DNA from: a phage
Assembly: GCA_012409925.1 (NCBI GenBank)
Contig: GCA_012409925.1_4804.1
Length of the DNA stretch: 60,053 bases
Reading direction: 5' to 3' (one strand)
Shown here: in pieces, positions 1-60,053 of the stretch
Position numbering within the stretch: the stretch's first letter is position 1
Layout of the letters: every line of letters starts with the position of its first letter
Notes under the pieces: generated by a model
Databases searched by the model: none
The model's input: only the letters and a program-made list of their open reading frames with translations
Told to the model about the DNA's origin: nothing
Position numbers and translations under genes: made by a program

Positions 1-508
1 ACGAAGACACCGCGCCTTGAGTATTGTCGGTCACATATGCGTAGCGTGACGAAGAGTAATCCCAAGCCTCTCCACGGTTGAAAATCCACTTAAGCATGCG
101 GTTGATACTTTCGATGCGGCCATCACTTGTGAGCGTCAGATAACGAAGCTTAAGAAGTATGCGCGCTTCTTCGATATTCTTTACAACCTTCCCGCCAGCA
201 CCAAAGAAGTTGCCGCCGATGTTGTCAGCACCTTCAAAGTTGTCGCGCGTCGGGCCGAACGCCCAGTTGTGCTCATAATTGCTTAAGTCCACAAAGTCTC
301 TTGGTATGCAAAGAATGTCGCACCAAATATAAATGCCCATTGCATCACAAGTATCAATGTTGAAAATGTTGTTGTACCAGTCAGTCCAAAACTGATCTTG
401 GTATCTTTCATACCAGTCACTTTTCTTTTGCACCAAAGACGTGATGTTTGGCGCATTGTTCTGCATCCACTTAAGGTTTTGCAACAGGTTTGTGTCAAAC
501 TTTTGCAT
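1..508 (-). CDS. virion (tail/baseplate-region) protein, partial; 3' end beyond window start
   Basis: Minus-strand frame opening at ATG 506-508 with GAGGAA RBS just upstream, running off the window edge (N-term MQKFDTNLLQNLKWMQNNAPN...); absent from ORF track only because truncated; lies at distal end of baseplate gene run. Confidence 0.4.
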   Translation of the reverse strand, partial: MQKFDTNLLQNLKWMQNNAPNITSLVQKKSDWYERYQDQFWTDWYNNIFNIDTCDAMGIYIWCDILCIPRDFVDLSNYEHNWAFGPTRDNFEGADNIGGNFFGAGGKVVKNIEEARILLKLRYLTLTSDGRIESINRMLKWIFNRGEAWDYSSSRYAYVTDNTQGAVSS

Positions 509-514
509 AGTTCC

Positions 515-1786
515 TCACACAAATTTAACGTTGATGAAGCCGCGCATAGTATTCGCCTTATCCCAAGGATTGGCAATCCACTCGCTGCCGTAATCGGATG
601 GATAATTTGGCGCTGCCTGTCCGCTTTTCACTGCTGCAATTTTGCAATCTTTAATATACAAGCCTGGATACTCGCAAGACACTGCTGAAGCAATTTCAAA
701 AGAAGATTGAGATTGGCCCACTGCATATCCTTGCTCGCCGTTAAAATTGCCATTGCCGTAATTCAACACAGCGGCAATAATAGATTCCGCATCGGCGGTT
801 GCGGTGCCTCTTGAAACAGTAATATCGACATACAAGTCATATATTACTGCAGTGTTGAACTTCACGAAATAAGACAGTTGCGATTCTTCGTCGACAACTT
901 CTATTCCATCAGGAGAGTTGACTGGATTGCCCTGGTTGGCAGCACCAAAGTCCCACGGCTGGCCGCCCATTTTCGCTTTGAAAATAGTCTCAGCAAAAAC
1001 TTGCTTATCGAAAGTTCCGCTTGCGCACACCCAAACACCGTTAGGCGTTGAAAAGGTGATGCCGCGTACCGTTCCAGGCAATCCCGTGTCGTTCTCCACG
1101 ACCATCACAGATTCCACGCCGTCGACCGACATGGCGCGAGCGCGAATGGCACCAAGCGATGCAATGCCCTGCTGGTAAAGACGCTTAACGCGAGCGGCCT
1201 TTAATGCTCCGTCGCTCATGTATTGCGTTCCTGGCACAGTCGTCGTTGCTGATGTTGAATACGTTCTTGACCATCCGATGACGTCATAACCTTGCACCAC
1301 TGTAAACTCTTCATCAGGGGCAACAGTGAATGAGCCATACTCTTTTGATGCAAGAGTCATATTGCTTGTCTTGCCAGTCGAAGTGATTTGAACGTCTTCC
1401 AAAACATACCAGTATGTGCCGTTTGAATCCGTCAGCAAACTTCCAGCAGGAATTTCCAACAGCGGCGTTCCTTCTGCGGTAATTCCTTTCAACATCGTGC
1501 TGATGTTTTTCGTTCGCTCAATACCAAGCAATGCCGCGATGGCATCAAGGTATACGCCATATGAATAATTAGGGTTGATGAGACTTCCCAGCTCGGCGTT
1601 GTTCTTCATGACTGAAGTTCTTGCCAAAGTCTCTGTCGCGATTAGGGTGCCTTGCGGTGTCGAGGCATCAACGTCAAGCCCGACCCCTAATGACTCAATC
1701 CATTCGCTTTGAACGTCAGCCAGCAAATCGGCTGTGTCGATGGTTATTACACCAGTGCTTACTATGTAAGAATATTGTGCACTCAT
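515..1786 (-). CDS. baseplate/tail structural protein, 423 aa (wedge/J-like candidate)
   Basis: ORF track; start overlaps stop of upstream spike-like gene; Ser/Thr/Gly-rich composition typical of baseplate proteins; assignment by position only. Confidence 0.35.
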   Translation of the reverse strand: MSAQYSYIVSTGVITIDTADLLADVQSEWIESLGVGLDVDASTPQGTLIATETLARTSVMKNNAELGSLINPNYSYGVYLDAIAALLGIERTKNISTMLKGITAEGTPLLEIPAGSLLTDSNGTYWYVLEDVQITSTGKTSNMTLASKEYGSFTVAPDEEFTVVQGYDVIGWSRTYSTSATTTVPGTQYMSDGALKAARVKRLYQQGIASLGAIRARAMSVDGVESVMVVENDTGLPGTVRGITFSTPNGVWVCASGTFDKQVFAETIFKAKMGGQPWDFGAANQGNPVNSPDGIEVVDEESQLSYFVKFNTAVIYDLYVDITVSRGTATADAESIIAAVLNYGNGNFNGEQGYAVGQSQSSFEIASAVSCEYPGLYIKDCKIAAVKSGQAAPNYPSDYGSEWIANPWDKANTMRGFINVKFV

Positions 1787-2511
1787 TCTATCATATCCCC
1801 AGTTCTGTTTCCAGGTCCGTTACCTATGTGCCCGTGAGTGGATACATTTGTGCCGCCGATTGTGGTGCCAGTCGGAAGCGTTGCCGTCGTTCCTTCTTTC
1901 CCTTCTATACCACCATTGAATGTTGCCTTTCCATTCACTATCAGTTGTTGGTCGATAGTGGTGATTGGTGTTTTCACGTTTACCCCAGCTGATGCGGTTA
2001 TGTTTATCGAGTCATCACTTAATGCAATTCGTACAGCGCCGCTGAGTGACTGAATTACCATTGAGCCTGCATCCTCTCCGCTTATGGTGTATTTTCGGAA
2101 TATATCCGGTATGAACAGTCCATCAGCGAAAGTTTTAACGCGACCATTGGTAGGCGCGGTCGGCTTCAATTCTTCAAGGAATGTCGACAACTCGCGGTCG
2201 CCAGCGAATATCCAGCCCAAATCACCTTCTTTCAAAGGAAAGTTGATTACAAAGCCGCCGCCGCCGATTGCCAATACAGGAATTGACACCAGAGGTTGAC
2301 GCTCCACTGGTTTATCATCAAGACTTACGAAATGAATAACAGGCTTTATGACTGCTAAATTCTGTTTGCGGTCATAAGATATTACTTGTGCAGGAATCAT
2401 GCCGTCAGTGGTATACTTGCCACGGTCCAGCATTCCCTGCAGCGCGGCAAACATACTTGATTTGTCAGTTTGGTTGGGGCTTGTAAGTTGAGTTAACTTC
2501 TCTGCCATCAT
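1783..2511 (-). CDS. baseplate central spike/hub-like protein
   Basis: ORF track frame; start moved to ATG at 2511 (AAGGAG RBS 3 nt upstream; track used TTG at 2535); Gly-rich central part and C-terminal beta-rich tail ending in a THGH His motif reminiscent of spike-tip domains. Confidence 0.4.
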   Translation of the reverse strand: MMAEKLTQLTSPNQTDKSSMFAALQGMLDRGKYTTDGMIPAQVISYDRKQNLAVIKPVIHFVSLDDKPVERQPLVSIPVLAIGGGGFVINFPLKEGDLGWIFAGDRELSTFLEELKPTAPTNGRVKTFADGLFIPDIFRKYTISGEDAGSMVIQSLSGAVRIALSDDSINITASAGVNVKTPITTIDQQLIVNGKATFNGGIEGKEGTTATLPTGTTIGGTNVSTHGHIGNGPGNRTGDMIE

Positions 2512-2568
2512 AGACTCCTTATATCTGATCAACAAATTATAATCTATAAGGAGTCTATAAGCAATATT

Positions 2569-3090
2569 TTAGCGATTTGACTTTGATTCTTTAATGGCAG
2601 CTTCGTTTGAGTAGGCTTCATTAAGTGATTTTGCTATTAGTCCATCAAACATAGCGAATGCATCACGCAATGAATAATATTCTTCCAATTCTTTTAACGA
2701 AGCAAGACCATTGTTTATTAGGCTTGCAACCATCGGCTCAAGATAATTAGGCTCTACGGTCGGGACGTCAGCCAAGAATCTATTTGGAATCTTAGTGCCT
2801 TTCCAATCACTGAGGAATCCAAAATTGTGCTTCTTTACCGCTTCCATTAGAACTTTCAATACAAGGTTGGGCGGCAAGTGATTTGGCACACTTTTCACTT
2901 CTTCACTGATGGCCTTCTCAGAGTTTAATCTGACTTTAGTTCCGTCATATTTAATAACATGACATTCACTTAATAATTCAAGTGGAGTTAATATGCTTAT
3001 CGCATCAACCATTTCAAACGCGTCTATTGCGCTGAATTGATGTATTTCATAAGTAACTCCAAACAGCTCAATTACTTTATTCTTTCTCAT
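2569..3090 (-). CDS. hypothetical tail/baseplate protein, 173 aa
   Basis: ORF track; tightly packed between tail genes. Confidence 0.45.
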   Translation of the reverse strand: MRKNKVIELFGVTYEIHQFSAIDAFEMVDAISILTPLELLSECHVIKYDGTKVRLNSEKAISEEVKSVPNHLPPNLVLKVLMEAVKKHNFGFLSDWKGTKIPNRFLADVPTVEPNYLEPMVASLINNGLASLKELEEYYSLRDAFAMFDGLIAKSLNEAYSNEAAIKESKSNR

Positions 3091-3092
3091 AT

Positions 3093-3965
3093 TTAGGCCG
3101 ATGGTGCAACGCCGCCCGTCACCGTAAATATATCATCACGACTTGCTAAATCATATTCAAGTTGCATGATGACAAATGTGGTGTCGTTCAAGCTTGGGTT
3201 TAAGACTGATTTGAATTTCACACCTTGGGCAAGCTTCAAATCCGCGTTATACATGCAAGTGAAGTCAGCACCCCACTCGTTCCACATCGGTATTCCGACA
3301 AATTCCTCAATCACCGTTATCTGTTCTGGATTCAGAATTTTGTCTTTATCCTTGACGATGAGCGTATCATCATCGATATATGCCGCAATAGAGTTCCTTT
3401 GATAGTTCTGAATCTCAAGCAACAAGGCGGCTGCAACATATGTTGTGCGGCCTGGGTTAACAAGGCGCTGATTGTTAATCGAAGTATCGCATATAACAGT
3501 ATCAATATCCATTTGCTTTGCCGACCACTCCACAAACTCTTTGAATGTTGGGTTTGACGGTGCAGCTTGAGTGATAAACTTAGTCCTGTTTATCTGGTTG
3601 GTGTAGCAAGTGATGCGTATGACGATGTTCGGCGGCGGCGCTGTTATCTCGACCGTTGTGACTTGCCCCTTGTAGACTAAGTTGCTACTAACAACGTTGC
3701 CTTCTCTATATCCAGCTTCAATTGTTACGTTGACATAATTCGCCGCCAATTGGCCTTGATCACGCAGACGTTTGTTGAATGCGGTGAAGTTGGAAAGCAG
3801 GTACTCTCTTAAGTACCCTGTCAATCCTGCGACTTCGATTGTGGCCTTATTTTGCACGGAAAGTGCTGCCTTTTTAATTCGGCATCTAAGCATCAATCCT
3901 TCATCAAGCACTTGGCTTGTGCCATCCGGCATAGATAAGGTGACTTTAAGGATTCTCTTTTTCAA
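3093..3965 (-). CDS. hypothetical tail protein, 290 aa (distal-tail/hub candidate)
   Basis: ORF track; immediately downstream of tape-measure gene, the usual place of distal tail/hub proteins. Confidence 0.4.
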   Translation of the reverse strand: MKKRILKVTLSMPDGTSQVLDEGLMLRCRIKKAALSVQNKATIEVAGLTGYLREYLLSNFTAFNKRLRDQGQLAANYVNVTIEAGYREGNVVSSNLVYKGQVTTVEITAPPPNIVIRITCYTNQINRTKFITQAAPSNPTFKEFVEWSAKQMDIDTVICDTSINNQRLVNPGRTTYVAAALLLEIQNYQRNSIAAYIDDDTLIVKDKDKILNPEQITVIEEFVGIPMWNEWGADFTCMYNADLKLAQGVKFKSVLNPSLNDTTFVIMQLEYDLASRDDIFTVTGGVAPSA

Positions 3966-3969
3966 ATTA

Positions 3970-6150
3970 TCACCACTTCAAAGGTGTAGCAGTAAGGTTG
4001 TTTATGTCGTTGATATCATCTTGTTCAAGCACTCGTTTCGTTTCGAATGCCGTGCTGCGTGGGTCTTGAGCGCCGTTGATGTTGATGACAACGTTTTTCT
4101 GACCCATAGTAATATCACGCCCACCAGGTCGACTATTCGCGGAAAGGTCGCCGCCGTATTTCTGGAATGCTTCAAGTTGGAATGCAGCAAGACGAGCGTT
4201 TTTCATAGCTTCGGCTTGAATGTTCGGTCTTACACCTGGAGTTGAAGCCAGTTGCATATTTTTAATATAATCCCTTTGCGTTCCAAGCTTAAGGTAAGTT
4301 TGAGCAAAGTCAATATCACCTTTGTTTACTTGTCCCTGCATCAACTGCTCAACTGGTACGTTCAGGTATCCTGCAATGGCTTCTTGCAATTGCCTGTATT
4401 GCACCGTTTGGCGCGATTGGCCTTGCACTGGTGCATAGCTGCCCTTTGGTGCTTCCGCTCCGCTACCGCTAAGTACTGGAGTGACTGGTGCACCTTGCGG
4501 CGCTGCCGTGGCATACTCACCATTGGATTGTCGGTCGAGAGCGGCCATGACCTTTCCAGGATAAGCGCGTGTATTCTTGCCCCAGCCGCTGCGGTCGTAG
4601 CCGCCGTGATACATCGTCAGCGCAAGATTCCAATCGCCGTTGGCAGCGTTTAAATACTCTTTCAACAGTTGAGCGCCGCCCATAATGTTTTGTCTAGGGT
4701 CGTTGCCGTCTGTGATGCCAAGACCCTTGAAGTTAGAAGGCATGATTTGCATCAAACCAGTCGCGCCTGCTCCGCTCACAGCATTTGGATTGAATCCAGA
4801 TTCGACTTCAGTTACAGCCTTCATCATTGCTACAGGTATGCCATAGCGTTTTGAAGCTTCCTCATATATTGAGTCATATGCTGTCGGATTCCCTGACCCA
4901 AGATTATTCCCTACGGTCGCGCCAGTATTCAATGCTGGTGTTCCAGGCATCGCGGATTGCCCTGCGCTGCGCCCGATTTCACCTGCCCATGCCGCCCAAG
5001 CTTGACGCTCATCAATCACGCCAGCAAAGGTTGACACAGCACTTGAAAAAAGATTTATATCACGAGTAAAAAGAGCCTGTGCAGAACGTTGTTCAGCGGC
5101 GTTCTGTTCTTGATTCCTTTGGCGTTTAACATCGCCATCAGCCATTTGGGTGATCCATCGGTCAACCGCTCTTTCGTGACGTTCGTTGACAGCGGCCTGC
5201 TTGTCGAACGGATGTTTCAAGTCAGCGATGAAGTTGTCGACAAATTCGCTCCATCCGTCAGACATTCTCTGAAACATCATCTGGAATCCTTCGACTGTAT
5301 CAGCAGTTTTGCTGACAAGAGTCGAGAATGCAGGCATGACATTTTCACCAATTACCAACTCAATACGCCGCCAATCTTCTTGAATTTGCCCCATACTATT
5401 TCGTATAGTCTCAAGAGCAGCTTGCTGTCTTTGCAGCTTCGCGGTTTCTTCGTCGCTTATGCGCGTGCTTTCTTTCACAGACTGGTTGCGCTCACGAAGG
5501 GCGCGGACTTCATCGGCGGTAAAACCTGCCAGAGCACCAATAGCACGAGCGGTTTGCTCATTCACACTTCTCAGCTTTGTTCCAATTTCATCAAGCAGCT
5601 GATTCGTGTCTTTGATGCCGCCGTTACTGTTGAAAGGACTTGTCCCCATCTTGTTCAACAACAAGTTGTCCTTGTTCATCACATCGGGGTTGGTGTATGC
5701 ATTGAATGCCAGATTAGAAGCTTTGCTGATTAAGTCTCGCGACCCCTGTGCGCCAAGGATGCCACCTGAACTTTCATTCAACTGTCGTTGTAGTTGTTCG
5801 ACACCCATTGGAGAGAGTCCGGCTTCAAAACCAAGCTTTCTTTGCGCTTCGTATTCTTTTCGAACATCAACGATGGATTTGACGACGACAGCCAATCCTG
5901 CGACAACAGGGACGAGCGCGGCAAAACGATATGTCAGCCGCGCAAGTATTCCGTCAATTGACCCTAGCTCACCAGTAAGCGGCTTTAGCTCGCCAAAAAC
6001 ATCTTTGAATGCTCCAGAGAAATCTTTGCCAGCGGATTTTGCCTTTTTGCTTGTCTGATCAACCTTATCTTGCAATTGCTCAAGACGATTGATGGACTCT
6101 TTCAAGTCCACCGTATATTGAAGCACAAATTTTTCTAATGAGTCAGACAC
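3970..6150 (-). CDS. tail tape-measure protein with internal lytic transglycosylase (SLT) domain
   Basis: 726 aa, coiled-coil-like N-terminal two thirds with a hydrophobic segment (LVPVVAGLAVVVKSIV); SLT signature ...AVTEVESGFNPNAVSGAGATGLMQIMP...TMYHGGY... at approx 4530-4875. Confidence 0.8.
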   Translation of the reverse strand: MSDSLEKFVLQYTVDLKESINRLEQLQDKVDQTSKKAKSAGKDFSGAFKDVFGELKPLTGELGSIDGILARLTYRFAALVPVVAGLAVVVKSIVDVRKEYEAQRKLGFEAGLSPMGVEQLQRQLNESSGGILGAQGSRDLISKASNLAFNAYTNPDVMNKDNLLLNKMGTSPFNSNGGIKDTNQLLDEIGTKLRSVNEQTARAIGALAGFTADEVRALRERNQSVKESTRISDEETAKLQRQQAALETIRNSMGQIQEDWRRIELVIGENVMPAFSTLVSKTADTVEGFQMMFQRMSDGWSEFVDNFIADLKHPFDKQAAVNERHERAVDRWITQMADGDVKRQRNQEQNAAEQRSAQALFTRDINLFSSAVSTFAGVIDERQAWAAWAGEIGRSAGQSAMPGTPALNTGATVGNNLGSGNPTAYDSIYEEASKRYGIPVAMMKAVTEVESGFNPNAVSGAGATGLMQIMPSNFKGLGITDGNDPRQNIMGGAQLLKEYLNAANGDWNLALTMYHGGYDRSGWGKNTRAYPGKVMAALDRQSNGEYATAAPQGAPVTPVLSGSGAEAPKGSYAPVQGQSRQTVQYRQLQEAIAGYLNVPVEQLMQGQVNKGDIDFAQTYLKLGTQRDYIKNMQLASTPGVRPNIQAEAMKNARLAAFQLEAFQKYGGDLSANSRPGGRDITMGQKNVVININGAQDPRSTAFETKRVLEQDDINDINNLTATPLKW

Positions 6151-6153
6151 AGT

Positions 6154-6570
6154 TTACCCCTTGTTTGGAGTCTTGCCGCTGAGGAATGGCGCGATTAATC
6201 GCATCGATTCGCCGATGAATGCTGCAGCCATTTCGCCGCCAGCTTGTTCCCAGTAGCCTTCACGCTCGGCGTGGGTATCTGGGTTTATACCGTTCTCCAT
6301 GAGGACTGCTTCGAAGACTTCTTTAAGGTTTTCCCAGTCACCAAGATGGTTGTCAATTAGTGCACCAGTACTTAATGGGATTTCTTGGCCCACATCAAGC
6401 TCGACTTTTGCGAAGCTCAACACTTCCATCGTATACTCTGAACGAAAAGCAGGGTCTTTCGACATTGCAAATTCGACAAAGCGACGCTGAATATTCCAGC
6501 CTTCCATCGCAGTCATTTTGCTGATTTTAATTTCTACTGTACGACCAGTTTGTTTGTTGGTGATCTTCAT
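6154..6570 (-). CDS. tail assembly chaperone candidate, 138 aa
   Basis: ORF track; directly upstream of tape-measure gene; acidic. Confidence 0.35.
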   Translation of the reverse strand: MKITNKQTGRTVEIKISKMTAMEGWNIQRRFVEFAMSKDPAFRSEYTMEVLSFAKVELDVGQEIPLSTGALIDNHLGDWENLKEVFEAVLMENGINPDTHAEREGYWEQAGGEMAAAFIGESMRLIAPFLSGKTPNKG

Positions 6571-6571
6571 T

Positions 6572-7132
6572 TTATATTCCTACTGTTGATTTTATTTTAT
6601 TATATAACGAACTCACAGTTGTAGTCAAACTGACTGGTTCTTTAATAGCAACACCATTTGATGATTCGTCTGCAGATTGTTTAGGGTCGAAGCTTCCTTG
6701 AATGCTAAATGACGTTTGCTCGAAAGTTATTACTATTGAGACTCCATTCAAGTTTTCTTCTGACTGGGTTATTTCAACGTCGGACATCGACATTTTACTG
6801 GCAATGATGCTTCGAGAAGTTATTGAAAATGTGACTTCGTCATCATCAAATGAATTTATGATATTTTCAATTGTAGACTGGTCATTGCAAATTACGTTTA
6901 ACGCCATATGGGCTGGCATTACAACCTTTGCCGCCTGTAAATTGCTTACTGATGACGTGCTTGATACTTCGACAACCTGCATGGCTGTACCAGCAAGAGG
7001 GAATTGAGTTGTTTCTGCTGGGGATGTTATTTCTGCAGAAACAGGTGAAAGCCTTGTCCAGACAGGAAGACCTGTTGACTCATTCGTTATGGTCAAAGAT
7101 TGACCAGAAAGCAGAATCGAAACGAAGTCCAT
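6572..7132 (-). CDS. hypothetical tail-module protein, 186 aa
   Basis: ORF track; 1-nt spacing to neighbours. Confidence 0.4.
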   Translation of the reverse strand: MDFVSILLSGQSLTITNESTGLPVWTRLSPVSAEITSPAETTQFPLAGTAMQVVEVSSTSSVSNLQAAKVVMPAHMALNVICNDQSTIENIINSFDDDEVTFSITSRSIIASKMSMSDVEITQSEENLNGVSIVITFEQTSFSIQGSFDPKQSADESSNGVAIKEPVSLTTTVSSLYNKIKSTVGI

Positions 7133-7665
7133 CAGAACATCCCCTTGATACCATTCATCACCTTTGTAGCGACGCCAGTGACGCTGGCAGAAGTTTCTTT
7201 TATGTATGCAATGCCGCGCTCTATTACTGTTGAGTCGCCTGACTGCGCTGTTTGAATAGACACATCCTGCTGTGTTAATATCTCATGGAAGACCAATTGT
7301 ATGGGCTGAGACGTTATATTGTCAGCGTCCTGGCTGAAGTTGTTATTTTGCAGCACCATACGTTCGAATATTAGACCACGGGAATTAATTGTGTATATAG
7401 TCGACCTGTTTTGCAACATCTTAGCTATTGCATCTGATGCGCTTTTCGTCTGAGCTATCACGGTGACAGTGAGTATTCGCGGCATCTTTACTCTGCCATC
7501 GACAATATAGCTGCCGTCTTCCCTTTGGTTTTTGAATATCTTCGCTTGGAGTCTTATTTTGACGTTGACTATGGCCCATCCAAGCGTGGATACTTCTCCA
7601 AGGTTGAAGCTCTTTATCGTGAAGCTTCTGTTTGATAGACTATATGACAGTAAATCGATAGCCAT
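7132..7665 (-). CDS. hypothetical tail-module protein, 177 aa
   Basis: ORF track; start/stop overlap with neighbours. Confidence 0.4.
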   Translation of the reverse strand: MAIDLLSYSLSNRSFTIKSFNLGEVSTLGWAIVNVKIRLQAKIFKNQREDGSYIVDGRVKMPRILTVTVIAQTKSASDAIAKMLQNRSTIYTINSRGLIFERMVLQNNNFSQDADNITSQPIQLVFHEILTQQDVSIQTAQSGDSTVIERGIAYIKETSASVTGVATKVMNGIKGMF

Positions 7666-8162
7666 TAAATGGACCCCAATATGCTCTGCACCACGCCCTT
7701 GGCAATTTGAGACGTGCTCTGTGCGCCACCGTAGCTGGCAAACACAAATGTGTATCGGTTTGTCTTGCGACGGCCTGATTGCTCTATGGAGTCACCAAGC
7801 GGACCGCTGATTATCGTTCCGTTAGAGAATGCCACCCTTCCACCGTCAGGATATGTAATGAGCATCGATGTCACATCCTGAATTGGCAACCACTTGAATC
7901 CACCTTTACGGGCAGATAATAAAAGCTTAAGATTTATGTCGTCTTCAGTGTTTGGAATGACCGCAATGGATACGCGAACGACGGCGGCTTTGTCGTATAT
8001 GCAAATGCCGCCGTCGTAAGTAAGTTGATAACCTACTGATTCAACTTCCTCAATAATTAGCGAATCCTGGTCATCAGACAAAGAACTGATATTCAGCCCA
8101 ACAGGAAAAGATTGAAGAGCGACAATTCTAATGCTTGTGCCAAATCCACTAATATTGACCAT
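7665..8162 (-). CDS. tail tube-like protein, paralogue of 9113..9580
   Basis: N-terminus MVNISGFGTSIRIVALQSFPVG... aligns with MINVSGFGASIRLVASNTFPNG... of 9113..9580; similar length (165 vs 155 aa). Confidence 0.4.
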   Translation of the reverse strand: MVNISGFGTSIRIVALQSFPVGLNISSLSDDQDSLIIEEVESVGYQLTYDGGICIYDKAAVVRVSIAVIPNTEDDINLKLLLSARKGGFKWLPIQDVTSMLITYPDGGRVAFSNGTIISGPLGDSIEQSGRRKTNRYTFVFASYGGAQSTSQIAKGVVQSILGSI

Positions 8163-8164
8163 GT

Positions 8165-8431
8165 TTACTCCGCAGATGCAGATTTAACTGCAGCAAGAAT
8201 TTCATCCTTATAAGAAAGACCCTTGATGTCAATGCCATTTTCTTTAGCATAAGACTTCAATTCTGAAACGCTCATGGAATCAAAATCTAGTTTTTGTTCA
8301 ACGGATTTTTCTTCGACCTGCTCTTTGATTTCTGCAACAGGCTCAACCTTCTTATTAAACAGCTCTGATGCGTCTTCAAATTTTTCGCCAAATTTCATGA
8401 CGCCATTTGCAAAATGAATTACTTGTGCCAT
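8165..8431 (-). CDS. hypothetical protein, 88 aa
   Basis: ORF track; acidic, Lys/Glu-rich. Confidence 0.45.
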   Translation of the reverse strand: MAQVIHFANGVMKFGEKFEDASELFNKKVEPVAEIKEQVEEKSVEQKLDFDSMSVSELKSYAKENGIDIKGLSYKDEILAAVKSASAE

Positions 8432-8787
8432 TATTGATTACTCACCTTTATACGTTCGCCATAAATAGTCACCACTTCTGCAGTGAATCCAAGGATACCG
8501 TTTTGGATGGTGACAGTCAATGAGTCGATTCCGGCAACGTCTGCTTTCTTCAGAATAGCATCTGCAATCGACTTTCGCGCACCGTCTTCGTCAACGGGCG
8601 ACTTGAAAACGGTCCCCAAATAATCGACACCGTTTTCTATATCGTACAAGTCTTCACCAAGTCGCATCTGGTGCGCGGCCTTGATTACTTGCACCATCGC
8701 TTTTTCTCCTGAAAGAATATTTAAGTTTCTTCCATCAGGCAGAAAAAGGTCATTATTTTCGTTAACTTCAATTGTTAGAGTTGTCAA
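8431..8787 (-). CDS. hypothetical protein, 118 aa
   Basis: ORF track; overlapping start/stop with neighbours. Confidence 0.45.
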   Translation of the reverse strand: MTTLTIEVNENNDLFLPDGRNLNILSGEKAMVQVIKAAHQMRLGEDLYDIENGVDYLGTVFKSPVDEDGARKSIADAILKKADVAGIDSLTVTIQNGILGFTAEVVTIYGERIKVSNQ

Positions 8788-9113
8788 ATTGCAAACTCCG
8801 CTTCAGCAGTTGCCTGGAATTCAGCCAACTCAGATTCTGACATGTAATATAGATTACAGCCGCCAGAGTTAAAACTTTCATAATCAGGTACGCTGTCGAA
8901 AATGAAATTACCGTACCCAATCATGAGATACTTATAAGGCACCATTGGGATACCACCAAAACAGCGCACCCCTTGAATCAAAAGTTCACCGTTGCGGTAT
9001 ACGTCGGCGCACATGTGCTCGATAGCGGCAAAAATGTGCAACTGCCAATATGCACCGTCAACGTTAAAGCTGATATTCTGGTTAGGTACGCTGTCAAGTG
9101 GTATTTGATACAT
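8784..9113 (-). CDS. hypothetical protein, 109 aa
   Basis: ORF track; ATGA-type overlap with upstream gene. Confidence 0.45.
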   Translation of the reverse strand: MYQIPLDSVPNQNISFNVDGAYWQLHIFAAIEHMCADVYRNGELLIQGVRCFGGIPMVPYKYLMIGYGNFIFDSVPDYESFNSGGCNLYYMSESELAEFQATAEAEFAI

Positions 9114-9580
9114 TATAAAATCTCTTGGTTGCTCACGCCAGTTTTGACTACGTTCTCAAACTTGAAGCGATATTGACGTGTTTTCACACGACCTTGAGAC
9201 TGGATGCCAGGAATTACTGAACCAGTTGTCAAGGTGCCTTTGTTTAGCGTGATAACCATTCCAGAAGGATAAGTCAGCACAAGTGTGATCACGTCTTTTG
9301 CAGAGTTCTTACGCTTGCCTACGCGGTTTGCAGCTGCAAGAACGTCCAAGTTGACATCACTTTCAGAAGTAGGGATGATGTTCACACCTACTTCAAGCGG
9401 GTTTGCACGGTTCCATACTACTAAGTCACCGTTAAGGCCCATTGCGGCCTCAGAGATTTGCAGGTCCGGCGCGTCAATCGGATCAGCATCATCTGCAAAA
9501 TCAGAAAGAGTCACACCATTCGGAAAAGTGTTTGATGCTACCAAACGAATCGAAGCGCCAAAACCGGAAACGTTAATCAT
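9113..9580 (-). CDS. tail tube-like protein, 155 aa
   Basis: Immediately downstream of the 512-aa sheath-like gene; paralogue of 7665..8162; size typical of tube proteins. Confidence 0.4.
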   Translation of the reverse strand: MINVSGFGASIRLVASNTFPNGVTLSDFADDADPIDAPDLQISEAAMGLNGDLVVWNRANPLEVGVNIIPTSESDVNLDVLAAANRVGKRKNSAKDVITLVLTYPSGMVITLNKGTLTTGSVIPGIQSQGRVKTRQYRFKFENVVKTGVSNQEIL

Positions 9581-9627
9581 TACAGATTCCTCTCAGAGAG
9601 ATGGCCGCCAATTACGGCGGCAATTAT

Positions 9628-11166
9628 TTAGATAAGAACGTCACGACCTTCAACGCGACGCACAGCATCATCTTTAGAGTAGATTAGCGTGTATGTTGCA
9701 TAGTATTCGGTGCGCCCATCGGAAGTGGTTTCAGTATCAAAATCTACAGTCAGCCAGTAACCGATAGTTTCAACCTGCCGCCAAGCAGTGTTGTCACCGG
9801 AAGTTTGCGTGATGTATTGTTTCTGAATCTCAGTCAGCGCCTTGCCAACAGAGATGGTGCCGTTCACTTTTGCGTTATCCACAGCAACCTGAATCATGGC
9901 TTGCACAGTCGCTTTCCCTTCTTCGTTAGCAGGGACGCGACCCAGATTCAAGAACATGCTGAACAGCTGAGAAGTGATAGCAGATTTAAGCCACATCTCG
10001 TTGGCATAAGTGTTCATGTCAACTGCTGCGGTAGACCCGCCCATCAGAACACCACGCTGGAAGAACGCGAGAGTTTGACCAGCTTGCTGAGTCGCACCGA
10101 TATAGTTTGCACGGTTTTGATCAGCAGTATCTGCGCGTGAATCAGTCGATACGGTTACATTTCGCGTTTCAAACTGATAATACATGTAGTTTTGAGTTGC
10201 ATTTACAGTGTTATAGTTTGTCGCCGCAAGAATTTCAGCAGGTGCCTGGTCGATGTAATCATTAGCGAGGTTAGTTGCACGGATCATCATACCAACGCCT
10301 GAGTAACCTTTCAACGCGGTATAGTATGAGCCGATGTTGGCGAATGCAGTCGAGAACAGATACATGTACATGTTGTTCTGCGAGTGAGTCCAAGCTGCAA
10401 CGGCTGTGATTTCTTCCAGCGTTCGGTCTGCTCCAGCGAAAAGGAATGAGCCAAAGTTGTTGGAAATCTCCACAGATGCCGCGATGGCTTCTACCGGACT
10501 TGCTACACCCTGGCCAGCAACCGTAACGGTGCCAGTAGTCGTCCAACCAAGCGCCTGAGATGGGTCTGTCGGTTGACCTGTGACGTTAATCGAAAGGTTT
10601 CCAGCACCAGCGGTCGACGTAGCGGCTTCCAAAGTGAACTGCTGGGTGTTGGCATTCCAATACACTTCTGCATCAGCAAGTGCAGGCACCGACGTGCCAC
10701 CTTCTGCTGCAAACTTGGTGTTGATTGCCGTTTCCAAAAGTTCCGCTACGTTGGCAAGGCTTGTTGCCGCTGAAAGGTTGATGGCGTCAGTCAGGTAGTC
10801 TGTGCCGTCATAAGTGATGCTTAAGATAGCGCCAGTGAATGCCTGGAAAGTAGCAAGCGTTTTAGGCTCAGTGTCGCCGATAACCATTGCAGGAATCGCC
10901 GTGGATACAACGCGAGAAAAGCTGATTGAATCAGGCGAGTTGATTTGCTTGCTGATGAATCCGAAATACAGTGCTGCACGCTTGTATTCTTCGGAAGAAA
11001 AACCGAAATATGATCCAACGGCATCAGCAGTTGAAAATTCTGCTACAATGCCTGGCGGCAGGACTGTATTGGAAGTCATGATGCGAAGCGACAGTTTGCG
11101 AACTGCAACAGCCGCGCCTGCTCCGACCCCTGATACAATTTTAATATAACGAGATTGACTGATCAC
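9628..11166 (-). CDS. large tail structural protein, 512 aa (sheath-like candidate)
   Basis: ORF track; size and position (between head-tail joining genes and tube-like gene) fit a contractile-tail sheath; no sequence signature confirmed by eye. Confidence 0.35.
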   Translation of the reverse strand: MISQSRYIKIVSGVGAGAAVAVRKLSLRIMTSNTVLPPGIVAEFSTADAVGSYFGFSSEEYKRAALYFGFISKQINSPDSISFSRVVSTAIPAMVIGDTEPKTLATFQAFTGAILSITYDGTDYLTDAINLSAATSLANVAELLETAINTKFAAEGGTSVPALADAEVYWNANTQQFTLEAATSTAGAGNLSINVTGQPTDPSQALGWTTTGTVTVAGQGVASPVEAIAASVEISNNFGSFLFAGADRTLEEITAVAAWTHSQNNMYMYLFSTAFANIGSYYTALKGYSGVGMMIRATNLANDYIDQAPAEILAATNYNTVNATQNYMYYQFETRNVTVSTDSRADTADQNRANYIGATQQAGQTLAFFQRGVLMGGSTAAVDMNTYANEMWLKSAITSQLFSMFLNLGRVPANEEGKATVQAMIQVAVDNAKVNGTISVGKALTEIQKQYITQTSGDNTAWRQVETIGYWLTVDFDTETTSDGRTEYYATYTLIYSKDDAVRRVEGRDVLI

Positions 11167-11178
11167 GTCGGTGTCCTC

Positions 11179-11664
11179 TTATTTAATGACTTGGCTGCTG
11201 ACAGATTGCCACATGAGGCTAGTGTGAATCAAAGGCTTGTCGAATCCCTTCACACGTACAGTATATCTGGCATTTGGTTGCCACGGTCCGTTTTTAATTG
11301 ATTCGACAATCTTTGCTTCCATCGCAAGCCCAATTTGACCCAATGCCTGTCTAGCGTCTATTTTACCGGAAAAAATCTTTTTAGCAATTTTATTCTCTAT
11401 TTCACTGCGCTCACTAACGAATAATTCATAGGCATATCTCATGAATGGTCTGGGTGGCACTTCTACCCTGACTGGGCCTTGTCCAAAGTTCAAAACGGCT
11501 ATGTGACCAAACTCGTTAAGCCGCGCGACTTCTGACACCAGTATTCCTTCTCCACCAGTTTCTGAAGGGTATCTGGTAGAATCAAACCATCCTGCCTCAA
11601 CAGTAAGACCCTTCATAGACTGAAGCGCCTTAATCTGTTTTTCTATCATTTTTGATTTTGTCAT
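11179..11664 (-). CDS. hypothetical head-tail joining/virion protein
   Basis: ORF track frame; start moved to internal ATG (MTKSKMIEKQ...) abutting the stop of the upstream gene. Confidence 0.4.
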   Translation of the reverse strand: MTKSKMIEKQIKALQSMKGLTVEAGWFDSTRYPSETGGEGILVSEVARLNEFGHIAVLNFGQGPVRVEVPPRPFMRYAYELFVSERSEIENKIAKKIFSGKIDARQALGQIGLAMEAKIVESIKNGPWQPNARYTVRVKGFDKPLIHTSLMWQSVSSQVIK

Positions 11665-11665
11665 A

Positions 11666-12247
11666 TTACACCGGAATATCACCCAAATCATTATTAACAG
11701 CTCTTGCAACAGCAGGAGTATCAATTGAAATTGCGTTTCTGTGAAGTATTACCAAATCAAAAGAAGGGAATGATTCAAATTGCGACATGTCATCATAAAA
11801 CTTTTCATTATTATTCATGTCGATTCGATATACTGATGCCTGATGCTTGTTGAACCAATCCCTCAAATTCGCTTTATGAGTTATGAATCTTGCCAAATAA
11901 GTCAATACGTCATTAGCAGTAGGCTTTTCTGGATTGCCAGGAACTTCTGGAAATAAGCCGCTGATTTGAAAACGTGTAGCGTATATTTGATCTTCAATAT
12001 CTTTGAATTTTCCGTTTACAAATTGAGACTCATCATTGACAAATTCACTTTTCCTCATGGACCATCCAAACGGAACTGAGAATAAAAGGTTAAACCAAAT
12101 TTGGTCACCAGTCGGAATACCCTGTTGAGTCGGTTGATACTTTTTCTGGACCGGAACAGCAGAAAGGTCTGCACGACTATACGCCGCCAGACCTTCTTCA
12201 ATTCGCGTTGCCAGCATGTCAATCAGGTCGACATCTGTCATATACAC
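11666..12247 (-). CDS. hypothetical head-tail joining/virion protein, 193 aa
   Basis: ORF track; packed between capsid and tail modules. Confidence 0.45.
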   Translation of the reverse strand: MYMTDVDLIDMLATRIEEGLAAYSRADLSAVPVQKKYQPTQQGIPTGDQIWFNLLFSVPFGWSMRKSEFVNDESQFVNGKFKDIEDQIYATRFQISGLFPEVPGNPEKPTANDVLTYLARFITHKANLRDWFNKHQASVYRIDMNNNEKFYDDMSQFESFPSFDLVILHRNAISIDTPAVARAVNNDLGDIPV

Positions 12248-12248
12248 C

Positions 12249-12635
12249 TCAAGTAGACACTGGAAAGCTTTGTTTTACTTCCACGGCAAGGCAAGACGTC
12301 CAACCATCTTGGTCAAACCATGTCGTTTCATCTTCCATCTTGTACGTTTTGCCACCAAACACAAAATAGTCGCCGGAAGCGTCGCGGTCAAGGTCAACAA
12401 TGTCTTTGTCCACCCAGATTTTGACATAGTTCTTTTGAAGCTCTAAACCAAGCTCAACGTATTGGTTTCGAAGTACAGCCTGCACCGAAGCAAGTAAAGT
12501 GATTGGTTCTTCATATGTAGTGACATAGTTGCGCATCTTATCAAGGGTGCGCCCCTTGTACATGTAATATTGAATCGGTTGGCGACCGATAACCTTTGTC
12601 GCAACTCGATATAAGTTTACGCCAGGAATCCTCAC
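12249..12635 (-). CDS. hypothetical head-tail joining/virion protein, 128 aa
   Basis: ORF track. Confidence 0.45.
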   Translation of the reverse strand: MRIPGVNLYRVATKVIGRQPIQYYMYKGRTLDKMRNYVTTYEEPITLLASVQAVLRNQYVELGLELQKNYVKIWVDKDIVDLDRDASGDYFVFGGKTYKMEDETTWFDQDGWTSCLAVEVKQSFPVST

Positions 12636-13096
12636 CAGAATACCCCACCAATTTTACGGAATCCTTCACGCTCTGGAAGACCGCCGAATGACAAGCCGCC
12701 AACGGCCAGTGCTTGAAGAAGCGCCCACAGCGCCATGCCATATGGAGTGCTTGATAGCCAGTATTCCCAGCCATCACTCGCAGGCGGCGCGACTTTGTTC
12801 ACTGTGATGTCACCAATTGTTGCGCCAGTCACGAAGCCGCCTTGTTCAACTCCGTCACCAGAAGACACAGACACTTGTTGGTCTGCGGCTATGCATAAAA
12901 GATGAGCCGTCATATATTCCAATGCCAGCTCCAATTTACTGCCATTTAAAACACGACAAGGACTGTCTTGTGATTCAATAAATTCACATGCCATGTCATA
13001 GAATACTTGAAGTGTTGTGTCAGGGAATTTAACCTGATCAGCAAACTGTGGAAATTTAATTCTGAACTTTTCGTAATCTAATGACATGGCATTCAC
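12632..13096 (-). CDS. hypothetical head-tail joining/virion protein, 154 aa
   Basis: ORF track; ATGA-type overlap with downstream gene. Confidence 0.45.
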   Translation of the reverse strand: MNAMSLDYEKFRIKFPQFADQVKFPDTTLQVFYDMACEFIESQDSPCRVLNGSKLELALEYMTAHLLCIAADQQVSVSSGDGVEQGGFVTGATIGDITVNKVAPPASDGWEYWLSSTPYGMALWALLQALAVGGLSFGGLPEREGFRKIGGVFW

Positions 13097-13101
13097 CTTA
13101 T

Positions 13102-13566
13102 TTAAACGCGGAACAAATCATCTTCTTGGTCGCCGCTCAATTTTACCTTGATGCGCTTGTCAGCAGTTTCGCGCGTCATAGGCGCAAACGGGTCGTCTGA
13201 CATGCTGCGAACTTCTTTAGCGACGGCTTTGTGGTTGCCAACAATGTCGTGATTTACGACTTTCACCAAACCTTTTTCAAGATGCTGCTTAAACACGTGA
13301 TGATCTTTCAGATGCTCAAAATCTGCATCGCTTACAACGGTGACGATTCCTTCAGGAGTCCACAAAGGTGCACCGTCAGCGCCTTTTGCCATTTCACCAA
13401 AGCCGGAAGTTGCTGAAGTAAGACCAGCGCCGCCCTTGATTAGAATCTGTTTGCGAATATTTGGAAGAGCGCCTGAACCAGCTTTTGCATTCGGGTTTTC
13501 TTTCACTTCCGTATAGAAAGTGTAGTTAACTGACATAGACATAGTTGAAACGATGTATTTTGACAT
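13102..13566 (-). CDS. hypothetical virion protein, 154 aa
   Basis: ORF track; first gene downstream of capsid gene. Confidence 0.45.
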   Translation of the reverse strand: MSKYIVSTMSMSVNYTFYTEVKENPNAKAGSGALPNIRKQILIKGGAGLTSATSGFGEMAKGADGAPLWTPEGIVTVVSDADFEHLKDHHVFKQHLEKGLVKVVNHDIVGNHKAVAKEVRSMSDDPFAPMTRETADKRIKVKLSGDQEDDLFRV

Positions 13567-13681
13567 TTTGTAGTCCTATTTATATAAGCCTCAGATAAGC
13601 CCCTACAGCCCTTGAGGTCTATTGATATGGGGCGAAGCCTTTCGACCACGCCCCATGTGTTTTACTGTGTAATCACAGCAA

Positions 13682-14821
13682 TTAAATACCAGTCATACGG
13701 ACGACTGCGAACGGACGCTTGAGCAGAACGCCTGCTGTTGCGTTTGCGTAGTCTTCAACGTAGCTCTTAGCACGCTTTTCAACGCCCAGAGTCATGAACT
13801 TGGTTTGAACCAGCTGACTGAATACGGAACCATCATCGCTTGAACCATCGATTGAGGAATCGATGTGATCAGCGTACAGGTATGCCACGTTCAAGAAAGT
13901 CGGGTCACTGCCAAGTGCGCCGTTGAGTTCCGGTGCAGATTTGATCTTCATCTTCGGATAAGTCTGGGTGATCCAGTCACGTACAGAAATACCGAAGTCA
14001 GTGGTGTTGGACAGCCAATCGATAGAGTTAGTCGGCAGCGCCAGAGTCATGTCAACTTTCTCTGGATCAATCTGGTCCTGAGAGTTCACACGAATTTGAC
14101 GAACCATCAAACGGATGTCTGCAGTTACCTGTTGGAAAGTCGCAGTAGCCCAGCCGGAAGTGGTGTTGGAAGTCATCGCTGCTGGCAGGTTTGGATCATT
14201 CAGGAAGCCGAATGTGCGGTTGTTCCCGTTGTACCAACCATAGAAGCCGATTGCGTTACGCATGATTTCCAGAGATACAGCAGCCTGCTGGCGCTTGGTT
14301 TCTGCGGAGTTCAGACGCATAGCGGATGCGCGGCCTTCTTCCAGCATACCAACTGCCATGCCCATTTCGCCACGAACGATAGAACGACGTTCAAAGTTTA
14401 CGTTCCAGCTTGCCAGAGGAATAGATGTGAAATCACCATATTCAACTGCGGTGCCAGCTGGTTCAACAATGCCCTGAACGATTTCTGCATCTTCCCACTG
14501 ACCAACGGTATCAATACCAACCAGCTCGTCGATTTTACGAGCAGCGGTCATGATTTTGACGAAGCCAGGCAGCCACTGCTGCAGGAATTGCAACGGGGTC
14601 GGGATTGACGGAGTAGTCTGCGGCGCAGTAAACGCGGCGTCACCTACGCGGAAAGCGCCTGCACGGTTTAAGTGCTCAATCTGATCACGCACAATCGCGG
14701 AATCAAACACAATACCGATACGAGCAAGCTGGGAAACAGCCGCGTCAGTAACGGATTGCATATCAAAAGGGCGCACCTTGCTCGCTGGGAGGCGAGAGTG
14801 TGTTTGGCTAATGCGAGTCAT
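13682..14821 (-). CDS. major capsid protein candidate, 379 aa
   Basis: Third gene of a protease/scaffold - small protein - ~380-aa protein triad as seen in many phage head modules; size fits HK97-fold capsid proteins; by position. Confidence 0.5.
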
Positions 14822-14835
14822 TATTCACCTGCCTA

Positions 14836-15453
14836 TTAACGAGTCAATTGTACAATGGTATAAGTGGAAGACTGGACGCTTGGGCCGGAAAGGGCAATAG
14901 CAGTCGGGTCAATCACGATACCGCCTGGAATGGCAACCATGCCAGTTGGCAGTGAGCCAGTATAGGCGATAATTGCACCGATAGGCAAGTTGTTCGGGTT
15001 GTTACCGCTGGAAATGCCTTTAGGTACATAAGCGAGCAGGTCGCCGTAGTTCAGCGTCTGCGGACTGGTGCTTGGGTTGAATACTTCAACTACGAGGCCC
15101 GTGCACATATCATAGAACTCGCCTTCGCTATATTGAGGCAGAACCATGCTGGCACCCAAAGGACCAGTAGAGTTGCCATACAGAGCGTAACGCTTGCTGT
15201 TGCCAAGGATGCCATAGTAATTGGTGCCGCCCAGTTCAACTTCAAAGTCCTGCGCGCCCAAGGTTTTGGTTTGGCCAGTACCCATTAATGACACGTCAGC
15301 CTTAAAACCAAACACACGGCTGATGGCGTTTACGTTTGCACCGTCGTTGGCGCTAACGATTCGGCCTGGCTTCCCACGCTGTGGGCCGTCGCGAACGATG
15401 TCGCCAGGAAAGCCAGTTGTATATTGACGGCCTACACTAGTTTGGAAAGTCAT
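14836..15453 (-). CDS. head-module protein, 205 aa (decoration/structural candidate)
   Basis: ORF track frame; start moved to internal ATG (MTFQTSVGRQY...) so it no longer overlaps the scaffold gene. Confidence 0.4.
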   Translation of the reverse strand: MTFQTSVGRQYTTGFPGDIVRDGPQRGKPGRIVSANDGANVNAISRVFGFKADVSLMGTGQTKTLGAQDFEVELGGTNYYGILGNSKRYALYGNSTGPLGASMVLPQYSEGEFYDMCTGLVVEVFNPSTSPQTLNYGDLLAYVPKGISSGNNPNNLPIGAIIAYTGSLPTGMVAIPGGIVIDPTAIALSGPSVQSSTYTIVQLTR

Positions 15454-15455
15454 GT

Positions 15456-16874
15456 TTATTCCCCTTTCAACCAAGCTTCAAATGCTTCGTCAGTTGCTGC
15501 AGAATCCGCAGCGGCCTTTTGTTTTGCGACTACACGCTGTTTTTGACCGTGCTCAACGCCGCGCAGATAATTATCCACCACGTCAAACTCAGCACCATCA
15601 ACGCACTTCAAGCCTAACTTTTTAGCGCCATATTTCGCTACGGACTTGGAGTCCATAGTTGCATGATCAAAGGCACCAACAACTTTAGACAGGCGCTGGT
15701 AGAGGCTATTCTTACGAGCAGAATCAGCGTAGAAAGCAGCAACTGCTGAATCAGATGCCATTGAGTGTTCCCCTTTTGCTGGACCTGGCGACGCTTTCGC
15801 CGCTTTTGTCGGTTTGTCATCTTTTTCGACCGAAGCCCCCTTTACGTTGCTGTTTTGCAGGCCGCTAACCACATCTTCAGCTTTGTCGCAAGGTGATACA
15901 TCTTCAGCCTTGACTTCAACTTCTTCGTCTTTGACTTCGGCTTCAACTTCTTCTTCATCACCTACCGCGCCACCTTTCAGTTTTGCAATAAGTGCTTCGA
16001 TTTGGCTGATCAGTTGCGGAAGCTCGCCGCCAGCGTGAGATTCAGTTTCAACTTCAAACTTCTCTTCACCTTCTGGAGTCTCTTCAGCTTCTGCTTTAAC
16101 TTCTGGATCAACCATCACTTCTTCACGTTCTTCGGTTGAATCCTTCTCTTCTGCTTTCACTTCAACTTCGTCCTGATGAGCCGCTTCGGTGCTCTCTTCA
16201 TTCAGAAATTGTTCGAGCGCAGGGATCAGTGATTTCAGCTGTTCAACAGCATTATCACGCGCTTTACCTTTTAACGGTTTTGGCATGTCTAAATCCTCGT
16301 TGGATGGTGTTACAGTCGTCAAACAAAGATGGTCAAAGCAACGACCATCCAGCACCCGTGCACCTGGTACTCGACCAACGTCCACGAGAGCAATGTGGTT
16401 GCCGCGAAGAGTTGTCTGTACCACTTCATACGGCTGCCCGTCAAACTCTCCAGACTGTATGATGAATTCACAGTCATAGCCCAAAGACAAGTCAACCTTT
16501 CCAGAATCGATGGCCTTCTTCAGACGACGGCTAAAAACTTTAAGGTCGCCGCGCATCCATGGCTTGTCATAATAAACATTGCCAGTTAGAACGCCATCAA
16601 CGCCATACTCTTCGGGTGCTGTGTTATCCTCATCACCTTCGAATCCAGAAAGCATTTCGTGATTGTCGATGAAAGGGATATTTTTGAATGAATCTATCGC
16701 TTCGGGGTCTTTCACCGCTGACTCTGGGCGATAAACTTTTACGATGCGATTCGGATCACCATCAAGTCCAACCTGACCTGCAGAATAATCAAAAATGCCA
16801 AATGACGAAATGGGACAACCCACAATCGTCAAGAATCCATTTTTGTCAATTTCGCGTGCCGTTTGCATTCGCAT
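15456..16874 (-). CDS. prohead protease/scaffold-like protein, 472 aa
   Basis: Globular N-terminal ~170 aa followed by a highly acidic low-complexity region (DEEEVEAEVKDEEVEVKAED...) typical of scaffolding proteins. Confidence 0.45.
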   Translation of the reverse strand: MRMQTAREIDKNGFLTIVGCPISSFGIFDYSAGQVGLDGDPNRIVKVYRPESAVKDPEAIDSFKNIPFIDNHEMLSGFEGDEDNTAPEEYGVDGVLTGNVYYDKPWMRGDLKVFSRRLKKAIDSGKVDLSLGYDCEFIIQSGEFDGQPYEVVQTTLRGNHIALVDVGRVPGARVLDGRCFDHLCLTTVTPSNEDLDMPKPLKGKARDNAVEQLKSLIPALEQFLNEESTEAAHQDEVEVKAEEKDSTEEREEVMVDPEVKAEAEETPEGEEKFEVETESHAGGELPQLISQIEALIAKLKGGAVGDEEEVEAEVKDEEVEVKAEDVSPCDKAEDVVSGLQNSNVKGASVEKDDKPTKAAKASPGPAKGEHSMASDSAVAAFYADSARKNSLYQRLSKVVGAFDHATMDSKSVAKYGAKKLGLKCVDGAEFDVVDNYLRGVEHGQKQRVVAKQKAAADSAATDEAFEAWLKGE

Positions 16875-16984
16875 CCACCCTCAAATAAGTATTGTGTATT
16901 ATATCTAATGAAAAAAACTTAGGCAAACAATAATTATGGTTTGAATATGTATAACAACCGATATAGCCGCGCCTTAATTAGTGT

Positions 16985-17260
16985 GATACGGATGATACGG
17001 ATAAAATGAGGCGTATTTTTATCCGTATCGGTGTATAAGCCGCGCTATCACTGGTGTGCTACGGATGATACGGATGATACGGATACTTTTCATATATAAG
17101 AGTTTATAAAAAAATAAAATTAAATTAGATATATAATTTTAAATTAATTTATTTGAATTCCTATATAGTACGGCGGCAACGCGTATCATCCGTATCATCC
17201 GTAAGATTCTTTTGAAAACAACAACTTACTTGATACGGATGATACGTCATTATACGTATA
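16985..17260. repeat. iteron cluster A: about 10 copies of GATACGGAT/ATCCGTATC in both orientations flanking a ~70-bp AT-rich block
   Basis: Direct reading: tandem copies at 16985-17002 and 17061-17086; inverse copies at 17021-17029 and 17182-17205; further copies 17232-17250; AT-rich block 17091-17170. Confidence 0.8.
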
Positions 17261-17437
17261 AAACTCGCGGCAATCCTTTGCCGATGAATTCAGTGAATAT
17301 TAAATAGCACTCCTGCCACTAAAACGCCAATCAACATCGAGTCATAAACAGCCCATTTCCAAGAAAGCAAAGAGTTGCAATTAATATTTCGCACTTTAAC
17401 ATAACGTGACTGAATAATCTTTTGCATAACTTCCTCT

Positions 17438-18358
17438 TTAGTTCAGCTTAATTGCGGTGATCTGTCCGTAAACGGTAGATGTCAACGCGTCGGTGCATTG
17501 ATAGTTTAAATACACATTACCAGGCGCGGCAAGAGTAATTACTTTTGTTGGGATGTTGCCGCCGAAGCGACCTGCAGTCCGAATGCCAGCTGACATGGCA
17601 AATGCATCATCCGTAATATCTGAATTGCTTGTTGACAATTTGACTGTAATTCCGGTATTCGCTTGAACGCCTGCTGTCGCGACAGTCAACTGACTTGCTG
17701 TTACAAGCCATTTCCCTGCAGGAAGGTTTAAGGTTGCCAGATTGACCAAAGTTGTTGGAGGATTGCTGACGCTATTAGTGGCATTCTGGACGGTACTTGC
17801 TGCTGCATTAAGCACACCAGACCCATCAATTGATAGAGTTGTACCGACCTTTACGCCGCCTAAAGTAGATGCTGAGGCAATCGGCAATGAGTATTGGGTG
17901 ACGCTGATTGTACCATCACCTGCTACGCTTATTCCGGTGCCTATTTTGACGCCACCAAGAACGGAAGCTGTTGCCGCTGGTAACGTGTATTGGTTGCCGC
18001 TGGTTTTCACAACTTTGACTGCGACAGCGTTTTTCGACCCTCCAGACTCCATACCTATGATCACTGCTTCACCAAAAGCAATGGTGATTGTTGATGCAGT
18101 CAAGCCAGTTTGAACGTCTGTGATGTTCATCTTAGGCACAGACAATGTCAGGTTAGGCTTGCTGGTCGAATCGCCATCATTGCCAATCATAAAGAATTGA
18201 CCTACTGAGTTATACCCTGATGCAAGCGGCGGGCTCAGTGGAACCATCAAGTTTTTATCAGAAGTGAATTCTGAGACAATTGCCAAGCCATTAGCATACA
18301 CCGCAGGCAAGACTGGAGTTTGTCCAGATAGAGGGAATGTGTTGATTGGTATCGTCAT
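17438..18358 (-). CDS. virion protein with two internal ~33-aa tandem repeats
   Basis: ORF track frame; start moved to ATG at 18358 (GAGG RBS); repeats YTLPAATASVLGGVKIGTGISVAGDGTISV / YSLPIASASTLGGVKVGTTLSIDGSGVLNA. Confidence 0.45.
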   Translation of the reverse strand: MTIPINTFPLSGQTPVLPAVYANGLAIVSEFTSDKNLMVPLSPPLASGYNSVGQFFMIGNDGDSTSKPNLTLSVPKMNITDVQTGLTASTITIAFGEAVIIGMESGGSKNAVAVKVVKTSGNQYTLPAATASVLGGVKIGTGISVAGDGTISVTQYSLPIASASTLGGVKVGTTLSIDGSGVLNAAASTVQNATNSVSNPPTTLVNLATLNLPAGKWLVTASQLTVATAGVQANTGITVKLSTSNSDITDDAFAMSAGIRTAGRFGGNIPTKVITLAAPGNVYLNYQCTDALTSTVYGQITAIKLN

Positions 18359-18365
18359 AATGACC

Positions 18366-19217
18366 TCAGATAATTGGTATTTTTCTGCACTTGCAGTGTA
18401 TTGCCCATCCAGGAGGACCGATGTCACCCTTTTTGAACTTAAGTTCTCCACCTACTTCCCATAAGCGTTTGTCATCAAGCTTGAATCTCATGCCGTCGAC
18501 GTGCTCATGTGATATTCGCGGCTCTTTGCCTGCTCCTGAATGCGCCCACTCAAATTCCTCAACGCCATTCTGTCGCATCCTTTCATCACTTAATACGCAA
18601 TAAAGTTTGCTCGTTTGGTCTTTGGCGATAAGGTCTACGCGTTTTGCAGAGAATTGTTTTACATTCCTTAGTGCCGCCTGAATGCCGGATGTGCCTTGCT
18701 GCGCTGGGTCTGGCGAAGTCAGCGAAAGCATCACCGCTTCGTACACCCTGTTGTGAATATCCTCGCCAACCTTAGTCACTAGAGTCGTGTTGAACGTCTC
18801 GCTTGTTTTAAGAGTGTTCTCAACGAATTTATTATATGTGGCTTTTGGCGCTTCTATTCCTGCAGATTTAAGACTTGCGAATGTAGCAGAAGTCGCACCC
18901 TTTTCAACTGACTTGATGAAATCTGCGGCAATCTTTGACCCAACACGGGCGAATGCTTTTGCCCATTTCAGTTGAAGGCGCTTCATCAAGGTCTGAAAAG
19001 TTGAATCAGCAGAGTCTTGCGCAAAGAACCTTTTCACCTGCTTCTTTTCAAGCCACTCAGCAATGCCTGCCTGATAGTCATCAATCATCGCATAGCAAAG
19101 ACCTTTCATCTCACGACGATAGGCCATCGCAATAGCGTTGGATGGGATTATCGGACTGCCGCGCCCGATTCTATCGGGTGAGCGGCGTTCGCGTTTTTTC
19201 GAAGCTTTAAAAGCCAT
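18366..19217 (-). CDS. head morphogenesis protein, MuF-like
   Basis: Directly downstream of portal; C-terminal ...GWAIHCKCRKIP... Cys/His motif typical of Mu F-like proteins; start at ATG 19217 abutting portal stop. Confidence 0.55.
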   Translation of the reverse strand: MAFKASKKRERRSPDRIGRGSPIIPSNAIAMAYRREMKGLCYAMIDDYQAGIAEWLEKKQVKRFFAQDSADSTFQTLMKRLQLKWAKAFARVGSKIAADFIKSVEKGATSATFASLKSAGIEAPKATYNKFVENTLKTSETFNTTLVTKVGEDIHNRVYEAVMLSLTSPDPAQQGTSGIQAALRNVKQFSAKRVDLIAKDQTSKLYCVLSDERMRQNGVEEFEWAHSGAGKEPRISHEHVDGMRFKLDDKRLWEVGGELKFKKGDIGPPGWAIHCKCRKIPII

Positions 19218-19218
19218 A

Positions 19219-21594
19219 TCAACCTTGCTTCGGTGAATTAGTAGGATTATTGAGTGCTCCATATGCTTGAGAGCAATCACTCTTCAACCACTCCTTGAAT
19301 GAGTTTACATCCAATTCGTGGATTGAGTCAAATCCATTCCAACCGTTACCAAATGATGCTTGATAAGCTTCTTTCGCTTCTTCTGCTGAATCGAATCCAA
19401 GCATACACTTGTGTTCATCAAATTCGCCAGAATAATTATCATTTTGGTTAATGATGAATACTTTAGGCGACTTCATATTTGGTCCAACAAAGCAGTCGAC
19501 TTCATCACCATCAGCACCCTTGGTGCCTTTGATAAATCCGTAATGGTGCGGCATCTTAACTGCCCATTCACCATCAAGGCTGTTACCCCTGCGAATGCTG
19601 TTTCGAGGATTCTCGATGCCAAGAATCATCCCGTGCAACTTCATCTTAGGCAGCGACGCAGCATCCATCTTCCCTACGTTGTGGCGCAAGTTGACTACAT
19701 TGCCTTTTACGCTTGGAAGGGTAGACGGCTGCACAGACCTTGCGTCTTTTTGAGGGTCAAAATCCACATCCTGACCTTCTTTAAGGTAATAGTCAGAAAT
19801 ACCCTCCAGACCTTCTTTCAGTTGCGTTAGGACATCAACCTGATGGCTTGATTCGTCATCGGTATCATCCATGTTGATCTCAACTGGTGCCCTGTCAGGG
19901 TTTTCTGCCAACTCACCGCGCGCGGCACCTTCCGGCATGATACCAGTCTCACTATAGAACTGGCCGCCCATTTTGACGACATCAGCTTTGGCCTGTTCAA
20001 TATCGGCTTTACCTTGCAGAACTTCACCAGCAGACTTGCCAAGCAATGCCATATTCTCTGGAGACATCCCTGGGGTTTCTTCTGCTGTATCTTCTGGCAA
20101 ACGGTTGTAGCCGCTGTTTTTGTCGTCCTTGATGCGGTCGCGCTCTTCATCAGGGGAGATGACGCCAGCATCAATGAGAGTCTTACCAGTATTCGCTCGT
20201 TTGTCGTTAATCTCTGCAAGCTGAGTAGCAGTAAGTGAACCAACTGGCTCCCATGCCACTTTAACGTCGACTTCAACACCTTCAGATTTCAAAAGGATTT
20301 TATAGTGACGGTCAAGAATCTTCGTCAAATCGTGCTGCTGACAAGTCTCCAATTCTTCGTGATAGCTGACCATTTCGAACTCACCAGTGGCATTAAAGCC
20401 TTTAGGTGACGTCCCTAACAGTTTTGTCGACGGAACTTTTGCGATTGCGGCCACCAGCTGGTACTGGTTCATGATGATGCTGTCGAAGTCTGACAAGTTG
20501 ATGTCAAACTGGTCCATCTCTTCTTTCTGACCAAGCACTTTAACCGCATAGTTGTCGCGGTACTTAATCCACATCATCAGACGTTCGGCAAACGACCGCT
20601 CATTGGCAATCGCCTTGTCAACGTCGGTCCGCAGAGTGGTTGTACGCTTAGACATCGCCAGCAATGGCGCTTCGTTAGCGGTACGTTCAGCGGCATAGAT
20701 ACGTTCATAAATCTGTTGAGTCAGAGGAATGCCGCCGTAGATATAAGTCGGCTTGAGAATATCAGCTGGCTCATCATTGCGCAAGATGATTAGGTGGCTG
20801 CGATGATAACGCTGTCCGCTGATCACCCAGTATTCTGGATCATAGAAGTGCTGTGATGCAGGGTCTGCAGTGTTTTCAGACGTCAAGAATGGCATCATCC
20901 AATAAGGGTCAACTTGAATGATTCCCTTATAAGACCCTTTTGTCACACCATCGATGTTAAAAGGTTTGCTATAATATTCTGGGTCATCACTGCGCACATC
21001 AAATATGATGACGCGGATACCAAAAATATTCTTGAATCGTTCGGCTTCAACTAAGTGCTCTTTGATATTAAATTCTTTATCAATTTGCTTTAGGCGTTCG
21101 CTGGCCTGTACTGACAATTCCGACTCAGAACTGGATTTGACTTCCCAGCCTTTACGGACCGCATCGCGGCCTACCATGGAACAAGCCTTGTTCACCAGCC
21201 AGTGCTGCGCGATGATGGCGCAAGCTTGATATCCGATAAATGATTGCGATAAGTACCAGTTTTGCAACTGAATAGGTACTGTGTATGGATTAACCTGCCC
21301 TTCTGAACTGATGTTCTTCAAAGCATTGTCCATAACTTTTTTGGATACGGTTGCTGAATCTACTGAGCGACCTTTGATGATTGCAACACCGTCCCCGTTG
21401 ATATCAGGCTCATATAAAGGAAAGTCATCAACGGTTTTAAAGGTCGGGCGGTTGCTTTCTGTCTTATCCCAGCGTTGACCGCTGCCGCGCCTTTCCAGGC
21501 GTTCAAACGGTGCCAATGGGTCGCCTGGCGGCATCTCCGCTTGTTCGGCTTCTGGTTGCGTCTTCTCCCAGAGTTTTATGCCAAGAATTTTCAT
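19219..21594 (-). CDS. portal protein with C-terminal inorganic-pyrophosphatase-like extension
   Basis: ~790 aa between large terminase and MuF-like gene; start at ATG 21594 with GGTGG RBS (track used GTG 21606); C-terminal ~130 aa carry ...HYGFIKGTKGADGDEVDCFVGP... resembling the DGDPxDVLV core of family-I pyrophosphatases. Confidence 0.55.
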   Translation of the reverse strand: MKILGIKLWEKTQPEAEQAEMPPGDPLAPFERLERRGSGQRWDKTESNRPTFKTVDDFPLYEPDINGDGVAIIKGRSVDSATVSKKVMDNALKNISSEGQVNPYTVPIQLQNWYLSQSFIGYQACAIIAQHWLVNKACSMVGRDAVRKGWEVKSSSESELSVQASERLKQIDKEFNIKEHLVEAERFKNIFGIRVIIFDVRSDDPEYYSKPFNIDGVTKGSYKGIIQVDPYWMMPFLTSENTADPASQHFYDPEYWVISGQRYHRSHLIILRNDEPADILKPTYIYGGIPLTQQIYERIYAAERTANEAPLLAMSKRTTTLRTDVDKAIANERSFAERLMMWIKYRDNYAVKVLGQKEEMDQFDINLSDFDSIIMNQYQLVAAIAKVPSTKLLGTSPKGFNATGEFEMVSYHEELETCQQHDLTKILDRHYKILLKSEGVEVDVKVAWEPVGSLTATQLAEINDKRANTGKTLIDAGVISPDEERDRIKDDKNSGYNRLPEDTAEETPGMSPENMALLGKSAGEVLQGKADIEQAKADVVKMGGQFYSETGIMPEGAARGELAENPDRAPVEINMDDTDDESSHQVDVLTQLKEGLEGISDYYLKEGQDVDFDPQKDARSVQPSTLPSVKGNVVNLRHNVGKMDAASLPKMKLHGMILGIENPRNSIRRGNSLDGEWAVKMPHHYGFIKGTKGADGDEVDCFVGPNMKSPKVFIINQNDNYSGEFDEHKCMLGFDSAEEAKEAYQASFGNGWNGFDSIHELDVNSFKEWLKSDCSQAYGALNNPTNSPKQG

Positions 21595-21701
21595 TGTTAA
21601 CGCCACCTGACAGTGAAAGGGGAATCAATCTATATTATAAATATTCATGTGTTTGTAAGCAAATGATATGTATAGTAATCATAAATAGTTCATAAAATAT
21701 T

Positions 21702-21729
21702 TTGCTTTTGTATCATTTTGAGTTATATT
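21702..21729 (+). promoter_or_regulatory. candidate sigma70-type promoter for plus-strand cassette
   Basis: TTGCTT (21702-21707), 16-nt spacer, TATATT (21724-21729) in the AT-rich divergent region upstream of AAGGAG RBS and ATG 21758. Confidence 0.3.
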
Positions 21730-21757
21730 TTAGTTAACCAAACGAAAGGAGATTGAA

Positions 21758-22174
21758 ATGAGCACAACAATTGTATTTGTCGTCCTTCATCAAGGCGAAG
21801 TAGTAAACGTATGCGAATATGAAGAGCTGGCAAAAGCCACTGCTGCACGATATGAAGGTGCCACAGTTGACCCTTGGATTTTGGATGCGCGAAACGTGTT
21901 GCAGGCGACAATGGATGAGTGGCTTTTAGGTCGCAAGGTGTATCCGGTTGAAAACATCGAATCCATTCAAGGTGAAACAGTATACTTTGAAGATGAATGC
22001 GTTCGCGGCATTGGTAAATTTATGGGATTGTGCCCATCTTCATCCAAAAATAAATTTTATCGTATTCAAGTTGAAGAAAACGATATGTTCGACAAAGTAA
22101 CGCGCTCTATTGTTCCTGGCGGCGGCACTCCAATCTTTATGGCAGAATCAGACATCAAGGGGATCATCAAATGA
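21758..22174 (+). CDS. hypothetical protein, 138 aa (moron cassette gene 1)
   Basis: ORF track; strong AAGGAG RBS; opposite strand to flanking packaging genes; acidic. Confidence 0.55.
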   Translation: MSTTIVFVVLHQGEVVNVCEYEELAKATAARYEGATVDPWILDARNVLQATMDEWLLGRKVYPVENIESIQGETVYFEDECVRGIGKFMGLCPSSSKNKFYRIQVEENDMFDKVTRSIVPGGGTPIFMAESDIKGIIK

Positions 22175-22410
22175 GAACGTTAACCGAACTCGATGTTTTG
22201 AAAGACGTTGCAGCCGCGCTGGGCGTAGAATTATCCGAAAAGGCGACACTAGGTGCTTTGCGTCGGGATTTACTCGAAGCCGTTGACCGCAACGATTTTG
22301 ACCGTAAGTGTATGCAAAAGAAGATTCGGCAGGCGGTGAGAGCGGGTAAGCGATTCCGTGCCAGGTCGTTTGCCGCAAGAAAGCTTGACCTTCAGCACGG
22401 AATGCTTTGA
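22171..22410 (+). CDS. hypothetical small basic protein, 79 aa (moron cassette gene 2)
   Basis: ORF track; ATGA overlap with gene 1; Arg/Lys-rich C-terminus (RQAVRAGKRFRARSFAARKL); stop 3 nt from convergent terminase stop. Confidence 0.5.
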   Translation: MRTLTELDVLKDVAAALGVELSEKATLGALRRDLLEAVDRNDFDRKCMQKKIRQAVRAGKRFRARSFAARKLDLQHGML

Positions 22411-22413
22411 TTG

Positions 22414-23874
22414 TTAAAGGTTAGAGAAGAAGCCGGATGCTGCAACGATTGGTTTCATCAATGCCATGATTGCTGCGTCCGCTTTGTTAGGTGATTTGAC
22501 TCCACGCTTTGCCATATCCTTTTTGGATTCAACTTTGAACTTGCCAAGAACAGACGTATCTTTGCGCGGCGCTGACATCTCAAAAAGAAACGTCTCAATC
22601 TCTTCAGTAGTCCAAGCTGGAATCCCAAGTTCCGGTATGCCATCGGTGTCGATTGAAATCAATTCATCAGTCGGATATACGGCTTGCCCAGTCGCATACT
22701 CGTATGTCTTTCTGAATCGTTCCGCAATCTCAGTCCACTTTTGCGCTTTTATGTTTGCAAAATGGTCTTTATTGAGTATTTCAACGTGTGGTAGTTCAAG
22801 AAAAACGTCATCAGGATCATCAACAGACCCTTGCGCATTGAACGCATTAAATTCGATTCTTGGAAATGATGGATTTTCATGTATTGCATACTCGTTCAGT
22901 TCATCAAATTTTGAACCAGCAAAAGCGCCGACACCGATGGCATCATAAGTTATAGAAGCGCCAAATGTAAGCGCATCTTTCCAAACTCCGCTTGCCGATT
23001 TCAACAATTCATCTTCCAGACCTTCCCACGTCTTGATGCCACGTAATACGTTTCCTGTAACGAATGCAGTGGCATTAAGGTCGTCGCCATCGTCCGCTAC
23101 GTCAAAGCCTATACGGTTAGACCCTGACAAACTCCAGCCCAGCGTAGGGTGTTTGTGGAGATTAAGAGCGGCCTTAACGAATGCACGGTTGATTACAGAT
23201 TTATCGCCGCCAGTCTTCGGCACGCCGCCATAAACGTGCTCTGCCTTTTTCGGGTCGCGCTCGTACATGCCTGCAATAACGTCCAGCATCGTTTGCGACA
23301 AGAATGGGTTGTCTTGCCAGTTTATCTTTTTAACTATGGCATTCTTCGGCGGTCGCATAACAAAGTTTTGGTAGACGAAATCGGCCTCTTCATCAGGGTT
23401 AAAGATGATCCATATTTCTGACCCTTCTTTACGGATTGTCGGCTCAATAATGTCCCACTGTTCTTCAGTAAGTGCGTGCGCTTCTTCCAGCCAAAGAACA
23501 TCAACACCTTCCGTTGATTTAATTTCATCAACGTTACGTGCGATACCGTAAAATAGAAATTCAGATTTAGTTCTTTTATGCTCGATAGAGTTCTTTAATA
23601 AATTGAACTCATCTTTAAAATCAGAAATCTCTATTTTATCTTTTAATAGAGTATATACAGATTCAGAAATCTTGTTCTGGAATTGTCGAACGCAAAGGAA
23701 TTTTAATTTGAAGTTTGCCGCCAAATAAATAGCAAAACCAGCGGCATCGTGCGATTTGGAAGATGCACGACCGCCGTATATTACTTTGTATCGCGCTTTT
23801 GTCTTCCAGACTTCTTTTAAAGCAGGATTCAACTGGTACATGACTTTCCAATTACGTGTTAATATTTTATTCAT
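22414..23874 (-). CDS. terminase large subunit
   Basis: 486 aa; N-terminal P-loop ...KVIYGGRASSKS...; acidic nuclease-like C-terminal half; alternative start at 23841 (Met12) has a better RBS. Confidence 0.8.
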   Translation of the reverse strand: MNKILTRNWKVMYQLNPALKEVWKTKARYKVIYGGRASSKSHDAAGFAIYLAANFKLKFLCVRQFQNKISESVYTLLKDKIEISDFKDEFNLLKNSIEHKRTKSEFLFYGIARNVDEIKSTEGVDVLWLEEAHALTEEQWDIIEPTIRKEGSEIWIIFNPDEEADFVYQNFVMRPPKNAIVKKINWQDNPFLSQTMLDVIAGMYERDPKKAEHVYGGVPKTGGDKSVINRAFVKAALNLHKHPTLGWSLSGSNRIGFDVADDGDDLNATAFVTGNVLRGIKTWEGLEDELLKSASGVWKDALTFGASITYDAIGVGAFAGSKFDELNEYAIHENPSFPRIEFNAFNAQGSVDDPDDVFLELPHVEILNKDHFANIKAQKWTEIAERFRKTYEYATGQAVYPTDELISIDTDGIPELGIPAWTTEEIETFLFEMSAPRKDTSVLGKFKVESKKDMAKRGVKSPNKADAAIMALMKPIVAASGFFSNL

Positions 23875-23950
23875 ATTATAGTTTGCTTGTACAAGCTATA
23901 TCAAGTAAAATTATGATTCCAGCTTAGTAGTGGATAAAGGGTGATCTTTC

Positions 23951-23978
23951 GGCCAGATTCTTTCTGGCCATTTTTTTA
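23951..23978 (+). terminator. rho-independent terminator-like hairpin (plus strand)
   Basis: GGCCAG-attcttt-CTGGCC followed by ATTTTTTTAT; orientation-specific (no T-run on minus strand). Confidence 0.45.
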
Positions 23979-23991
23979 TCAGGAGTAAACC

Positions 23992-24222
23992 ATGGCCCTA
24001 GTCAACATTCAACTCACTCCCTCTTATACTTCCGTTATTTCCGTTGCCGAAAACGTATCCGGCGCACTCATTCAAGTTCGCGGCGGCACTGCTGAGATTT
24101 GTTTTGAGGAAAAGGCCGATGACAAGTTGATCGGCATTGCTGTTAACGGCACAATCGAAATCCCGCCAGGCGTTGAGATTTTCGCAAAGGGAAGTGGCAC
24201 ATTAATTGTGTCTTCACACTGA
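23992..24222 (+). CDS. hypothetical protein, 76 aa
   Basis: ORF track; AGGAG RBS. Confidence 0.5.
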   Translation: MALVNIQLTPSYTSVISVAENVSGALIQVRGGTAEICFEEKADDKLIGIAVNGTIEIPPGVEIFAKGSGTLIVSSH

Positions 24223-24310
24223 TACGATGCCATGGACGGCATAATTCACAAAAAGTTTGCCTTTCTGAAAGTCTGCGTTATAATCATATTAACTCAAAAC
24301 CGGAGGTAAT

Positions 24311-24526
24311 ATGAAACTCATCGACCGTGCCATCAAAGCCATAGACAACCATTCCACAGCTATTGCGTTTGTAATGGGATTCTGTTTTACTGCTGTGTTT
24401 GGCGACGTTCACACATTCAAGTCTGTCATCTTGTGCTGGTCTATCTGGTCCCTCATTTCTCTGGTTTTGATTCTTCCGATGACTTGGCTTGTCCTTACTT
24501 GTCTGGAATCTCAAGGTGAAGACTGA
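24311..24526 (+). CDS. small membrane protein, 2 predicted TM helices (holin-like candidate)
   Basis: 71 aa with hydrophobic stretches AIAFVMGFCFTAVFG and VILCWSIWSLISLVLILPMTWLVL and charged C-terminus; GGAGG RBS. Confidence 0.4.
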   Translation: MKLIDRAIKAIDNHSTAIAFVMGFCFTAVFGDVHTFKSVILCWSIWSLISLVLILPMTWLVLTCLESQGED

Positions 24527-24747
24527 TGAGACTATCAATCAAAGAGCGGGCAAAACGGCCCAAAAGGAGTGAGCCAAAAGCGAAATATACATGCGTAGGC
24601 GGTCCATTCGACGGGCAACCTATATGGCTTTCAAAATCTAATCCATCGACGGTTGAGTTTAGCCTTCATGGAATGCGCGGCAGATACCTGCTAAACAGAG
24701 AAACAATCGGCAGCACATTTGTGGAGTGGAAAGAAAATGGTAAGTGA
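24526..24747 (+). CDS. hypothetical protein, 73 aa
   Basis: ORF track; ATGA overlap with upstream gene. Confidence 0.45.
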   Translation: MRLSIKERAKRPKRSEPKAKYTCVGGPFDGQPIWLSKSNPSTVEFSLHGMRGRYLLNRETIGSTFVEWKENGK

Positions 24748-24970
24748 ATTAACTTTAAAAGTACCAAAAGAAGTGCTAGATAAGGCATATGCGGATTCTG
24801 TAAAAGAATTGGCTGGGGTGCTTGGAATCGAAAATGAATTTAACGTTCAATTGCAATTCCTTAAGGATGCTCTTCAAATCAAAGAGAATAGAGAGGCTGG
24901 TGGTGGTGCACCTTTGGCTTTGGCAATCCTCTATGCGGGACTTGTTCTGCAATCTGGAGATGAACTGTGA
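24737..24970 (+). CDS. hypothetical protein with C-terminal hydrophobic segment
   Basis: ORF track frame from ATG 24737 (track used TTG 24719); C-terminal APLALAILYAGLVL. Confidence 0.4.
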   Translation: MVSELTLKVPKEVLDKAYADSVKELAGVLGIENEFNVQLQFLKDALQIKENREAGGGAPLALAILYAGLVLQSGDEL

Positions 24971-25166
24971 ATCGTTGGTGCAGTTGGAAGCTGAAACGAC
25001 TCGCCTGGGCCAATGCCGCCAATTCTGCTGGCCCAATCACCGCTGGCGTTGGGTCGGTATGGGATGGCGAAGGCCGTTGGGACTCGCTGTGTGGCACGCG
25101 CCTATTCTTTCGCGTAAAATAATTATCGCCCTTCCCGAAATGGGAAGGGCATTTAAAGAGGTTATC

Positions 25167-25508
25167 ATGAACAATACTTTATCACAACTGTTAATCTGGA
25201 CTATCGCCGCTATCATCGGCACCGTTATTATGATGTCAAGTGCAAAGGCTGAAACGGATATTTGCGGCAGGCTGATTTCTGAAAACGGCGAAATTTATTA
25301 TGGCAACTCAAAAGGTGATTATATATCGCCTGAAGTTTGCGCTCAGAAGAAAGCAGAAATGCAAAAGCAGTATCATGAAGATCAATCTATATCTCAAGCC
25401 GCGCTGATTGAATTAAGTATATCAGCCATCATCTTTCTAATCGTTTTTATGCTCATTATTAAACCAAATAATGACAACAACCGTCATATTCCTCTCAAAA
25501 GAAATTAA
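25167..25508 (+). CDS. small exported/membrane protein (signal peptide plus C-terminal TM)
   Basis: ATG 25167 with AAGAGG RBS inside track ORF 24822..25508; N-terminal hydrophobic stretch ending AKA, C-terminal LIELSISAIIFLIVFMLII. Confidence 0.45.
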   Translation: MNNTLSQLLIWTIAAIIGTVIMMSSAKAETDICGRLISENGEIYYGNSKGDYISPEVCAQKKAEMQKQYHEDQSISQAALIELSISAIIFLIVFMLIIKPNNDNNRHIPLKRN

Positions 25509-25546
25509 GGTTATAATACGGTTGTCGACAAAACGAGGACCGTAAA

Positions 25547-27883
25547 ATGCCAAGGCTAATATTCAAAAACAACTTTGAGGTCGCGCTTGCTCAGCCAACG
25601 ACGACTTCAGACACCACAATTACAATCCGCTCAGGGTCGGGCTTTCCGACCTTGGCCGCAAACGAGCGTGTAGTGGCGACAATCGTCGACGCTGCAACAG
25701 GCCTCCAATTCGAAATCATCACAGTAACAGCCGTCGTTGGTGATGTCCTGACCGTTCAGCGTGCACAGGAAGGGACTGCAGCGCGTGCATGGGCTGCTGG
25801 TGACATGCTTTCCATTCGAACAACTGCCGCGACTTTGACGGGTACTGTCCGAAACTTTGGCGTAATTCCTAATGGAGTAAACCTTAACGCGCTGAACGGA
25901 AGCTGGTTCGGGCAGTATTACCAACTGGCTGATTCTGGGGCATCAATATCACTCAACTATCCTGTCGCACAAGCGGGAATACTTGAAGTTTTACAAACGG
26001 GAGTTTCAACGAACGGATGTGTTCAGCGATACACACCTTACAACACTAACACTGTATACCAGAGGCTGTATAATGCCATCACATCAACTTGGCTTGATTG
26101 GGTTCAAGTTTATAATACGCAAAGCGTTATACCAGTCGCAAATGGCGGTACAGGACAAACGACCATCCAAGGGATGAAGTCTGCTTTTGGATTCGGAACG
26201 GTCGCTGATCAAAACATTGTTCCCACTTCAATGGGCGGTACGGGATCAGCAGACAATGCGCAAGCATGGTTGAATATTCGTCCACAAGGTTCAACGCCGC
26301 TCGCTGGTGATCCAGTTAACGATTATGATGCCACGACAAAGCGTTGGGTGGAAAACTTAGTTAACACAGGCACCGTTGGCCCAAGTATGAACGGCGTTAT
26401 GAACTATGGCGTTGGTGATTTCCATCTGCGTGACAGCCGTGCTTATATTCAACCATACGAAGTTGTTGCCGATGGGCAATTGTTAAACCGCGCTGACTGG
26501 CCTGAGCTTTGGGCGTATGCGCAAATGTTGACACCTATTGCCGATGCCGACTGGCTTGCGGACCCGCAAAAGCGCGGCAAGTATTCACTTGGTAACGGCA
26601 CAACAACATTCCGCGTACCGGACCGTAATGGCGTCCAGACAGGTTCTATATATGGTCTTTTCGGTCGAGGCGACGGCGGCACAAGTTCGAACGATGGGTT
26701 GGTATACCCTTCTGGCGCGCCAAATATCACAGGTACACCAGAAGTGACCATGATGTCGGGTTGGGGAACTGGGGGTGCTGTTCGAGGCAGGGGTGCTTTC
26801 ACACCGCAGACCACAACATCGACGCCTATTGGCGGTTCTATCACTGGATCTTATGTAAACATCGATTTTGACGCGTCAAAGTCAAACCCGATATATGGAA
26901 GAACAAGCACAGAGTTACGACCGAATAATTTCATCGGAGTTTGGGTGATTCGTGCATCGGGTGGATTTGTTGCTGCGAATACGACTTGGAGCGTTATTAA
27001 TGGTGACGCAGCAAAACCTGCAACCGGAACGCTTGTCAGAGGCGGTAGTGTAAAATCTGAATATAAGATTGGCACGAACATCGCGTATCAAGCATTCTTG
27101 CAGGCATACGGCAAGATTGATGGATCAACATCAGAATGTGGAGCAATAGTTTCAAATGGTGTACAAGAATGGAAGTTTGCGCAAGACGGTACATTTTATT
27201 TCCCTAACTCCATAAATCAAATTGGCACGGAAAGGTCAGACGGGGCGCTGAATGTTAATGCATATCTCAGACCAAAAGACCTTGTTGCGCAACCGTTGAA
27301 CTCAGTAGGCGTTTCAGCGTATGAAAGCAACGGCATGAGGATGATAAACTTCAACCAGTCAACACCTGGGTATGTATCATATTTTTCAGGGGATTGGTAT
27401 GCTGGCAGTTATACATTCGGAGGCGTTCGAGGCACCGGAACTGATTTGATGCACGCGCAAATATCCATAAACAATGGGCAAGGCGCTGCAGCAGACTTCA
27501 AATTTCTACCTGATGGTACTGCTACTGCAGGGAACTGGGTAAGCACGTCTGATGAAAGGGTAAAAACAAATATTCAAAGGATTTCCGACCCGTTAGGAAA
27601 GATGAGGTTGATCAAGGGTGTGACTTGGGAGCGCCTTGATAAGTCAGAGAAACCGAATGGCATCGGCTTTATAGCTCAAGATGTAGAAGGTGTATTCCCT
27701 GACGCAGTAAGAACTTTGAAATATTCAAACACGGAACTTAAGGATGGCACGGTTGTAGAGAATATCAAGTCAGTCGACACTTACGGAGTGGCAGCGGCAC
27801 TGCACCACGAGGCTATTCTCGCATTGATGGATCAAATAGATGAACTCAAGGCAGAGATAGCCGCGCTGAAAGCAGCGAAATAA
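25547..27883 (+). CDS. tail fibre protein with C-terminal intramolecular chaperone (S74-like) domain
   Basis: 778 aa, Gly/Thr/Asn-rich; C-terminus ...SDERVKTNIQRISDPLGKMRLIKGVTWERLDKSEKPNGIGFIAQDVEGVFPDAV...ALMDQIDELKAEIAALKAAK matches the autoproteolytic chaperone module of tail fibres and endosialidases. Confidence 0.8.
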   Translation: MPRLIFKNNFEVALAQPTTTSDTTITIRSGSGFPTLAANERVVATIVDAATGLQFEIITVTAVVGDVLTVQRAQEGTAARAWAAGDMLSIRTTAATLTGTVRNFGVIPNGVNLNALNGSWFGQYYQLADSGASISLNYPVAQAGILEVLQTGVSTNGCVQRYTPYNTNTVYQRLYNAITSTWLDWVQVYNTQSVIPVANGGTGQTTIQGMKSAFGFGTVADQNIVPTSMGGTGSADNAQAWLNIRPQGSTPLAGDPVNDYDATTKRWVENLVNTGTVGPSMNGVMNYGVGDFHLRDSRAYIQPYEVVADGQLLNRADWPELWAYAQMLTPIADADWLADPQKRGKYSLGNGTTTFRVPDRNGVQTGSIYGLFGRGDGGTSSNDGLVYPSGAPNITGTPEVTMMSGWGTGGAVRGRGAFTPQTTTSTPIGGSITGSYVNIDFDASKSNPIYGRTSTELRPNNFIGVWVIRASGGFVAANTTWSVINGDAAKPATGTLVRGGSVKSEYKIGTNIAYQAFLQAYGKIDGSTSECGAIVSNGVQEWKFAQDGTFYFPNSINQIGTERSDGALNVNAYLRPKDLVAQPLNSVGVSAYESNGMRMINFNQSTPGYVSYFSGDWYAGSYTFGGVRGTGTDLMHAQISINNGQGAAADFKFLPDGTATAGNWVSTSDERVKTNIQRISDPLGKMRLIKGVTWERLDKSEKPNGIGFIAQDVEGVFPDAVRTLKYSNTELKDGTVVENIKSVDTYGVAAALHHEAILALMDQIDELKAEIAALKAAK

Positions 27884-27892
27884 TTCACTCAA

Positions 27893-27918
27893 GGCGCTGA
27901 AAAGCGCCTTTACTTTAT
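27893..27918 (+). terminator. rho-independent terminator after tail fibre gene
   Basis: GGCGC-tgaaaa-GCGCC hairpin followed by TTTACTTTAT. Confidence 0.55.
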
Positions 27919-27936
27919 GAGCGATTAAGTTATACT
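27909..27936 (+). promoter_or_regulatory. candidate sigma70-type promoter
   Basis: TTTACT (27909-27914), 16-nt spacer, TATACT (27931-27936); overlaps terminator T-run; precedes GAGGTG RBS and ATG 27964. Confidence 0.35.
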
Positions 27937-27963
27937 CATTATACGTTAACAAGTGAGGTGTTT

Positions 27964-28170
27964 ATGGAAATTAAAGTGTTGTCCGATTTTGTAAAAAGTA
28001 TCGAAGCCAAAGGCATGACCATCAAGGCCAAAGGCAGTCTCGTTTGCATCGATAAACAGCAAAGCGATCAAAGCATATCACTTGATGATATCAAAACGAT
28101 GCAAAAGCTCAATAAGAAAGGTGCGTTGCACGAGTTCTTAACGGATATTGGAGCAGTGGACAATGGATAA
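27964..28170 (+). CDS. hypothetical protein, 68 aa
   Basis: ATG 27964 with GAGGTG RBS within track ORF 27958..28170. Confidence 0.45.
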   Translation: MEIKVLSDFVKSIEAKGMTIKAKGSLVCIDKQQSDQSISLDDIKTMQKLNKKGALHEFLTDIGAVDNG

Positions 28171-28264
28171 AGAGGCACGGCGCTTTGCATTTTGGGCAAC
28201 CGTTTGCATTTGCTCTATTCTTGGAATCGTTTATTCAATCATTCATGCCGCAACTGTATCATGA
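28163..28264 (+). CDS. small hydrophobic peptide, 33 aa (below ORF-track cutoff)
   Basis: ATG 28163 overlapping upstream stop; MDKEARRFAFWATVCICSILGIVYSIIHAATVS; its stop overlaps the next ATG (ATGA), suggesting translational coupling. Confidence 0.3.
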   Translation: MDKEARRFAFWATVCICSILGIVYSIIHAATVS

Positions 28265-28638
28265 TTATTGACATCGAAAAAGCGCTCAAGCGCGAACTGA
28301 CGCCAGGTGCAACTCCTGGCGAAGAAGCCTATTACCGACCCAAGTCGCAGCGCACCAATGATATTCCGGTCAAAAGGCGCGGTCCAAGGAATTTCAAAAC
28401 ATCAAATATCAAAAAGGAACGCCTTTCTTTACATAAAAGACTTTTGAATAGGCTTGATATCATGGGTTGCCAAGCTTATGTCGACCAAGCTGGCCAAGTT
28501 TGGGTAAAAATTGGCAATAGTACACGCCTACAGAAAGGATTACCCTGTGGAGAGTGCAGACCTATGGAAAAGACAGACCGATTGGCTACTGGCCGCGAGA
28601 TTGCGGAAAGCTGGCTTAAATTTTTCTTGGACCTTTGA
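28261..28638 (+). CDS. hypothetical basic protein, 125 aa
   Basis: In-frame ATG 28261 of track ORF 28192..28638 (track start is TTG); Arg/Lys-rich. Confidence 0.4.
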   Translation: MIIDIEKALKRELTPGATPGEEAYYRPKSQRTNDIPVKRRGPRNFKTSNIKKERLSLHKRLLNRLDIMGCQAYVDQAGQVWVKIGNSTRLQKGLPCGECRPMEKTDRLATGREIAESWLKFFLDL

Positions 28639-28645
28639 GGTTAAC

Positions 28646-28894
28646 ATGAATCAAAATGAATCAGTAGCATTCTTACAATGGCTGGAAGGTGTGGTGGAGT
28701 ATAACGCGGCAAGCGACCGTTTCACCTTTCAAGGTAAAAGCTACAAGCGCAAAGGTCAAGCCCAGAAAGCAGCGCGCAAGTACTGGAAAGAAGTTTATTC
28801 AGAATTTTTCTCTCAAATGGGAATCATCGGCTCAACGGTATCCGGCGACCCTGCGCAATTGGTATCGATTGATGAATCCAATCGTCACAATTAA
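28646..28894 (+). CDS. hypothetical protein, 82 aa
   Basis: ATG 28646 with GAGG RBS in track ORF 28511..28894. Confidence 0.45.
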   Translation: MNQNESVAFLQWLEGVVEYNAASDRFTFQGKSYKRKGQAQKAARKYWKEVYSEFFSQMGIIGSTVSGDPAQLVSIDESNRHN

Positions 28895-28969
28895 TAAATC
28901 GATTTGAATGGCGCGCTATGCGGCTTTATTATAGTTATTGTTAATCACCCAAATATTAAAGGTAATGAT

Positions 28970-29383
28970 ATGTCAAATAAAAATGATTCTATGAGCCATA
29001 CTTACACTAAAGGCAGCGGCACTGCTTTTGGTTCCAGCATCAAACTTGACGCTCCTGGTTTGCACATCCACAACGTTAATGAAAAATCTGATGTAAGCAG
29101 TCGTGATTTGTCTTTGGTTCTTAAAAATCAACTCGCCTTGGAATCACGGTTGGATAATATTGAGAAGTCGCTGGAAAGTTTGCGCGACCAGCTTTATGGG
29201 CCTTGTCCTGTTGCGGATGATTCAAAGACAGTTAATGTAAATTACGGATTGATCGATAATATGCTTGGAGTCACGTCGCGCTCTGCTGTTAAGGCATATA
29301 ATATTGAAAATCTGATTGGGCAGATTGCTGATGGCTTCGGCACATCTTGCCTTACAGGTATTGAAAGCGATTTCAGTGAATAG
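28970..29383 (+). CDS. hypothetical protein, 137 aa
   Basis: ATG 28970 with AAAGG RBS in track ORF 28904..29383; followed by terminator. Confidence 0.45.
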   Translation: MSNKNDSMSHTYTKGSGTAFGSSIKLDAPGLHIHNVNEKSDVSSRDLSLVLKNQLALESRLDNIEKSLESLRDQLYGPCPVADDSKTVNVNYGLIDNMLGVTSRSAVKAYNIENLIGQIADGFGTSCLTGIESDFSE

Positions 29384-29403
29384 TTGGTAGTGTTGATTTA
29401 ACC

Positions 29404-29445
29404 GTGAATCGTGGGTCGTGGGTCGTGGGTCGTGGGTCGTGGGTC
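29404..29445. repeat. perfect heptamer tandem repeat (GTGGGTC)x5 preceded by one degenerate unit GTGAATC
   Basis: Direct reading: units at 29411, 29418, 29425, 29432, 29439. Confidence 0.95.
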
Positions 29446-29467
29446 GCTTAGTGCGGCCCTTTATTTT
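29441..29467 (+). terminator. rho-independent terminator overlapping last repeat unit
   Basis: GGGTCGC-ttagt-GCGGCCC (one mismatch) followed by TTTATTTT. Confidence 0.45.
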
Positions 29468-30062
29468 GCCTGCCGCGCAGGAGTGTACTGCAAATTTCCT
29501 GTGGGTACAAAATAGTACGGTACTGTCTAGGACTTTTTCTTTGAAAGTTAGTGGACCAAATGTGTCGTATTTTGATTAGTGTACCGCAAATTCCATCAAG
29601 TACCAAAACGCACCAAAAGACCCATGCCATAAAAACCACACGAACGCAATAATCAATCGCCGTTACAGTTTCCAGCGTTACAATTCGAAAGCGAATGATT
29701 CGACGCATAATAATATGAAGCATAATGATTCGAAAGCGAACGATTGCGTGTAGGATAATATCGGTGGGGATTATTCTAGATGCATGTAATTTCGCATGCG
29801 TACTATTTTCGGACGAAGGGTCGGCATATTCCTCGTTTTAGTTCGGAACGAAGGGAAAGTTTTGCGCCTTTATAAAACAACGACTTACGCGACCCGCCCT
29901 AACGGTCCGATATAGGTGTCTATATAAAACAAGGACTTACACGATGTTCTCCATTTAACGTAATACCTGTTATGCGAACTAAGGCGCATCTCGACGAAGA
30001 TTATGCGACGACGAAGGGAAGGATAAAGGAGTTTTCGCGGAGAAGCGCATCGAGATAGGGAC

Positions 30063-30088
30063 GAAGAAAAGCCGCGACTAAGCGCGGC
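30063..30088 (-). terminator. rho-independent terminator ending the minus-strand island operon
   Basis: On minus strand GCCGCG-cttagt-CGCGGC followed by TTTTCTTC. Confidence 0.5.
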
Positions 30089-30114
30089 CTATTAGTAACG
30101 GTGGGTAATTATAA

Positions 30115-30324
30115 TTAAAGGAATAATCCGGCGCGTTTAATTTGTCCCAGGACGTTATCGCGCTTACGACGCATAACCGCGTATTTAACCTCTTCTTCGT
30201 ATCCCCAGCCGCCGATGGATAACATCGCGTTCATATTATCGCATAATTCCTTAAGTTCGCGGAACATATCGATGACGGCGGTACGATGGGCGCGCGCATT
30301 AAGAGAGTTATTCATATTATTCAT
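30115..30324 (-). CDS. small protein, 69 aa
   Basis: ORF track; GGAG RBS overlapping stop of upstream gene; TAA stop. Confidence 0.5.
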   Translation of the reverse strand: MNNMNNSLNARAHRTAVIDMFRELKELCDNMNAMLSIGGWGYEEEVKYAVMRRKRDNVLGQIKRAGLFL

Positions 30325-30335
30325 TTTTCTTCTCC

Positions 30336-30626
30336 TTAAAGGCTTACGATTTTAAAGAAAGTTACTTCGCCGCCGAGTTGCGGGACAGCGATATATTCGC
30401 CGCCGATTTCGGTAATCGTATAGACGAAGCCGTTGATGGTTACGCGGTAGGATACTACGTCCTCGTCGCGATACTTGTAAAGGTCGAGGAGGTTGATCGG
30501 CTCATAAATAGACTCGATAGTCGCGTCTACGTTAGAGAGATAAACGCTCTCTAAGGTTTCGCCAAATACGTTAGAGTTTTCGGAAGTCTCGACGCGAGCG
30601 GAACGGATAGCGGCTAAAGTAATCAT
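30336..30626 (-). CDS. small acidic protein, 96 aa, paralogue of 31262..31546
   Basis: ORF track; AGGAG RBS; net charge about -10; no His/Cys/Trp; shares VY..NVD.TIE and VN.NG(Y/F)...EIG segments with the divergently transcribed paralogue. Confidence 0.6.
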   Translation of the reverse strand: MITLAAIRSARVETSENSNVFGETLESVYLSNVDATIESIYEPINLLDLYKYRDEDVVSYRVTINGFVYTITEIGGEYIAVPQLGGEVTFFKIVSL

Positions 30627-30693
30627 AATAATCTCCTAGCTGGGAGGGCGGGTAGCGACCTATTCGCTACCTCATCCCCTCTCGATATAAAAC

Positions 30694-30722
30694 ATTATAG
30701 TCTTAGTGTACGAAGAAGTAAA
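30694..30722 (-). promoter_or_regulatory. near-consensus sigma70-type promoter (island copy 1)
   Basis: Minus strand reads GTGCTTTACT-17 nt-TATAAT; -35 at 30717-30722, -10 at 30694-30699. Confidence 0.55.
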
Positions 30723-30733
30723 GCACTTTTTCG

Positions 30734-31036
30734 TTATTCTGCGATAAAATATTTATAAGCCTTATCGCCTTCTACGTCGATATACTCGACGATAATTAAC
30801 GCTTCGCCGCGCGGCGTAACCGTCTCGATAAGGGTAACGGCTTCGTCGTCGGTCTTCGCGAATCGGATTGCGCTACGTTCGGCGTATTTAATTTCGTCGA
30901 AGGAGAGGCCGACGAAAGCGACGGCGCGGACCTTAATGGCGCTAGATTCTAGTTCCGCGTTAACGGCGGCGATAAGAGAGCGAACGGTTAAGCGGTCTTC
31001 GTCGTAAGTAAGGATAGAAGAGATTAAAGTGGTCAT
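30734..31036 (-). CDS. small acidic protein, 100 aa
   Basis: ORF track frame; start at ATG 31036 (GGGAG RBS); no His/Cys/Trp/Gln; TAA stop. Confidence 0.55.
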   Translation of the reverse strand: MTTLISSILTYDEDRLTVRSLIAAVNAELESSAIKVRAVAFVGLSFDEIKYAERSAIRFAKTDDEAVTLIETVTPRGEALIIVEYIDVEGDKAYKYFIAE

Positions 31037-31093
31037 AATAAAACTCCCGATGCTATTAGAAGGAAGGGCCATCGCCCGTCTCGATATAAACAA

Positions 31094-31121
31094 GTATACG
31101 CGAGTGTACGAAGAAGTAAAG
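31094..31121 (-). promoter_or_regulatory. near-consensus sigma70-type promoter (island copy 2)
   Basis: Minus strand reads CTTTACT-16 nt-TATACT with the same TTCTTCGTACAC spacer core as copy 1. Confidence 0.5.
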
Positions 31122-31165
31122 AAAAAAAGATAAAATAATTTATCGCATTTTTATCGAAAAAGTGC

Positions 31166-31193
31166 TTTACTTTTTTCTACACTATATTATAAT
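31166..31193 (+). promoter_or_regulatory. near-consensus sigma70-type promoter (island copy 3)
   Basis: AGTGCTTTACT-16 nt-TATAAT; -35 at 31166-31171, -10 at 31188-31193; shares GTGCTTTACT and TACACT with copies 1 and 2. Confidence 0.55.
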
Positions 31194-31261
31194 GTACTCA
31201 TATCGGGACGGGATGAGTTAACGAATAGGTCGTTAACGCCTCTCCCAACTAGGAGTTTAAA

Positions 31262-31546
31262 ATGGCTATTCTTAACGTTTCTTCTATCCGTAACGCTATC
31301 GTCGAGAACTACGGCGTAAAACAAATTTTATCCGAAGTCTACGCCGCGAACGTAGACCAAACTATCGAGGCGGGTGGGGTAACGGTCGCCGAGGCTTTTA
31401 AACTTTACGCGGCGTTACCGGAATCGGACCGCGAAGCCTTCGAAGTAAACGTTAACGGATATTTCTTCGAAGCGGTCGAAATCGGTAATATCTTACTCGT
31501 TATGGGCGAAGAAGAATTTGAGACCTTCTCCCTCGTCGAAGCGTAA
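31262..31546 (+). CDS. small acidic protein, 94 aa, paralogue of 30336..30626
   Basis: ORF track; AGGAG RBS; net charge about -15; no His/Cys/Trp. Confidence 0.6.
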   Translation: MAILNVSSIRNAIVENYGVKQILSEVYAANVDQTIEAGGVTVAEAFKLYAALPESDREAFEVNVNGYFFEAVEIGNILLVMGEEEFETFSLVEA

Positions 31547-31626
31547 GAGAGGATTTTTAGAGCGTCGTGCGCGGCGCTTTAATAAAATTCTTTCGCGCCT
31601 AGCGCCCTAACAAATAGGAGTTTATT

Positions 31627-32253
31627 ATGGTTAGCTTAAATCGTTTCTCGACTAGCGGCGACGTTATCGCAACTAAGACCGCCGACCTCGTTGCATTTTA
31701 TAATGCAAATTCCGGTTCGAAGCCGATTAAGAAATTTGCGGACCGCCGGACCGCCGAGACTCGCGTAATCGCGTTAATCGAGTCCTTAAACGCGCTCGAT
31801 GAGCCATCCAATGAATCGCCCATTCCCGACGCGAAGCCGCGCGAGGAAGTGTCCAGCGATGTAAAAACGCATAAGGCGCGTGCGGTCGTTAAAAAGGCTG
31901 AGCCGACCCAGGAAGAACTCGACGCGATGAGCGATGAAGAATATGAAGCCTTCGTTAAGAGCGGCTTAAACGATAGTGCAAATTGCGTAGTACAAAATGG
32001 AACTCCTTCCCATCGCCGTTCGAATAGCGAAGGTATTGCAAAAAGTTGGGATAATAAGGAAGTGGCGCAAAAGCGTCTTACCCGTAACGGCGTTATGGTC
32101 GAGGGTGTAGGCGAGTTCAAATCGGTCCGCGCAGCATTCGCCGCGCTGGGCTTACCGGACAGCAAGCATATTCGCTTCCGCATGAAGCTTAAAGAAGCTG
32201 GACGCTTGAACTTCGAGTTCGGCAACAAGTCCTTCACCTTCCAGATTATCTAA
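31627..32253 (+). CDS. hypothetical protein, 208 aa
   Basis: ORF track; AGGAG RBS; composition switches mid-gene from the island dialect to ordinary coding. Confidence 0.5.
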   Translation: MVSLNRFSTSGDVIATKTADLVAFYNANSGSKPIKKFADRRTAETRVIALIESLNALDEPSNESPIPDAKPREEVSSDVKTHKARAVVKKAEPTQEELDAMSDEEYEAFVKSGLNDSANCVVQNGTPSHRRSNSEGIAKSWDNKEVAQKRLTRNGVMVEGVGEFKSVRAAFAALGLPDSKHIRFRMKLKEAGRLNFEFGNKSFTFQII

Positions 32254-32260
32254 TCAAATG

Positions 32261-32285
32261 GCGGCCCTTCGAGGTCGCTTTTCAT
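32261..32285 (+). terminator. terminator-like hairpin
   Basis: GCGGCC-cttcga-GGTCGC (one G-U pair) followed by TTTTCAT. Confidence 0.35.
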
Positions 32286-32303
32286 AGTGCAAATTGGTGG
32301 CTT

Positions 32304-32567
32304 ATGAACACGCTTATTCTCATCGCTACGTTGTCCATCGGAAGTGGTCGCACCTTATCGCTGTACGACCATAGTGCAAATTGCGCTTACCCTACGCGCG
32401 TTGCGGCAATAGTTAATAGTGCAAATCGAATGCTATTCGAGACTTGTTGGCGGGTCGATAACGAGAAAGGGCGCATCATCTTAGGTTATAGTGCGAATCT
32501 GCTGGTGGAGTCGTTCGATTGGACGGTTGAAGGTCGTAAATTGTTACGTAAGGTGACTAAAAGATGA
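32304..32567 (+). CDS. hypothetical protein, 87 aa (carries three in-frame motif copies)
   Basis: ORF track; GGTGG RBS; ATAGTGCAAAT-type motif occurs three times in frame as Ser-Ala-Asn, so coding status is uncertain. Confidence 0.35.
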   Translation: MNTLILIATLSIGSGRTLSLYDHSANCAYPTRVAAIVNSANRMLFETCWRVDNEKGRIILGYSANLLVESFDWTVEGRKLLRKVTKR

Positions 32568-32681
32568 CTTATAATAATACACTTTCTAACGCGTTTATGG
32601 TTGTAACCTTCCCCGTCGTATTACCGATGGCCCTAGAAGTGGAGAAAATGTGTTCTAGGGCCGTTTTATAGTGCAAATTGG

Positions 32682-33155
32682 CTAGTGGCGGGAGAATTGC
32701 TCGCCTTCTTTGGCCGCCTCTCCGAAATCCTTGTAGAAATCGTCCATGGAACGGCCCATTTTACTATTGCCGTTTTCATCAATCATCGTGATGCCGTAGA
32801 TGATGTTCAGTTCACGAATAGCATTAAGCTTGGCTGACGCCGCGACTTCTGGATCACGCACAAGCTTGACCAAATTGTGAATTGCACCTTTTACGCTCCA
32901 CAAATCCTTGAGTGGCATCTCTTCCATACGCTTTTTGAAGCGCATCTTGTAGTATGGATTGCGTTGCGTGCAAAGGATTCGCTGGCCAGTGTAGTTATCC
33001 GTTGCAACTTCCATTCCAAATACTAGTGCAAAAGCTGCGCGCATGTCATGGCCCTGAATAACAAGGTCAATGAACTCATCGAATAAAGCCTGATTGTGCT
33101 CTGCAAATCGCGGGTCTTCAAAGTCTTCAGGCATCGCTACATAATCTTGACTCAT
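32682..33155 (-). CDS. hypothetical protein, 157 aa (small-terminase candidate, speculative)
   Basis: ORF track frame from ATG 33155 (MSQDYVAMPEDFEDPRF...); ordinary codon usage; start codon abuts three tandem motif copies. Confidence 0.4.
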   Translation of the reverse strand: MSQDYVAMPEDFEDPRFAEHNQALFDEFIDLVIQGHDMRAAFALVFGMEVATDNYTGQRILCTQRNPYYKMRFKKRMEEMPLKDLWSVKGAIHNLVKLVRDPEVAASAKLNAIRELNIIYGITMIDENGNSKMGRSMDDFYKDFGEAAKEGEQFSRH

Positions 33156-33280
33156 AGTGCAAAATCCCATAGTGCAAATTAATAGTGTGAATTATACAAT
33201 GGATGGACATTATATTCAAGTGCAGATTGATGTTCATTATGGCTATAAACATACACAAATCATAGTGCTGAATGAATAGC

Positions 33281-33874
33281 GGACCGTGGTGCGTGGTGTA
33301 CTGTTTGATACGTATAAAATAAATCCATCCCTTTTGCCGCTTGTTATGCAAATCAATGACTTAGCCGCTGCTGGCTGGTTGAAGCGTATCATGACGTATC
33401 ATCCGTATTGCCGCAAGTCTTTGTTTTTACTTATATCTTACGGATAATACGTATAAATATAAGTTTAGTATAAGTATGAGGATGTAGAAAAAAAATTAAT
33501 TTAAATGTTTTTAAAATGGAGTTAATTAATTTTTAGAATTATTCTGGTTACAATAAGAAAAAATGGCGTATCATCCGTATCATCCGTATGAGTGTACCAG
33601 TAGAATCCAGGCGCGGCGCACCTTACAGCCATGATACGTCTCAATACGGCCAAAAACCTATCCGTAAGAGTGTACGCATCAACCAAAGAATCCAGGCGCG
33701 GCGCACTCTTCCACACCACACACCACGGTTCAATCTCCAAAATCCACACACTAAAAGTCACAATCACCGTATCATTCTCCAAAAATAAATCCAAATTTCC
33801 ATTTTATTTATTATTTTCATCCACAATATCCTAAATTCCATCCGTATCAACCAAGCCTCAACCCACCACGGTCC
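33281..33874. repeat. iteron cluster B: ATCCGTATC-type repeats, 19-bp direct repeat and AT-rich block, bracketed by 11-bp inverted repeat
   Basis: GCGTATCATCCGTATCATCCGTA at 33567-33589 identical to 17181-17203; further copies at 33385-33410, 33437-33457, 33631-33649, 33659-33668, 33766-33777 and 33841-33851; GAATCCAGGCGCGGCGCAC at 33603 and 33688; GGACCGTGGTG (33281) / CACCACGGTCC (33864). Confidence 0.8.
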
Positions 33875-33982
33875 ACGCCACTCACTTCAAAATTTCCATC
33901 AAAAACGACAAAAGGCCGCATAAAGCGACCAATTGTACACGTCCCATTATTCAAAACACGTAAAACAGTGTCCGTTTATTTG

Positions 33983-34519
33983 CTACAATTTAGGCATTAA
34001 TCCTTTGTCAATCCGTCTTTTTATCTCTTCCTCTATCATTTTATTGGTGACTTTATAACCAATCCTTTCTAATTCCAGCAATACTTCCTTTTGGTGTTTC
34101 TTTATTTTTACAATGTCAACCGTATCCCTCCAATAAGATAATACCTTCTTAATGATTTCCTTTTCCATTTTATATCTGGCAGTTGTCATGTATTTCATTT
34201 TAAATATAGAGTTGATTGCGTCAGTCTTCAACCACTCGCCTCTCAACTCAGGGTGATCATCCCAAAGAGCTATGGCAAACTCTTGCGGGCTTTTACATCT
34301 TTTTCTAAGCTCAATTATATAGTCGACCGTTTTCGTTTTCTTATCCAACCTTGCGCGGCAAACTTTGCACTCTTCCTTGAGTAACCATTCAGCCTTATTA
34401 CTTTGCGACGCTGATTCATTATCCCTTCTGTAGCTGCCGCATATACTTATTCCTTCATTATCCAAGAAGTAATGCAAGTCTTTAGAGTATTTAGCTTTAC
34501 GCCAAAAGCCGCCCATCAC
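33983..34519 (-). CDS. hypothetical Lys-rich protein, 178 aa
   Basis: ORF track; AT-rich codon usage differing from neighbours. Confidence 0.45.
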   Translation of the reverse strand: MMGGFWRKAKYSKDLHYFLDNEGISICGSYRRDNESASQSNKAEWLLKEECKVCRARLDKKTKTVDYIIELRKRCKSPQEFAIALWDDHPELRGEWLKTDAINSIFKMKYMTTARYKMEKEIIKKVLSYWRDTVDIVKIKKHQKEVLLELERIGYKVTNKMIEEEIKRRIDKGLMPKL

Positions 34520-34941
34520 GCCTCCTTAACGACCCGATAAGCAACAATCTTTGCACCAGTCGGGCTTGTGACTTTATCCCATGTCAAACTATCCGAAGGA
34601 ACAGCACATTTTGATTTATAACCGTTGAGTAATTCAAACTCAACCATCTTCCCAGGCACCGGATTCGCGCCACCAAACCACACAGTCCACGCTTCCTCCT
34701 TCGGCGCATCATCATCCACGCCTATAGTAGCAACAACGTCGTGCAACTGCTTAACAAGCACCGATGCATCACGGACCTGTGAGCGTAATGCAACCAACTC
34801 GCGTTGCGCTTCACTATATTTCGCTTCCAGCGCGGCATAGTCCTCATATGCAACAAAACGTCCTTCGTGACTTTCTGGAACAGGAGTGATGTCGAAATCT
34901 TCTGTCGCCACATCGTATGTCAGATCATAACGTTGTACCAT
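34516..34941 (-). CDS. hypothetical early protein sharing C-terminal module with 36076..36585
   Basis: ORF track; C-terminus ...NPVPGKMVEFELLNGYKSKCAVPSDSLTWDKV...IVAYRVV. Confidence 0.5.
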   Translation of the reverse strand: MVQRYDLTYDVATEDFDITPVPESHEGRFVAYEDYAALEAKYSEAQRELVALRSQVRDASVLVKQLHDVVATIGVDDDAPKEEAWTVWFGGANPVPGKMVEFELLNGYKSKCAVPSDSLTWDKVTSPTGAKIVAYRVVKEA

Positions 34942-34944
34942 GAT

Positions 34945-35337
34945 TTAATCCTGTTTGGATTGAATAGTTAATTTTACGTAAGCCTTTCCGATTACTTTTG
35001 CGCGTTTAAATTCTATTGCGCGAAGGAGTTCGAAACGCATCCAAGTGGTGCGACAAGGTTGGCCGTCGACAATCTCATAGATGATGCCGTCGCTATCATC
35101 ACTTGTCGGGAATGCATAAACGCTTCCAGAAGAATTGACCATTTTGACAACAGTATATTCTTCGCCGGATGTTTTCATAAGGTCAATTTGCAAGTCACGA
35201 TAGGCCAGTTCAGCGGCGATGTCCGACTTGCTGTAAAGTCCTTCTTGAGTCATGGCATAGATGTGGCGCGTATAATAGCCGCCCTCGTCGAGTTGCTCAA
35301 TGTCACGTTGCCCGACTGCGTAGTATTTGTTGGTCAT
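34945..35337 (-). CDS. hypothetical protein, 130 aa
   Basis: ORF track. Confidence 0.45.
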   Translation of the reverse strand: MTNKYYAVGQRDIEQLDEGGYYTRHIYAMTQEGLYSKSDIAAELAYRDLQIDLMKTSGEEYTVVKMVNSSGSVYAFPTSDDSDGIIYEIVDGQPCRTTWMRFELLRAIEFKRAKVIGKAYVKLTIQSKQD

Positions 35338-35738
35338 GGTGTCACCTTTTCATAGACAGTTGCAACTGCGCCTTCGCCTTTGTTGGCGTGCAGCTTAATG
35401 ATTATGTGCATCGCGGCGCGCAACGGGTTGTCGTGATTGCCGCTGCATTTAAATGATGCAATGTCCATGCCGTCCAACGCGACGTAAGCCGAGTAGTCAC
35501 AGTTCGGTTCTTTGTTGCCGCAGTTGCGCACGACGCTTACATCATTGGCAAGCATCACGGGCCACGCAGCGGTGATGTCGTTGCAATAATCGCGCGGATA
35601 AGGGAAACGGCCTTGTGGGTCGACCAGCCCATGCACGTACTCGTTGATGATTGCATCACTAAGATTGAACAGCGAGTCGGTGCCGCCGTAAAGCTCACCT
35701 TGCACCAGTTCTTCTAAACGTTCTTTATGTTGATTCAT
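35334..35738 (-). CDS. hypothetical protein, 134 aa
   Basis: ORF track; ATGA overlap. Confidence 0.45.
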   Translation of the reverse strand: MNQHKERLEELVQGELYGGTDSLFNLSDAIINEYVHGLVDPQGRFPYPRDYCNDITAAWPVMLANDVSVVRNCGNKEPNCDYSAYVALDGMDIASFKCSGNHDNPLRAAMHIIIKLHANKGEGAVATVYEKVTP

Positions 35739-36076
35739 TTAACCTTCTCCAATTGGAATCTTGTTTCTGGAAAGCCTGCGACAAACATGTCACGACCCTC
35801 GACATCACGCTTCACGAACCAACGCATCCCGTTGACGACCGTGAAGACAATTTGCCTTCCATCAATAATAAGTCCTTTTGCCTCATAAAGCAAATAAGTC
35901 TGACCGACTTTGAAGCTTAACATATCCTTGCTTGTGCTGATGCACTTGAGCCGCCACTGGGTGAGATTGGATTCGTTCGCCTCGATGTCAACAACCTTAC
36001 CGCGCAGCGGCGATGTGCGCTGAAGCTCTTGCATCTGCTCGTCGAAAGTTAGCTCACGTCCTTCTTGCTCTTCCAT
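35735..36076 (-). CDS. hypothetical protein, 113 aa
   Basis: ORF track. Confidence 0.45.
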   Translation of the reverse strand: MEEQEGRELTFDEQMQELQRTSPLRGKVVDIEANESNLTQWRLKCISTSKDMLSFKVGQTYLLYEAKGLIIDGRQIVFTVVNGMRWFVKRDVEGRDMFVAGFPETRFQLEKVK

Positions 36077-36585
36077 TATTCCTCCACGACGCGATAAGCA
36101 ATGATGTCGTCGCCAAAAGGTCTACCGACAATTTCCCATGTCATACTATCCGAAAGTACAGGCCTTCTTGATTCATAACCGTCTCGAAGCTTATACATAA
36201 CTTTCTTACCTGGTACTGGATTCGAGTCGCTGCCGTCCCAATCAATCCAGCCGTCAGCAGTCTTTTGCTTATCCTTCAAATGCTCATGCTTCTCACCGAT
36301 GTGGGCAATTGGCTGGCTGCTTTTGTAAAAGAATCCAAGCGCAACATCGTAGCACGGGTGGCTATGGGAAAGGCAGATGTCATCGCACCAAAGCTCCATG
36401 GTGCGCGACTTAAGCGTCATCATATTAGTATACCACTCGATGGTGTAGTGGTCGTTAAGGTTGCCGACGATATAGAAGTTGCGACAAAAATGCGCGCCAT
36501 CATCCGACTTCTCACGACGCCAGCTTTTGATTGCTCCTGCTTTAACAGCCATTTCCAATACTGCTTCGAGTTGTTCGATTTTCAT
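36076..36585 (-). CDS. hypothetical early protein sharing C-terminal module with 34516..34941
   Basis: ORF track; C-terminus ...NPVPGKKVMYKLRDGYESRRPVLSDSMTWEIV...IIAYRVV. Confidence 0.5.
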   Translation of the reverse strand: MKIEQLEAVLEMAVKAGAIKSWRREKSDDGAHFCRNFYIVGNLNDHYTIEWYTNMMTLKSRTMELWCDDICLSHSHPCYDVALGFFYKSSQPIAHIGEKHEHLKDKQKTADGWIDWDGSDSNPVPGKKVMYKLRDGYESRRPVLSDSMTWEIVGRPFGDDIIAYRVVEE

Positions 36586-36818
36586 TTCTTTACTCCTAGT
36601 TCAATTTGATAGCCGATTGACAATTCATTTTCGCCGATGTTGAATGCATCAACGGGCTGCGACATCACCGCCTTTAAATATACCTTCTTGCGTCGCTTCG
36701 CCTTGTACAAACAACGGTCGCCGCTGCGGTTGTAGATGTTAAGCCAGGTGCGCTTGCTAATCTTATACGGCACATGCGGCTTGATGAATAATAAGCGTGC
36801 TTTAAGGTTGGATGTCAT
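36582..36818 (-). CDS. hypothetical basic protein
   Basis: ORF track frame; start at internal ATG 36818 forming ATGA overlap with upstream stop. Confidence 0.4.
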   Translation of the reverse strand: MTSNLKARLLFIKPHVPYKISKRTWLNIYNRSGDRCLYKAKRRKKVYLKAVMSQPVDAFNIGENELSIGYQIELGVKK

Positions 36819-37000
36819 TGTTGTCGTCTCCAAACTGCTTGTAATGTTTTCTGATCAAACTTAGACAGCGTTTCACGCTCCGAAGCCTTAAGGAATCGTG
36901 TTCCAAAGAACAGCATGCCTTGCGGCGTTTTAACGAGAGACACGCCTTTGTTACGGTAAAAGCTGACCAAGGCTGATGCGTTGTGGACTTCGGTACTCAT
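36815..37000 (-). CDS. hypothetical protein, 61 aa
   Basis: ORF track frame; start at ATG 37000 forming ATGA overlap. Confidence 0.35.
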   Translation of the reverse strand: MSTEVHNASALVSFYRNKGVSLVKTPQGMLFFGTRFLKASERETLSKFDQKTLQAVWRRQQ

Positions 37001-37302
37001 AAATTCCCTCCAAACGTTGCGACACGGATTCCGCAACGTTCAAATGTCAACATAGGGTTAAGGCCGTCGGCACAAGTGATGAATAAATCATCAACAACAA
37101 GCTCATACCCTCCGACGTAAAGTATAAACTTATCATCGGTGTTATTTAATAAAAGGTTTGCGGCGATGCCGCCTTGATTATTACTAAATCCTATTGCATT
37201 TTCTCCGCTGACTTGCGCCTCATTAAACTCTTTAATGGCACCACAGTCCACGGCTTCTTGCAAAGCGTTCAAAATCTTTTTCTTCATTGCTTCGGTACTC
37301 AT
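36997..37302 (-). CDS. hypothetical protein, 101 aa
   Basis: ORF track. Confidence 0.45.
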   Translation of the reverse strand: MSTEAMKKKILNALQEAVDCGAIKEFNEAQVSGENAIGFSNNQGGIAANLLLNNTDDKFILYVGGYELVVDDLFITCADGLNPMLTFERCGIRVATFGGNL

Positions 37303-37601
37303 AGCTCACCCTCTTTAAAAACAAATCCGCTGATAACAGATTGATAGTAGTTCACGCCGCGCACCTCTACAACCTTGCACCGATGAGCCTGACCCTTGTA
37401 TTCTATCCACCAGACTTCCATATCAGGCAAGCTGTTGCGACGCGTCAACCAGCCGTGAAACAGCTTGTATGTTTCGCCGACCTTAAAAGGTTTCAGCGTA
37501 CCGTAAGAATCAACGTTGAATACGCAGACAACATCTTGGCTGTCCTTACATACAGCATCGTGAAATAATCCACTTCTGCCAAACCTTTCGTCGTAACTCA
37601 T
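37299..37601 (-). CDS. hypothetical protein, 100 aa
   Basis: ORF track frame; start at ATG 37601 with GGAG RBS. Confidence 0.45.
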   Translation of the reverse strand: MSYDERFGRSGLFHDAVCKDSQDVVCVFNVDSYGTLKPFKVGETYKLFHGWLTRRNSLPDMEVWWIEYKGQAHRCKVVEVRGVNYYQSVISGFVFKEGEL

Positions 37602-37679
37602 AATCAAATCTCCTTTGCTTGATGAACTAAGTATAATACAGGCAAACAAAAAGGCAAGCATTTAGCTCACCTTTTTGAA

Positions 37680-37940
37680 TTAAATATTCTTCGCCTCTTC
37701 GTGGAGGCCGACTGACCTTAGTTTGCGTCGCAAGTAAGCTTTCTTTTCACTCTCCCGCCCTTTCGGAGTAACGCGCCAGCGTAATGTGTTCTCCAGATTC
37801 TTGCGTCGGTTGTGCTCGTCAAGTAGCTCTACCAGTGCCTTTGCGTCGTCGAGTGTTAACGCCACAGGCCGCGACCCATTAACGGCTTGTCGAAGCTTCC
37901 GCGCGACAACGGCTAACTTAGTCATCGGACCCTTGTTCAC
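37680..37940 (-). CDS. hypothetical basic protein, 86 aa (regulator candidate)
   Basis: ORF track; Arg/Lys-rich. Confidence 0.4.
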   Translation of the reverse strand: MNKGPMTKLAVVARKLRQAVNGSRPVALTLDDAKALVELLDEHNRRKNLENTLRWRVTPKGRESEKKAYLRRKLRSVGLHEEAKNI

Positions 37941-38320
37941 GGCAACTCCTTATTCATAGGCGTGATAGACAACACCTTCACTTCAGTGATGTCACGGTTG
38001 TATTCGCGCTTCATTTGTAGAATCTGAGATTGGATGCGCGCGATAAAGTGCGGCGTGATTCCTTCCTTAACGTTAATCCAGGCCGCAAGCTGAATTGAGT
38101 CGATGTCGCTTCTCAATGTCGTTGGACAGTAAATCGTACTTGGTGCGCCGTAAGCCCGTTGCACTTCATAAGCAGAAGCTTTGAATGACACAAGAAACAT
38201 TCTTTCTTCAAGTTGGCTTTCGCTATTAGGATTCTTATCACAGTTAGTCATGTGCTGCACAAACTCTTCGTGTGGAAGGTGCATTACATCGTGGCAGTAA
38301 GGGCAACGCTTCATTCTCAT
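37937..38320 (-). CDS. Cys/His zinc-finger-like protein
   Basis: ORF track frame; start at ATG 38320 with GGAG RBS; MRMKRCPYCHDVMHLPHEEFVQHMTNCD. Confidence 0.45.
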   Translation of the reverse strand: MRMKRCPYCHDVMHLPHEEFVQHMTNCDKNPNSESQLEERMFLVSFKASAYEVQRAYGAPSTIYCPTTLRSDIDSIQLAAWINVKEGITPHFIARIQSQILQMKREYNRDITEVKVLSITPMNKELP

Positions 38321-38535
38321 TTTGCATACTCCATAGCATATTGCTGCAACTTGAATGCAGCTTTGTTTAGTTGTTTGTGTCTTGCGTACAAGCACTCACG
38401 TTCTTCTTCAGGACAATCGGCACGAAGAATTGTCATTGCAATGCTTGACATGGCATTAAGGGTGCGCTGAAAAGCCGACACCATACGCAACTCATTGCGC
38501 TTATTAAAAGACAACTTACCCAGCGCGGCATTCAT
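38317..38535 (-). CDS. hypothetical protein, 72 aa
   Basis: ORF track frame; ATGA overlaps at both ends. Confidence 0.4.
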   Translation of the reverse strand: MNAALGKLSFNKRNELRMVSAFQRTLNAMSSIAMTILRADCPEEERECLYARHKQLNKAAFKLQQYAMEYAK

Positions 38536-38849
38536 AATCGCACCTCGACACACGATTCACTAGCCTCGAAGCTCCAGCCTTCCAGCCCGACTTCGCCGCA
38601 ACAGCGCACCTTTGCCCAACCAGTCATGAGCCATTGGTGATACTTTTCGAAGTAGGTCGGCTTTTCTGAATAACAATGTACGAGGCCGTCATTGTCAATG
38701 GCCACGTAACGCGTCCAAGGCGCGACGGGTACAACTACGTCGCCGTGGTCCTCTGGCCAAGGCTTGATGTGTACAGCTGTGTTCAAGTCTACGTTTAACA
38801 CGCTTCCTAACCGCTCGTCTTGTTCCTTGTCGATGCCTAAGTAAATCAT
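38532..38849 (-). CDS. hypothetical protein, 105 aa
   Basis: ORF track. Confidence 0.45.
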   Translation of the reverse strand: MIYLGIDKEQDERLGSVLNVDLNTAVHIKPWPEDHGDVVVPVAPWTRYVAIDNDGLVHCYSEKPTYFEKYHQWLMTGWAKVRCCGEVGLEGWSFEASESCVEVRL

Positions 38850-38934
38850 AATTCACCTCACTTGTTCGTCTTGATGAAAAGAGTATAAGCATTGATAAAA
38901 GAAAAGGCAAGCATTTAGCTCACCTTTTTGATAT

Positions 38935-39267
38935 TCATTTTACATAGTGGAGTAGGTCAATTTCTATCTGATCACGCGTCCTTGTTATCTTTGTGTCGCC
39001 CGTTCGGCAGGAGAATCGATAGATGGTTAGCTCACCGTCACTCCCTCTATCAAACTTCATGCTGGCTAGTCGACAAGCGCATATTGCATTAAGCTTTTCG
39101 CCATAAGACAGAAGATTAAAGGTCAACACGGTGTTGCCCATTCTTGCATTTTCTTTTATGCACTTCTTTAAGAAGTAATAAGAATCAGCAAAGGCATTCG
39201 CCTTCTTCCACACTTCCTTTATCAGTCCACGCTCATGCGCGGCGAGTATCTGATCACGTGTCATCAC
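38935..39267 (-). CDS. hypothetical protein, 110 aa
   Basis: ORF track. Confidence 0.45.
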   Translation of the reverse strand: MMTRDQILAAHERGLIKEVWKKANAFADSYYFLKKCIKENARMGNTVLTFNLLSYGEKLNAICACRLASMKFDRGSDGELTIYRFSCRTGDTKITRTRDQIEIDLLHYVK

Positions 39268-39500
39268 TGCACCTCTGTTATTCCGGTGATGCGCACGATG
39301 ACCGTGTCATCAAGATTGAACTGTTGCCGCGCGACGCGCTTGATGTCATCCTTAAGGTCCGCGATTAGTTCGCGCGTTAACACCGTGCGCTCTGAGACAT
39401 CGTATTGAACGTCAAAGGTATATTCCCCATAAAACACGGCACCGTCGGGAAGTTGAACGACATAAAATGCCATGTACATCGCGTTGATATAGTCTTCCAT
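39264..39500 (-). CDS. hypothetical protein, 78 aa
   Basis: ORF track; ATGA overlap. Confidence 0.45.
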   Translation of the reverse strand: MEDYINAMYMAFYVVQLPDGAVFYGEYTFDVQYDVSERTVLTRELIADLKDDIKRVARQQFNLDDTVIVRITGITEVQ

Positions 39501-39847
39501 TAAGTATTCTCCACTGGTCGACGGATGAGTTTACGCAATCCTTCAGGCCATACCTTCTTGATGACGGCCTTTGCAGGGCTGGATGAAAGCTTCTTAAGCT
39601 TCAATACAACACATTCCTGTTCTTCGTCGCGCTGCGCATGGATAACGACGCGCGCTTGTCGGTCGATGACCATGACATCGCCAATGCGAATGTCTTTTAC
39701 CAACACGCCCATCTCCTTCGTGCCGGATACGCCATTGATGTGATCAAAACCTTTTCGCAGCGGCTTCATTATTTCTTCTCCTGCCATTTCTCTGACACGT
39801 TTCTTAATCTCTGCGCCAAACAACACTTCGTCTTTAACATGAGCCAT
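39500..39847 (-). CDS. hypothetical protein, 115 aa
   Basis: ORF track frame; start moved to internal ATG 39847 to limit overlap with upstream gene. Confidence 0.4.
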   Translation of the reverse strand: MAHVKDEVLFGAEIKKRVREMAGEEIMKPLRKGFDHINGVSGTKEMGVLVKDIRIGDVMVIDRQARVVIHAQRDEEQECVVLKLKKLSSSPAKAVIKKVWPEGLRKLIRRPVENT

Positions 39848-40325
39848 GGTCGAGTACCTTATAGAATTTAGTGGTGAATCGCTCGTCGCCATAGTAGCGA
39901 TATTTGCCGCCGCCAGTGTTATCAAACCTTACCCATTGAATTAAAGTCTGATCAGCGTCGTGCGACACGTGAATCACTCGGCCATTGACAGGAATTGCAC
40001 CCTCTTCCGCGTCCTTGCTTATGATTGAGTCGCCGTTCTTTATGTCAAATATGTCAATTGGCTTAAGGCGCGGCTTTTTATCAACATAAGTTTTAATAGG
40101 AACTCTTACGCAACGTGATTGATGGCAAATGGGTCTTGTTGCACCGTTGACGTTGCGCTTCAGCAATTCATCAATGGCATAGTCAACATCATCACTTTCG
40201 AACTGCTTCATAATGAAGTCTCTTACCTTTACGCGAAGGTTAACATCTGCTTCTGCACGTCTCAATGCGTGTAAAATTTCTTTAGCTTCTTCTTTGTTTA
40301 ACATTAAAGGGCGATTGATGATCAT
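39834..40325 (-). CDS. hypothetical protein, 163 aa
   Basis: ORF track. Confidence 0.45.
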   Translation of the reverse strand: MIINRPLMLNKEEAKEILHALRRAEADVNLRVKVRDFIMKQFESDDVDYAIDELLKRNVNGATRPICHQSRCVRVPIKTYVDKKPRLKPIDIFDIKNGDSIISKDAEEGAIPVNGRVIHVSHDADQTLIQWVRFDNTGGGKYRYYGDERFTTKFYKVLDHGSC

Positions 40326-40327
40326 AA

Positions 40328-40483
40328 TTAGCCTCTGATTTGTGACACAAAACGTTTATAATGTTCTTTTGCCAGGACGCGTGCGCGCTCTTTCGTATGG
40401 CCGCTGGCTTCAAGTACGCGGCGAAGCTGCTTGATTGCGTCTGCCTTACTGATTTTATTATCGTTAAATTGATATTTATTCAT
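40328..40483 (-). CDS. small protein, 51 aa (below ORF-track cutoff)
   Basis: ATG 40483 in ATGA overlap with upstream stop; MNKYQFNDNKISKADAIKQLRRVLEASGHTKERARVLAKEHYKRFVSQIRG; stop 3 nt before next start. Confidence 0.35.
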   Translation of the reverse strand: MNKYQFNDNKISKADAIKQLRRVLEASGHTKERARVLAKEHYKRFVSQIRG

Positions 40484-40701
40484 GCTTCACAAGCCGCCTT
40501 TATTTGACGTGGAGTTACAATGACGACTTCACCAACCAGTGACTTGTCATCTTCTTTTACTGTATCGATTCTTACACGATAGTGATTGCGACCGCGCGAA
40601 TCAGTAAGGTGTTGATCCAGCTCAAGGATGGTGCCTGCGCGCATATTCTGTCCTGACATCCAACGGATGCGGTCCCCAGCCTTAAGAGTTTTCTTTCTCA
40701 T
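40480..40701 (-). CDS. hypothetical protein, 73 aa
   Basis: ORF track frame; start at internal ATG 40701 (MRKKTLKAGDRIRW...); the Arg/Cys-rich N-terminal extension of the track ORF is unlikely to be coding. Confidence 0.4.
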   Translation of the reverse strand: MRKKTLKAGDRIRWMSGQNMRAGTILELDQHLTDSRGRNHYRVRIDTVKEDDKSLVGEVVIVTPRQIKAACEA

Positions 40702-40708
40702 CTTCAAC

Positions 40709-40987
40709 TCACTTATAGTATTTAAACATTGCCGCGCAAAAGTCTTGCATGGCATTCTTGATTTGCTTCTTGAACAACGGGTCATGCATCGTCTCAACAT
40801 TCGTCTTAATCCGAACGTGACCGATAACATCAAACGCAGTCGCTGGCATCGGCTCATAGATTTCATGATCATTCAAGATTATATCTAGCCTTGACTCAGA
40901 AATCACGGGATAATTCTTGCCAGCAGTAAATTGGTCATCAATAGATGATGTGCATTTGACAAAGAATACTTTGTATGTAGTAATCAT
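40709..40987 (-). CDS. hypothetical protein, 92 aa
   Basis: ORF track; AAGGA RBS. Confidence 0.45.
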   Translation of the reverse strand: MITTYKVFFVKCTSSIDDQFTAGKNYPVISESRLDIILNDHEIYEPMPATAFDVIGHVRIKTNVETMHDPLFKKQIKNAMQDFCAAMFKYYK

Positions 40988-41158
40988 AGAGAATCCTTCG
41001 GGCCGCAGTAGCGCCCGTCCAGGTAGCGGTCATATTGGATTAAAGCGAATGTTTTCAACGAAAGGTTACGGCGCTTAAACAGGTGACCCGTTGATGGATT
41101 CTGCTCGTGCGCCGTTGGATAAAGGCGTGTCAGGTAGTGGATGAGGACTTGTAAAGCT

Positions 41159-41383
41159 CTACGTTGCTTTGTTATTCTCCCCTGTGTATTCATGGCTGAA
41201 TCTACCCTCTGTCAATATCCGGTCATGGATGACTATACCAGTGCAGCGCAGGCGGTTGGCATTGCTTCGCGCCTTTGCTGCTTGATGAGGATTGAACAAG
41301 CCAAACAAACTAGCCTTAAAAGCAAACTGGTAATATTTGATTAAGGTACTAAGTGCTAACTCAATCCTGTCTAAATTAATCAT
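41159..41383 (-). CDS. hypothetical protein, 74 aa
   Basis: ORF track; GAGGTG RBS. Confidence 0.45.
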   Translation of the reverse strand: MINLDRIELALSTLIKYYQFAFKASLFGLFNPHQAAKARSNANRLRCTGIVIHDRILTEGRFSHEYTGENNKAT

Positions 41384-41422
41384 AATATCACCTCGTCAGA
41401 AAAGCAAATATTTTGATGATAA

Positions 41423-42070
41423 TTATCCTGTGGCCTGCATATTGCGTACATACTTCTGCTCTAATGAATAGATGAAGTCGGCGACCGTCAATCCTTTGGT
41501 GTGCCATTCATACATGGTGAAGCCTGTATTCAGGAAATAGCCGCGCACCTTGTCCATCGCTTCAGCTTCCTCCATTGAAGCCATCAGCGCGGCGACGTTG
41601 TCATAAGAAGGCACAAATCCCTTCTTGCGTAGCGCATTGCGCAAATCTTTAGTTCTGAAGCCAATCTTGCAAGGGTCATCGCGACCCGTGGATGATGCAA
41701 CCTTCGGTAGCGCAAGGAACTCTTTAAGGAACATGGCAATGTTCAAGTCGCCTGCATCATCAAGCTTTTGGATTCGGTTGCGACCGCGACCCTTGAATTC
41801 ACTCGCACGAGGGTGAGCGCCAAAACAGTGCGCCCCTTCCAGCTTAGGGTCAATGATCATCACATCTTTCCCGATGCGCAGCTCTACGTAGTAAAGATAA
41901 GACTCATCGACAAGCTTTGTACGCTTGCAAGTGATTGAGTCCTTATCATAACCAAAGCCACGCAACACGGTTGAGATCATTCGGTTCATTTCTTCGCCGT
42001 GAACGTCACTTTCTTTGTTCAGTTCACCAAGATGTTGAAAGAATTTAGCGATGTTGATTGCTTTATTCAT
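41423..42070 (-). CDS. hypothetical protein, 215 aa
   Basis: ORF track; immediately downstream of helicase gene. Confidence 0.45.
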   Translation of the reverse strand: MNKAINIAKFFQHLGELNKESDVHGEEMNRMISTVLRGFGYDKDSITCKRTKLVDESYLYYVELRIGKDVMIIDPKLEGAHCFGAHPRASEFKGRGRNRIQKLDDAGDLNIAMFLKEFLALPKVASSTGRDDPCKIGFRTKDLRNALRKKGFVPSYDNVAALMASMEEAEAMDKVRGYFLNTGFTMYEWHTKGLTVADFIYSLEQKYVRNMQATG

Positions 42071-43740
42071 CAGAATTCATCCTTATCTCTTCCCAAAGAA
42101 CGTTTACGCTCAATAACCTTCTTCAAGAATTCAATATCTTCAGGGTCAGACTCATCGCGGATAAGATACGCTAAGATGGTCATCAAATCAGAAATGTATT
42201 CTCCTGCTTCATTCTTAATCAGCGGCGTAAAGTACCCGCGCTGGTTGCGATAGGTTGCAGGCTCAAAACCAAGCTTCGACATGTGCGGCGCAAGGGTACG
42301 AGAGAAAGGCGACTTGCCACACTTCGCTCTGAATCCCATAGCAATAGCACCACTGGTGATGTGCCAGCGTCCGCTGTGATGTCGGTCATAAGGCGCGGTG
42401 ATGACGACTTCAACAAGGTCGTTGTCCACCATCTCATCACGGATAACGCCGCGCGCACGTTCCATTTCGTTTTTACTGAACTCAGTAAGCATTCGAGATG
42501 TTTCACCAACAAACGCGTTATAGCCTGCTTCGCCGTTCTTCTCCATCCACGCAGCGCACTCAGCCATAAGCTGCCAAACGTCTTCTTTCAAAGTGGAAAG
42601 GTCGGCTTGGAAGTCCTTAGACCAGTTCGGTTGCCCGTCCTTGTCAGCGAGTTGGCCAACAAAGATAGGGTACACACGACGGTTGCCCGTGTCGTCACGC
42701 TGCATGCCTGCGTATTCGTTGCCGTCCATGATCGCAATCCACTGGCGTGGTTTAACCTGCGTATCTTCAAATTTGAAGTCCAGGTCATCTTCCGTCTTAG
42801 TCAGGAATGCTTTCATGTTTTCGATGTCGGCCTTTTTAAAGCCTGTCATCTCGCCGACGTTCGCGATAATTGAGCGACCCGTAATAGCTCGCAAGAACGG
42901 GTTGAAGTTTTGCGCGGCTAAGTTCAACGGAATCGGTGTTGCGTGGCGGTCGTTCATAATAGCTTCGCAAAGCAGCTTGCTAAAATAACTCTTCCCTGCG
43001 TTCTGGCCGCCGATGAGCGCGATGGAGATTGGCGCTTGACAGCCAGGGTTGGTCAGGCGGTTGTAGAGCGATAGCCAAAAATACACACCGATTTGTCGGT
43101 TTAACTCTGTATCGAACGGTCGGAATAGCTCGATAAGGTATTTCTCGATGCGCGCAGTACCGTCCCATTCAGGCAGCTTCTTGTAGAAGAAGTCCATCAG
43201 GTCGTCGCGCTGATAACGCATGGCCCATTCCTTATAGGATTGAGCGACCTGACGTGAGTTTGGGTTGGACAACCCTGCTGCGTCGACAGCAGCGACTATC
43301 TCTGTGACTTCCAAGGTACGGTCAGTGAATGTTTCGCCGCGATGGTCGACTAAGCGCCCACGAAAAGTATCTTTGTGAGGGAATGGAACAATGCCACTTC
43401 CCTTATCAAACAACGCGTCGAAAACCGCATAACGGTTCATGTCACTCGTCCGGTCTGCCTGTAGAACGAAGTCATCTTTGGTAGGCTTGTAGTGAGGGAA
43501 CTTGATTACCTGAAGTGAGGCGAGCAAGCGTGCTCTTTCAACCAAGTCTTCTTCACCGTAGCATTCCATGCGCTCTGAATCTTTTTCAACAGCTTTGTGT
43601 TGAAGGCTGATTTTAGCTCTGGTGCCTTGCTGCTCTGCTGCCTGCATTTCTTCCGAAACACCTGCATCTTGAATTTCGTCAAAGATTGCACCAAATTCAT
43701 CACCTGTATCCTCTGGAAGATTGTCATTATTAATTGACAT
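42070..43740 (-). CDS. VirE/D5-like replicative NTPase (helicase-primase-associated)
   Basis: 556 aa; P-loop ...IALIGGQNAGKSYF...; conserved LPEWDGTARIEKYL segment; AGGAGG RBS. Confidence 0.6.
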   Translation of the reverse strand: MSINNDNLPEDTGDEFGAIFDEIQDAGVSEEMQAAEQQGTRAKISLQHKAVEKDSERMECYGEEDLVERARLLASLQVIKFPHYKPTKDDFVLQADRTSDMNRYAVFDALFDKGSGIVPFPHKDTFRGRLVDHRGETFTDRTLEVTEIVAAVDAAGLSNPNSRQVAQSYKEWAMRYQRDDLMDFFYKKLPEWDGTARIEKYLIELFRPFDTELNRQIGVYFWLSLYNRLTNPGCQAPISIALIGGQNAGKSYFSKLLCEAIMNDRHATPIPLNLAAQNFNPFLRAITGRSIIANVGEMTGFKKADIENMKAFLTKTEDDLDFKFEDTQVKPRQWIAIMDGNEYAGMQRDDTGNRRVYPIFVGQLADKDGQPNWSKDFQADLSTLKEDVWQLMAECAAWMEKNGEAGYNAFVGETSRMLTEFSKNEMERARGVIRDEMVDNDLVEVVITAPYDRHHSGRWHITSGAIAMGFRAKCGKSPFSRTLAPHMSKLGFEPATYRNQRGYFTPLIKNEAGEYISDLMTILAYLIRDESDPEDIEFLKKVIERKRSLGRDKDEF

Positions 43741-43800
43741 TTAATCCTCCTGATACGGCTTTGTTATATTGTTGCATGGATATATCCTTTCAGGGTGCGG

Positions 43801-43824
43801 TAAATAAACGCCAGAAATCTGGCG
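43801..43824 (-). terminator. terminator-like hairpin
   Basis: On minus strand CGCCAG-loop-CTGGCG followed by TTTATTTA. Confidence 0.4.
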
Positions 43825-43876
43825 TTGTATATTAATATAGTAAAACTCAATTTAAAGCAATATAACTGGTGAACTA

Positions 43877-44167
43877 TCAGCAAGGAAATTGGTTGGCGTA
43901 TGCCTTTCTCAATTTGTTTACTGATTGAACAGCATGAAGGTATTGGCAATCGGTGAAGATGCGGCGCAAATGATCCATAGAAGACAGGTCATCGTTAGTA
44001 ACCACCAGAATCTCTTCCGAAGGGCAACCAGCTTCTTTGACAATCTCATTGAGATTTGCGCCACTAATTTCTTCAACACGTTTCACCTCATCGATACCGT
44101 AAACATCAACGGCAACTTCGATGTCGTCATCGCTGATATTTTCACCATAAAGAATCACAATATTCAT
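43877..44167 (-). CDS. hypothetical acidic protein, 96 aa
   Basis: ORF track. Confidence 0.45.
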   Translation of the reverse strand: MNIVILYGENISDDDIEVAVDVYGIDEVKRVEEISGANLNEIVKEAGCPSEEILVVTNDDLSSMDHLRRIFTDCQYLHAVQSVNKLRKAYANQFPC

Positions 44168-44286
44168 TTACTCACCCCTGCCAAATAATATGCCATATCC
44201 AATACATATAATAGCCCCAGGATGATAACAAGGGAAATGATTAATGTGTATTTCTTTACGGCTTTCATAAGTATCTATACCTAAAT

Positions 44287-44550
44287 TTACTGTTGAGGAT
44301 CACCAATGGAGTCTGTCGCATCCCATTCAACGCGTGCTGTGCGCTCTGCTGGTGGGCAACCTTCGCCAGCGTAAAGCTCAACAACGCCTTCATGAGAGCA
44401 GCACTGGCACTCTACAAGGTCGCCATCTTCCCAGGCACCTTCCTCCGCGTTGCGATGCTGCCGCACCTTGATAACATCGCTTGCACAGTTAGGACAAGTC
44501 GAGAGATTGCGGGTGACGTTCCAGATGAACTCGTTACGGAAAGCGCCCAT
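44287..44550 (-). CDS. zinc-ribbon protein, 87 aa
   Basis: ORF track frame; start at ATG 44550 with GAGGTG RBS; CPNC...CQCC motif. Confidence 0.45.
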   Translation of the reverse strand: MGAFRNEFIWNVTRNLSTCPNCASDVIKVRQHRNAEEGAWEDGDLVECQCCSHEGVVELYAGEGCPPAERTARVEWDATDSIGDPQQ

Positions 44551-44551
44551 G

Positions 44552-44842
44552 CTACACCTCTTGATCTCTTTGCTGTTGAATCGCGGCTGAAGCTTCGTCA
44601 AAATTGACTGGCTCAACAGTGAACGTTGCGCTGACGGTAAGGTCTTTAATAGTCAGAAGTGTGTTGAATCGCTCGGCCTGAAGATTCATAGCGACATGCG
44701 TTGATACGTTAAGGATTGCACCAACAACTTCCTCCACTGCGTAGCCTGCAAACAAGGGGAGAATCTGGTTGACAAGCTTAAGCTCGTTTTCAACACGAAG
44801 CTTTTGCGCTTCTTCAACGGTCATCATTTTTGGTTCGTTCAT
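44552..44842 (-). CDS. hypothetical protein, 96 aa
   Basis: ORF track. Confidence 0.45.
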   Translation of the reverse strand: MNEPKMMTVEEAQKLRVENELKLVNQILPLFAGYAVEEVVGAILNVSTHVAMNLQAERFNTLLTIKDLTVSATFTVEPVNFDEASAAIQQQRDQEV

Positions 44843-44844
44843 TT

Positions 44845-44991
44845 TTATTCCTTAACAAATTCAGAGTAGTGTTTGGCCGCAGCCGCTTGATGTTGAGCCA
44901 TGACTCCTTGAAGGGTCGGAAGCTCTGCTGGTTTAGGTTCTAACGACTTTAACAGACATTCAACCTCGATGTTCAATTCTTCGCTTTGCAT
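44845..44991 (-). CDS. small protein, 48 aa (below ORF-track cutoff)
   Basis: ATG 44991 with GAGGTG RBS; MQSEELNIEVECLLKSLEPKPAELPTLQGVMAQHQAAAAKHYSEFVKE. Confidence 0.35.
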   Translation of the reverse strand: MQSEELNIEVECLLKSLEPKPAELPTLQGVMAQHQAAAAKHYSEFVKE

Positions 44992-45049
44992 GAATCACCT
45001 CTGCTTCAGTTCATAAAATGATTATAGTTGCTATGAAAATAAAAGCAAA

Positions 45050-46132
45050 CTATTTTATGCCACCTGCACGACGATTTATCATGTCAAGTTGATTCTCAAT
45101 ATAAGGCATGACGATTGCTTCAACAAAAGCAGTCCAACCTTTCTTGCCTTCCCCTTTCCGGTGGCAGTCGTGGGCGCAACCGAACACAAATTCATGTTCT
45201 GCACCAGGGATAGGGCCGCGAAAGTACGCGCCATACGGGTCGCCGTTGGTGTGCTCTTCACCCCAAGGGCAGATTATGCGGCACTTGCCTGACATATTCT
45301 CGATGACGTCGCCATCAGACCCTTCACCCATCTTGTTGCGCGCTAGAATCTGCTGGGCTATTTTATACCAAACAGCATCGTACTTGTATTCATCTACGTC
45401 AATTTGAATCTCACGCTTTTGCGGCATAACGACGTGAAAGCCGAATGCCTGACAGATGTCTTCGATGGTGTAGCGCAAGGAGTAGTCTGCATGGACAAGT
45501 CGGCAGCGGAACGGGTCGCCGTTCTCATCGACATATTTATAGGGGCCGTCGTGAGTCACACGCTTGTTGTTGATGCACCCAGGAACACGGCCCACGCGCG
45601 TTACGTCTTTAATCGTGTTGTCGCCGCCCTTCTTGAGTACCATGTTAACGAAAGACCCAAGGAACGCTTTGAACTGAATAAGATGGTCAATCGGTTCTTT
45701 AAAGAAGTACCAAAGCTGGTGGTTGTTCGGTGAAGTCTCGACGATGACAGTCGGCTTCAGTCGCTCGAAAAAGAATTCCAAATCTAAATCGCCTTTGGAC
45801 CCTTTACCGTGACCGATGTCGTCGACCATCATCGCCATACCGTGACCAAAGGCCGACTCTGTACGCCAGTATCGCATCTCACCCGTCTTTGGGTTGGGAG
45901 ACTTACGCATTGAACTGATGCACGCATAGCCGTTTTGGTGCTGCATGAGCGGCTTGCCCAACTTCCAAGGCTTAGGCCAGAAGCTGCTGTTAATCTTCTT
46001 GCCGCGCTCGTCAGTCTGCACCGTTGCTTCAGGAGCAAACACCGTCATGACGCGCTCATCTTCTGGGATGCCTCTTTGGAGTTCTGTTAAAAACTCTTCA
46101 ATTATTTTTGCTTCTTCTCTTAAACTAGCCAT
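45050..46132 (-). CDS. DNA primase-polymerase (PrimPol-like) with C-terminal zinc-binding primase domain
   Basis: 360 aa; ...MAMMVDDIGHG... and ...ETSPNNHQLWYFF... motifs; C-terminal CPWGEEH...CAHDCH Cys/His cluster. Confidence 0.55.
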   Translation of the reverse strand: MASLREEAKIIEEFLTELQRGIPEDERVMTVFAPEATVQTDERGKKINSSFWPKPWKLGKPLMQHQNGYACISSMRKSPNPKTGEMRYWRTESAFGHGMAMMVDDIGHGKGSKGDLDLEFFFERLKPTVIVETSPNNHQLWYFFKEPIDHLIQFKAFLGSFVNMVLKKGGDNTIKDVTRVGRVPGCINNKRVTHDGPYKYVDENGDPFRCRLVHADYSLRYTIEDICQAFGFHVVMPQKREIQIDVDEYKYDAVWYKIAQQILARNKMGEGSDGDVIENMSGKCRIICPWGEEHTNGDPYGAYFRGPIPGAEHEFVFGCAHDCHRKGEGKKGWTAFVEAIVMPYIENQLDMINRRAGGIK

Positions 46133-46292
46133 CTTTCTTTCCTTCGGTGATCAATACCTGCAGTATAATATTGAGTGATACAAAGTCAACAATATTTACC
46201 ATTTAGTTCACAATTTCGATTTACTTTGCTTTATACTATATCTGCAATTATACTATCAAAAAATATTTCCGCACTAACAAAGGTCGCCTGAA

Positions 46293-46619
46293 ATGAACGA
46301 AAAAGAGACGAAGCAACGCGAGCGTGCAACACACGTCGGAATCGTTGAGTCCTTCCTTAATACAAGATTGAATTCAAGCCTAACAATCATGCGATTCCTG
46401 GGTCAACCAGACAGAATCAAATTTATTTTTGCCGCAAATCCGGTATCGCTGTACATCCCTGTTGAATCCATGGCATACTTGGTGCGCGACGAGAAAGGAT
46501 GGAAGATACCAAACACAACTGTTTTCTTCAGCCATGTTGATGGTGAGATGTTTGAACGAAAAGAAGATTGCCATTTTATTCCAGTATATCTGGACCTTGA
46601 CAGCGTAGTGGAGTTATAA
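46293..46619 (+). CDS. hypothetical protein, 108 aa
   Basis: ORF track; first gene of plus-strand replication block after divergent AT-rich region. Confidence 0.45.
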   Translation: MNEKETKQRERATHVGIVESFLNTRLNSSLTIMRFLGQPDRIKFIFAANPVSLYIPVESMAYLVRDEKGWKIPNTTVFFSHVDGEMFERKEDCHFIPVYLDLDSVVEL

Positions 46620-47803
46620 TGAATATTCCAGAATTTAATGATGAGCCAGTTATTCAGTTTAACGCGCAACAAATCGATGCCATCGAGAAGGCCGTTGCAT
46701 GGTACAAGCGATTGCAGGACGGTAAAACGACGAAGCGTGTGTTTTTCATTGCTGGCTATGCAGGGACTGGTAAAACCTCTATTGCTCGTGAGATTGTGCG
46801 CCGCTGTGTCGGTGAGTACGGCGCTATCTATATTGCGCCGACCGGAAAGGCTGCAAGCCGATTAAAGCAAAAAGGCTGTCGTGGCGCTAAGACCCTTCAC
46901 CAGTTCATCTATAACGTGCGCGGCGTAAATGACGACAATGAGCCAATCTTTTCGAGAAAGTCAAAGCTGGATGAAAGGCCGCACCTTGTTGTACTCGATG
47001 AAGCGTCGATGGTTGGCGAGTGGGACACAGAGCGCCTTCTTGATCACCGCATCCCTGTCCTGGCATTAGGCGACATTGGACAAGTCCCTCCGGTAAAAGC
47101 CGCCGCCTACTTTACTGAAGATGCCGTTGACGTACTGTTAACCGAAATCATGCGGCAAGGGAAAGAGTCCAACATAATCCGCGCCTCCTTCTTCGTGCGC
47201 CAAGGCAACCGCCTTCCTCCGCGTGAATACGATGACGTCAAAGTATTGGCAGAATCGCCGCGCGTTACTGCATTGAAGAAATTCATGGGCGAGGATGATC
47301 AAATTATTTGCTCCTATAATAGCACCAAAGATAAATGGAATTCATTATTACGGCAAGTGAGCGGACGTATAACGCCAATGCCAGGAATCGGCGAGAAGGT
47401 TATTTGCACCTTCAACCAGCACGGGCCAGGATTCTGTAATGGTGAGCAGGGGATTGTTATTAGCTATGAGCCAGTGCCGGACTTTGAAAGGGATGAAGAT
47501 GAGTCGAATGAAATAATGTATGTCAACTTGCGTTCATTGACTGATGGTAAAGATATAAAGGTAAAGATTAATCCTCTTTCCTTCTCTACTGATCAGGAAG
47601 TGCGCAAAGAAGCGCAACGCGCTGTTGGCGGGATGGACTATGGCTATGTCATCACGGTGCACAAATCGCAAGGCAGCGAGTGGGACAATGTGTGCGTGCT
47701 GGAAGAAATCTTGCGCGGCGTTCCGTACTCCAAGATGATGTACACCGCTATCACCCGTGCTAAGAAGAATCTGACCGTGTACCGTGATTTGAAAGCGCGT
47801 TAA
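46619..47803 (+). CDS. Dda/RecD-like SF1 DNA helicase
   Basis: Walker A GYAGTGKTS, Walker B VVLDEASMV, C-terminal ...YGYVITVHKSQGSEWDNVCVL... motif. Confidence 0.8.
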   Translation: MNIPEFNDEPVIQFNAQQIDAIEKAVAWYKRLQDGKTTKRVFFIAGYAGTGKTSIAREIVRRCVGEYGAIYIAPTGKAASRLKQKGCRGAKTLHQFIYNVRGVNDDNEPIFSRKSKLDERPHLVVLDEASMVGEWDTERLLDHRIPVLALGDIGQVPPVKAAAYFTEDAVDVLLTEIMRQGKESNIIRASFFVRQGNRLPPREYDDVKVLAESPRVTALKKFMGEDDQIICSYNSTKDKWNSLLRQVSGRITPMPGIGEKVICTFNQHGPGFCNGEQGIVISYEPVPDFERDEDESNEIMYVNLRSLTDGKDIKVKINPLSFSTDQEVRKEAQRAVGGMDYGYVITVHKSQGSEWDNVCVLEEILRGVPYSKMMYTAITRAKKNLTVYRDLKAR

Positions 47804-47961
47804 TGTTGACGTAAATTTACGAAAAATAAAACTGAAAATCAGTTTAATTAAAGTGGCATTGCCGCCATAGTTTTTAGTTGCTACTGGCGGCGACTGAAGG
47901 CATAATTAAGTTATCCCAAACGGGGAATATAAATAAACTAATTTATTTAAGGACTGTGAAT

Positions 47962-48801
47962 ATGGCCGAAGCAATCAAAGTATTATCTAAAGAAGAAAAA
48001 CAAGCAGCTGCAGCAGAACGTCGTCGCGTGGCTGAAGAAAAACGTCTGGCTAAAAAGAAAGAAGCCGAAGAGAAGCGCCAGAAGCGCGAGCAGGAAAAAC
48101 AAGCCAAGCGTGAAGAAGCTGCGCTGAAGCGCAAACAGGCTGCTGATGAGAAGGCTCAGAAGCGTGCTGAAGAAGCAGCGAAGAAAGCCAAAGAGCGTGC
48201 TGAAAAGGCTGCTGCTAAGAAGGCAGAGCGTGAAGCCGCTAAAGCAGCGAAAGAAATTGAAAAGGCTAAAGCTAAAGAAGAAGCCAAGCGTCTGAAAGCA
48301 GAGCAGGCTGCTGCCAAGAAAGCAGAGCGTGATCAAGCCCGTGCTGCAGCGAAGGCCGAAAAAGAGAAGGCCAAAGAAGAAGCTAAAGCGAAACGCAAAG
48401 CAGAGCGTGAAGCTGCTAAGATTGCGGCGAAAGAAGCTGCGGAAAAGCAGAAAGAACAGCGTAAGAAAGAAGCTGAAGAACGTCGCAAAGCCATCGCAGA
48501 GCGCAAGGCTGCTAAAAAGGCAAACGGTCAGCGTCGTGCAAAAGCCACTCACTTCATCTACACTGGCAATGGCCTGAGCCAGCCGCAAGAGCATTCCACC
48601 CGTGGACGCGTTCTGGCGGCGATCAAAGAAGGCGAAGTTGGCGTGGCGCAGTCTATCGATGAGCTGGGAGAGAAAGTTAAAGATCAACTGTTTGGCGCTT
48701 CCGTTCGCTCCTACCTGAGCAAGCTGGAAGAGATGGGCCACATCGAGTTTGTCGATGTTGAATCCAACGACGATGCCGAAGACGGTGATCAAGCGGAATA
48801 A
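47962..48801 (+). CDS. K/A/E/R-rich low-complexity protein with globular C-terminal ~90 aa
   Basis: ATG 47962 (AAGGA RBS) in track ORF 47878..48801; ~200 aa of EEKRLAKKKEAEEKRQKRE-type repeats; acidic C-terminal tail. Confidence 0.55.
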   Translation: MAEAIKVLSKEEKQAAAAERRRVAEEKRLAKKKEAEEKRQKREQEKQAKREEAALKRKQAADEKAQKRAEEAAKKAKERAEKAAAKKAEREAAKAAKEIEKAKAKEEAKRLKAEQAAAKKAERDQARAAAKAEKEKAKEEAKAKRKAEREAAKIAAKEAAEKQKEQRKKEAEERRKAIAERKAAKKANGQRRAKATHFIYTGNGLSQPQEHSTRGRVLAAIKEGEVGVAQSIDELGEKVKDQLFGASVRSYLSKLEEMGHIEFVDVESNDDAEDGDQAE

Positions 48802-48829
48802 CCTGTAGGACGGTTATATAGCGGTAATT

Positions 48830-48858
48830 GACCCACACTTGTTGTGGGTCTTTTTTCG
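48830..48858 (+). terminator. rho-independent terminator
   Basis: GACCCACA-cttgt-TGTGGGTC followed by TTTTTTCG. Confidence 0.65.
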
Positions 48859-48882
48859 TCTGTACTAAATAGAAATGACTTG

Positions 48883-48911
48883 TTGCTGTAAAATAATTTA
48901 GCTATTATACT
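48883..48911 (+). promoter_or_regulatory. candidate sigma70-type promoter
   Basis: TTGCTG, 17-nt spacer, TATACT; precedes AAGGA RBS and ATG 48936. Confidence 0.35.
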
Positions 48912-48935
48912 TCTCATATCACCCACAAAGGACAA

Positions 48936-49931
48936 ATGAACATGAAACAACCTGTAATGATTATCGGCGGCGGTTTGGCAGGACTTATCACGGCTTGTCA
49001 CTTTCCGAACTCTATTGTGTACGAAGCAGGCGAACGCGTCGCGCAGCACAAGGCGCTGCTACGATTTCGCGGCGAAGAAGTAAGCCGTATTACCGGAATC
49101 CCCTTTAAGGCCGTGACAGTCGATAAGGCTGTGTATTTTCGTGGCAACTACTATCACGACCACTGCCCGATTAACCTTGCCAACATGTACTCTATGAAAG
49201 TCACCAACCAGTTTGGCAGCCGCTCAATCATGAAGCTTCAAACTGCTACGCGCTACATAGCGCCGGATGACTTTTATGATCAACTTGTCGATAAACTGGG
49301 TGACCGTATATTCTTTAATACTCCGGTCGACACGCTTTGCGGCTATAGCGAGACGCCAATCATCAACACATCGCCGCTGCCAGTCATGATGAAGCTTGCT
49401 GGTATTGATCAAAAGCTCGACTTCTCGTTTGATAAGGCAAATATTCGCGTTTATCGTTTTAAGATTAAGCGCAAGTGTGAACTTTATCAAACAATTTACT
49501 TCCCTGACTATTCTGTAAGGACTTACCGCGCATCAATCACTGGTGACACGCTGATCATTGAAACAATTCCATTGGTAAGCGTCAGCGCGGCAGCAGTTGA
49601 AGCCGCTGGCGGCATTACCCGTTATCGCGACATGAAGCTGCGTGCAGAAGTGGATGAAGTTCTTACCGCTTTTGGTCTTTCATGGAATGACATCTCTTTG
49701 GAAGAAGTTGAAAAGGTTGACCAGAAGTATGGCAAAATTGTCGACATTCCGAAAGACTTGCGCCACGCCTTACTGCTCCAGTTGACTATGGATTTGAACG
49801 TATTTAGTGTCGGTCGATTCGCTACTTGGCGAAACATTTTGCTTGATGACGTCGCTCATGACCTTGCTGAAGTTGAAAAACTCATCAAAGCAAATAACTA
49901 TCAAAAATTTGCTTATATTGCTAATAAATAA
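48936..49931 (+). CDS. FAD/NAD(P)-binding Rossmann-fold oxidoreductase, 331 aa
   Basis: N-terminal dinucleotide-binding fingerprint MKQPVMIIGGGLAGL; family not resolved. Confidence 0.5.
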   Translation: MNMKQPVMIIGGGLAGLITACHFPNSIVYEAGERVAQHKALLRFRGEEVSRITGIPFKAVTVDKAVYFRGNYYHDHCPINLANMYSMKVTNQFGSRSIMKLQTATRYIAPDDFYDQLVDKLGDRIFFNTPVDTLCGYSETPIINTSPLPVMMKLAGIDQKLDFSFDKANIRVYRFKIKRKCELYQTIYFPDYSVRTYRASITGDTLIIETIPLVSVSAAAVEAAGGITRYRDMKLRAEVDEVLTAFGLSWNDISLEEVEKVDQKYGKIVDIPKDLRHALLLQLTMDLNVFSVGRFATWRNILLDDVAHDLAEVEKLIKANNYQKFAYIANK

Positions 49932-49996
49932 TTTGCTTTCTGCTTCAATGGGCGTATACTTTAATCATTGAAGCAGAACTCATAGAGGAAACGAAA

Positions 49997-50443
49997 ATGA
50001 AACGCATCACTGGAATCGCGCTTGCCGCGACTGCTATTCTCGGAACCATGTATATGGAAGCGACTGAAGCCGCTGTCCGTACTTCCGATTCAATCGCTGT
50101 TTACGATTGCGAAGCGATGGACGGCAAGACCGCAGCGACGACTGGCGCAACAATTACCACTTACATCGGTGTGAACGAGCAAGAAGGTCTGAATATTCAG
50201 ATTCAGGGATTCACCGGAAAAGGTGCCAACCGGACTCCGTGGATGCAGCGTTTCACTTTCGTTCAGCCTCGTTCAACTGGCGGCTTTATTAACCTGATTG
50301 GGGAAAACCGTTCTGGTGCAGAAATCTTTACATCAATGAGTTCTAATAATGAACCAAAGAAAAGTTTTCAGTTGCTTTATAACGCACAATTCGTTTATCA
50401 TTGCACCTTCTCTGGTGATCAGCAACTAGTGAATTACCGTTAA
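49997..50443 (+). CDS. secreted/periplasmic protein, 148 aa
   Basis: N-terminal signal-peptide-like MKRITGIALAATAILGTMYMEA; two Cys in mature part. Confidence 0.45.
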   Translation: MKRITGIALAATAILGTMYMEATEAAVRTSDSIAVYDCEAMDGKTAATTGATITTYIGVNEQEGLNIQIQGFTGKGANRTPWMQRFTFVQPRSTGGFINLIGENRSGAEIFTSMSSNNEPKKSFQLLYNAQFVYHCTFSGDQQLVNYR

Positions 50444-50456
50444 TAGGATAATTAAA

Positions 50457-51260
50457 ATGAAAGTTGAATTAATTCGATACACCCAAGATGCACTTGACCT
50501 TTTGCTGGAAACAAAGAACACGCGCATGATTGGTAAGCCAGTCTCTGAGATGACAGAATCAGAGAAGCAAGAGCACTGGCGCTACATGCTTGATACAATC
50601 AAGTCGCCTTTTGACTTTGTGGACTATATCTTTGACATCACTGATGTATCAAAGAATATGACTCATCAGATGGTGCGCACACGCACAGGTGCATATCAAG
50701 AACGCACAAGCCGCGCTCAGGAGTCGTCAGCATTTGATGCGATTCGTCCTGCCAAATTTACTTACCCAGAGGATGATCCAAAGGGATGGACTCGTCATGA
50801 CGAGAAGGCTGCTGAACTGGCAGAGAAATGGGATGATGCAATGGCAACCATTGACGCCCTATACCAAGAACTTCGCGCGGCTGGCGCAGAGATTCAAGAT
50901 GCACGTGCCGTGTTGCCTTCTAATATGCAAACGCATATCATGGCAAAGTTCAACTTGCGCACGCTGCAGCAGATGGCGTCAAACCGCTTGTGCACGCGCA
51001 CCCAAGGCGAGTATCAAGAAGTATTCCGCGCAATGGTTGCGGAAGTCCTCAAGGTGCACCCGTGGGCAAATCCACTATTACAGCCGCAATGCATCGGTAT
51101 GGGTAAATGCGCGTTTCCTCGTCATGGCAAAGCCCATTGCCCTTGGTATCGTGATTGGATGGATACCACGGCACAGCAAGAAGAGTTGCGCATCCAGTTT
51201 TGGAGTGCAATGCCAATCACCAACAATCCAGTTGCTAAAGATGGAGTATCAAAAGGATGA
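50457..51260 (+). CDS. thyX: divergent flavin-dependent thymidylate synthase (ThyX)-like protein
   Basis: ...MTHQMVRTRTGAYQERTSRAQES... and ...ARAVLPSNMQTHIMAKFNLRTLQQMASNRLCTRTQGEYQEV... align with ThyX signature blocks, but RHR is RTR and a Cys-rich C-terminal tail is appended. Confidence 0.55.
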   Translation: MKVELIRYTQDALDLLLETKNTRMIGKPVSEMTESEKQEHWRYMLDTIKSPFDFVDYIFDITDVSKNMTHQMVRTRTGAYQERTSRAQESSAFDAIRPAKFTYPEDDPKGWTRHDEKAAELAEKWDDAMATIDALYQELRAAGAEIQDARAVLPSNMQTHIMAKFNLRTLQQMASNRLCTRTQGEYQEVFRAMVAEVLKVHPWANPLLQPQCIGMGKCAFPRHGKAHCPWYRDWMDTTAQQEELRIQFWSAMPITNNPVAKDGVSKG

Positions 51261-52132
51261 GCATTAAAAACAGCGAAATCTTAAACGTATTCGACCTTGA
51301 CGGAACGCTGTTTGATGACCGTTGGCGCTTAGACCGCATCAAGGTGGCAGGTCCGTTGTCAGACTATGATGACTATCACAGCGGTATTGGTTATGATCAG
51401 TTCTATCCTCACATTGCATCAGCAGTAGAGTCGGCATCTCTTCGCGGTGAGGCGGTTGAATATTGGACTGCAAGGCCAGAAAAATACAGACAAGTGACTT
51501 TTGAACGTCTAGACAATGTTTTCCCTTTTGATGAATTTACAATCAAGATGAGAGACTATGGCGACAAACGTCCATCAACTATTATGAAATCTGCATGGCT
51601 ATCGCACGCTTTGCGGCACGGCGATTATCGAATCATCAATGTATTCGACGACCGACAAGACGTACTCGCGCGGATGCAAGAAGAAGCTTTGCACTATAAT
51701 TCCATGGCGCAAAATAAAATCGCCTTTACATTTAATCTTTGCAAGGCAGGTGAAGTGGTGCAACAATTAGCAGTTGATCCAAGTGCAACAGGGAAAGAAG
51801 AGACTAAACTTGTTGAAGTTGAACAACAAGCCCCAGCAACCGCTGCTGATATTCTTGATGCGATGGCCGCGACCTTCCGTGAGCGCAATGCCGTTTATGG
51901 CGATAACGCTGTGATGGTAGGTCAGGTTATGCAGGTGTTGTTCCCTAATGGCGTAACTTTGAAGACACCGGAAGACTACCACATGTGGCATCTGTTCGAG
52001 CTTAAGATTGTCAAGCTTACACGCTTCGCAATCAGCGGCCTGAAGCACGAAGACTCAATACACGACGATGGTGTTTATAGCGCCATGTGTGAACGTCTTG
52101 TTAACACCCATAATATTAATTTCAATAAATAG
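51257..52132 (+). CDS. HAD-superfamily phosphatase-like protein
   Basis: N-terminal motif I ...VFDLDGTLFD...; ATGA overlap with ThyX-like gene. Confidence 0.55.
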   Translation: MSIKNSEILNVFDLDGTLFDDRWRLDRIKVAGPLSDYDDYHSGIGYDQFYPHIASAVESASLRGEAVEYWTARPEKYRQVTFERLDNVFPFDEFTIKMRDYGDKRPSTIMKSAWLSHALRHGDYRIINVFDDRQDVLARMQEEALHYNSMAQNKIAFTFNLCKAGEVVQQLAVDPSATGKEETKLVEVEQQAPATAADILDAMAATFRERNAVYGDNAVMVGQVMQVLFPNGVTLKTPEDYHMWHLFELKIVKLTRFAISGLKHEDSIHDDGVYSAMCERLVNTHNINFNK

Positions 52133-52161
52133 TTTACTTGTGCGTTTCGATGAGTTATATT
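52133..52161 (+). promoter_or_regulatory. candidate sigma70-type promoter with conserved hairpin/leader (copy A)
   Basis: TTTACT, 17-nt spacer, TATATT; spacer and leader GATGAGTTATATTTACCTCATCGAAACGAA nearly identical to element at 58976-59006. Confidence 0.45.
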
Positions 52162-52197
52162 TACCTCATCGAAACGAAGTCCAAAAAGGATAAATAA

Positions 52198-52881
52198 ATG
52201 AAAAAAGTAATTGTTGTAACAGGTTCCAATTCCGGTCTTGGTAAATCTATTTTTGACACCCTTGGCGCTTACGGTCATAACGTGCTTGGCATCGATTCAG
52301 CATACGGACATGACGTCCGCGATGCTAAACAGATGAAAGAAATTTTAAGCCCATATGATGTTGAAGGCTTGATCAACTGTGCTGGTGTCAACTCTAACAA
52401 TTGGTTTGAAGATGTAAACTATGAAGAGTTTAACCGCGTTATGCACACCAACGCATTCTCTTTCGTTAACACGACTCAGGCTGCGCTGAAAAGTCTTATC
52501 GACAACAAAGGCTTTGTGATCAACATCGTTTCCAACGCTGCGCATATTCCTATGACGTCCAGCTTGTGTTATAATGCATCCAAGGCCGCTGCGCTTATGA
52601 TCAGCAAGCAGATGGCTCACGAACTTACGCCTAAGTACGGCATCACGGTATTCTCTATTAGTCCTAACAAGTTACGCGGCACTGGCATGTCTAAACAGAT
52701 TGAAGATGCCGTTTGTGCGACTCGCGGCTGGACTCCTGAATACGCTGCTGAATACCAGAAAAAGGCATTGATGAACGGATTGGAGACTGAGCCGCAAGTA
52801 ATTGCTGACTTCATTCGCCATATCTTAATTACGGGCGCATGGCGCTTTATGTCTGGTACTGATATTCCATTTGGTAAATAA
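52198..52881 (+). CDS. short-chain dehydrogenase/reductase (SDR)
   Basis: Cofactor motif VVTGSNSGLGKS and catalytic Y-x3-K (YNASKAA); 227 aa. Confidence 0.65.
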   Translation: MKKVIVVTGSNSGLGKSIFDTLGAYGHNVLGIDSAYGHDVRDAKQMKEILSPYDVEGLINCAGVNSNNWFEDVNYEEFNRVMHTNAFSFVNTTQAALKSLIDNKGFVINIVSNAAHIPMTSSLCYNASKAAALMISKQMAHELTPKYGITVFSISPNKLRGTGMSKQIEDAVCATRGWTPEYAAEYQKKALMNGLETEPQVIADFIRHILITGAWRFMSGTDIPFGK

Positions 52882-52971
52882 ATCAAGAACATTTGAAGTT
52901 GTCGCTGCTCCTGAAAAACAGGACGAAGACAACACAGTAATTAATCAATAATATTTAATTAAGGAAACAAA

Positions 52972-53523
52972 ATGCCACATTTTAAAATTGAACAAATCGC
53001 CCTGTCAATTCCAGGTGCTCAGCGCGCACAGAATTTCCTGGCTAAAATCGGCCTGACAGAATGGTTCCATGATCACGTTGTTGCTACTGGTCGCGTATTT
53101 GAAGCTGATGTCTTTAAGGGTCAGCGCGGCGATTGCACCAACGAAGCTGACTTGCGCTTCAACTATCAGGCTGGCAACGGCACCGATGGCGGCGCTGGTA
53201 AGCCTCTTGAGCTTGAAATTCTTGACTATACAAAAGGTTGCAACTGGATTCACGAAAACATCGAATACATCGATGCGCACGACAATCAGGTTAGCCATCT
53301 TGGTATGCACGTGACTGCCGCTGAACTTGCTGAATGGCGCAAGTTCTTTAAAGAAGAAGGCATTCAGGTTGCGCAGGAAGTTGTGACCGACTCTCACACC
53401 AACCCAAACATTGCTGGTCAGCGTCGTTACAACTATGTGATCTTTGATACGCGTGAAATCATTGGTGTCGACCTTAAGTTCATCGTGCGGTTGAATCAAG
53501 ACGGTACTCCGTACACTGTATAA
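52972..53523 (+). CDS. hypothetical protein, 183 aa (VOC/glyoxalase-like candidate)
   Basis: ORF track; weak resemblance to vicinal-oxygen-chelate fold (HxGxxV, conserved Glu); low confidence. Confidence 0.3.
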   Translation: MPHFKIEQIALSIPGAQRAQNFLAKIGLTEWFHDHVVATGRVFEADVFKGQRGDCTNEADLRFNYQAGNGTDGGAGKPLELEILDYTKGCNWIHENIEYIDAHDNQVSHLGMHVTAAELAEWRKFFKEEGIQVAQEVVTDSHTNPNIAGQRRYNYVIFDTREIIGVDLKFIVRLNQDGTPYTV

Positions 53524-53539
53524 CGAATCGTGAATCTGT

Positions 53540-53565
53540 GGCCGTCCTAATGGGCGGCCTTTTTG
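53540..53565 (+). terminator. rho-independent terminator
   Basis: GGCCGTCC-taat-GGGCGGCC followed by TTTTTG. Confidence 0.55.
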
Positions 53566-53577
53566 TAGGAGGCTAAT

Positions 53578-54120
53578 GTGTTATTTCTCCCTTATGACTT
53601 CGAAACAACCGGATTGACCGTGCACCCGAAAGCGCCGCTTGGGATGCAGCCGCGCCCTATTGAATTTGCAGGCCTGTTGACAGACGGCAAAGAGATTATT
53701 GAAACGTTTGAATTCATAATTAATCCTGAAATCGTGATTGAAGAAATTATCACAAAGATTACCGGATTAACAAATGAAGACCTTGAGTGCAATCCACCGT
53801 TCATCAATTTCGTCCCGCAGCTAAAAGAAATCTTCAAGAAGACTGATGCAACTATCGCGCACAACCATGCGTTCGATAAAAACATTCTTGATTATGCACT
53901 ACAGCGCGAAGGACTTACGCTTGATGATGTTAATTTTCCAGAAATAAACATATGTACAGTTGAGCAAACCTTGCCTATTTTTGGCCGAAGAGTTAAGCTT
54001 CAAGAGCTGTATGAATTATATTTCGGAAAATATGAACAGAAACACCGTGCATTAGACGACGTAATATTACTGCACAAAGTCTGCCAACAAATTGGCGTAT
54101 ATGACATCTGGAGTAAATAA
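53578..54120 (+). CDS. DnaQ-like 3'-5' exonuclease (DEDDh)
   Basis: GTG start with GGAGG RBS; Exo I YDFETTG, Exo II AHNHAFD, Exo III HRALDD. Confidence 0.75.
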   Translation: MLFLPYDFETTGLTVHPKAPLGMQPRPIEFAGLLTDGKEIIETFEFIINPEIVIEEIITKITGLTNEDLECNPPFINFVPQLKEIFKKTDATIAHNHAFDKNILDYALQREGLTLDDVNFPEINICTVEQTLPIFGRRVKLQELYELYFGKYEQKHRALDDVILLHKVCQQIGVYDIWSK

Positions 54121-57017
54121 TGTTTCCACAATTGAGAGTTCGCAGCGGTTACACGTTCAAAGAAGTTTATGGACGGCATCCTGAAATTATAGCACGGCTC
54201 AAAGAGTTGGGCTGCGAAGTCGCGGCATTAGTTGATAACAACACATGGGGTCACGTTCGCTGGGAAAAGGAATGCCAGAAAAATGATATTAAGCCTATGT
54301 TTGGGATGGAGATTCCAATCATCGACCCTGATGCGGACCCTAAAAAGGGATTCAAACCGAAGGCTTGGATATTGGCCCTTGACTTAAAATCTTTTTACAA
54401 TGCTACAACACTTTCAACGCAGCGCGGTGGGCTTACCCGTGCAGAGTTCGGTGCGCTCGATGGCGTCGTTAAATTCTGTGGCGGTGCCGTGGAGTTGCTG
54501 CGGCCAGAGGACTACGACTATATAGACGTCAACCCATCATCGTTCCTTTTGGCAAAGCGCCAGGCATTGGCTCATCGTAGCAGTGGAAGGCCGCTGGTTT
54601 TAACCGGATACAATCACATGCCTTCTCCTGAGCACGTTGACTTCGCTTATGCTTGGGAAGTGCGCGACACGGTCAAGCCGCACTGCATCGTTGACGCGGA
54701 AGACTTGCGCAAACAGCTTAAAGGCATCTTGACTGAAGATGAGCTCAATCAGGCAACGGCCAATGCTGTTGACATAGCAAACGGCATAGTCGGACTTGAC
54801 CTGAAATTGCGTAAGGCACCGATTATTCACCTTGCTGGTGACATGGTAAAGCTTGCGCGTGAGGGGATGGAGTACCGTCTAAAAGCAGGTCACATCAAAG
54901 AATGGACTCAGGAATATGAGGACCGCTTCAACGAAGAAATTCACCAGATTCAGCTGAAAGATTTCGACTCATACTTTCTGGTAGTAGCAGACCTTGTACG
55001 ATTCGCAAAAACAAAAATGCTCGTCGGTCCTGCTCGCGGCTCATCGGCTGGTTCACTTGTTTGCTATTGCCTCGGCATCACGGAAGTGGACCCAATCCCG
55101 TATAAGCTGCTGTTTGCCCGATTCATCGACGTAAGTCGCGCCGACCTTCCTGACATCGACATCGACTTTGAAGATACCAAACGCTATATGGTGTTTGATT
55201 ATCTTAAAGAGAAATACGGCGAAATGAACGTTGCAAAGCTTGGCAACATCAACACGCTTAAGGCCAACTCAGTAATGGCTCAAGTTGGTAAGAAGTTCAA
55301 CATTGGATACCACGAAACAGCCAACATTAAAAACGCACTGCTTGAATACTCATCCGGTGACGCCCGTTATGGTCACGGCCTGGAGGATACCTTTGCAACA
55401 ACGACCACGGGTCAAGAGTTCGTGGCTAAATATCCTGATGCCGCGCGTTGCATGGGTGACCTTGAGATTCACCCGTCCCACACAGGTGTTCACGCAGCGG
55501 GAATCATTGTGTGTAATGACCCAATCTCTGATTACTGTACTGTAACTGCAGAAGGGATTGCGCAAATCGATAAGCCTGACAGCGAATACCTAAACCTTTT
55601 GAAGCTTGATGCGCTGGGCCTTCGTACTCTCGGCATTATTTCTGATACAGGCGTTATTGATGCTGAAACGCTCTACGGAATCAAGCTTGATGATCAAAGC
55701 GTCCTTGACATTCTTAACGAAAACAAGATGTCAGGCATCTTCCAGTTTGAAGGTGATGCTGTACGCTCAGTAACAAACTTTGTTCACGTCGATAACTTTA
55801 ACAAAATCGACAACCTGACAGCTTTGGGTCGACCTGGCCCGTTGTCATCCGGTATGGCCCAGAAATACATTGAACGCGCGGCAGGGCGTGCGCCGATTGA
55901 ATACGACGTGCCGCAGCTTGAGCCGTACTTAAAAGAGACTTACGGCGTGTTTCTTTACCAAGAGCAAATCATGGCCGTGGTTAAAGAGATTGGTTCATTT
56001 GACTGGGCGAAAACGTCCGCTGTACGTAAGGCGATGTCAGGCCGTAAGGGTGAAGAATACTTTAACAAGCTTGGCGAAGACTTCGTTGCAGGAGCAATAA
56101 ATAACGGTGTACCGGAAGCGGATGCAAGAAAGCTTTGGCAAGCGATGGCCACGTTCGGGTCATGGGGCTTTAACAAGTCACACTCCGTGTCATACGCGGT
56201 CGTGACCTACTGGACATTGTGGCTTAAGCGACACTACCCGTTGGAATTTGCCGCAGCCTGCTTACGCGCTGCTAAGGACGAAGACCAGACGATTGCGATA
56301 TTACGTGAACTTGCGAAGGAAGGCGTGGATTACGTTCCAATCGACCCTGATCACTCTTCGATGAACTGGACCATCGCGAACGGAAAGCTAATCGGCGGCA
56401 TCATGAACGCGAAAGGGTACGGAATGGTGAAGGCGATGAAGTATATCGAAGCACGTGAAGCCGGAACCTTAACGCAAAAGCAAAAGGATGCATTGGCCAA
56501 TGCTGAAGTTAAATACGGCGACCTTACAGAGATGCACACCAAGTTCGGCTGGGCATATAATGACCCCTATCTGATTGGCGTTACTTCCGGTGCTTCAATA
56601 CGCCAGATGAAGGAAGTCGGCGATGACGAGCGCGCAATAGTAATCGGCAAGTTGACCAAGAAAGTGCTGGCAGACGAGAACGAAGCAACACGCATCCGTA
56701 AACGTCTTGAGCGCGGCATTTATACAAAGCACGGCAAACTTAAAAAGGGTCTTCAAGCTGATGGCCGCTACGCAGAGTTTGACCAGTATGGAAACAAGCT
56801 TGAGACTCAGTTCATCGACCTTATGTGCAAAGACGACTCGACCGACTCGCCAATGCGCTTCAGGATTCGTCCAGAGAAGTTCCAGAAGTACGGGAAGTAC
56901 ATCGCTGAAAACGTCGGGAACGGCGCATTCTTCCTGATGAAAGGTCGTAAGCTTGAAGGCATTGACATGTTCATCGTTGACGTGATCAAACAGGTGTATC
57001 CAGATGGCAACAAATAA
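54120..57017 (+). CDS. dnaE: DnaE-type (family C) DNA polymerase catalytic subunit
   Basis: 965 aa; palm motifs ...GPARGSSAGSLVCYCLGITEVDP... and ...FARFIDVSRADLPDIDIDFE...; N-terminal PHP-like LRVRSGYTF lacks canonical His residues. Confidence 0.8.
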   Translation: MFPQLRVRSGYTFKEVYGRHPEIIARLKELGCEVAALVDNNTWGHVRWEKECQKNDIKPMFGMEIPIIDPDADPKKGFKPKAWILALDLKSFYNATTLSTQRGGLTRAEFGALDGVVKFCGGAVELLRPEDYDYIDVNPSSFLLAKRQALAHRSSGRPLVLTGYNHMPSPEHVDFAYAWEVRDTVKPHCIVDAEDLRKQLKGILTEDELNQATANAVDIANGIVGLDLKLRKAPIIHLAGDMVKLAREGMEYRLKAGHIKEWTQEYEDRFNEEIHQIQLKDFDSYFLVVADLVRFAKTKMLVGPARGSSAGSLVCYCLGITEVDPIPYKLLFARFIDVSRADLPDIDIDFEDTKRYMVFDYLKEKYGEMNVAKLGNINTLKANSVMAQVGKKFNIGYHETANIKNALLEYSSGDARYGHGLEDTFATTTTGQEFVAKYPDAARCMGDLEIHPSHTGVHAAGIIVCNDPISDYCTVTAEGIAQIDKPDSEYLNLLKLDALGLRTLGIISDTGVIDAETLYGIKLDDQSVLDILNENKMSGIFQFEGDAVRSVTNFVHVDNFNKIDNLTALGRPGPLSSGMAQKYIERAAGRAPIEYDVPQLEPYLKETYGVFLYQEQIMAVVKEIGSFDWAKTSAVRKAMSGRKGEEYFNKLGEDFVAGAINNGVPEADARKLWQAMATFGSWGFNKSHSVSYAVVTYWTLWLKRHYPLEFAAACLRAAKDEDQTIAILRELAKEGVDYVPIDPDHSSMNWTIANGKLIGGIMNAKGYGMVKAMKYIEAREAGTLTQKQKDALANAEVKYGDLTEMHTKFGWAYNDPYLIGVTSGASIRQMKEVGDDERAIVIGKLTKKVLADENEATRIRKRLERGIYTKHGKLKKGLQADGRYAEFDQYGNKLETQFIDLMCKDDSTDSPMRFRIRPEKFQKYGKYIAENVGNGAFFLMKGRKLEGIDMFIVDVIKQVYPDGNK

Positions 57018-57426
57018 CCGTGAGCAGAAATACATATTCGTGCCTTTGAAGAAGCATTCAGAATCGGTATTGAAGCTTCAACGAATCGAGTCGATGACTG
57101 GTGATGGCGTGCCGGACGTAATCGGCACCAACCGGAAAGGGCGCGGCTTTTGGCTTGAAATGAAGTTCTTTGAATCGTGGCCTGCAAGGGCCACCACTGC
57201 ACCTTTCAGAAATGCATTTGAGAAAGGCCAGTGCAGCTTTCTTTCTTCGTGGAATGATTGGAAATACCCATCATTTGTTTTGCTTAAAGTCGATTCTGAG
57301 AAGATGTTTTATTTAGTCCACCCTTCTATTGAATTAAAGCGTTATAATACTGCAGACGTTCAACGTGAGATAATCGTGAAGGGAACTATTCATCACATCA
57401 TCAAGTATTTAGAGGAATTGTCATGA
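57004..57426 (+). CDS. VRR-NUC domain nuclease
   Basis: PD-(D/E)xK-type motifs ...GDGVPDVIG... and ...GFWLEMKF...; overlaps DnaE stop. Confidence 0.6.
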   Translation: MATNNREQKYIFVPLKKHSESVLKLQRIESMTGDGVPDVIGTNRKGRGFWLEMKFFESWPARATTAPFRNAFEKGQCSFLSSWNDWKYPSFVLLKVDSEKMFYLVHPSIELKRYNTADVQREIIVKGTIHHIIKYLEELS

Positions 57427-58946
57427 AAACACAAGGAATGCGCCACCAATTATTGGCGCTTGATAAAGCAGGCCGCAGAAAATACTTTGCTTATTTTATG
57501 GAACAGGGTCTTGGTAAAACCTGGACTGCTTTGGCAGAGTTTGAAAAACACTTCGCCGCTGGCGCATTTGATGCCATGGTTGTCATCGCTCCTAACGGTG
57601 TCCACTCGAACTGGATTCGTCGTGAAGCACCAGAACACCTTTCCATTAAATGGATTGGTCATTACTGGCGCGGAAATGACAAGATGAAAACTAAAAAGGG
57701 TAAAGCCATTTGGGAGAAGATGTTTGCTGATCACTATCCTGAAGGTGAAGTGCCTGCGCGCATCTTCTCATTCAACATCGATACTGTCAACACACCAGTC
57801 GGTTATCAACACATCGAGTCGGTCTTGAAGAAATACCGCTGTTTGATGATCATTGATGAATCGACGCGTATCAAAAATAACACAGCCAAACGCTCCATCA
57901 AGGTTGTAGAATTGGGGCGGCTGGCAAAGGCCCGTCGCATACTTTCCGGCACGCCGCTGCCGCGCTCGCCTGCTGATATTTACATGCAGTATCACTTCCT
58001 TGAAGCTGGCTTGCTTGGCACCAAATCGTTCCGTGCATTTAACTCTGAATTCACAGTACTGCTTGAAGCGCACGACCCAGAGATGCAGGCCATTCTCAAG
58101 AAAATCGGCGGCAGTGGCTATGGGATTCCGCAAGTGCCGCGCAAAGACCAGTTTGGCCGACCGATGTACAAGAACCTTGACAAGCTTATCCGGCTGATGG
58201 AACCGCACTATTTCCGCGCGACAAAAGCGGAATACCTGCCGGACCTTCCAGAGAAGGTGTACAAGTTTATCGACTTCGAGTTGTCGCCTAAGCAGCGCGA
58301 TGTCTATGATGAACTCAAGAATGAGTACAACTATCTTATGGAATACAAAGGCGAAGAAGAAAACGTTAAGTTTGAGATGATCGCGTCTCGCACTAAGATG
58401 AAGCAGGTGACATCAGGCTTTGTTAAGGTGTATGATGAGATGGTCTACATGGAAGACAACCCACGATTCACGGCCTTTAAGGACTATGTGGAAGGGGTGC
58501 TGGAAGACGACCCAGAGCGCAAATTCATCGTGTGGGCCATCTTTAAGGAAGAGATGAACCAGATTAAGGATTGGCTTGAGTCTGAAGGAGTGGTCACTGG
58601 TGTGTATAACGGTGAGACGTCAAAAGAGCAGCGTGAGTTCTTGATTGATGACTTCCAGAAAAACACAGTCGAGAACGGTGGAACACAAGTCTTGGTTTGC
58701 CACGCTGCAGCGGCAGGCATCGGAATCACGCTTACCGCCGCCGACTTGGCAATCTATTATTCTTGCAACTATGACAACGAGCTGCGCAAGCAATCCGAAG
58801 ACCGAAATCACCGCATCGGCACCAAATCAAGCGTGTTGTATGTTGATTTTATTGGGGTTGATACCATCGACGAAGAAATTCAGCGTTCACTGAGTATGAA
58901 GTCCATGCTTGCTGATCACATCCTCGACGGCAAAAAGATGAATTAA
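57423..58946 (+). CDS. SNF2-family helicase/ATPase
   Basis: Motif I EQGLGKTW, motif II MIIDESTRIKN (DExx); 507 aa; adjacent to VRR-NUC gene. Confidence 0.75.
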   Translation: MKTQGMRHQLLALDKAGRRKYFAYFMEQGLGKTWTALAEFEKHFAAGAFDAMVVIAPNGVHSNWIRREAPEHLSIKWIGHYWRGNDKMKTKKGKAIWEKMFADHYPEGEVPARIFSFNIDTVNTPVGYQHIESVLKKYRCLMIIDESTRIKNNTAKRSIKVVELGRLAKARRILSGTPLPRSPADIYMQYHFLEAGLLGTKSFRAFNSEFTVLLEAHDPEMQAILKKIGGSGYGIPQVPRKDQFGRPMYKNLDKLIRLMEPHYFRATKAEYLPDLPEKVYKFIDFELSPKQRDVYDELKNEYNYLMEYKGEEENVKFEMIASRTKMKQVTSGFVKVYDEMVYMEDNPRFTAFKDYVEGVLEDDPERKFIVWAIFKEEMNQIKDWLESEGVVTGVYNGETSKEQREFLIDDFQKNTVENGGTQVLVCHAAAAGIGITLTAADLAIYYSCNYDNELRKQSEDRNHRIGTKSSVLYVDFIGVDTIDEEIQRSLSMKSMLADHILDGKKMN

Positions 58947-58959
58947 TATCAAAAATAAT

Positions 58960-58988
58960 TTGACTTGTCATGGAAGATGAGTCATAAT
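58960..58988 (+). promoter_or_regulatory. candidate sigma70-type promoter with conserved hairpin/leader (copy B)
   Basis: TTGACT, 17-nt spacer, CATAAT; spacer and leader GATGAGTCATAATTACTTCATCGAAACGAA nearly identical to element at 52149-52179. Confidence 0.45.
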
Positions 58989-59020
58989 TACTTCATCGAA
59001 ACGAAACAGAGGAATACAAA

Positions 59021-59284
59021 ATGGTACGCATCCTTGAACGTTACAAAAATGAAGCTACTGGCGCAATCGCTTTCAAACGTCTTTTGGTCAAAGAAATTGA
59101 CGGGATGTTCCGCGTTGTTAAAGAGTTTGATTATGGCAACGGTGCTGGGGTGAATACCGTTATTATGCCTGGCATCAAGGCATATAAAACCTTAAAAGGC
59201 GCTGAGAAGGCTTTGGCGGCTTGGAAACCTGAACGTTATCAAATGACCCGTGTTGAAGGGCTAATGCAAGAAGGTAAAATATGA
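59021..59284 (+). CDS. hypothetical protein, 87 aa
   Basis: ORF track. Confidence 0.45.
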   Translation: MVRILERYKNEATGAIAFKRLLVKEIDGMFRVVKEFDYGNGAGVNTVIMPGIKAYKTLKGAEKALAAWKPERYQMTRVEGLMQEGKI

Positions 59285-59838
59285 GCAATATTAATTGGGA
59301 AGATGATTTGCCGCAGGTTGCTCCTGAGAGCATTCAAGAGCGCCTTGCGCGCTTAGTGTCTGAACTGGCAGAACGCCAAGAAGCTTTGACAGAGCTTGAA
59401 GATGAAGCTGATATGCAAAAGCAGCGCATCAGCGAAATCAAAACTGTTCTGCTTCCTGGCGTTATGGATGAGCTTGGCGTGTCCGAAATCAAGCTTGAGG
59501 ACAAGACCAAAATCAAGGTCGAGTCCAAGGTGAATGCTTCGATCAAGAAAGAAAACGAATTAAAAGTTTTCGATTGGCTTGTCAACAACGGTTACGGCGG
59601 CCTGATCAAGTCCAGCGTCACGGCTGAGTTCGGTCGCGAAGAAATCGAACAGGCGCAAGAGATTGTTGCCGCGCTGCGTGAAGATGGTGTTGAAGCCACA
59701 CTGAAACAAGGCGTTCATTCTGCTACACTGAAGTCCTTTGTAAAAGAACAGCTGGAAGCAGGCAATCCAGTTAGTGAAGATATTAGCGTTTTTGAATACA
59801 AAGAAGCTAAAATAACCTTGCCTAAAAGCAAAAAGTAA
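59281..59838 (+). CDS. hypothetical acidic coiled-coil protein, 185 aa
   Basis: ORF track; ATGA overlap with upstream gene. Confidence 0.45.
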   Translation: MSNINWEDDLPQVAPESIQERLARLVSELAERQEALTELEDEADMQKQRISEIKTVLLPGVMDELGVSEIKLEDKTKIKVESKVNASIKKENELKVFDWLVNNGYGGLIKSSVTAEFGREEIEQAQEIVAALREDGVEATLKQGVHSATLKSFVKEQLEAGNPVSEDISVFEYKEAKITLPKSKK

Positions 59839-59897
59839 TTTAACCTTTATCTTGAAATCAGGTTGCCACGAAACTTGATACTATAGGAAAATATCAA

Positions 59898-60053
59898 ATG
59901 TCTAAGAAAGAAACTACCGAAGTTGCAGCGAAAAACACCCAGATGTCCGCTATGGCTGATTTTGTCGACATGACCGATTTTGGCGCTGGCTTTGAAGGTG
60001 CCGATGCCGATGCATATGCCATTCCTTTTATCGTCGTACTGCAGAAGATGTCT
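59898..60053 (+). CDS. hypothetical protein, partial (3' end beyond window)
   Basis: ATG 59898 with AGGA RBS; open to window end (MSKKETTEVAAKNTQMSAMADFVDMTDFGAGFEGADADAYAIPFIVVLQKMS...). Confidence 0.4.
   Translation, partial: MSKKETTEVAAKNTQMSAMADFVDMTDFGAGFEGADADAYAIPFIVVLQKMS

What the first reader, a model, noticed from the sequence alone, without database searches (positions are those of the whole stretch)
16985..17260. Iteron cluster A with AT-rich core inside the structural operon
About 10 copies of the 9-mer GATACGGAT (both orientations, several in tandem) flank a ~70-bp AT-rich block (17091-17170), in the 560-bp gap between the repeat-containing virion protein gene and the scaffold gene. 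Iterons flanking an AT-rich unwinding element are the textbook architecture of a replication origin; alternatively a multi-site operator for a late-gene regulator. The 23-mer GCGTATCATCCGTATCATCCGTA (17181-17203) is identical to one in cluster B.
Basis: partly seen in the sequence, partly recalled or inferred. Interest (0 to 1): 0.65.

Follow-up and report, generated by a model that had tools for sequence, protein, structure and literature searches.

The report
Second origin-like iteron module in phage
The repeat cluster is real and is one of two sister copies of a roughly 300-bp DNA element, conserved across PB1-like phages, that looks like a replication origin for the phage's own initiator helicase; the other copy holds the physical end of the packaged genome.

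Summary
In 16984-17258 there are 7 exact and 4 degenerate copies of GATACGGAT (core TGATACG, 9-bp tandem period). They form inverted arrays around a 94-bp, 83% AT core, which is the least stable 100 bp of the window.

The window is a Wifcevirus, an E. coli myovirus related to Pseudomonas PB1-like phages. Cluster A has a paralogue, cluster B (33300-33660), upstream of the small terminase gene. Four genera carry the same A+B pair at the same two positions, each with its own iteron. A and B match within a genome but not between genera.

The phage encodes a RepB-type primase and a VapE-family SF3 helicase with a C-terminal winged helix. This helicase is a full-length structural homologue of SaPI1 Rep1, which binds iterons on both sides of an AT-rich origin core just downstream of rep. 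In 7 of 9 related lineages module B lies in that position.

Best reading (about 0.5): A is a second Rep-type origin or cis replication element. Main rival (about 0.2): small-terminase recognition arrays, because the left genome end (direct-terminal-repeat boundary) lies inside B's core in WFC, Mansfield and MyoSmar. Nothing has been tested experimentally.

The parts
16984..17002 (+). Outer left iteron array: two tandem 9-bp units (TGATACGGAT GATACGGAT)
17021..17029 (-). Single inverted iteron. It forms a 13-nt inverted repeat with 16994-17006 (GATACGGATAAAA / TTTTATCCGTATC).
17057..17084 (+). Inner left array: three tandem units (GCTACGGAT GATACGGAT GATACGGAT). Contains the left arm of the perfect 22-nt inverted repeat (17060-17081).
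17085..17178 (.). AT-rich core (83% AT; 17087-17166 is 91% AT). Least stable 100 bp of the 60-kb window and the candidate DNA-unwinding element.
17179..17205 (-). Inner right array: three units in the opposite orientation. Contains the right arm of the 22-nt inverted repeat (17182-17203). The 23-mer 17181-17203 is identical to 33566-33588 in module B.
17231..17258 (+). Outer right array: TGATACGGATGATACGTCATTATACG (one exact unit and one or two degenerate units)
17268..17283 (-). Terminator-like hairpin (CGGCAAAGGATTGCCG followed by a T run) directly after the 45-aa ORF. It closes the upstream transcription unit before the module.
16898..16926 (-). Sigma70-like promoter TTGCCT-17-TATAAT (10 of 12 matches), about 25 nt upstream of the protease/scaffold start codon
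15456..16874 (-). Head maturation protease/scaffold gene, downstream of module A
17290..17427 (-). 45-aa ORF annotated in relatives (WFC gp025), upstream of module A
33300..33660 (.). Module B, the paralogue of module A. It has inverted TGATACG arrays around the AT core 33458-33565 (82% AT, second least stable 100 bp). By homology to WFC the physical left genome end (direct-terminal-repeat boundary) falls at 33517/33518.
32682..33170 (-). Small terminase gene (homologue of E217 TerS, PDB 7UXE, E 6e-34), directly downstream of module B
42070..43740 (-). VapE-family SF3 initiator-helicase candidate (556 aa) with a C-terminal winged helix. Sequence and fold homologue of SaPI1 Rep1 (PDB 7PDS). Proposed iteron binder.
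45050..46132 (-). RepB-type primase gene (Pfam PF16793), upstream of the helicase gene in a pri...rep arrangement

Best explanation
Cluster A is one of two paralogous cis elements of about 300 bp. Module A is 16984-17258 and module B is 33300-33660. I read them as replication-origin-type sites of the SaPI/P4 kind.

Proposed mechanism:
1. The C-terminal winged-helix domain of the phage's VapE-family SF3 helicase (window 42070-43740) recognises the TGATACG iterons.
2. Helicase rings assemble on the inverted arrays on either side of the core.
3. They melt the 94-bp AT core.
4. The RepB-type primase (45050-46132) primes synthesis, without host DnaA.

Module A would be a second origin, or a cis-acting replication enhancer comparable to P4 crr. 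It sits in a pocket between a terminator and the sigma70-like promoter of the protease/scaffold and capsid genes. Module B carries the same element and also holds the cut that makes the left genome end.

Shown here: the repeat anatomy and its statistics; the A/B paralogy; the conservation of the pair across genera with genus-specific iterons; the homology of the helicase to SaPI1 Rep1; and the position of module B relative to rep and terS in relatives.

Inferred: that the helicase is the protein that binds the iterons, that the core melts, and that module A fires as an origin.
For: 1. Architecture. Eleven iteron units lie in inverted arrays, three plus three directly flanking a 100-nt spacer. 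The A and B cores are the two least stable 100-bp segments in 60 kb, about 4.4 sd from the mean. SaPI origins are described as 6-12 iterons, half on each side of a central AT-rich region with at least two per side in opposite directions, lying immediately downstream of rep and bound by the C-terminal winged helix of a self-loading SF3 helicase (PMC9371898).

2. Cognate initiator.
- The 556-aa protein matches Pfam VapE-like at 1.3e-28.
- It matches PDB 7PDS (SaPI1 Rep1) at 2.9e-11 as a single sequence and 3.7e-20 as a profile.
- The AlphaFold2 model has mean pLDDT 89.5 and a C-terminal helix-helix-helix plus beta-hairpin, i.e. a winged helix, at residues 436-504.
- Its best fold match is 7PDS, E 1.6e-16 over about 480 columns. 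Next come NrS-1, SaPI5 PriRep5, poxvirus D5/E5 and papillomavirus E1.
- A RepB_primase gene lies upstream.

3. Position. An iteron and AT-core module lies directly after this helicase gene, with at most one small gene between, in 7 of 9 lineages: NH-4, Maja, MyoSmar, FoX7, L022, L023 and L024.

4. Specificity. Every lineage has its own iteron: GATACGGAT, GGTAATTTGG, GATAGTTAAC, TACTTTTCGTTTTT, CGTTATTTAA, TATCCGCAAGA and TTGCGGATTTG. The helicase winged-helix region is its most divergent domain in nearly every lineage pair.

5. A and B are kept alike within each genome (Smith-Waterman scores 39-89) but are unrelated between genera (22 or less, at shuffle level). This was found in four genera, so both copies answer to the same genome-specific factor.

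6. DnaA boxes are not enriched (50 found against 60 expected) and no exact box lies in the modules.

7. A second origin copy has precedents: P4 ori/crr and SPP1 oriL/oriR (from memory).
Against: - No replication data exist.
- Module A is about 25 kb from the helicase gene. In this phage even module B is 8.4 kb from it, with 26 small genes between, so the 'immediately downstream of rep' feature is not met in the window itself.
- Module B is adjacent to terS in 8 of 9 lineages. The packaged genome's left end lies inside its core in WFC, Mansfield and MyoSmar. This is what a terminase recognition site would look like.
- TerS also has a divergent N-terminal helix-turn-helix region.
- The covariation test between iteron classes and the helicase winged helix or the TerS N-terminus was inconclusive.
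- FoX7 has no module A, so the second copy is dispensable in at least one genus.
Confidence: 0.5

Rival explanations
1. The arrays are recognition sites for the small terminase, i.e. a pac/cos-like packaging site. TerS rings would bind the iterons on both sides of the AT core and position TerL to cut within it. Module B would be the working site. Module A would be a second TerS-binding site, used for example for synapsis or for regulation, without a cut.
For: - The WFC record is linear with a 3784-bp direct terminal repeat. Its first base lies in the middle of module B's AT core, between inverted iteron arrays.
- Mansfield, analysed independently with PhageTerm, opens at the same place, 360 nt upstream of a gene annotated as small terminase.
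- In MyoSmar, a different genus, the PhageTerm repeat boundary also falls inside its module B core.
- The gene downstream of B is a TerS homologue (PDB 7UXE, E 6e-34).
- B is adjacent to terS in 8 of 9 lineages.
- The size and layout, repeats on both sides of a cut region over about 270 bp, resemble SPP1 pacL/pacC/pacR and the P1 pac hexamers. T4 has a second pac-like sequence bound by its TerS (both from memory).
Against: - Module A is not a genome end in any record.
- The string at the cut, TTAACTCC|ATTTT(A/G)AAAAC, is conserved between WFC and a 75%-identical relative but is absent from module A. The cut signal is therefore separate from the shared module.
- The right end of the terminal repeat is cut without any iterons nearby.
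- In FoX7 the only module lies next to the helicase gene and 2.9 kb from terS, and there are no iterons upstream of terS.
- E217 TerS showed no appreciable DNA binding in vitro, according to a review (PMC9611059).
- Eight or more precise iterons around a strongly meltable core are typical of origins rather than of known TerS sites.
Confidence: 0.2
2. The arrays are a multi-site operator or enhancer for a phage transcription factor that controls the promoters of morphogenesis genes: terS downstream of B and protease/scaffold and capsid downstream of A.
For: - Both modules lie upstream of good sigma70-like promoters in the same orientation. For A this is TTGCCT-17-TATAAT at 16926-16898. For B it is TTGAAT-17-TATAAT at 33219-33191.
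- Both are preceded by terminator-like hairpins, so each starts a new transcription unit.
- A sits in front of the protease gene in four genera.
Against: - The arrays are symmetric about the AT core, not about the promoters, and lie 150-300 bp upstream of them.
- No promoter-like site inside the core scores better than 9 of 12.
- In FoX7 the module precedes small unknown genes, not terS, and the protease gene has no module.
- No conserved candidate regulator is evident among the genes shared by all genera.
Confidence: 0.1
3. The cluster is a functionless duplication, a recombination hot spot, or a small mobile element with terminal inverted repeats.
For: - A perfect 22-nt inverted repeat flanks 100 bp.
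- The number of 9-bp units varies between isolates: 6, 7 or 8 exact copies.
- A metagenome assembly breaks at the repeat.
Against: - The same two positions are occupied in four genera whose proteins are only 28-45% identical.
- A and B are kept alike within each genome, while nothing is recognisable between genera. That pattern requires ongoing constraint or gene conversion, not decay.
- The exact 9-mer GATACGGAT occurs nowhere outside the two clusters in the window, and the shorter TGATACG core occurs elsewhere only at about the chance level.
- An exact-match scan of IMG/VR for the 22-mer found only Wifcevirus genomes.
Confidence: 0.03

Closest known systems
SaPI (staphylococcal pathogenicity island) pri-rep-ori replicons, with Rep1/PriRep5 self-loading SF3 helicases
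   Same: - Short lineage-specific iterons lie in two sets of opposite orientation around a central AT-rich region of about 80-100 bp.
- The initiator is a VapE/D5-family SF3 helicase with a C-terminal winged helix. The phage protein is a sequence and full-length fold homologue of SaPI1 Rep1.
- A separate primase gene lies upstream.
- In most relatives the element lies directly downstream of the helicase gene.
   Different: - The host here is a 68-kb virulent myovirus, not a satellite.
- The iterons are longer (7-11 bp against 5-6 bp).
- There are two copies per genome.
- The copy studied here lies in the head-gene operon, far from rep.
- In this genus 26 small genes separate rep from module B.
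- Module B also holds the packaged genome end.
- Binding and replication have not been tested.
Satellite phage P4 ori and crr, bound by the alpha primase-helicase (from memory)
   Same: - There are two separated clusters of the same short iteron in one genome.
- They are recognised by the C-terminal DNA-binding domain of an SF3 primase-helicase.
- The second cluster acts in cis for replication.
   Different: - In P4 primase and helicase are fused in one protein.
- P4 crr consists of direct 120-bp repeats without the symmetric AT core seen here.
- The two P4 sites are 4.5 kb apart; here they are 16.4 kb apart.
Terminase recognition sites: SPP1 pacL/pacC/pacR, P1 pac, lambda cosB (from memory)
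   Same: - Repeated protein-binding boxes flank the region where the genome end is cut.
- The site lies next to the small terminase gene. This applies to module B.
   Different: - Module A is not an end and is not next to terS.
- The number and precision of iterons, and the extreme meltability of the core, are not features of those sites.
- The cut-site string of B is missing from A.
T7 secondary origins at phiOL/phiOR next to the terminal repeat, and the short-repeat arrays SRL/SRR (from memory)
   Same: An origin-like, AT-rich element with short repeats sits at the junction between the unique sequence and the direct terminal repeat, and a further origin lies internally.
   Different: - T7 origins are primed by T7 RNA polymerase promoters, not by an iteron-binding helicase.
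- The T7 repeat is 160 bp; here it is about 3.7 kb.

Membership tests
SaPI/P4-type Rep-iteron origin (self-loading SF3 initiator helicase) | The genome encodes a VapE/D5-family SF3 helicase with a C-terminal winged-helix DNA-binding domain | tested here: met
   - Pfam VapE-like, 1.3e-28.
- PDB 7PDS SaPI1 Rep1: 2.9e-11 as a single sequence and 3.7e-20 as a profile.
- AlphaFold2 model with pLDDT 89.5 and a winged helix at residues 436-504.
- Best fold match 7PDS, E 1.6e-16 over about 480 columns.
SaPI/P4-type Rep-iteron origin (self-loading SF3 initiator helicase) | 6-12 short iterons, about half on each side of a central AT-rich region, with at least two per side in opposite orientation | tested here: met
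   Eleven units are present, with three plus three directly flanking a 94-bp core of 83% AT. The perfect 22-nt inverted arms are 100 nt apart.
SaPI/P4-type Rep-iteron origin (self-loading SF3 initiator helicase) | The origin lies immediately downstream of the rep open reading frame | tested here: not met
   Module A is about 25 kb from rep and module B is 8.4 kb from rep in this window. The feature is met for module B in 7 of 9 related lineages (NH-4, Maja, MyoSmar, FoX7, L022, L023, L024). The ancestral position therefore fits, but this copy does not.
SaPI/P4-type Rep-iteron origin (self-loading SF3 initiator helicase) | Iteron sequence and the initiator's DNA-binding domain vary together between lineages | tested here: inconclusive
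   Iterons differ in every lineage. The winged-helix region is the most divergent helicase domain in nearly every lineage pair, with a WHD/ATPase identity ratio of 0.2-0.7. Lineage pairs that share an iteron core were not clear outliers, and the TerS N-terminus is also divergent.
SaPI/P4-type Rep-iteron origin (self-loading SF3 initiator helicase) | The initiator binds the iterons, melts the core, and the element supports replication | not testable with these tools
   This needs gel-shift or footprinting assays, a plasmid replication assay, or marker-frequency sequencing.
DnaA-dependent iteron origin (lambda or plasmid type) | DnaA boxes lie next to the iterons and the AT-rich region | tested here: not met
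   TTATNCACA with up to one mismatch gives 50 hits against 60 expected. No exact box lies in either module.
Terminase recognition / packaging initiation site (pac or cos type) | A physical genome end lies within or beside the site | tested here: not met
   For module A, no related record ends there. The ends determined for WFC, Mansfield and MyoSmar map to module B. The feature is met for module B, by homology.
Terminase recognition / packaging initiation site (pac or cos type) | The site lies in or next to the small terminase gene | tested here: not met
   Module A lies between a head-fibre-like gene and the protease gene, 15.5 kb from terS. Module B does meet this feature.
Terminase recognition / packaging initiation site (pac or cos type) | The small terminase binds the repeats specifically | not testable with these tools
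   The only indirect information is a review stating that E217 TerS showed no appreciable DNA binding in vitro (PMC9611059). I could not check which DNA was used.
Known structured RNA family | A match to an Rfam covariance model | tested here: not met
   No match at gathering threshold anywhere in the window. In 16800-17500 there are only sub-threshold microRNA-precursor hits, caused by the inverted repeats.

The most novel reading that the evidence does not exclude
Replication initiation and genome-end formation are mechanically coupled in these phages. The left boundary of the 3.7-kb direct terminal repeat lies inside the unwinding core of origin copy B. This could be because synthesis started there duplicates the repeat in concatemers before or while terminase cuts, or because terminase is recruited to an origin complex. 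Copy A would then be the origin that lacks the cut signal. This would give a concrete answer to how long direct terminal repeats are regenerated, which is unsolved outside T7.
Probability: 0.15. Interest if true: 0.8.

Novelty: new variant of a known kind. Interest (0 to 1): 0.58.

Why it matters
PB1-like phages include the Pbunavirus group, which is widely used in Pseudomonas phage therapy, and the fast-growing Wifcevirus group. In the literature I could search I found no mapped replication origin and no defined packaging site for them.

This analysis gives two candidate cis elements with exact coordinates, a named candidate initiator, and a conserved pattern across at least four genera and several metagenomic lineages.

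If confirmed, it would extend the SaPI/P4 self-loading helicase origin type to a large family of virulent myoviruses. It would explain the large gap in the head operon. It would also flag sequences that must be kept intact when these genomes are rebuilt or engineered.

The coincidence of the genome end with the core of the sister copy makes the link between replication and terminal-repeat formation directly testable.

Tried and rejected
- Rfam, whole window at gathering threshold and the region at E up to 1: nothing real.
- Promoter scan of the AT core: no site inside it scores better than 9 of 12; the good promoters lie outside the arrays.
- DnaA boxes: not enriched.
- IMG/VR exact scan for the 22-mer: only Wifcevirus genomes, so no wider distribution and no extra diversity. 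The contig that ends 4 nt after the repeat is an assembly break, not a physical end.
- Alignment of module A across five Wifcevirus genomes: too conserved to show which positions are constrained. One sequence was entered in the wrong orientation and was ignored.
- GC-skew profile: it follows transcription direction and gives no origin signal.
- Covariation test of iteron class against the helicase winged helix or the TerS N-terminus across nine lineages: inconclusive.
- Transcript maps for Pbunavirus 14-1: the supplementary tables are not held, so transcription start sites near the modules could not be checked.
- The E217 terminase paper and the SaPI origin papers (Ubeda 2007, 2012) are not held. 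Their content is cited only through PMC9611059 and PMC9371898.
- Literature searches for Wifcevirus, Pbunavirus terminal repeats, and origins or repeats in PB1-like phages found no description of these modules.
- Mobile-element reading: rejected because the position is conserved across genera and no further clusters of the motif occur elsewhere in the window.

Full report
**What the window is.** The region is 96-99% identical to 29 Wifcevirus genomes (E. coli/Shigella myoviruses such as WFC, ECML-117, Bas98-101). These are distant relatives of the Pseudomonas PB1-like phages, genus Pbunavirus (PMC11990801). Around the finding all genes are on the minus strand. In order they are a head-fibre-like gene (17438-18451; Pfam Phage_head_fibr), a 45-aa ORF annotated in relatives (17290-17427), a 415-bp non-coding stretch, and the head maturation protease/scaffold gene (15456-16874).

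**The observation.**
- Exact GATACGGAT occurs 9 times in 60 kb against 0.32 expected, and no shuffle out of 100 reached 9. Seven copies lie in 16985-17240 and two lie in the second cluster.
- With four degenerate in-register units there are about 11 units. They are arranged as two forward, one reverse, three forward, the core, three reverse, then two to three forward.
- The tandem period is 9 bp. The shared core is TGATACG, with 8 hits in A, 8 in B and 7 elsewhere, which is about the chance level.
- A perfect 22-nt inverted repeat (17060-17081 / 17182-17203) encloses exactly 100 nt.
- The core 17085-17178 is 83% AT. Windows 17068-17167 and 33444-33543 are the first and second least stable 100-bp windows of the whole sequence, at dG -101 and -102 against a mean of -137.8 and sd 8.2.
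- The 23-mer shared with cluster B is confirmed.
- A terminator-like hairpin (17283-17268, minus strand) precedes the module. A sigma70-like promoter (TTGCCT-17-TATAAT, 16926-16898) follows it.

**Cluster A has a paralogue, and the pair is conserved.**
- Aligned in gene direction, A (16960-17290) and B (33300-33660) are homologous over about 350 bp. The homology includes the AT core and is not limited to the iterons.
- The large gap upstream of the protease gene also exists in three other genera: Pbunavirus NH-4 (512 bp), Bcepfunavirus Maja (457 bp) and Myosmarvirus MyoSmar (470 bp).
- In each of these the gap carries inverted arrays of a different short repeat around an AT- or purine-rich core: GGTAATTTGG with an 8-bp period, GATAGTTAAC with a 10-bp period, and TACTTTTCGTTTTT.
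- In each of these genomes the same repeat also forms a second cluster upstream of the small terminase gene. In Maja, ATAGTTAAC occurs only in these two clusters in the whole genome.
- Smith-Waterman scores between A and B of the same genome are 39, 81, 89 and 40. All between-genus pairs score 22 or less, and shuffled maxima are 12-20.
- The two copies therefore evolve in concert within a genome and diverge completely between genera. This is the expected signature of two sites read by the same genome-specific protein.
- Carpasinavirus FoX7 has only one module. Its iteron CGTTATTWA occurs six times, all in one place in the complete genome.

**What lies at module B.**
- The WFC record is linear, 72,472 bp, with genes gp001-007 repeated as gp107-113, i.e. 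a 3784-bp direct terminal repeat. The paper reports about 3.7 kb (PMC6563267).
- WFC's first base lies in the middle of module B's AT core, between inverted iteron arrays...AATTAATTAACTCC|ATTTTAAAAAC....
[quoted passage not shown] Its first real gene is at the same coordinates, 361-834, and is annotated as small terminase.
- The window's version of that gene (32682-33170) matches the E217 small terminase structure 7UXE at E 6e-34.
- In MyoSmar, the boundary of the PhageTerm-predicted terminal repeat nearest terS also falls inside its module B core.
- By homology the left end maps to window 33517/33518 and the right repeat end to about 29535. The right end has no iterons nearby.
- In a 75%-identical metagenomic relative (L021) the iteron core and the string around the cut, TTAACTCC|ATTTTGAAAAC, are both conserved. 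That string is absent from module A. B therefore consists of the shared module plus a cut signal, and A is the shared module alone.

**The candidate binder.**
- Window 42070-43740 encodes a 556-aa VapE-like protein (Pfam 1.3e-28), and 45050-46132 encodes a RepB-type primase.
- The VapE-like protein matches PDB 7PDS at 2.9e-11 as a single sequence and 3.7e-20 as a profile. 7PDS is the SaPI1 Rep1-DNA complex (PMC9371898).
- An AlphaFold2 model built from 62 homologues has mean pLDDT 89.5. It ends in a winged helix: helices 436-448, 463-474 and 480-489, and a hairpin at 493-504.
- Its best PDB fold match is 7PDS, E 1.6e-16 over about 480 columns of a 451-residue chain. Next come the NrS-1 helicase, SaPI5 PriRep5, poxvirus D5/E5, ASFV PrimPol and papillomavirus E1.
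- According to PMC9371898, SaPI Reps are self-loading initiator helicases. Their C-terminal winged helix binds 6-12 iterons that lie immediately downstream of rep, half on each side of a central AT-rich region, with at least two per side pointing in opposite directions. This is the anatomy seen here.
- Module B lies directly after the VapE-like gene, with at most one small gene between, in NH-4, Maja, MyoSmar, FoX7 and three metagenomic lineages (L022, L023, L024). Each of the latter has its own iterons, for example TATCCGCAAGA and TTGCGGATTTG.
- Only in Wifcevirus and L021 do about 8 kb of small genes intervene.
- The winged-helix region is the most divergent helicase domain in nearly every lineage pair.
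- DnaA boxes are not enriched.

**Weighing the readings.**
- Rep and terS are neighbours in the ancestral layout, with the module between them, so position alone cannot separate the origin reading from the packaging reading.
- Two lineages separate them, in opposite directions. In FoX7 the module stays with rep. In Wifcevirus it stays with terS.
- Four things favour an origin-type element: the full match to the SaPI origin anatomy; a full-length Rep1 homologue in the genome; the extreme meltability of both cores; and a second copy that is not a genome end and lacks the cut string.
- Four things favour terminase recognition: the physical end inside B's core in three phages of two genera; the adjacency to terS; the divergent N-terminal region of TerS; and known pac sites with boxes on both sides of the cut.
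- A review states that E217 TerS showed no appreciable DNA binding in vitro (PMC9611059). I could not check which DNA was used.
- The operator reading is the weakest. The arrays are centred on the core, 150-300 bp from the promoters, and FoX7 does not fit it.
- My estimates are: origin-type element about 0.5, TerS arrays about 0.2, operator about 0.1, and functionless or mobile about 0.03. The remainder covers mixed or unforeseen roles.
- The readings can be combined. B may serve both replication and end formation. That is the most novel case my evidence does not exclude.

**Comparison with known systems and novelty.** The element works like a SaPI/P4-type origin and meets two of its defining features: the cognate helicase and the iteron-core anatomy. 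It fails the feature 'immediately downstream of rep' for this copy, and binding and replication are untested. I therefore do not file it as a proven member. Three things are new. This origin type appears in a large family of virulent myoviruses. There are two concerted copies, one embedded in the head-gene operon. And the sister copy's core coincides with the boundary of the direct terminal repeat. I found no description of these modules in the searchable literature.

**Limits.** All functional statements are inferences from sequence, structure prediction and comparison. The genome ends are taken from database records and two announcement-type papers, not from reads. The covariation test was inconclusive. 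Statements about P4, SPP1, P1, T4 and T7 rest on my own knowledge.

Noticed in passing
window 32682-33170 (-): This gene is a small terminase (PDB 7UXE homologue, E 6e-34), although most related records call it hypothetical. It is the first gene inside the direct terminal repeat and lies about 9 kb from the large terminase gene (22414-23874). It sits behind a strong sigma70-like promoter, so it may be expressed early.
   Followed up: partly
window 33517/33518 and about 29535: By homology to WFC and Mansfield, these are the left physical genome end and the right end of the direct terminal repeat of about 3.7-4.0 kb. The right end maps with 4 mismatches and is only approximate. No iterons lie near it.
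   Followed up: partly
window 33596-33715: There are two direct copies of GAATCCAGGCGCGGCGCAC beside module B. MyoSmar has a related 26-nt inverted pair (TGGCTCTATGGTGCGCCGCGACTGGG) bracketing its module B at 263 nt. These are specific to B, so they could be packaging-related.
   Followed up: no
window 33600-33900; also L010 1400-1690, L008 13690-13800, L011 2230-2380, L019 14030-14140: Strongly strand-skewed (C/A-rich or G/T-rich) stretches, partly tandem-repeated, flank module B in every genus. Several records annotate them as small ORFs (NH-4 gp77, MyoSmar gp007, FoX7 gp79), which are probably not genes.
   Followed up: no
window 16965-16972, 17038-17045, 17171-17178, 17264-17272; same pattern in NH-4, Maja, MyoSmar, FoX7, L022, L023: Boxes of the form GCGGC(A/G), often CGCGGCA, recur on the top strand downstream of the core and on the bottom strand upstream of it, in all genera whatever their iteron. 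They could be a site for a conserved factor, or priming sites. This is unexplained.
   Followed up: no
module A in window, L001 (Bas99) and L002 (WFC): The number of exact 9-bp units differs between isolates: 7, 8 and 6. The arrays therefore expand and contract.
   Followed up: partly
L016 (IMGVR_UViG_3300045988_152943): A 68.5-kb metagenome contig ends 4 nt after the module A inverted repeat. This is most likely an assembler break at a repeat, not a physical end.
   Followed up: no
window 41423-42070 (-): A 215-aa protein with no Pfam match directly follows the helicase gene. A similar-sized gene (216 and 225 aa) follows it in L021 and L022. It may be a replication accessory protein.
   Followed up: no
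L004 3600-4020 (FoX7): Three tiny annotated ORFs (gp08-gp10, one of them called a DNA methyltransferase at 43 aa) fill the protease-upstream gap of FoX7. This gap carries no iteron module.
   Followed up: partly

What the first reader, a model, noticed from the sequence alone, without database searches (positions are those of the whole stretch)
19222..19603. Portal protein carries a C-terminal inorganic-pyrophosphatase-like domain
Beyond the ~480-aa portal body and an acidic linker, the last ~130 residues read ...LGIENPRNSIRRGNSLDGEWAVKMPHHYGFIKGTKGADGDEVDCFVGPN...NDNYSGEFDEHK..., matching by eye the family-I pyrophosphatase core (E. coli PPase ...EIP...KYE.D...[20 protein letters not shown]...DEAGEDAKL) including the Asp-rich metal-binding motif. 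An enzymatic domain on the portal would be delivered with the virion or positioned at the DNA entry/exit channel.
Basis: partly seen in the sequence, partly recalled or inferred. Interest (0 to 1): 0.6.

Follow-up and report, generated by a model that had tools for sequence, protein, structure and literature searches.

The report
Phage portal with pyrophosphatase-like tail domain
The portal protein of this E. coli phage really does end in a small pyrophosphatase-like enzyme domain that travels inside the virus particle, but this domain and its fusion to portals were already described in 2017 and are catalogued in Pfam; only its biochemical role remains untested.

Summary
The ORF 19219..21606 (-) encodes a 795-aa (annotated 791-aa) portal. 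It has a Phage_portal_3 core, a helical barrel segment, an acidic variable linker and a C-terminal domain (aa 653-775, nt 19282-19650). That domain hits Pfam PF18823 'InPase' at E=4e-46.

The window is a Wifcevirus myophage, 97.5% identical to vB_Eco4M-7 over the portal gene. Published mass spectrometry of CsCl-purified vB_Eco4M-7 preparations contains six peptides from this domain. In the related Pseudomonas phages E217 and Pa193 the portal C-terminus gave no cryo-EM density, which fits a flexible tether inside the head.

This is not new. Iyer et al. 2017 defined the domain and noted portal fusions, and 471 phage records carry it. I found no biochemical study. The most likely role is a packaged phosphoanhydride hydrolase; delivery into the host is inferred, not shown.

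The parts
19219..21606 (-). Portal-InPase gene. The ORF runs from GTG at 21606; the likely true start is the ATG at 21594 (791 aa); the TGA stop is at 19219-19221.
   Evidence: (phrog_4660 full length, 1267.8 bits). Residue numbers in this report use the 795-aa ORF.
21274..21594 (-). N-terminal segment (aa 5-111). It is not modelled in the E217 or Pa193 portal structures.
   Evidence: 32% identical to E217 gp19. Peptides TQPEAEPAEMPPGDPLAPFER and TESNRPTFK were seen in the vB_Eco4M-7 phage-preparation MS.
20077..21273 (-). Portal core (aa 112-510; the Pfam Phage_portal_3 match is aa 126-472).
   Evidence: PF06381 E 4.4e-88. 64% identical to E217 gp19 residues 97-494, which were built into cryo-EM maps. 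dN/dS 0.008.
19975..20076 (-). Segment equivalent to the E217 C-terminal helical barrel (aa 511-544), which projects into the head.
   Evidence: Aligns to E217 residues 495-528, the last residues modelled. No amino-acid change among 10 Wifcevirus portals.
19651..19974 (-). Acidic linker (aa 545-652) with no recognisable domain.
   Evidence: pI 4.36, net charge -11. No Pfam hit. Only 23% identical to E217, yet dN/dS is 0.024 within the genus. Its tryptic peptides are present in the phage-preparation MS.
19282..19650 (-). InPase domain (aa 653-775), a compact family-I-pyrophosphatase-like OB fold.
19495..19542 (-). Core active-site motif YGFIKGTKGADGDEVD (Y689, D699, D701, D704), aligned to E. 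coli PPase Y55, D65, D67, D70.
   Evidence: Aligned by phmmer, hmmsearch and hhalign. In 159 homologues Y689 and D704 are invariant, D699 is 157/159 and D701 is 153/159.
19612..19614 (-). Glu665 of the IENP motif, aligned to E. coli PPase E20.
   Evidence: Invariant in 159/159. Aligned to E20 within the 93%-probability hhalign block.
19408..19440 (-). D723 and the F-D730-E731-H732-K733 motif, the probable equivalents of D97, D102 and K104.
   Evidence: D730 158/159, E731 159/159, H732 149/159, K733 159/159; D723 is D in 85 and N in 42. D723=D97 falls inside the confident hhalign block. D730=D102 appears only at relaxed stringency.
19222..19281 (-). C-terminal 20-aa tail, outside the domain and predicted disordered.
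   Evidence: pLDDT below 50 for the last 9 residues. The peptide GDCSQAYGALNNPTNSPK was seen in the phage-preparation MS, so the C-terminus is retained.
18366..19217 (-). MuF-like head morphogenesis gene. Its ATG is 1 nt after the portal stop, which suggests translational coupling.
   Evidence: PF04233 E 2e-7 and phrog_324 E 1.8e-68. Junction sequence read. The annotated start in vB_Eco4M-7 matches.
15456..16874 (-). DUF2213 head maturation protease, context only. It is the only candidate in the module for cutting the arm off the portal.
   Evidence: PF09979 E 5e-35 and phrog_3778 E 8.5e-173. No cleavage has been shown.

Best explanation
The last ~125 folded residues of the portal protein are an InPase domain (Pfam PF18823). 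This is a trimmed-down relative of family I inorganic pyrophosphatase with the two-metal catalytic centre intact.

The domain follows the portal's C-terminal helical barrel, which points into the head. Twelve copies per virion therefore most likely sit inside the capsid on ~110-residue acidic flexible tethers. This is inferred from homologous structures and from phage-preparation mass spectrometry.

The domain most likely works as a Mg2+-dependent hydrolase of a pyrophosphate (phosphoanhydride) bond. The substrate would be PPi itself or a pyrophosphate-containing nucleotide-like molecule.

The most likely purpose is inferred, not shown. It is that of other virion-packaged effector domains of phage 'polyvalent proteins': to be present at or immediately after DNA entry, before any phage gene is expressed. 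There it could remove PPi that inhibits early polymerase reactions, or destroy a host nucleotide signal. Acting free in the host cell would need proteolytic release from the portal, which has not been shown.
For: Identity of the domain:
- PF18823 scores E 4e-46.
- The AF2 model has pLDDT 91.9.
- hhalign against 12 diverse PPases gives prob 93%, E 2.7e-7.

Active site:
- E665, Y689, D704, E731 and K733 are invariant in 159 domains drawn from different 50%-identity clusters. D699 (157/159), D701 (153/159) and D730 (158/159) are nearly so. Most of these domains sit in unrelated giant proteins.

Selection:
- dN/dS is 0.025 across 10 Wifcevirus genomes.
- The domain is 59% identical to E217, against 23% for the linker.

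In the virion:
- The domain accounts for about 439 of 559 spectra for the portal in CsCl-purified vB_Eco4M-7. Peptides were also found in ECML-117 (PMC7048862 Tables S2 and S3).

Position:
- E217 and Pa193 portals were modelled only to residue 528. Their barrel projects into the head and residues 529-765 gave no density (PMC10329688, PMC11456595).

Effector logic:
- Homologous portals carry an ADP-ribosyltransferase toxin or a topoisomerase IB after the InPase domain.
- Iyer et al. 2017 made the same argument (PMC5512222).
Against: - No enzyme assay exists for any PF18823 member in the searchable literature.
- Several canonical substrate-binding residues lack equivalents. E31 aligns to Gly674, the strand carrying R43 is deleted, and K142 aligns to a variable position. 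PPi may therefore not be the substrate.
- The portal stays with the capsid after ejection, and there is no evidence that the arm is cleaved. Linker peptides are also present in the phage preparation.
- E. coli already has abundant PPase, so extra PPi hydrolysis seems of little use.
- Absence of cryo-EM density does not show where the domain is.
Confidence: 0.6

Rival explanations
1. The domain is an active enzyme but is never delivered. It stays tethered to the portal and acts in the producer cell or in the procapsid or head, for example during assembly or packaging. Fusion to the portal only fixes its amount and location.
For: - The portal remains in the capsid after ejection.
- Peptides along the whole linker are present in the phage-preparation MS, so nothing indicates removal of the arm.
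- The linker is under purifying selection within the genus (dN/dS 0.024), as expected if tether length or sequence matters.
- A relative carries topoisomerase IB on the same arm, an activity that could act on the packaged DNA itself.
Against: - Terminase-driven packaging produces ADP and Pi, not PPi (established biochemistry), so there is no obvious substrate in the head.
- The same domain occurs mostly in giant polyvalent proteins together with effectors that must act in the host, such as ADP-ribosyltransferases (PMC5512222).
- One portal relative carries an exotoxin-type ADP-ribosyltransferase, which has no plausible target inside a capsid.
Confidence: 0.25
2. The domain is a catalytically dead structural module. 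It could be an internal head or plug element, or a metal- or DNA-contacting element that helps retain or position the genome end near the portal barrel.
For: - It is located next to the barrel, which contacts DNA and is folded only in DNA-filled E217 particles.
- Some canonical substrate-binding residues are missing.
- The domain has an OB fold, which is often used for nucleic-acid binding.
Against: - The full set of metal-binding carboxylates is invariant across 159 domains in quite different protein contexts. That is hard to explain without catalysis.
- The domain is acidic (pI 5.5, net charge -4.6), which is unfavourable for DNA binding.
- It gives no ordered density in two cryo-EM studies.
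Confidence: 0.1
3. The resemblance to pyrophosphatase is a chance match of a short Asp-rich motif.
For: Direct sequence similarity to canonical PPases is confined to about 25 residues and falls below the PF00719 cut-off.
Against: The predicted fold independently recovers PPases as the only strong hits. The profile-profile alignment extends to 65 columns at 93% probability. The secondary-structure order matches E. coli PPase (compared with the known structure).
Confidence: 0.01

Closest known systems
InPase domain of phage polyvalent proteins (Pfam PF18823; Iyer, Burroughs, Anand, de Souza & Aravind 2017, J Bacteriol, PMC5512222)
   Same: A direct member, at 156.6 bits against a cut-off of 26.8. 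It has the same compact architecture with a deletion relative to canonical PPases and the same conserved acidic residues. The paper explicitly cites a portal-InPase fusion (BcepF1.124), the architecture seen here.
   Different: Nothing essential. This is the Wifcevirus (E. coli) representative. It carries a single effector domain rather than the 2-15 domains of typical polyvalent proteins.
Portal gp19 of Pseudomonas Pbunavirus phages E217 and Pa193 (PDB 9B41; PMC10329688, PMC11456595)
   Same: Collinear over the full length with 51% identity. It has the same core, barrel, linker and InPase order, and the C-terminal domain matches at E 5e-46.
   Different: The linker is only 23% identical. In those structures residues 529-765 were not resolved and the domain was not discussed.
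Family I soluble inorganic pyrophosphatase (Pfam PF00719; E. coli Ppa)
   Same: OB-fold core with the same strand and helix order. Equivalents are present for E20, Y55, D65, D67, D70, D97 and probably D102 and K104.
   Different: About 50 residues shorter, and below the PF00719 gathering score. E31 becomes Gly, the R43 strand is deleted and K142 is not conserved. New invariant residues appear: R672, W681, Q721. It is fused to a virion protein rather than being a free cytoplasmic hexamer. Activity is untested.
Head-packaged, injected phage effectors such as T4 Alt ADP-ribosyltransferase and MuF-fused toxins
   Same: Enzyme domains carried inside the head through a packaging or anchor module and available before phage gene expression. 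A sister portal carries an ADPrib_exo_Tox domain on the same arm.
   Different: T4 Alt is a free internal protein processed by the prohead protease. Here the enzyme is covalently part of the portal, and neither release nor injection has been shown.

Membership tests
InPase (Pfam PF18823) | Profile HMM score above the curated gathering threshold | tested here: met
   156.6 bits (160.4 for the isolated 143 aa) against a cut-off of 26.8, covering profile positions 12-135 of 135.
InPase (Pfam PF18823) | Conserved acidic (metal-binding) residues of the family | tested here: met
   E665, D699, D701, D704, D730 and E731 are all present. They are invariant or at least 96% conserved in 159 homologous domains.
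InPase (Pfam PF18823) | Lacks the extra beta-hairpin or insert that canonical PPases have early in the fold (Iyer et al. 2017) | tested here: met
   hhalign places an 8-residue gap opposite E. coli residues 38-45 and a 2-residue gap at 29-30. The domain is about 123 aa against 175 aa. No residue-level 3D superposition was available.
InPase (Pfam PF18823) | Occurs in phage proteins that are packaged into the virion | tested here: met
   Fused to the portal. Six peptides from the domain were found in CsCl-purified vB_Eco4M-7 preparations. 471 phage records carry the domain.
Family I inorganic pyrophosphatase (Pfam PF00719) | Profile HMM score above the gathering threshold | tested here: not met
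   18.3 and 21.7 bits against a cut-off of 23.5; only profile positions 32-57 match. The NCBIfam PPase equivalog scores 18.7 against 246.
Family I inorganic pyrophosphatase (Pfam PF00719) | PPase OB fold | tested here: met
Family I inorganic pyrophosphatase (Pfam PF00719) | Metal-binding and general-base residues E20, D65, D67, D70, D97, D102 | tested here: met
   E665, D699, D701, D704 and D723 align within the 93%-probability block. D730=D102 appears only at relaxed stringency. D723 is Asp here but D/N across the family.
Family I inorganic pyrophosphatase (Pfam PF00719) | Phosphate-binding residues K29, E31, R43, Y51, K104, Y141, K142 | tested here: inconclusive
   R672 lies within 2 positions of K29, and H732/K733 lie at or next to K104. 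E31 becomes the near-invariant Gly674 (154/159). R43 falls in a deleted strand. Y51 aligns to Met685. Invariant Y748 may correspond to Y141, but the next position (aligned to K142) is variable. This part of the alignment has low confidence.
Family I inorganic pyrophosphatase (Pfam PF00719) | Mg2+-dependent, fluoride-sensitive hydrolysis of PPi | not testable with these tools
   No assay of any PF18823 protein was found in the literature library.
Phage portal protein (Pfam PF06381, Phage_portal_3) | Profile match, and homology to a portal whose dodecameric structure is solved in situ | tested here: met
   E 4.4e-88. 64% identity over the E217 gp19 residues built into cryo-EM maps. It sits between terminase and the MuF, protease and capsid genes.
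Polyvalent proteins (Iyer et al. 2017) | Several (2-15) effector domains in one polypeptide | tested here: not met
   There is only one effector-type domain plus the portal, and no further Pfam domain in the linker. Relatives P0021 and P0025 do carry a second effector.
Polyvalent proteins (Iyer et al. 2017) | Effector domain fused to a virion-packaging anchor (portal or MuF) | tested here: met
   Portal-InPase fusion. The paper names this architecture.

The most novel reading that the evidence does not exclude
The portal-borne InPase domain is not a plain PPi hydrolase. In this reading its altered leaving-group site (no E31, R43 or K142 equivalents; new invariant R672, W681, Q721 and conserved H732) adapts it to a pyrophosphate-containing nucleotide or alarmone made by the host on infection. 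Twelve copies would be cut from the portal during head maturation and enter the cell with the DNA as a pre-made counter-defence enzyme.
Probability: 0.15. Interest if true: 0.7.

Novelty: already known. Interest (0 to 1): 0.3.

Why it matters
If the domain is active and delivered, every virion of a large group of therapeutic-candidate myophages would bring twelve copies of a phosphoanhydride hydrolase into the cell before any phage gene is expressed. That group includes Pbunavirus, Wifcevirus and relatives, 471 records in the phage collection. It would be a simple, testable case of portal-anchored effector delivery. The idea itself is not new: it was published in 2017 and the domain is in Pfam and in UniProt names.

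This check adds four practical points:
- The domain is retained in purified phage preparations, according to published mass-spectrometry tables.
- It is under strong purifying selection.
- Its metal site is intact while part of the canonical phosphate-binding site is not.
- Sister portals use the same arm to carry a toxin-type ADP-ribosyltransferase or a topoisomerase IB.

The open question is biochemical: what is the substrate, and is the domain released?

Tried and rejected
1. The search for homologous proteins with the 143-aa domain returned only 18 short proteins. The exhaustive representative search was needed to see the real size of the family.
2. The search for homologous proteins with E. 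coli PPase returned only homologues at least 82% identical. The resulting shallow profile gave a 23-column hhalign match. I replaced it with 11 diverse plasmid-borne ppa genes, which extended the confident block to 65 columns.
3. The structure tools return no coordinates, so residue-level superposition on a PPase-substrate complex was not possible. The equivalences beyond D97 (D102, K104, Y141, K142) stay at low confidence.
4. Literature searches for any experimental work on the domain found none (PF18823, InPase, 'inorganic pyrophosphatase + portal protein + virion', 'pyrophosphatase + Pbunavirus'). The QatABCD papers that surfaced concern ATP pyrophosphatase assays and are irrelevant.
5. NCBIfam has no model for the domain.
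6. No Pfam domain was found in the linker.
7. I considered a hidden second domain or a frameshift artefact and rejected both. The ORF is uninterrupted and collinear in 10 Wifcevirus genomes and in E217.
8. I ran no further search on the linker, because only a single-sequence prediction would have been allowed.
Full report
**What is there**

The finding lies at the 3' end of a long minus-strand ORF, 19219..21606, of 795 aa from a GTG. All close relatives annotate the ATG 12 nt downstream, giving 791 aa. Residue numbers below use the 795-aa ORF.

Pfam places a Phage_portal_3 domain at aa 126-472 (E 4.4e-88). It places PF18823 'InPase (Inorganic Pyrophosphatase)' at aa 653-775 (E 4.3e-46, 156.6 bits against a cut-off of 26.8). 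A sub-threshold hit to canonical PF00719 falls exactly on the Asp-rich motif, aa 683-707. PHROGs matches the whole protein to phrog_4660, 'minor head protein' (1267.8 bits). It matches the C-terminal 143 aa alone to internal segments of very large phage proteins.

The given range 19222-19603 is slightly short: the domain is 19282-19650, and the invariant Glu665 at 19612-19614 lies outside the range. The range also includes a 20-residue disordered tail.

**Source and context**

The window is a Wifcevirus E. coli myophage. The portal gene is 97.5% identical to vB_Eco4M-7, and 29 records match at 91-99%. The gene sits in a standard head module: terminase large subunit, portal, MuF-like protein, a head-fibre-like protein, a DUF2213 maturation protease and the capsid protein. 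The MuF ATG follows the portal stop by one nucleotide.

**Anatomy of the protein**

The protein is collinear with gp19 of Pseudomonas phage E217, at 51% identity overall. By segment:

| Segment | Residues | Identity to E217 |
|---|---|---|
| Core | 112-510 | 64% |
| Barrel equivalent | 511-544 | 38% |
| Linker | 545-652 | 23% |
| InPase | 653-775 | 59% |

So two conserved modules are joined by a variable, acidic tether (pI 4.36, net charge -11).

In the E217 and Pa193 cryo-EM structures the portal was built only for residues 97-528 and 94-528 of 765. The last visible element is a helical barrel that projects into the head and is folded only when DNA is present. Residues 529-765 gave no density (PMC10329688 and PMC11456595). 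The Pa193 chain (PDB 9B41) matches the window's C-terminal domain at E 5e-46. By homology, the InPase domains should lie inside the capsid beyond the barrel, flexibly attached.

**Is it really pyrophosphatase-like?**

An AlphaFold2 model of the last 143 residues, built from a 16-sequence alignment, has mean pLDDT 91.9.

- Foldseek against the PDB returns family I PPases in all of the top 50 places (best E 1.9e-4, prob 0.90-1.00, TM 0.3-0.54).
- Sequence-only methods see just the motif PHHYGFIKGTKGADGDEVDCFVG = [23 protein letters not shown].
- A profile of 159 InPase domains compared with 12 diverse PPases aligns 65 columns at 93% probability (E 2.7e-7).

That profile alignment gives these equivalences (window residue = E. 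coli PPase residue):
- E665 = E20
- Y689 = Y55
- D699, D701, D704 = D65, D67, D70
- D723 = D97

At relaxed stringency it adds D730 = D102 and puts H732/K733 at or next to K104.

The strand and helix order of the model matches that of E. coli PPase, with shorter loops (compared with the known structure from my own knowledge).

**Conservation**

phmmer against 1.84 billion cluster representatives finds 11,274 proteins at E<=1e-3 and 9,358 at E<=1e-10. Of the 165 homologues retrieved by the two searches, 77 exceed 1,000 aa and 48 exceed 2,000 aa, so many are giant multidomain proteins.

In 159 full-length domains taken from them:
- Invariant: E665, R672, W681, Y689, G690, D704, Q721, E731, K733, G737 and Y748.
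- At least 96% conserved: D699, D701 and D730.

The window protein has all of them.

Among 10 Wifcevirus genomes dN/dS is 0.025 for the domain, 0.024 for the linker and 0.008 for the core. No conserved residue changes.

The alignment also shows what is missing relative to canonical PPase:
- E31 aligns to the near-invariant Gly674 (154/159).
- The strand bearing R43 is deleted.
- Y51 aligns to Met685.
- The position after Y748, aligned to K142, is variable.

From established PPase enzymology (my own knowledge), D65, D70 and D102 hold the two catalytic metals and D67 activates the water. E31, R43 and K142 serve the substrate-bound metals and the leaving-group phosphate. The catalytic centre therefore looks intact while the leaving-group site looks remodelled. 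This is an inference from low-confidence parts of the alignment.

**Is the domain in the virion?**

The supplementary peptide tables for CsCl-purified vB_Eco4M-7 (PMC7048862) list 559 spectra for the portal. The domain peptides are:

| Peptide | Spectra |
|---|---|
| MPHHYGFIK | 263 |
| LHGMILGIENPR | 140 |
| GDCSQAYGALNNPTNSPK | 12 |
| GADGDEVDCFVGPNMK | 10 |
| VFIINQNDNYSGEFDEHK | 7 |
| CMLGFDSAEEAK | 7 |

That is about 439 of the 559 spectra. Peptides along the linker and from the N-terminus are also present. ECML-117 gives the same domain peptides.

So the domain is retained in purified phage preparations. The data cannot say whether it is still attached to the portal.

**Distribution and prior knowledge**

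tblastn finds the domain in 471 of 50,697 phage records: 294 Pseudomonas (mostly Pbunavirus), 70 Vibrio, 27 Escherichia, and others. One is already annotated 'inorganic pyrophosphatase'. BFVD contains the same fold in the Serratia phage MTx portal (TM 0.89) and in proteins UniProt names 'Inorganic pyrophosphatase domain-containing protein'.

Iyer et al. 2017 (PMC5512222) defined the InPase domain. They noted that it lacks a hairpin present in solved PPases and that it is found in phage polyvalent proteins likely to be packaged. [quoted passage not shown] BcepF1.124)'. They proposed either removal of inhibitory PPi or attack on a nucleotide-like substrate.

I found no experimental study of the domain.

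**Extra evidence on how the arm is used**

Five of the 165 homologues retrieved by the two searches share this portal core. Two of them continue beyond the InPase domain. P0021 adds an ADPrib_exo_Tox domain, and P0025 adds a bacterial-type topoisomerase IB. The C-terminal arm of this portal lineage therefore behaves as a carrier for exchangeable enzyme cargo. This fits the packaged-effector logic. A protein-targeting ADP-ribosyltransferase has no plausible target inside a capsid.

**Most likely mechanism**

- Shown: the protein is a portal with a C-terminal InPase domain. The domain has a PPase-like fold and a conserved metal site, is under purifying selection, and is present in purified phage preparations.
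- Inferred from homologous structures: twelve copies sit inside the head on flexible acidic tethers beyond the barrel.
- Inferred from family context: the domain is a metal-dependent hydrolase of a pyrophosphate bond that is meant to be available at the very start of infection. Acting freely in the host would require cleavage in the linker. The DUF2213 protease is the only candidate in the module, and the product would have to pass through the channel. Neither step has been shown.

The rivals are an enzyme that works while tethered in the producer cell or head, and a non-catalytic structural role. The second is disfavoured by the invariant catalytic residues and the acidic charge.

**Verdict**

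The feature is a member of an already described and curated family in an already described architecture, so it is not novel. Interest is modest. It lies in the untested biochemistry and in the question of release from the portal.

Noticed in passing
window 17438-18451 (-): A 337-aa ORF between the MuF-like gene and the protease matches Pfam Phage_head_fibr (PF11133, E 4e-6, 26.9 bits against a cut-off of 24.6). It contains two copies of a 'LP(A/I)A(T/S)ASxLGGVK(I/V)G' motif. Its vB_Eco4M-7 orthologue (gp38) is one of the best-covered proteins in the phage-preparation MS (72.9% coverage) but is annotated 'unknown'. It is probably a head fibre or decoration protein.
   Followed up: partly
window 19215-19221 (-) and ORF 18366-19280 (-): The MuF-like gene's real start is the ATG at 19217, one nucleotide after the portal TGA (…GGT TGA T ATG…). 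This suggests translational coupling. The longer GTG-initiated ORF listed from 19280 overlaps the portal 3' end and is probably an artefact of ORF calling.
   Followed up: partly
proteins P0021 (1191 aa) and P0025 (1106 aa), found with the domain: Portals with the same core and InPase domain continue with a C-terminal ADP-ribosyltransferase exotoxin domain (PF03496, E 3e-17) or a bacterial topoisomerase IB (PF01028, E 2e-20, plus PF21338). The portal arm appears to be a carrier of exchangeable enzymes.
   Followed up: partly
PMC7048862 Supplementary Table S2 (vB_Eco4M-7 gp36, the orthologue of window 19219-21594): Spectral counts are extremely uneven. About 439 of 559 spectra come from the InPase domain and only 6 from the 400-residue portal core. 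This could reflect protease resistance of the assembled core, or a free, accessible C-terminal fragment. The table alone cannot tell which.
   Followed up: no
window 15456-16874 (-): The DUF2213 head maturation protease (domain at aa 7-174) carries a ~300-residue tail that is strongly acidic and rich in Glu, Val, Lys and Ala over roughly aa 210-335. It looks scaffold-like, so this may be a protease-scaffold fusion.
   Followed up: no
protein P0019 (1116 aa) and P0034 (3902 aa): P0019 carries two tandem InPase domains. P0034 combines GGDEF (diguanylate cyclase), InPase, RadC-like JAB and polyvalent-type ADP-ribosyltransferase domains. The pairing with a nucleotide-signal synthase, which releases PPi, is suggestive for the function of InPase.
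   Followed up: no
loci L012, L015, L018 (plasmid ppa genes fetched only to build a PPase profile): Plasmid-borne canonical ppa genes sit immediately next to crcB (fluoride exporter) or a DUF190 gene and, in two of the three loci, next to eno (enolase). This fits fluoride-resistance cassettes that duplicate fluoride-sensitive enzymes. It is unrelated to the finding.
   Followed up: no
window 1-60053: ARAGORN found no tRNA or tmRNA genes in the 60-kb window.
   Followed up: yes

What the first reader, a model, noticed from the sequence alone, without database searches (positions are those of the whole stretch)
21607..22410. Opposite-strand two-gene cassette wedged between portal and large terminase
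Genes 21758..22174 (acidic, 138 aa) and 22171..22410 (basic, 79 aa) overlap by ATGA, have a strong AAGGAG RBS and a candidate promoter, and are transcribed against the otherwise uninterrupted minus-strand packaging/structural operon. The second gene stops 3 nt from the convergent terminase stop, leaving no room for terminators. A moron-like insertion at a packaging-module junction with an acidic/basic protein pair could be a toxin-antitoxin-like or anti-defence pair, or a regulator of late transcription via convergent transcription through the terminase gene.
Basis: partly seen in the sequence, partly recalled or inferred. Interest (0 to 1): 0.65.

Follow-up and report, generated by a model that had tools for sequence, protein, structure and literature searches.

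The report
Conserved two-gene accessory operon in Wifcevirus
Two small genes of unknown function, read against the surrounding packaging genes of an E. coli phage, are real and expressed, but they are an old inherited feature of this phage lineage, not a recent insertion or a toxin-antitoxin pair.

Summary
ORF A (21758..22174, 138 aa, pI 4.7) and ORF B (22171..22410, 79 aa, pI 10.3) lie on the + strand between portal and large terminase (TerL). They overlap by ATGA, have a strong RBS, and end 3 nt from the TerL stop.

The window is a Wifcevirus, 97.5% identical to vB_Eco4M-7. Both genes occur in all 29 Wifcevirus records and are under purifying selection (dN/dS 0.10 and 0.06). In vB_Eco4M-7, HiBiT-tagged A (gp35) is produced during infection, and neither protein was detected by virion mass spectrometry.

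The cassette is not a moron-like insertion. An inverted gene block between TerL and portal is shared by the PB1-like lineage: 2 genes here, 4-5 in Kylevirus-like phages, 7 in Serratia MTx, 14 in Pbunavirus 14-1. A is the first gene of that block in four lineages (14-1 gp17). In relatives, B follows a lipoprotein protease gene, so A and B are not an obligate pair.

A sigma-70-type promoter for A sits back-to-back with the portal promoter, in a 162-nt spacer that evolves about 20 times more slowly than synonymous sites.

No toxin, antitoxin, defence or known-family match was found. Molecular function remains unknown. Interest is modest.

The parts
21596..21757 (.). Divergent portal/ORF A regulatory spacer (163 nt here, 162 nt in most relatives)
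   Evidence: Mean pairwise distance is 0.0115 across 11 Wifcevirus genomes, against synonymous pS of 0.20-0.29 in the flanking genes. Blocks conserved across four genus-level lineages coincide with the promoter hexamers.
21634..21662 (-). Portal promoter, TTGCTT-17-TATAAT
   Evidence: Pattern search. The equivalent site is present in L003, L014, Kyle and 14-1. A sigma-70 promoter is annotated at this place in 14-1 and was predicted there in JG024 (PMC3008698).
21702..21729 (+). ORF A/B promoter P_A, TTGCTT-16-TATATT; predicted start near 21736
   Evidence: The pattern TTGCTT-N15-18-TATAWT gives 5 hits in the window against 0.07 expected. The same element at the same position is TTGCTT-16-TATATT in L003, TTGACT-16-TATAGT in L014 and TTGCTT-17-TATATT in Kyle.
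21746..21751 (+). Shine-Dalgarno AAGGAG of ORF A
   Evidence: Read from the sequence. Annotated as an RBS in phage Mansfield.
21758..22174 (+). ORF A, 138 aa, acidic: a small N-terminal alpha/beta domain plus a C-terminal SH3/Tudor-like beta-barrel
22171..22410 (+). ORF B, 79 aa: acidic N-terminal helix-loop and a long Arg/Lys-rich C-terminal helix
   Evidence: The family is tiny: L003 67%, P0019-P0021 39-48%, Kyle gp026 about 30%. AF2 model: pLDDT 86, helices 6-17 and 27-77. No significant fold or sequence match. dN/dS is 0.060.
22411..22413 (.). 3-nt gap between the convergent stop codons of ORF B and TerL; no terminator
   Evidence: In MTx and 14-1 the equivalent gap holds a hairpin terminator (JG024 in PMC3008698).
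22414..23841 (-). Large terminase (Terminase_3), 475 aa from the ATG at 23841
19219..21595 (-). Portal protein with a C-terminal InPase-like domain
23875..23904 (-). TerL promoter, TTGATA-18-TATAAT (11 of 12 matches)
   Evidence: Conserved in L003, L014 and Kyle.
23951..23978 (+). The only + strand intrinsic terminator downstream of ORF B (hairpin GGCCAGATTCTTTCTGGCC plus a T7 run). It lies just past the 5' end of TerL, so it would bound any cassette read-through.
   Evidence: Conserved in position in L003, L014 and Kyle. Its more likely primary role is as a leader terminator of the neighbouring + strand promoter (23883-23911).

Best explanation
ORF A and ORF B form a small, independently promoted, non-structural accessory operon. 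It was inherited vertically. It is the minimal surviving version of the inverted gene block that all PB1-like myoviruses carry between the large terminase and the portal. In Pbunavirus that block is treated as early-region, host-interaction genes.

Proposed mechanism, with what is shown and what is inferred:
- Host sigma-70 RNA polymerase starts at P_A (21702-21729), back-to-back with the portal promoter. This is supported by comparison with relatives.
- A is translated from a strong SD, and B is translated by coupling at the ATGA overlap. Synthesis of A is shown experimentally in vB_Eco4M-7; coupling of B is inferred.
- Both products stay in the cell rather than entering the virion. Neither was detected by virion mass spectrometry.
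- A offers an SH3/Tudor-like barrel as a binding module. B offers a long Arg/Lys-rich helix that most likely binds nucleic acid. My guess is that they act on transcription or other nucleic-acid transactions. This is inference.
- No terminator separates B from TerL, so cassette transcripts run antisense into TerL and TerL transcripts run antisense into the cassette. They continue until Rho stops the untranslated, C-rich RNA. The two units therefore probably dampen each other. This is inference.

The cassette is not a toxin-antitoxin pair and not a recent moron.
For: - Conservation and constraint: both genes are in all 29 Wifcevirus records. dN/dS is 0.098 and 0.060 with strong third-position bias.
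- Synteny: an inverted block lies between TerL and portal in Kyle (5 genes), L003 and L014 (4-5), MTx (7) and 14-1 / SMS12 (13-14). A is the portal-proximal first gene in Wifcevirus, L003, L014, Kyle and Pbunavirus.
- B homologues in L003, L012, L014 and Kyle follow a Trypsin_2 lipoprotein gene.
- Composition is ordinary.
- The promoters are conserved in position across lineages, and the spacer evolves about 20 times more slowly than synonymous sites.
- Expression: the gp35-HiBiT phage is viable (336 versus 332 plaques). It gives 3.1e6 RLU above the untagged control, against 10.8e6 for the portal fusion (PMC11074155).
- gp34 and gp35 are not among the 33 proteins detected by MS, and PI34_gp32/gp33 are not detected in ECML-117 (PMC7048862).
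- The Pbunavirus block is called the 'early genome region' and holds the RNAP-binding gp12 and the YfiN-binding gp11 (PMC8085984; PMC10914365).
- There is no terminator at the junction, and rut-like C-rich windows lie on both read-through RNAs.
- Structures.
Against: - No transcript data exist for any Wifcevirus, so the start site, timing and 3' ends are predictions.
- The 'early' label comes from Pbunavirus papers, not from a measurement on gp17 or on this phage.
- P_A and the portal promoter have the same design, so the cassette may be co-expressed with structural genes rather than earlier.
- The AF2 models rest on shallow alignments (10 and 5 sequences).
- Absence from one MS data set does not prove absence from virions.
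Confidence: 0.55

Rival explanations
1. Anti-defence pair: A and/or B neutralise host restriction or another immunity system early in infection.
For: [quoted passage not shown] The cassette lies in the accessory block of the lineage, has its own promoter, and is expressed. A is acidic.
Against: A is conserved from Pseudomonas phages to E. coli phages and is under strong purifying selection with little presence/absence variation. Anti-defence genes are usually patchy. A's net charge of -7 is far from that of a DNA mimic. No family match was found. About 60 other ORFs of unknown function in the genome are equally eligible.
Confidence: 0.1
2. Packaging or assembly helper: B is a minimal small-terminase-like DNA-recognition protein, or A is a portal/terminase chaperone, kept next to the genes it serves.
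For: The cassette sits between TerL and portal. No small terminase is annotated anywhere in a Wifcevirus genome. These genomes have about 3.7-kb terminal repeats that must be recognised (PMC6563267). B has a short N-terminal helix-loop, a long helix and a basic tail. From my own knowledge, the T7 small terminase is only 89 aa.
Against: B has no detectable homologue in Pbunavirus or MTx, although their TerL is 63-66% identical. The cassette is on the opposite strand and has its own promoter. B has no match to terminase families. C-terminal tagging of A has no effect on phage recovery.
Confidence: 0.1
3. The transcripts matter more than the proteins: terminator-less convergent transcription from P_A across TerL, and from P_TerL across A and B, is a timing switch for terminase expression.
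For: The gap is 3 nt, or the genes overlap, in Wifcevirus, L003, L014 and Kyle. No intrinsic terminator lies on the + strand until 23951, just past the TerL 5' end. P_TerL is near consensus.
Against: Both ORFs are under strong protein-level selection, so this can only be an added role. Pbunavirus and MTx place a hairpin terminator at the junction, so antisense read-through is not a lineage-wide requirement. Rut-like windows predict early Rho termination. The terminator at 23951 is better explained as the leader terminator of the promoter at 23883-23911.
Confidence: 0.1
4. Type II toxin-antitoxin-like or abortive module: acidic upstream antitoxin, basic downstream toxin.
For: The ATGA overlap and the acidic/basic pairing fit the pattern.
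Against: No toxin or antitoxin family hits were found in Pfam, NCBIfam or PADLOC. A and B are not adjacent in relatives, and A occurs alone in Pbunavirus. The genes are found only in virulent phage genomes, never in 5,426 E. coli genomes or 72,556 plasmids. B is modelled as a helix-loop-helix with no toxin fold. In the Pbunavirus early-region ORFan screen only gp12 and the YIP peptides affected growth (PMC8085984), although I could not verify that gp17 was included.
Confidence: 0.03

Closest known systems
Inverted 'early-region' block between TerL and portal of Pbunavirus (PB1-like phages, e.g. 14-1 gp04-gp17)
   Same: The position, orientation and divergent promoter arrangement with the portal are the same. 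ORF A is homologous to the first gene of the block (14-1 gp17 / SMS12_017). TerL is 63% identical.
   Different: There are 2 genes here instead of 13-14. The DUF2786 protein, the gp12 RNAP binder, the YIP peptide and the methyltransferase are all missing. B has no Pbunavirus homologue. The junction terminator is lost.
Five-gene block of Pantoea phage Kyle and the metagenomic relatives L003 and L014 (A, lipoprotein Trypsin_2 protease, B, small ORF, DUF2786/DUF7168)
   Same: Both A and B are present in the same order and strand. The last gene abuts or overlaps the TerL stop. The promoter layout is the same.
   Different: Wifcevirus has lost the protease and the DUF2786 gene, which fuses A and B into a coupled bicistron.
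Phage morons (independently transcribed foreign insertions)
   Same: The cassette has its own promoter and sits on the opposite strand inside a late-gene region.
   Different: It is not foreign. It is universally present, syntenic across genera and compositionally ordinary, and it has no terminator of its own.
Tudor/KOW/CarD-RID type beta-barrel RNAP- or RNA-binding modules
   Different: No significant sequence relationship was found: hhalign probability is 4.5% against M. tuberculosis CarD. The fold is too common to indicate a function.

Membership tests
Type II toxin-antitoxin module | At least one partner belongs to a recognised toxin or antitoxin family or fold | tested here: not met
   No hits in Pfam, NCBIfam or PADLOC. 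Fold searches gave no toxin fold.
Type II toxin-antitoxin module | The two genes co-occur as an obligate adjacent pair wherever they are found | tested here: not met
   A protease gene separates A and B in Kyle, L003 and L014. Pbunavirus has A without B.
Type II toxin-antitoxin module | Toxicity of one product that is neutralised by the other | not testable with these tools
   This needs expression experiments.
Phage moron | Patchy presence among close relatives and atypical composition, indicating horizontal acquisition | tested here: not met
   Present in 29 of 29 Wifcevirus records and syntenic in three further lineages. G+C is 0.41-0.50 against 0.41-0.52 in the flanks.
Phage moron | Autonomous transcription unit with its own promoter and terminator | tested here: inconclusive
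   A promoter is present and conserved. There is no terminator of its own.
PB1-like inverted TerL-portal accessory block | Genes on the opposite strand between a Terminase_3 TerL and a Phage_portal_3 portal, in a phage of this lineage | tested here: met
PB1-like inverted TerL-portal accessory block | Homology of block genes between genera | tested here: met
   A matches 14-1 gp17 / SMS12_017 (blastp 1e-5 in a small database; profile search 4e-30 to 2e-25) and Kyle gp028. B matches Kyle gp026 and L003.
PB1-like inverted TerL-portal accessory block | Early expression and host-directed function | not testable with these tools
   Stated for the Pbunavirus region in PMC8085984. No timing data exist for gp17 or for any Wifcevirus.
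Small terminase (TerS) | Match to a TerS family or fold | tested here: not met
   Pfam and PHROGs give no terminase family for A or B. The best PHROG hits are families of unknown function.
Small terminase (TerS) | Conservation alongside the cognate TerL | tested here: not met
   B is undetectable in Pbunavirus and MTx, although their TerL is 63-66% identical.
CarD/TRCF RNAP-interacting domain (PF02559) | Score above the Pfam gathering threshold, or a significant profile match | tested here: not met
Rho_N / SAP / HeH helix-extended-helix DNA-binding motif | Sequence-profile or significant fold match | tested here: not met
   hhalign against the E. coli Rho N-terminal domain gives probability 0.2%. 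Foldseek hits to LEM and SAP domains have E > 6.
Anti-restriction DNA mimics (Ocr/ArdA-like) | Extreme negative charge that mimics DNA; a known family match | tested here: not met
   The net charge of A is -7.4 over 138 aa. No family match. The tools include no dedicated anti-defence library, so this is only a partial test.

The most novel reading that the evidence does not exclude
The A/B operon is one of the unidentified determinants behind the unexplained insensitivity of Wifcevirus to nearly all tested restriction and defence systems. Alternatively, A is a Tudor/KOW-like factor that binds the host transcription machinery (RNAP or Rho) and is conserved from Pseudomonas phages to E. coli phages. 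In that case it would also let the phage tolerate its terminator-less convergent transcription units.
Probability: 0.1. Interest if true: 0.6.

Novelty: new member of a known kind. Interest (0 to 1): 0.3.

Why it matters
The finding clarifies a puzzling piece of genome layout. The opposite-strand genes are the stripped-down core of a variable accessory block that PB1-like myoviruses, including therapeutic Pbunavirus phages, all carry between terminase and portal.

It singles out ORF A (the 14-1 gp17 family) as the one block gene kept from Pseudomonas phages to E. coli phages. That makes A a sensible first target for functional work.

It also provides a well-supported pair of back-to-back promoters in an unusually constrained spacer.

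It does not reveal a new kind of system.

Tried and rejected
- Toxin-antitoxin reading: rejected. There are no family hits, A and B are not an obligate pair, and the genes are absent from bacterial genomes and plasmids.
- Moron or recent-insertion reading: rejected on synteny and composition.
- The promoter picked by the scan tool, CTGACA-18-TATATT at 21607-21636: rejected. Its '-10' is the mirror image of the portal promoter's TATAAT, and it is not conserved in relatives.
- B as a Rho_N/SAP/HeH domain: profile comparison negative, Foldseek not significant.
- A as a CarD/TRCF-RID or KOW domain: fold class only, sequence tests sub-threshold. Kept as a lead, not a claim.
- Searches that added nothing: PDB sequence searches with both family profiles, IMG/VR scans and BFVD, which returned only the family itself.
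- Transcript data for the 14-1 homologue: the ONT-cappable-seq paper's supplementary tables are not held, and its text does not mention gp17 or the TerL junction.
- Inferring from the gp35-HiBiT phage that B is dispensable: not possible. The primer design turns ATGA into GTGA, so coupled translation of B may persist.
- The + strand terminator at 23951 as the cassette's own terminator: downgraded. A conserved + strand promoter lies about 40 nt upstream of it.

Full report
**1. What is there**

The window is a Wifcevirus, a virulent E. coli myovirus of about 68 kb. Region 19000-24500 is 97.5% identical to vB_Eco4M-7 and 91-98% identical to 28 other records.

- On the + strand, ORF A (21758..22174, 138 aa) and ORF B (22171..22410, 79 aa) overlap by ATGA.
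- AAGGAG lies 6 nt upstream of the ATG of A, and AAGGGG lies 8 nt upstream of the ATG of B.
- The flanking - strand genes are the portal (Phage_portal_3 plus a C-terminal InPase-like domain) and the large terminase (Terminase_3).
- The B stop codon and the TerL stop codon are 3 nt apart.
- A has pI 4.73 and B has pI 10.34. B is bipolar: residues 1-44 have pI 4.5 and residues 45-79 have pI 12.

The only corrections are to gene starts. The portal starts at 21595 and TerL at 23841, as annotated in relatives.

**2. They are real, expressed genes**

Across 11 Wifcevirus genomes, dN/dS is 0.098 for A and 0.060 for B, at synonymous divergences of 0.29 and 0.20. The neighbouring TerL segment gives 0.019. 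Variable sites by codon position are 22/13/80 for A and 5/0/27 for B.

- The tagged phage was recovered as efficiently as the untagged one (336 versus 332 plaques).
- From the published differences to the gp27 fusion, it gave about 3.1e6 RLU above the untagged control on ATCC 43888. The portal fusion gave 10.8e6.
- On strain Ec134 it gave more signal than the portal fusion (PMC11074155).

This is protein-level proof of + strand expression in a near-identical phage.

In the mass-spectrometry study of vB_Eco4M-7 and ECML-117 particles, gp34 and gp35 (and PI34_gp32 and gp33) are not among the 33 and 28 proteins detected. The portal and the other structural proteins are detected (PMC7048862).

**3. 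It is inherited, not inserted**

A and B are present in all 29 Wifcevirus records. G+C content in the cassette does not differ from that of its flanks.

More distant relatives carry an opposite-strand block at exactly this place.

| Phage or contig | Genes in the block | Content |
|---|---|---|
| Wifcevirus (window) | 2 | A, B |
| Pantoea phage Kyle | 5 | A homologue gp028, 'protease' gp027, B homologue gp026, gp025, gp024 |
| Contigs L003 and L014 | 4-5 | A, Trypsin_2, B, (small ORF), DUF2786/DUF7168 |
| Serratia phage MTx | 7 | includes the DUF2786 protein; no A or B by blastp |
| Pbunavirus SMS12 and 14-1 | 13 and 14 | gp04-gp17 in 14-1 |
| Burkholderia phage Maja | none | no inverted block |

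- A is homologous to the portal-proximal first gene of the Pbunavirus block (SMS12_017 / 14-1 gp17). Pairwise blastp gives 1e-5, and the profile search gives 4e-30 to 2e-25.
- B has a very small family: L003 (67%), three metagenomic proteins (39-48%) and Kyle gp026 (about 30%).
- Wherever the context is visible, B follows the Trypsin_2 gene.
- By sequence, those proteases begin with a lipoprotein signal...LALAGC.

The Wifcevirus cassette is therefore what is left after loss of the protease and DUF2786 genes, which brought A and B into direct ATGA coupling. A and B are not an obligate pair.

In the Pbunavirus literature this block is treated as the 'early genome region'. It contains the RNAP-binding transcription inhibitor gp12 and the YfiN-binding peptide gp11 (PMC8085984; PMC10914365).

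**4. Regulatory anatomy**

The portal-A spacer (21596-21757) differs by only 1.15% on average among genomes whose flanking genes differ by 20-29% at synonymous sites.

It holds two back-to-back promoters of the same design:
- TTGCTT-17-TATAAT on the - strand (21662..21634), for the portal;
- TTGCTT-16-TATATT on the + strand (21702-21729), for A.

The pattern TTGCTT-N15-18-TATAWT occurs 5 times in the window against 0.07 expected. Both promoters recur at the same positions in L003, L014 and Kyle, even though the rest of the spacer has diverged. The portal promoter also matches the sigma-70 promoter annotated in 14-1 and predicted in JG024. The stronger-looking site reported by the scan tool (21607-21636) is the mirror image of the portal -10 and is not conserved.

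At the other end, no intrinsic terminator exists on either strand around the B/TerL junction.

- MTx and 14-1 have a gap at this junction, and it holds a strong hairpin terminator (JG024 table).
- Wifcevirus, L003, L014 and Kyle have abutting or overlapping stop codons and no hairpin.
- Past each stop codon the read-through RNA is untranslated and C-rich, with several 78-nt windows of C/G >= 1.5. Rho-dependent termination is therefore the likely end point. This is inference.
- The only + strand terminator downstream of B is at 23951-23978, just beyond the 5' end of TerL. It would bound any read-through. A conserved + strand promoter lies about 40 nt upstream of it, so its main role is probably as a leader terminator for the next operon.

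**5. What the proteins look like**

The AF2 model of A (10-sequence alignment, pLDDT 84, pTM 0.73) has a small N-terminal beta-beta-alpha-beta unit and a C-terminal SH3-like barrel.

- BFVD returns only the family itself.
- A sub-threshold Pfam hit to the CarD/TRCF RNAP-interacting domain appears in 2 of 10 members (E 0.06-0.12, 12.9 bits against a cutoff of 23).
- hhalign against M. tuberculosis CarD aligns the barrels in register but with probability 4.5% and P 0.009 (the CarD sequence was verified against 4kbm_B).

This is a lead, not a membership.

The AF2 model of B (pLDDT 86) is a short helix (6-17), a loop, and one long helix (27-77) whose C-terminal half is Arg/Lys-rich.

- Foldseek finds nothing significant.
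- The Rho-N/SAP resemblance I suspected by eye fails a profile test, with probability 0.2%.
- Neither protein hits Pfam above threshold, NCBIfam, PADLOC or PDB sequences.
- PHROGs gives only weak hits to families of unknown function.

**6. Explanations**

The best-supported reading is a vertically inherited, independently promoted, non-virion accessory operon. It is the minimal form of the PB1-like inverted block. I hold that architectural part at about 0.85.

The molecular part is that B binds nucleic acid through its basic helix, A uses its barrel as a binding module, and both act on transcription or other nucleic-acid processes. This is inference from charge, fold class and the company the genes keep in Pbunavirus. 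I hold it at about 0.25. The combined statement is given 0.55.

Rivals:
- **Anti-defence (0.10).** It is attractive because Wifcevirus resists almost all tested systems without a known mechanism. It is weakened by the cross-host conservation of A.
- **Packaging or assembly helper, or TerS-like B (0.10).** No TerS is annotated in the genus. However, B is absent from relatives that share the TerL.
- **Antisense timing switch (0.10, as an added role only).**
- **Toxin-antitoxin (0.03).**

**7. Novelty and score**

Both genes are already annotated as hypothetical proteins in every record, and the inverted block is a known trait of PB1-like genomes. New here:
- the homology link between Wifcevirus ORF A and Pbunavirus gp17;
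- the reconstruction of the cassette as a reduced block;
- the pair of conserved promoters in a highly constrained spacer;
- the loss of the junction terminator in the Wifcevirus/Kyle branch.

This is a new member of a known kind. It is useful for annotation and for choosing targets, but not surprising to a specialist. Interest is 0.3.

Noticed in passing
window 23842-23991 (also L003 11510-11642, L014 10676-10824, L002 11734-11900): The TerL/gp32 spacer has a near-consensus TerL promoter on the - strand (TTGATA-18-TATAAT). On the + strand it has a promoter (TTGCTT-17-TAAAAT, 23883-23911), followed about 40 nt later by a strong hairpin plus T7 terminator (23951-23978). That terminator ends only about 13 nt before the RBS of the next gene. 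The promoter, leader terminator, gene layout is conserved in three other lineages and resembles a lambda PR'-tR' antitermination arrangement for the operon that ends in the tail fibre.
   Followed up: partly
L002 11800-12024 (Pantoea phage Kyle gp022): The annotated minus-strand 74-aa gene overlaps the conserved + strand leader terminator, and a + strand ORF starts at about 11894. It is probably a mis-called gene.
   Followed up: no
window 23992-24222 (+): This 76-aa ORF (vB_Eco4M-7 gp32 / ECML-117 gp30) was detected by mass spectrometry in both phages, with a high score in vB_Eco4M-7 (PMC7048862). It appears to be an unannotated small virion protein encoded just upstream of TerL on the other strand.
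   Followed up: no
window 19219-21595 (-): The portal protein carries a C-terminal InPase-like domain (PF18823, E 4e-46). The same domain is seen in large phage-injected or virion proteins, including DarB-like antirestriction PHROGs.
   Followed up: no
L002 8414-8959, L003 8411-9019, L014 7353-7952, L012 79-675: Relatives encode a Trypsin_2 serine protease with a lipoprotein signal peptide (…LALAGC) between the A and B homologues. A phage-encoded periplasmic lipoprotein protease is unusual, and Wifcevirus has lost it.
   Followed up: partly
window 21596-21757: The portal/ORF A spacer is almost invariant across the genus (1.15% divergence against 20-29% at synonymous sites). Between the two -35 elements it contains a block, GATATGTAT...TCAAAAAT, that is conserved across four lineages and may be an operator or UP element. 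The window has one extra G (GGGG versus GGG) at about 21620 compared with all other genomes.
   Followed up: partly
L004 8001-8471 (Logan contig ERR4605272_2858): The ORF A homologue is frameshifted in its last third, giving a 156-aa product that runs into ORF B. This is either an assembly error or a natural variant lacking the barrel domain.
   Followed up: no
window-wide; PQ850605.1 (L023, L034): No small terminase subunit is annotated anywhere in a Wifcevirus genome, although the phage has about 3.7-kb direct terminal repeats.
   Followed up: partly
window 2536-2564, 43834-43860, 45021-45048 (all - strand): There are three further exact matches to the promoter pattern TTGCTT-N15-18-TATAWT. 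One lies in front of the baseplate-spike gene and two lie in the primase region. The same promoter type therefore serves both structural and replication genes.
   Followed up: partly
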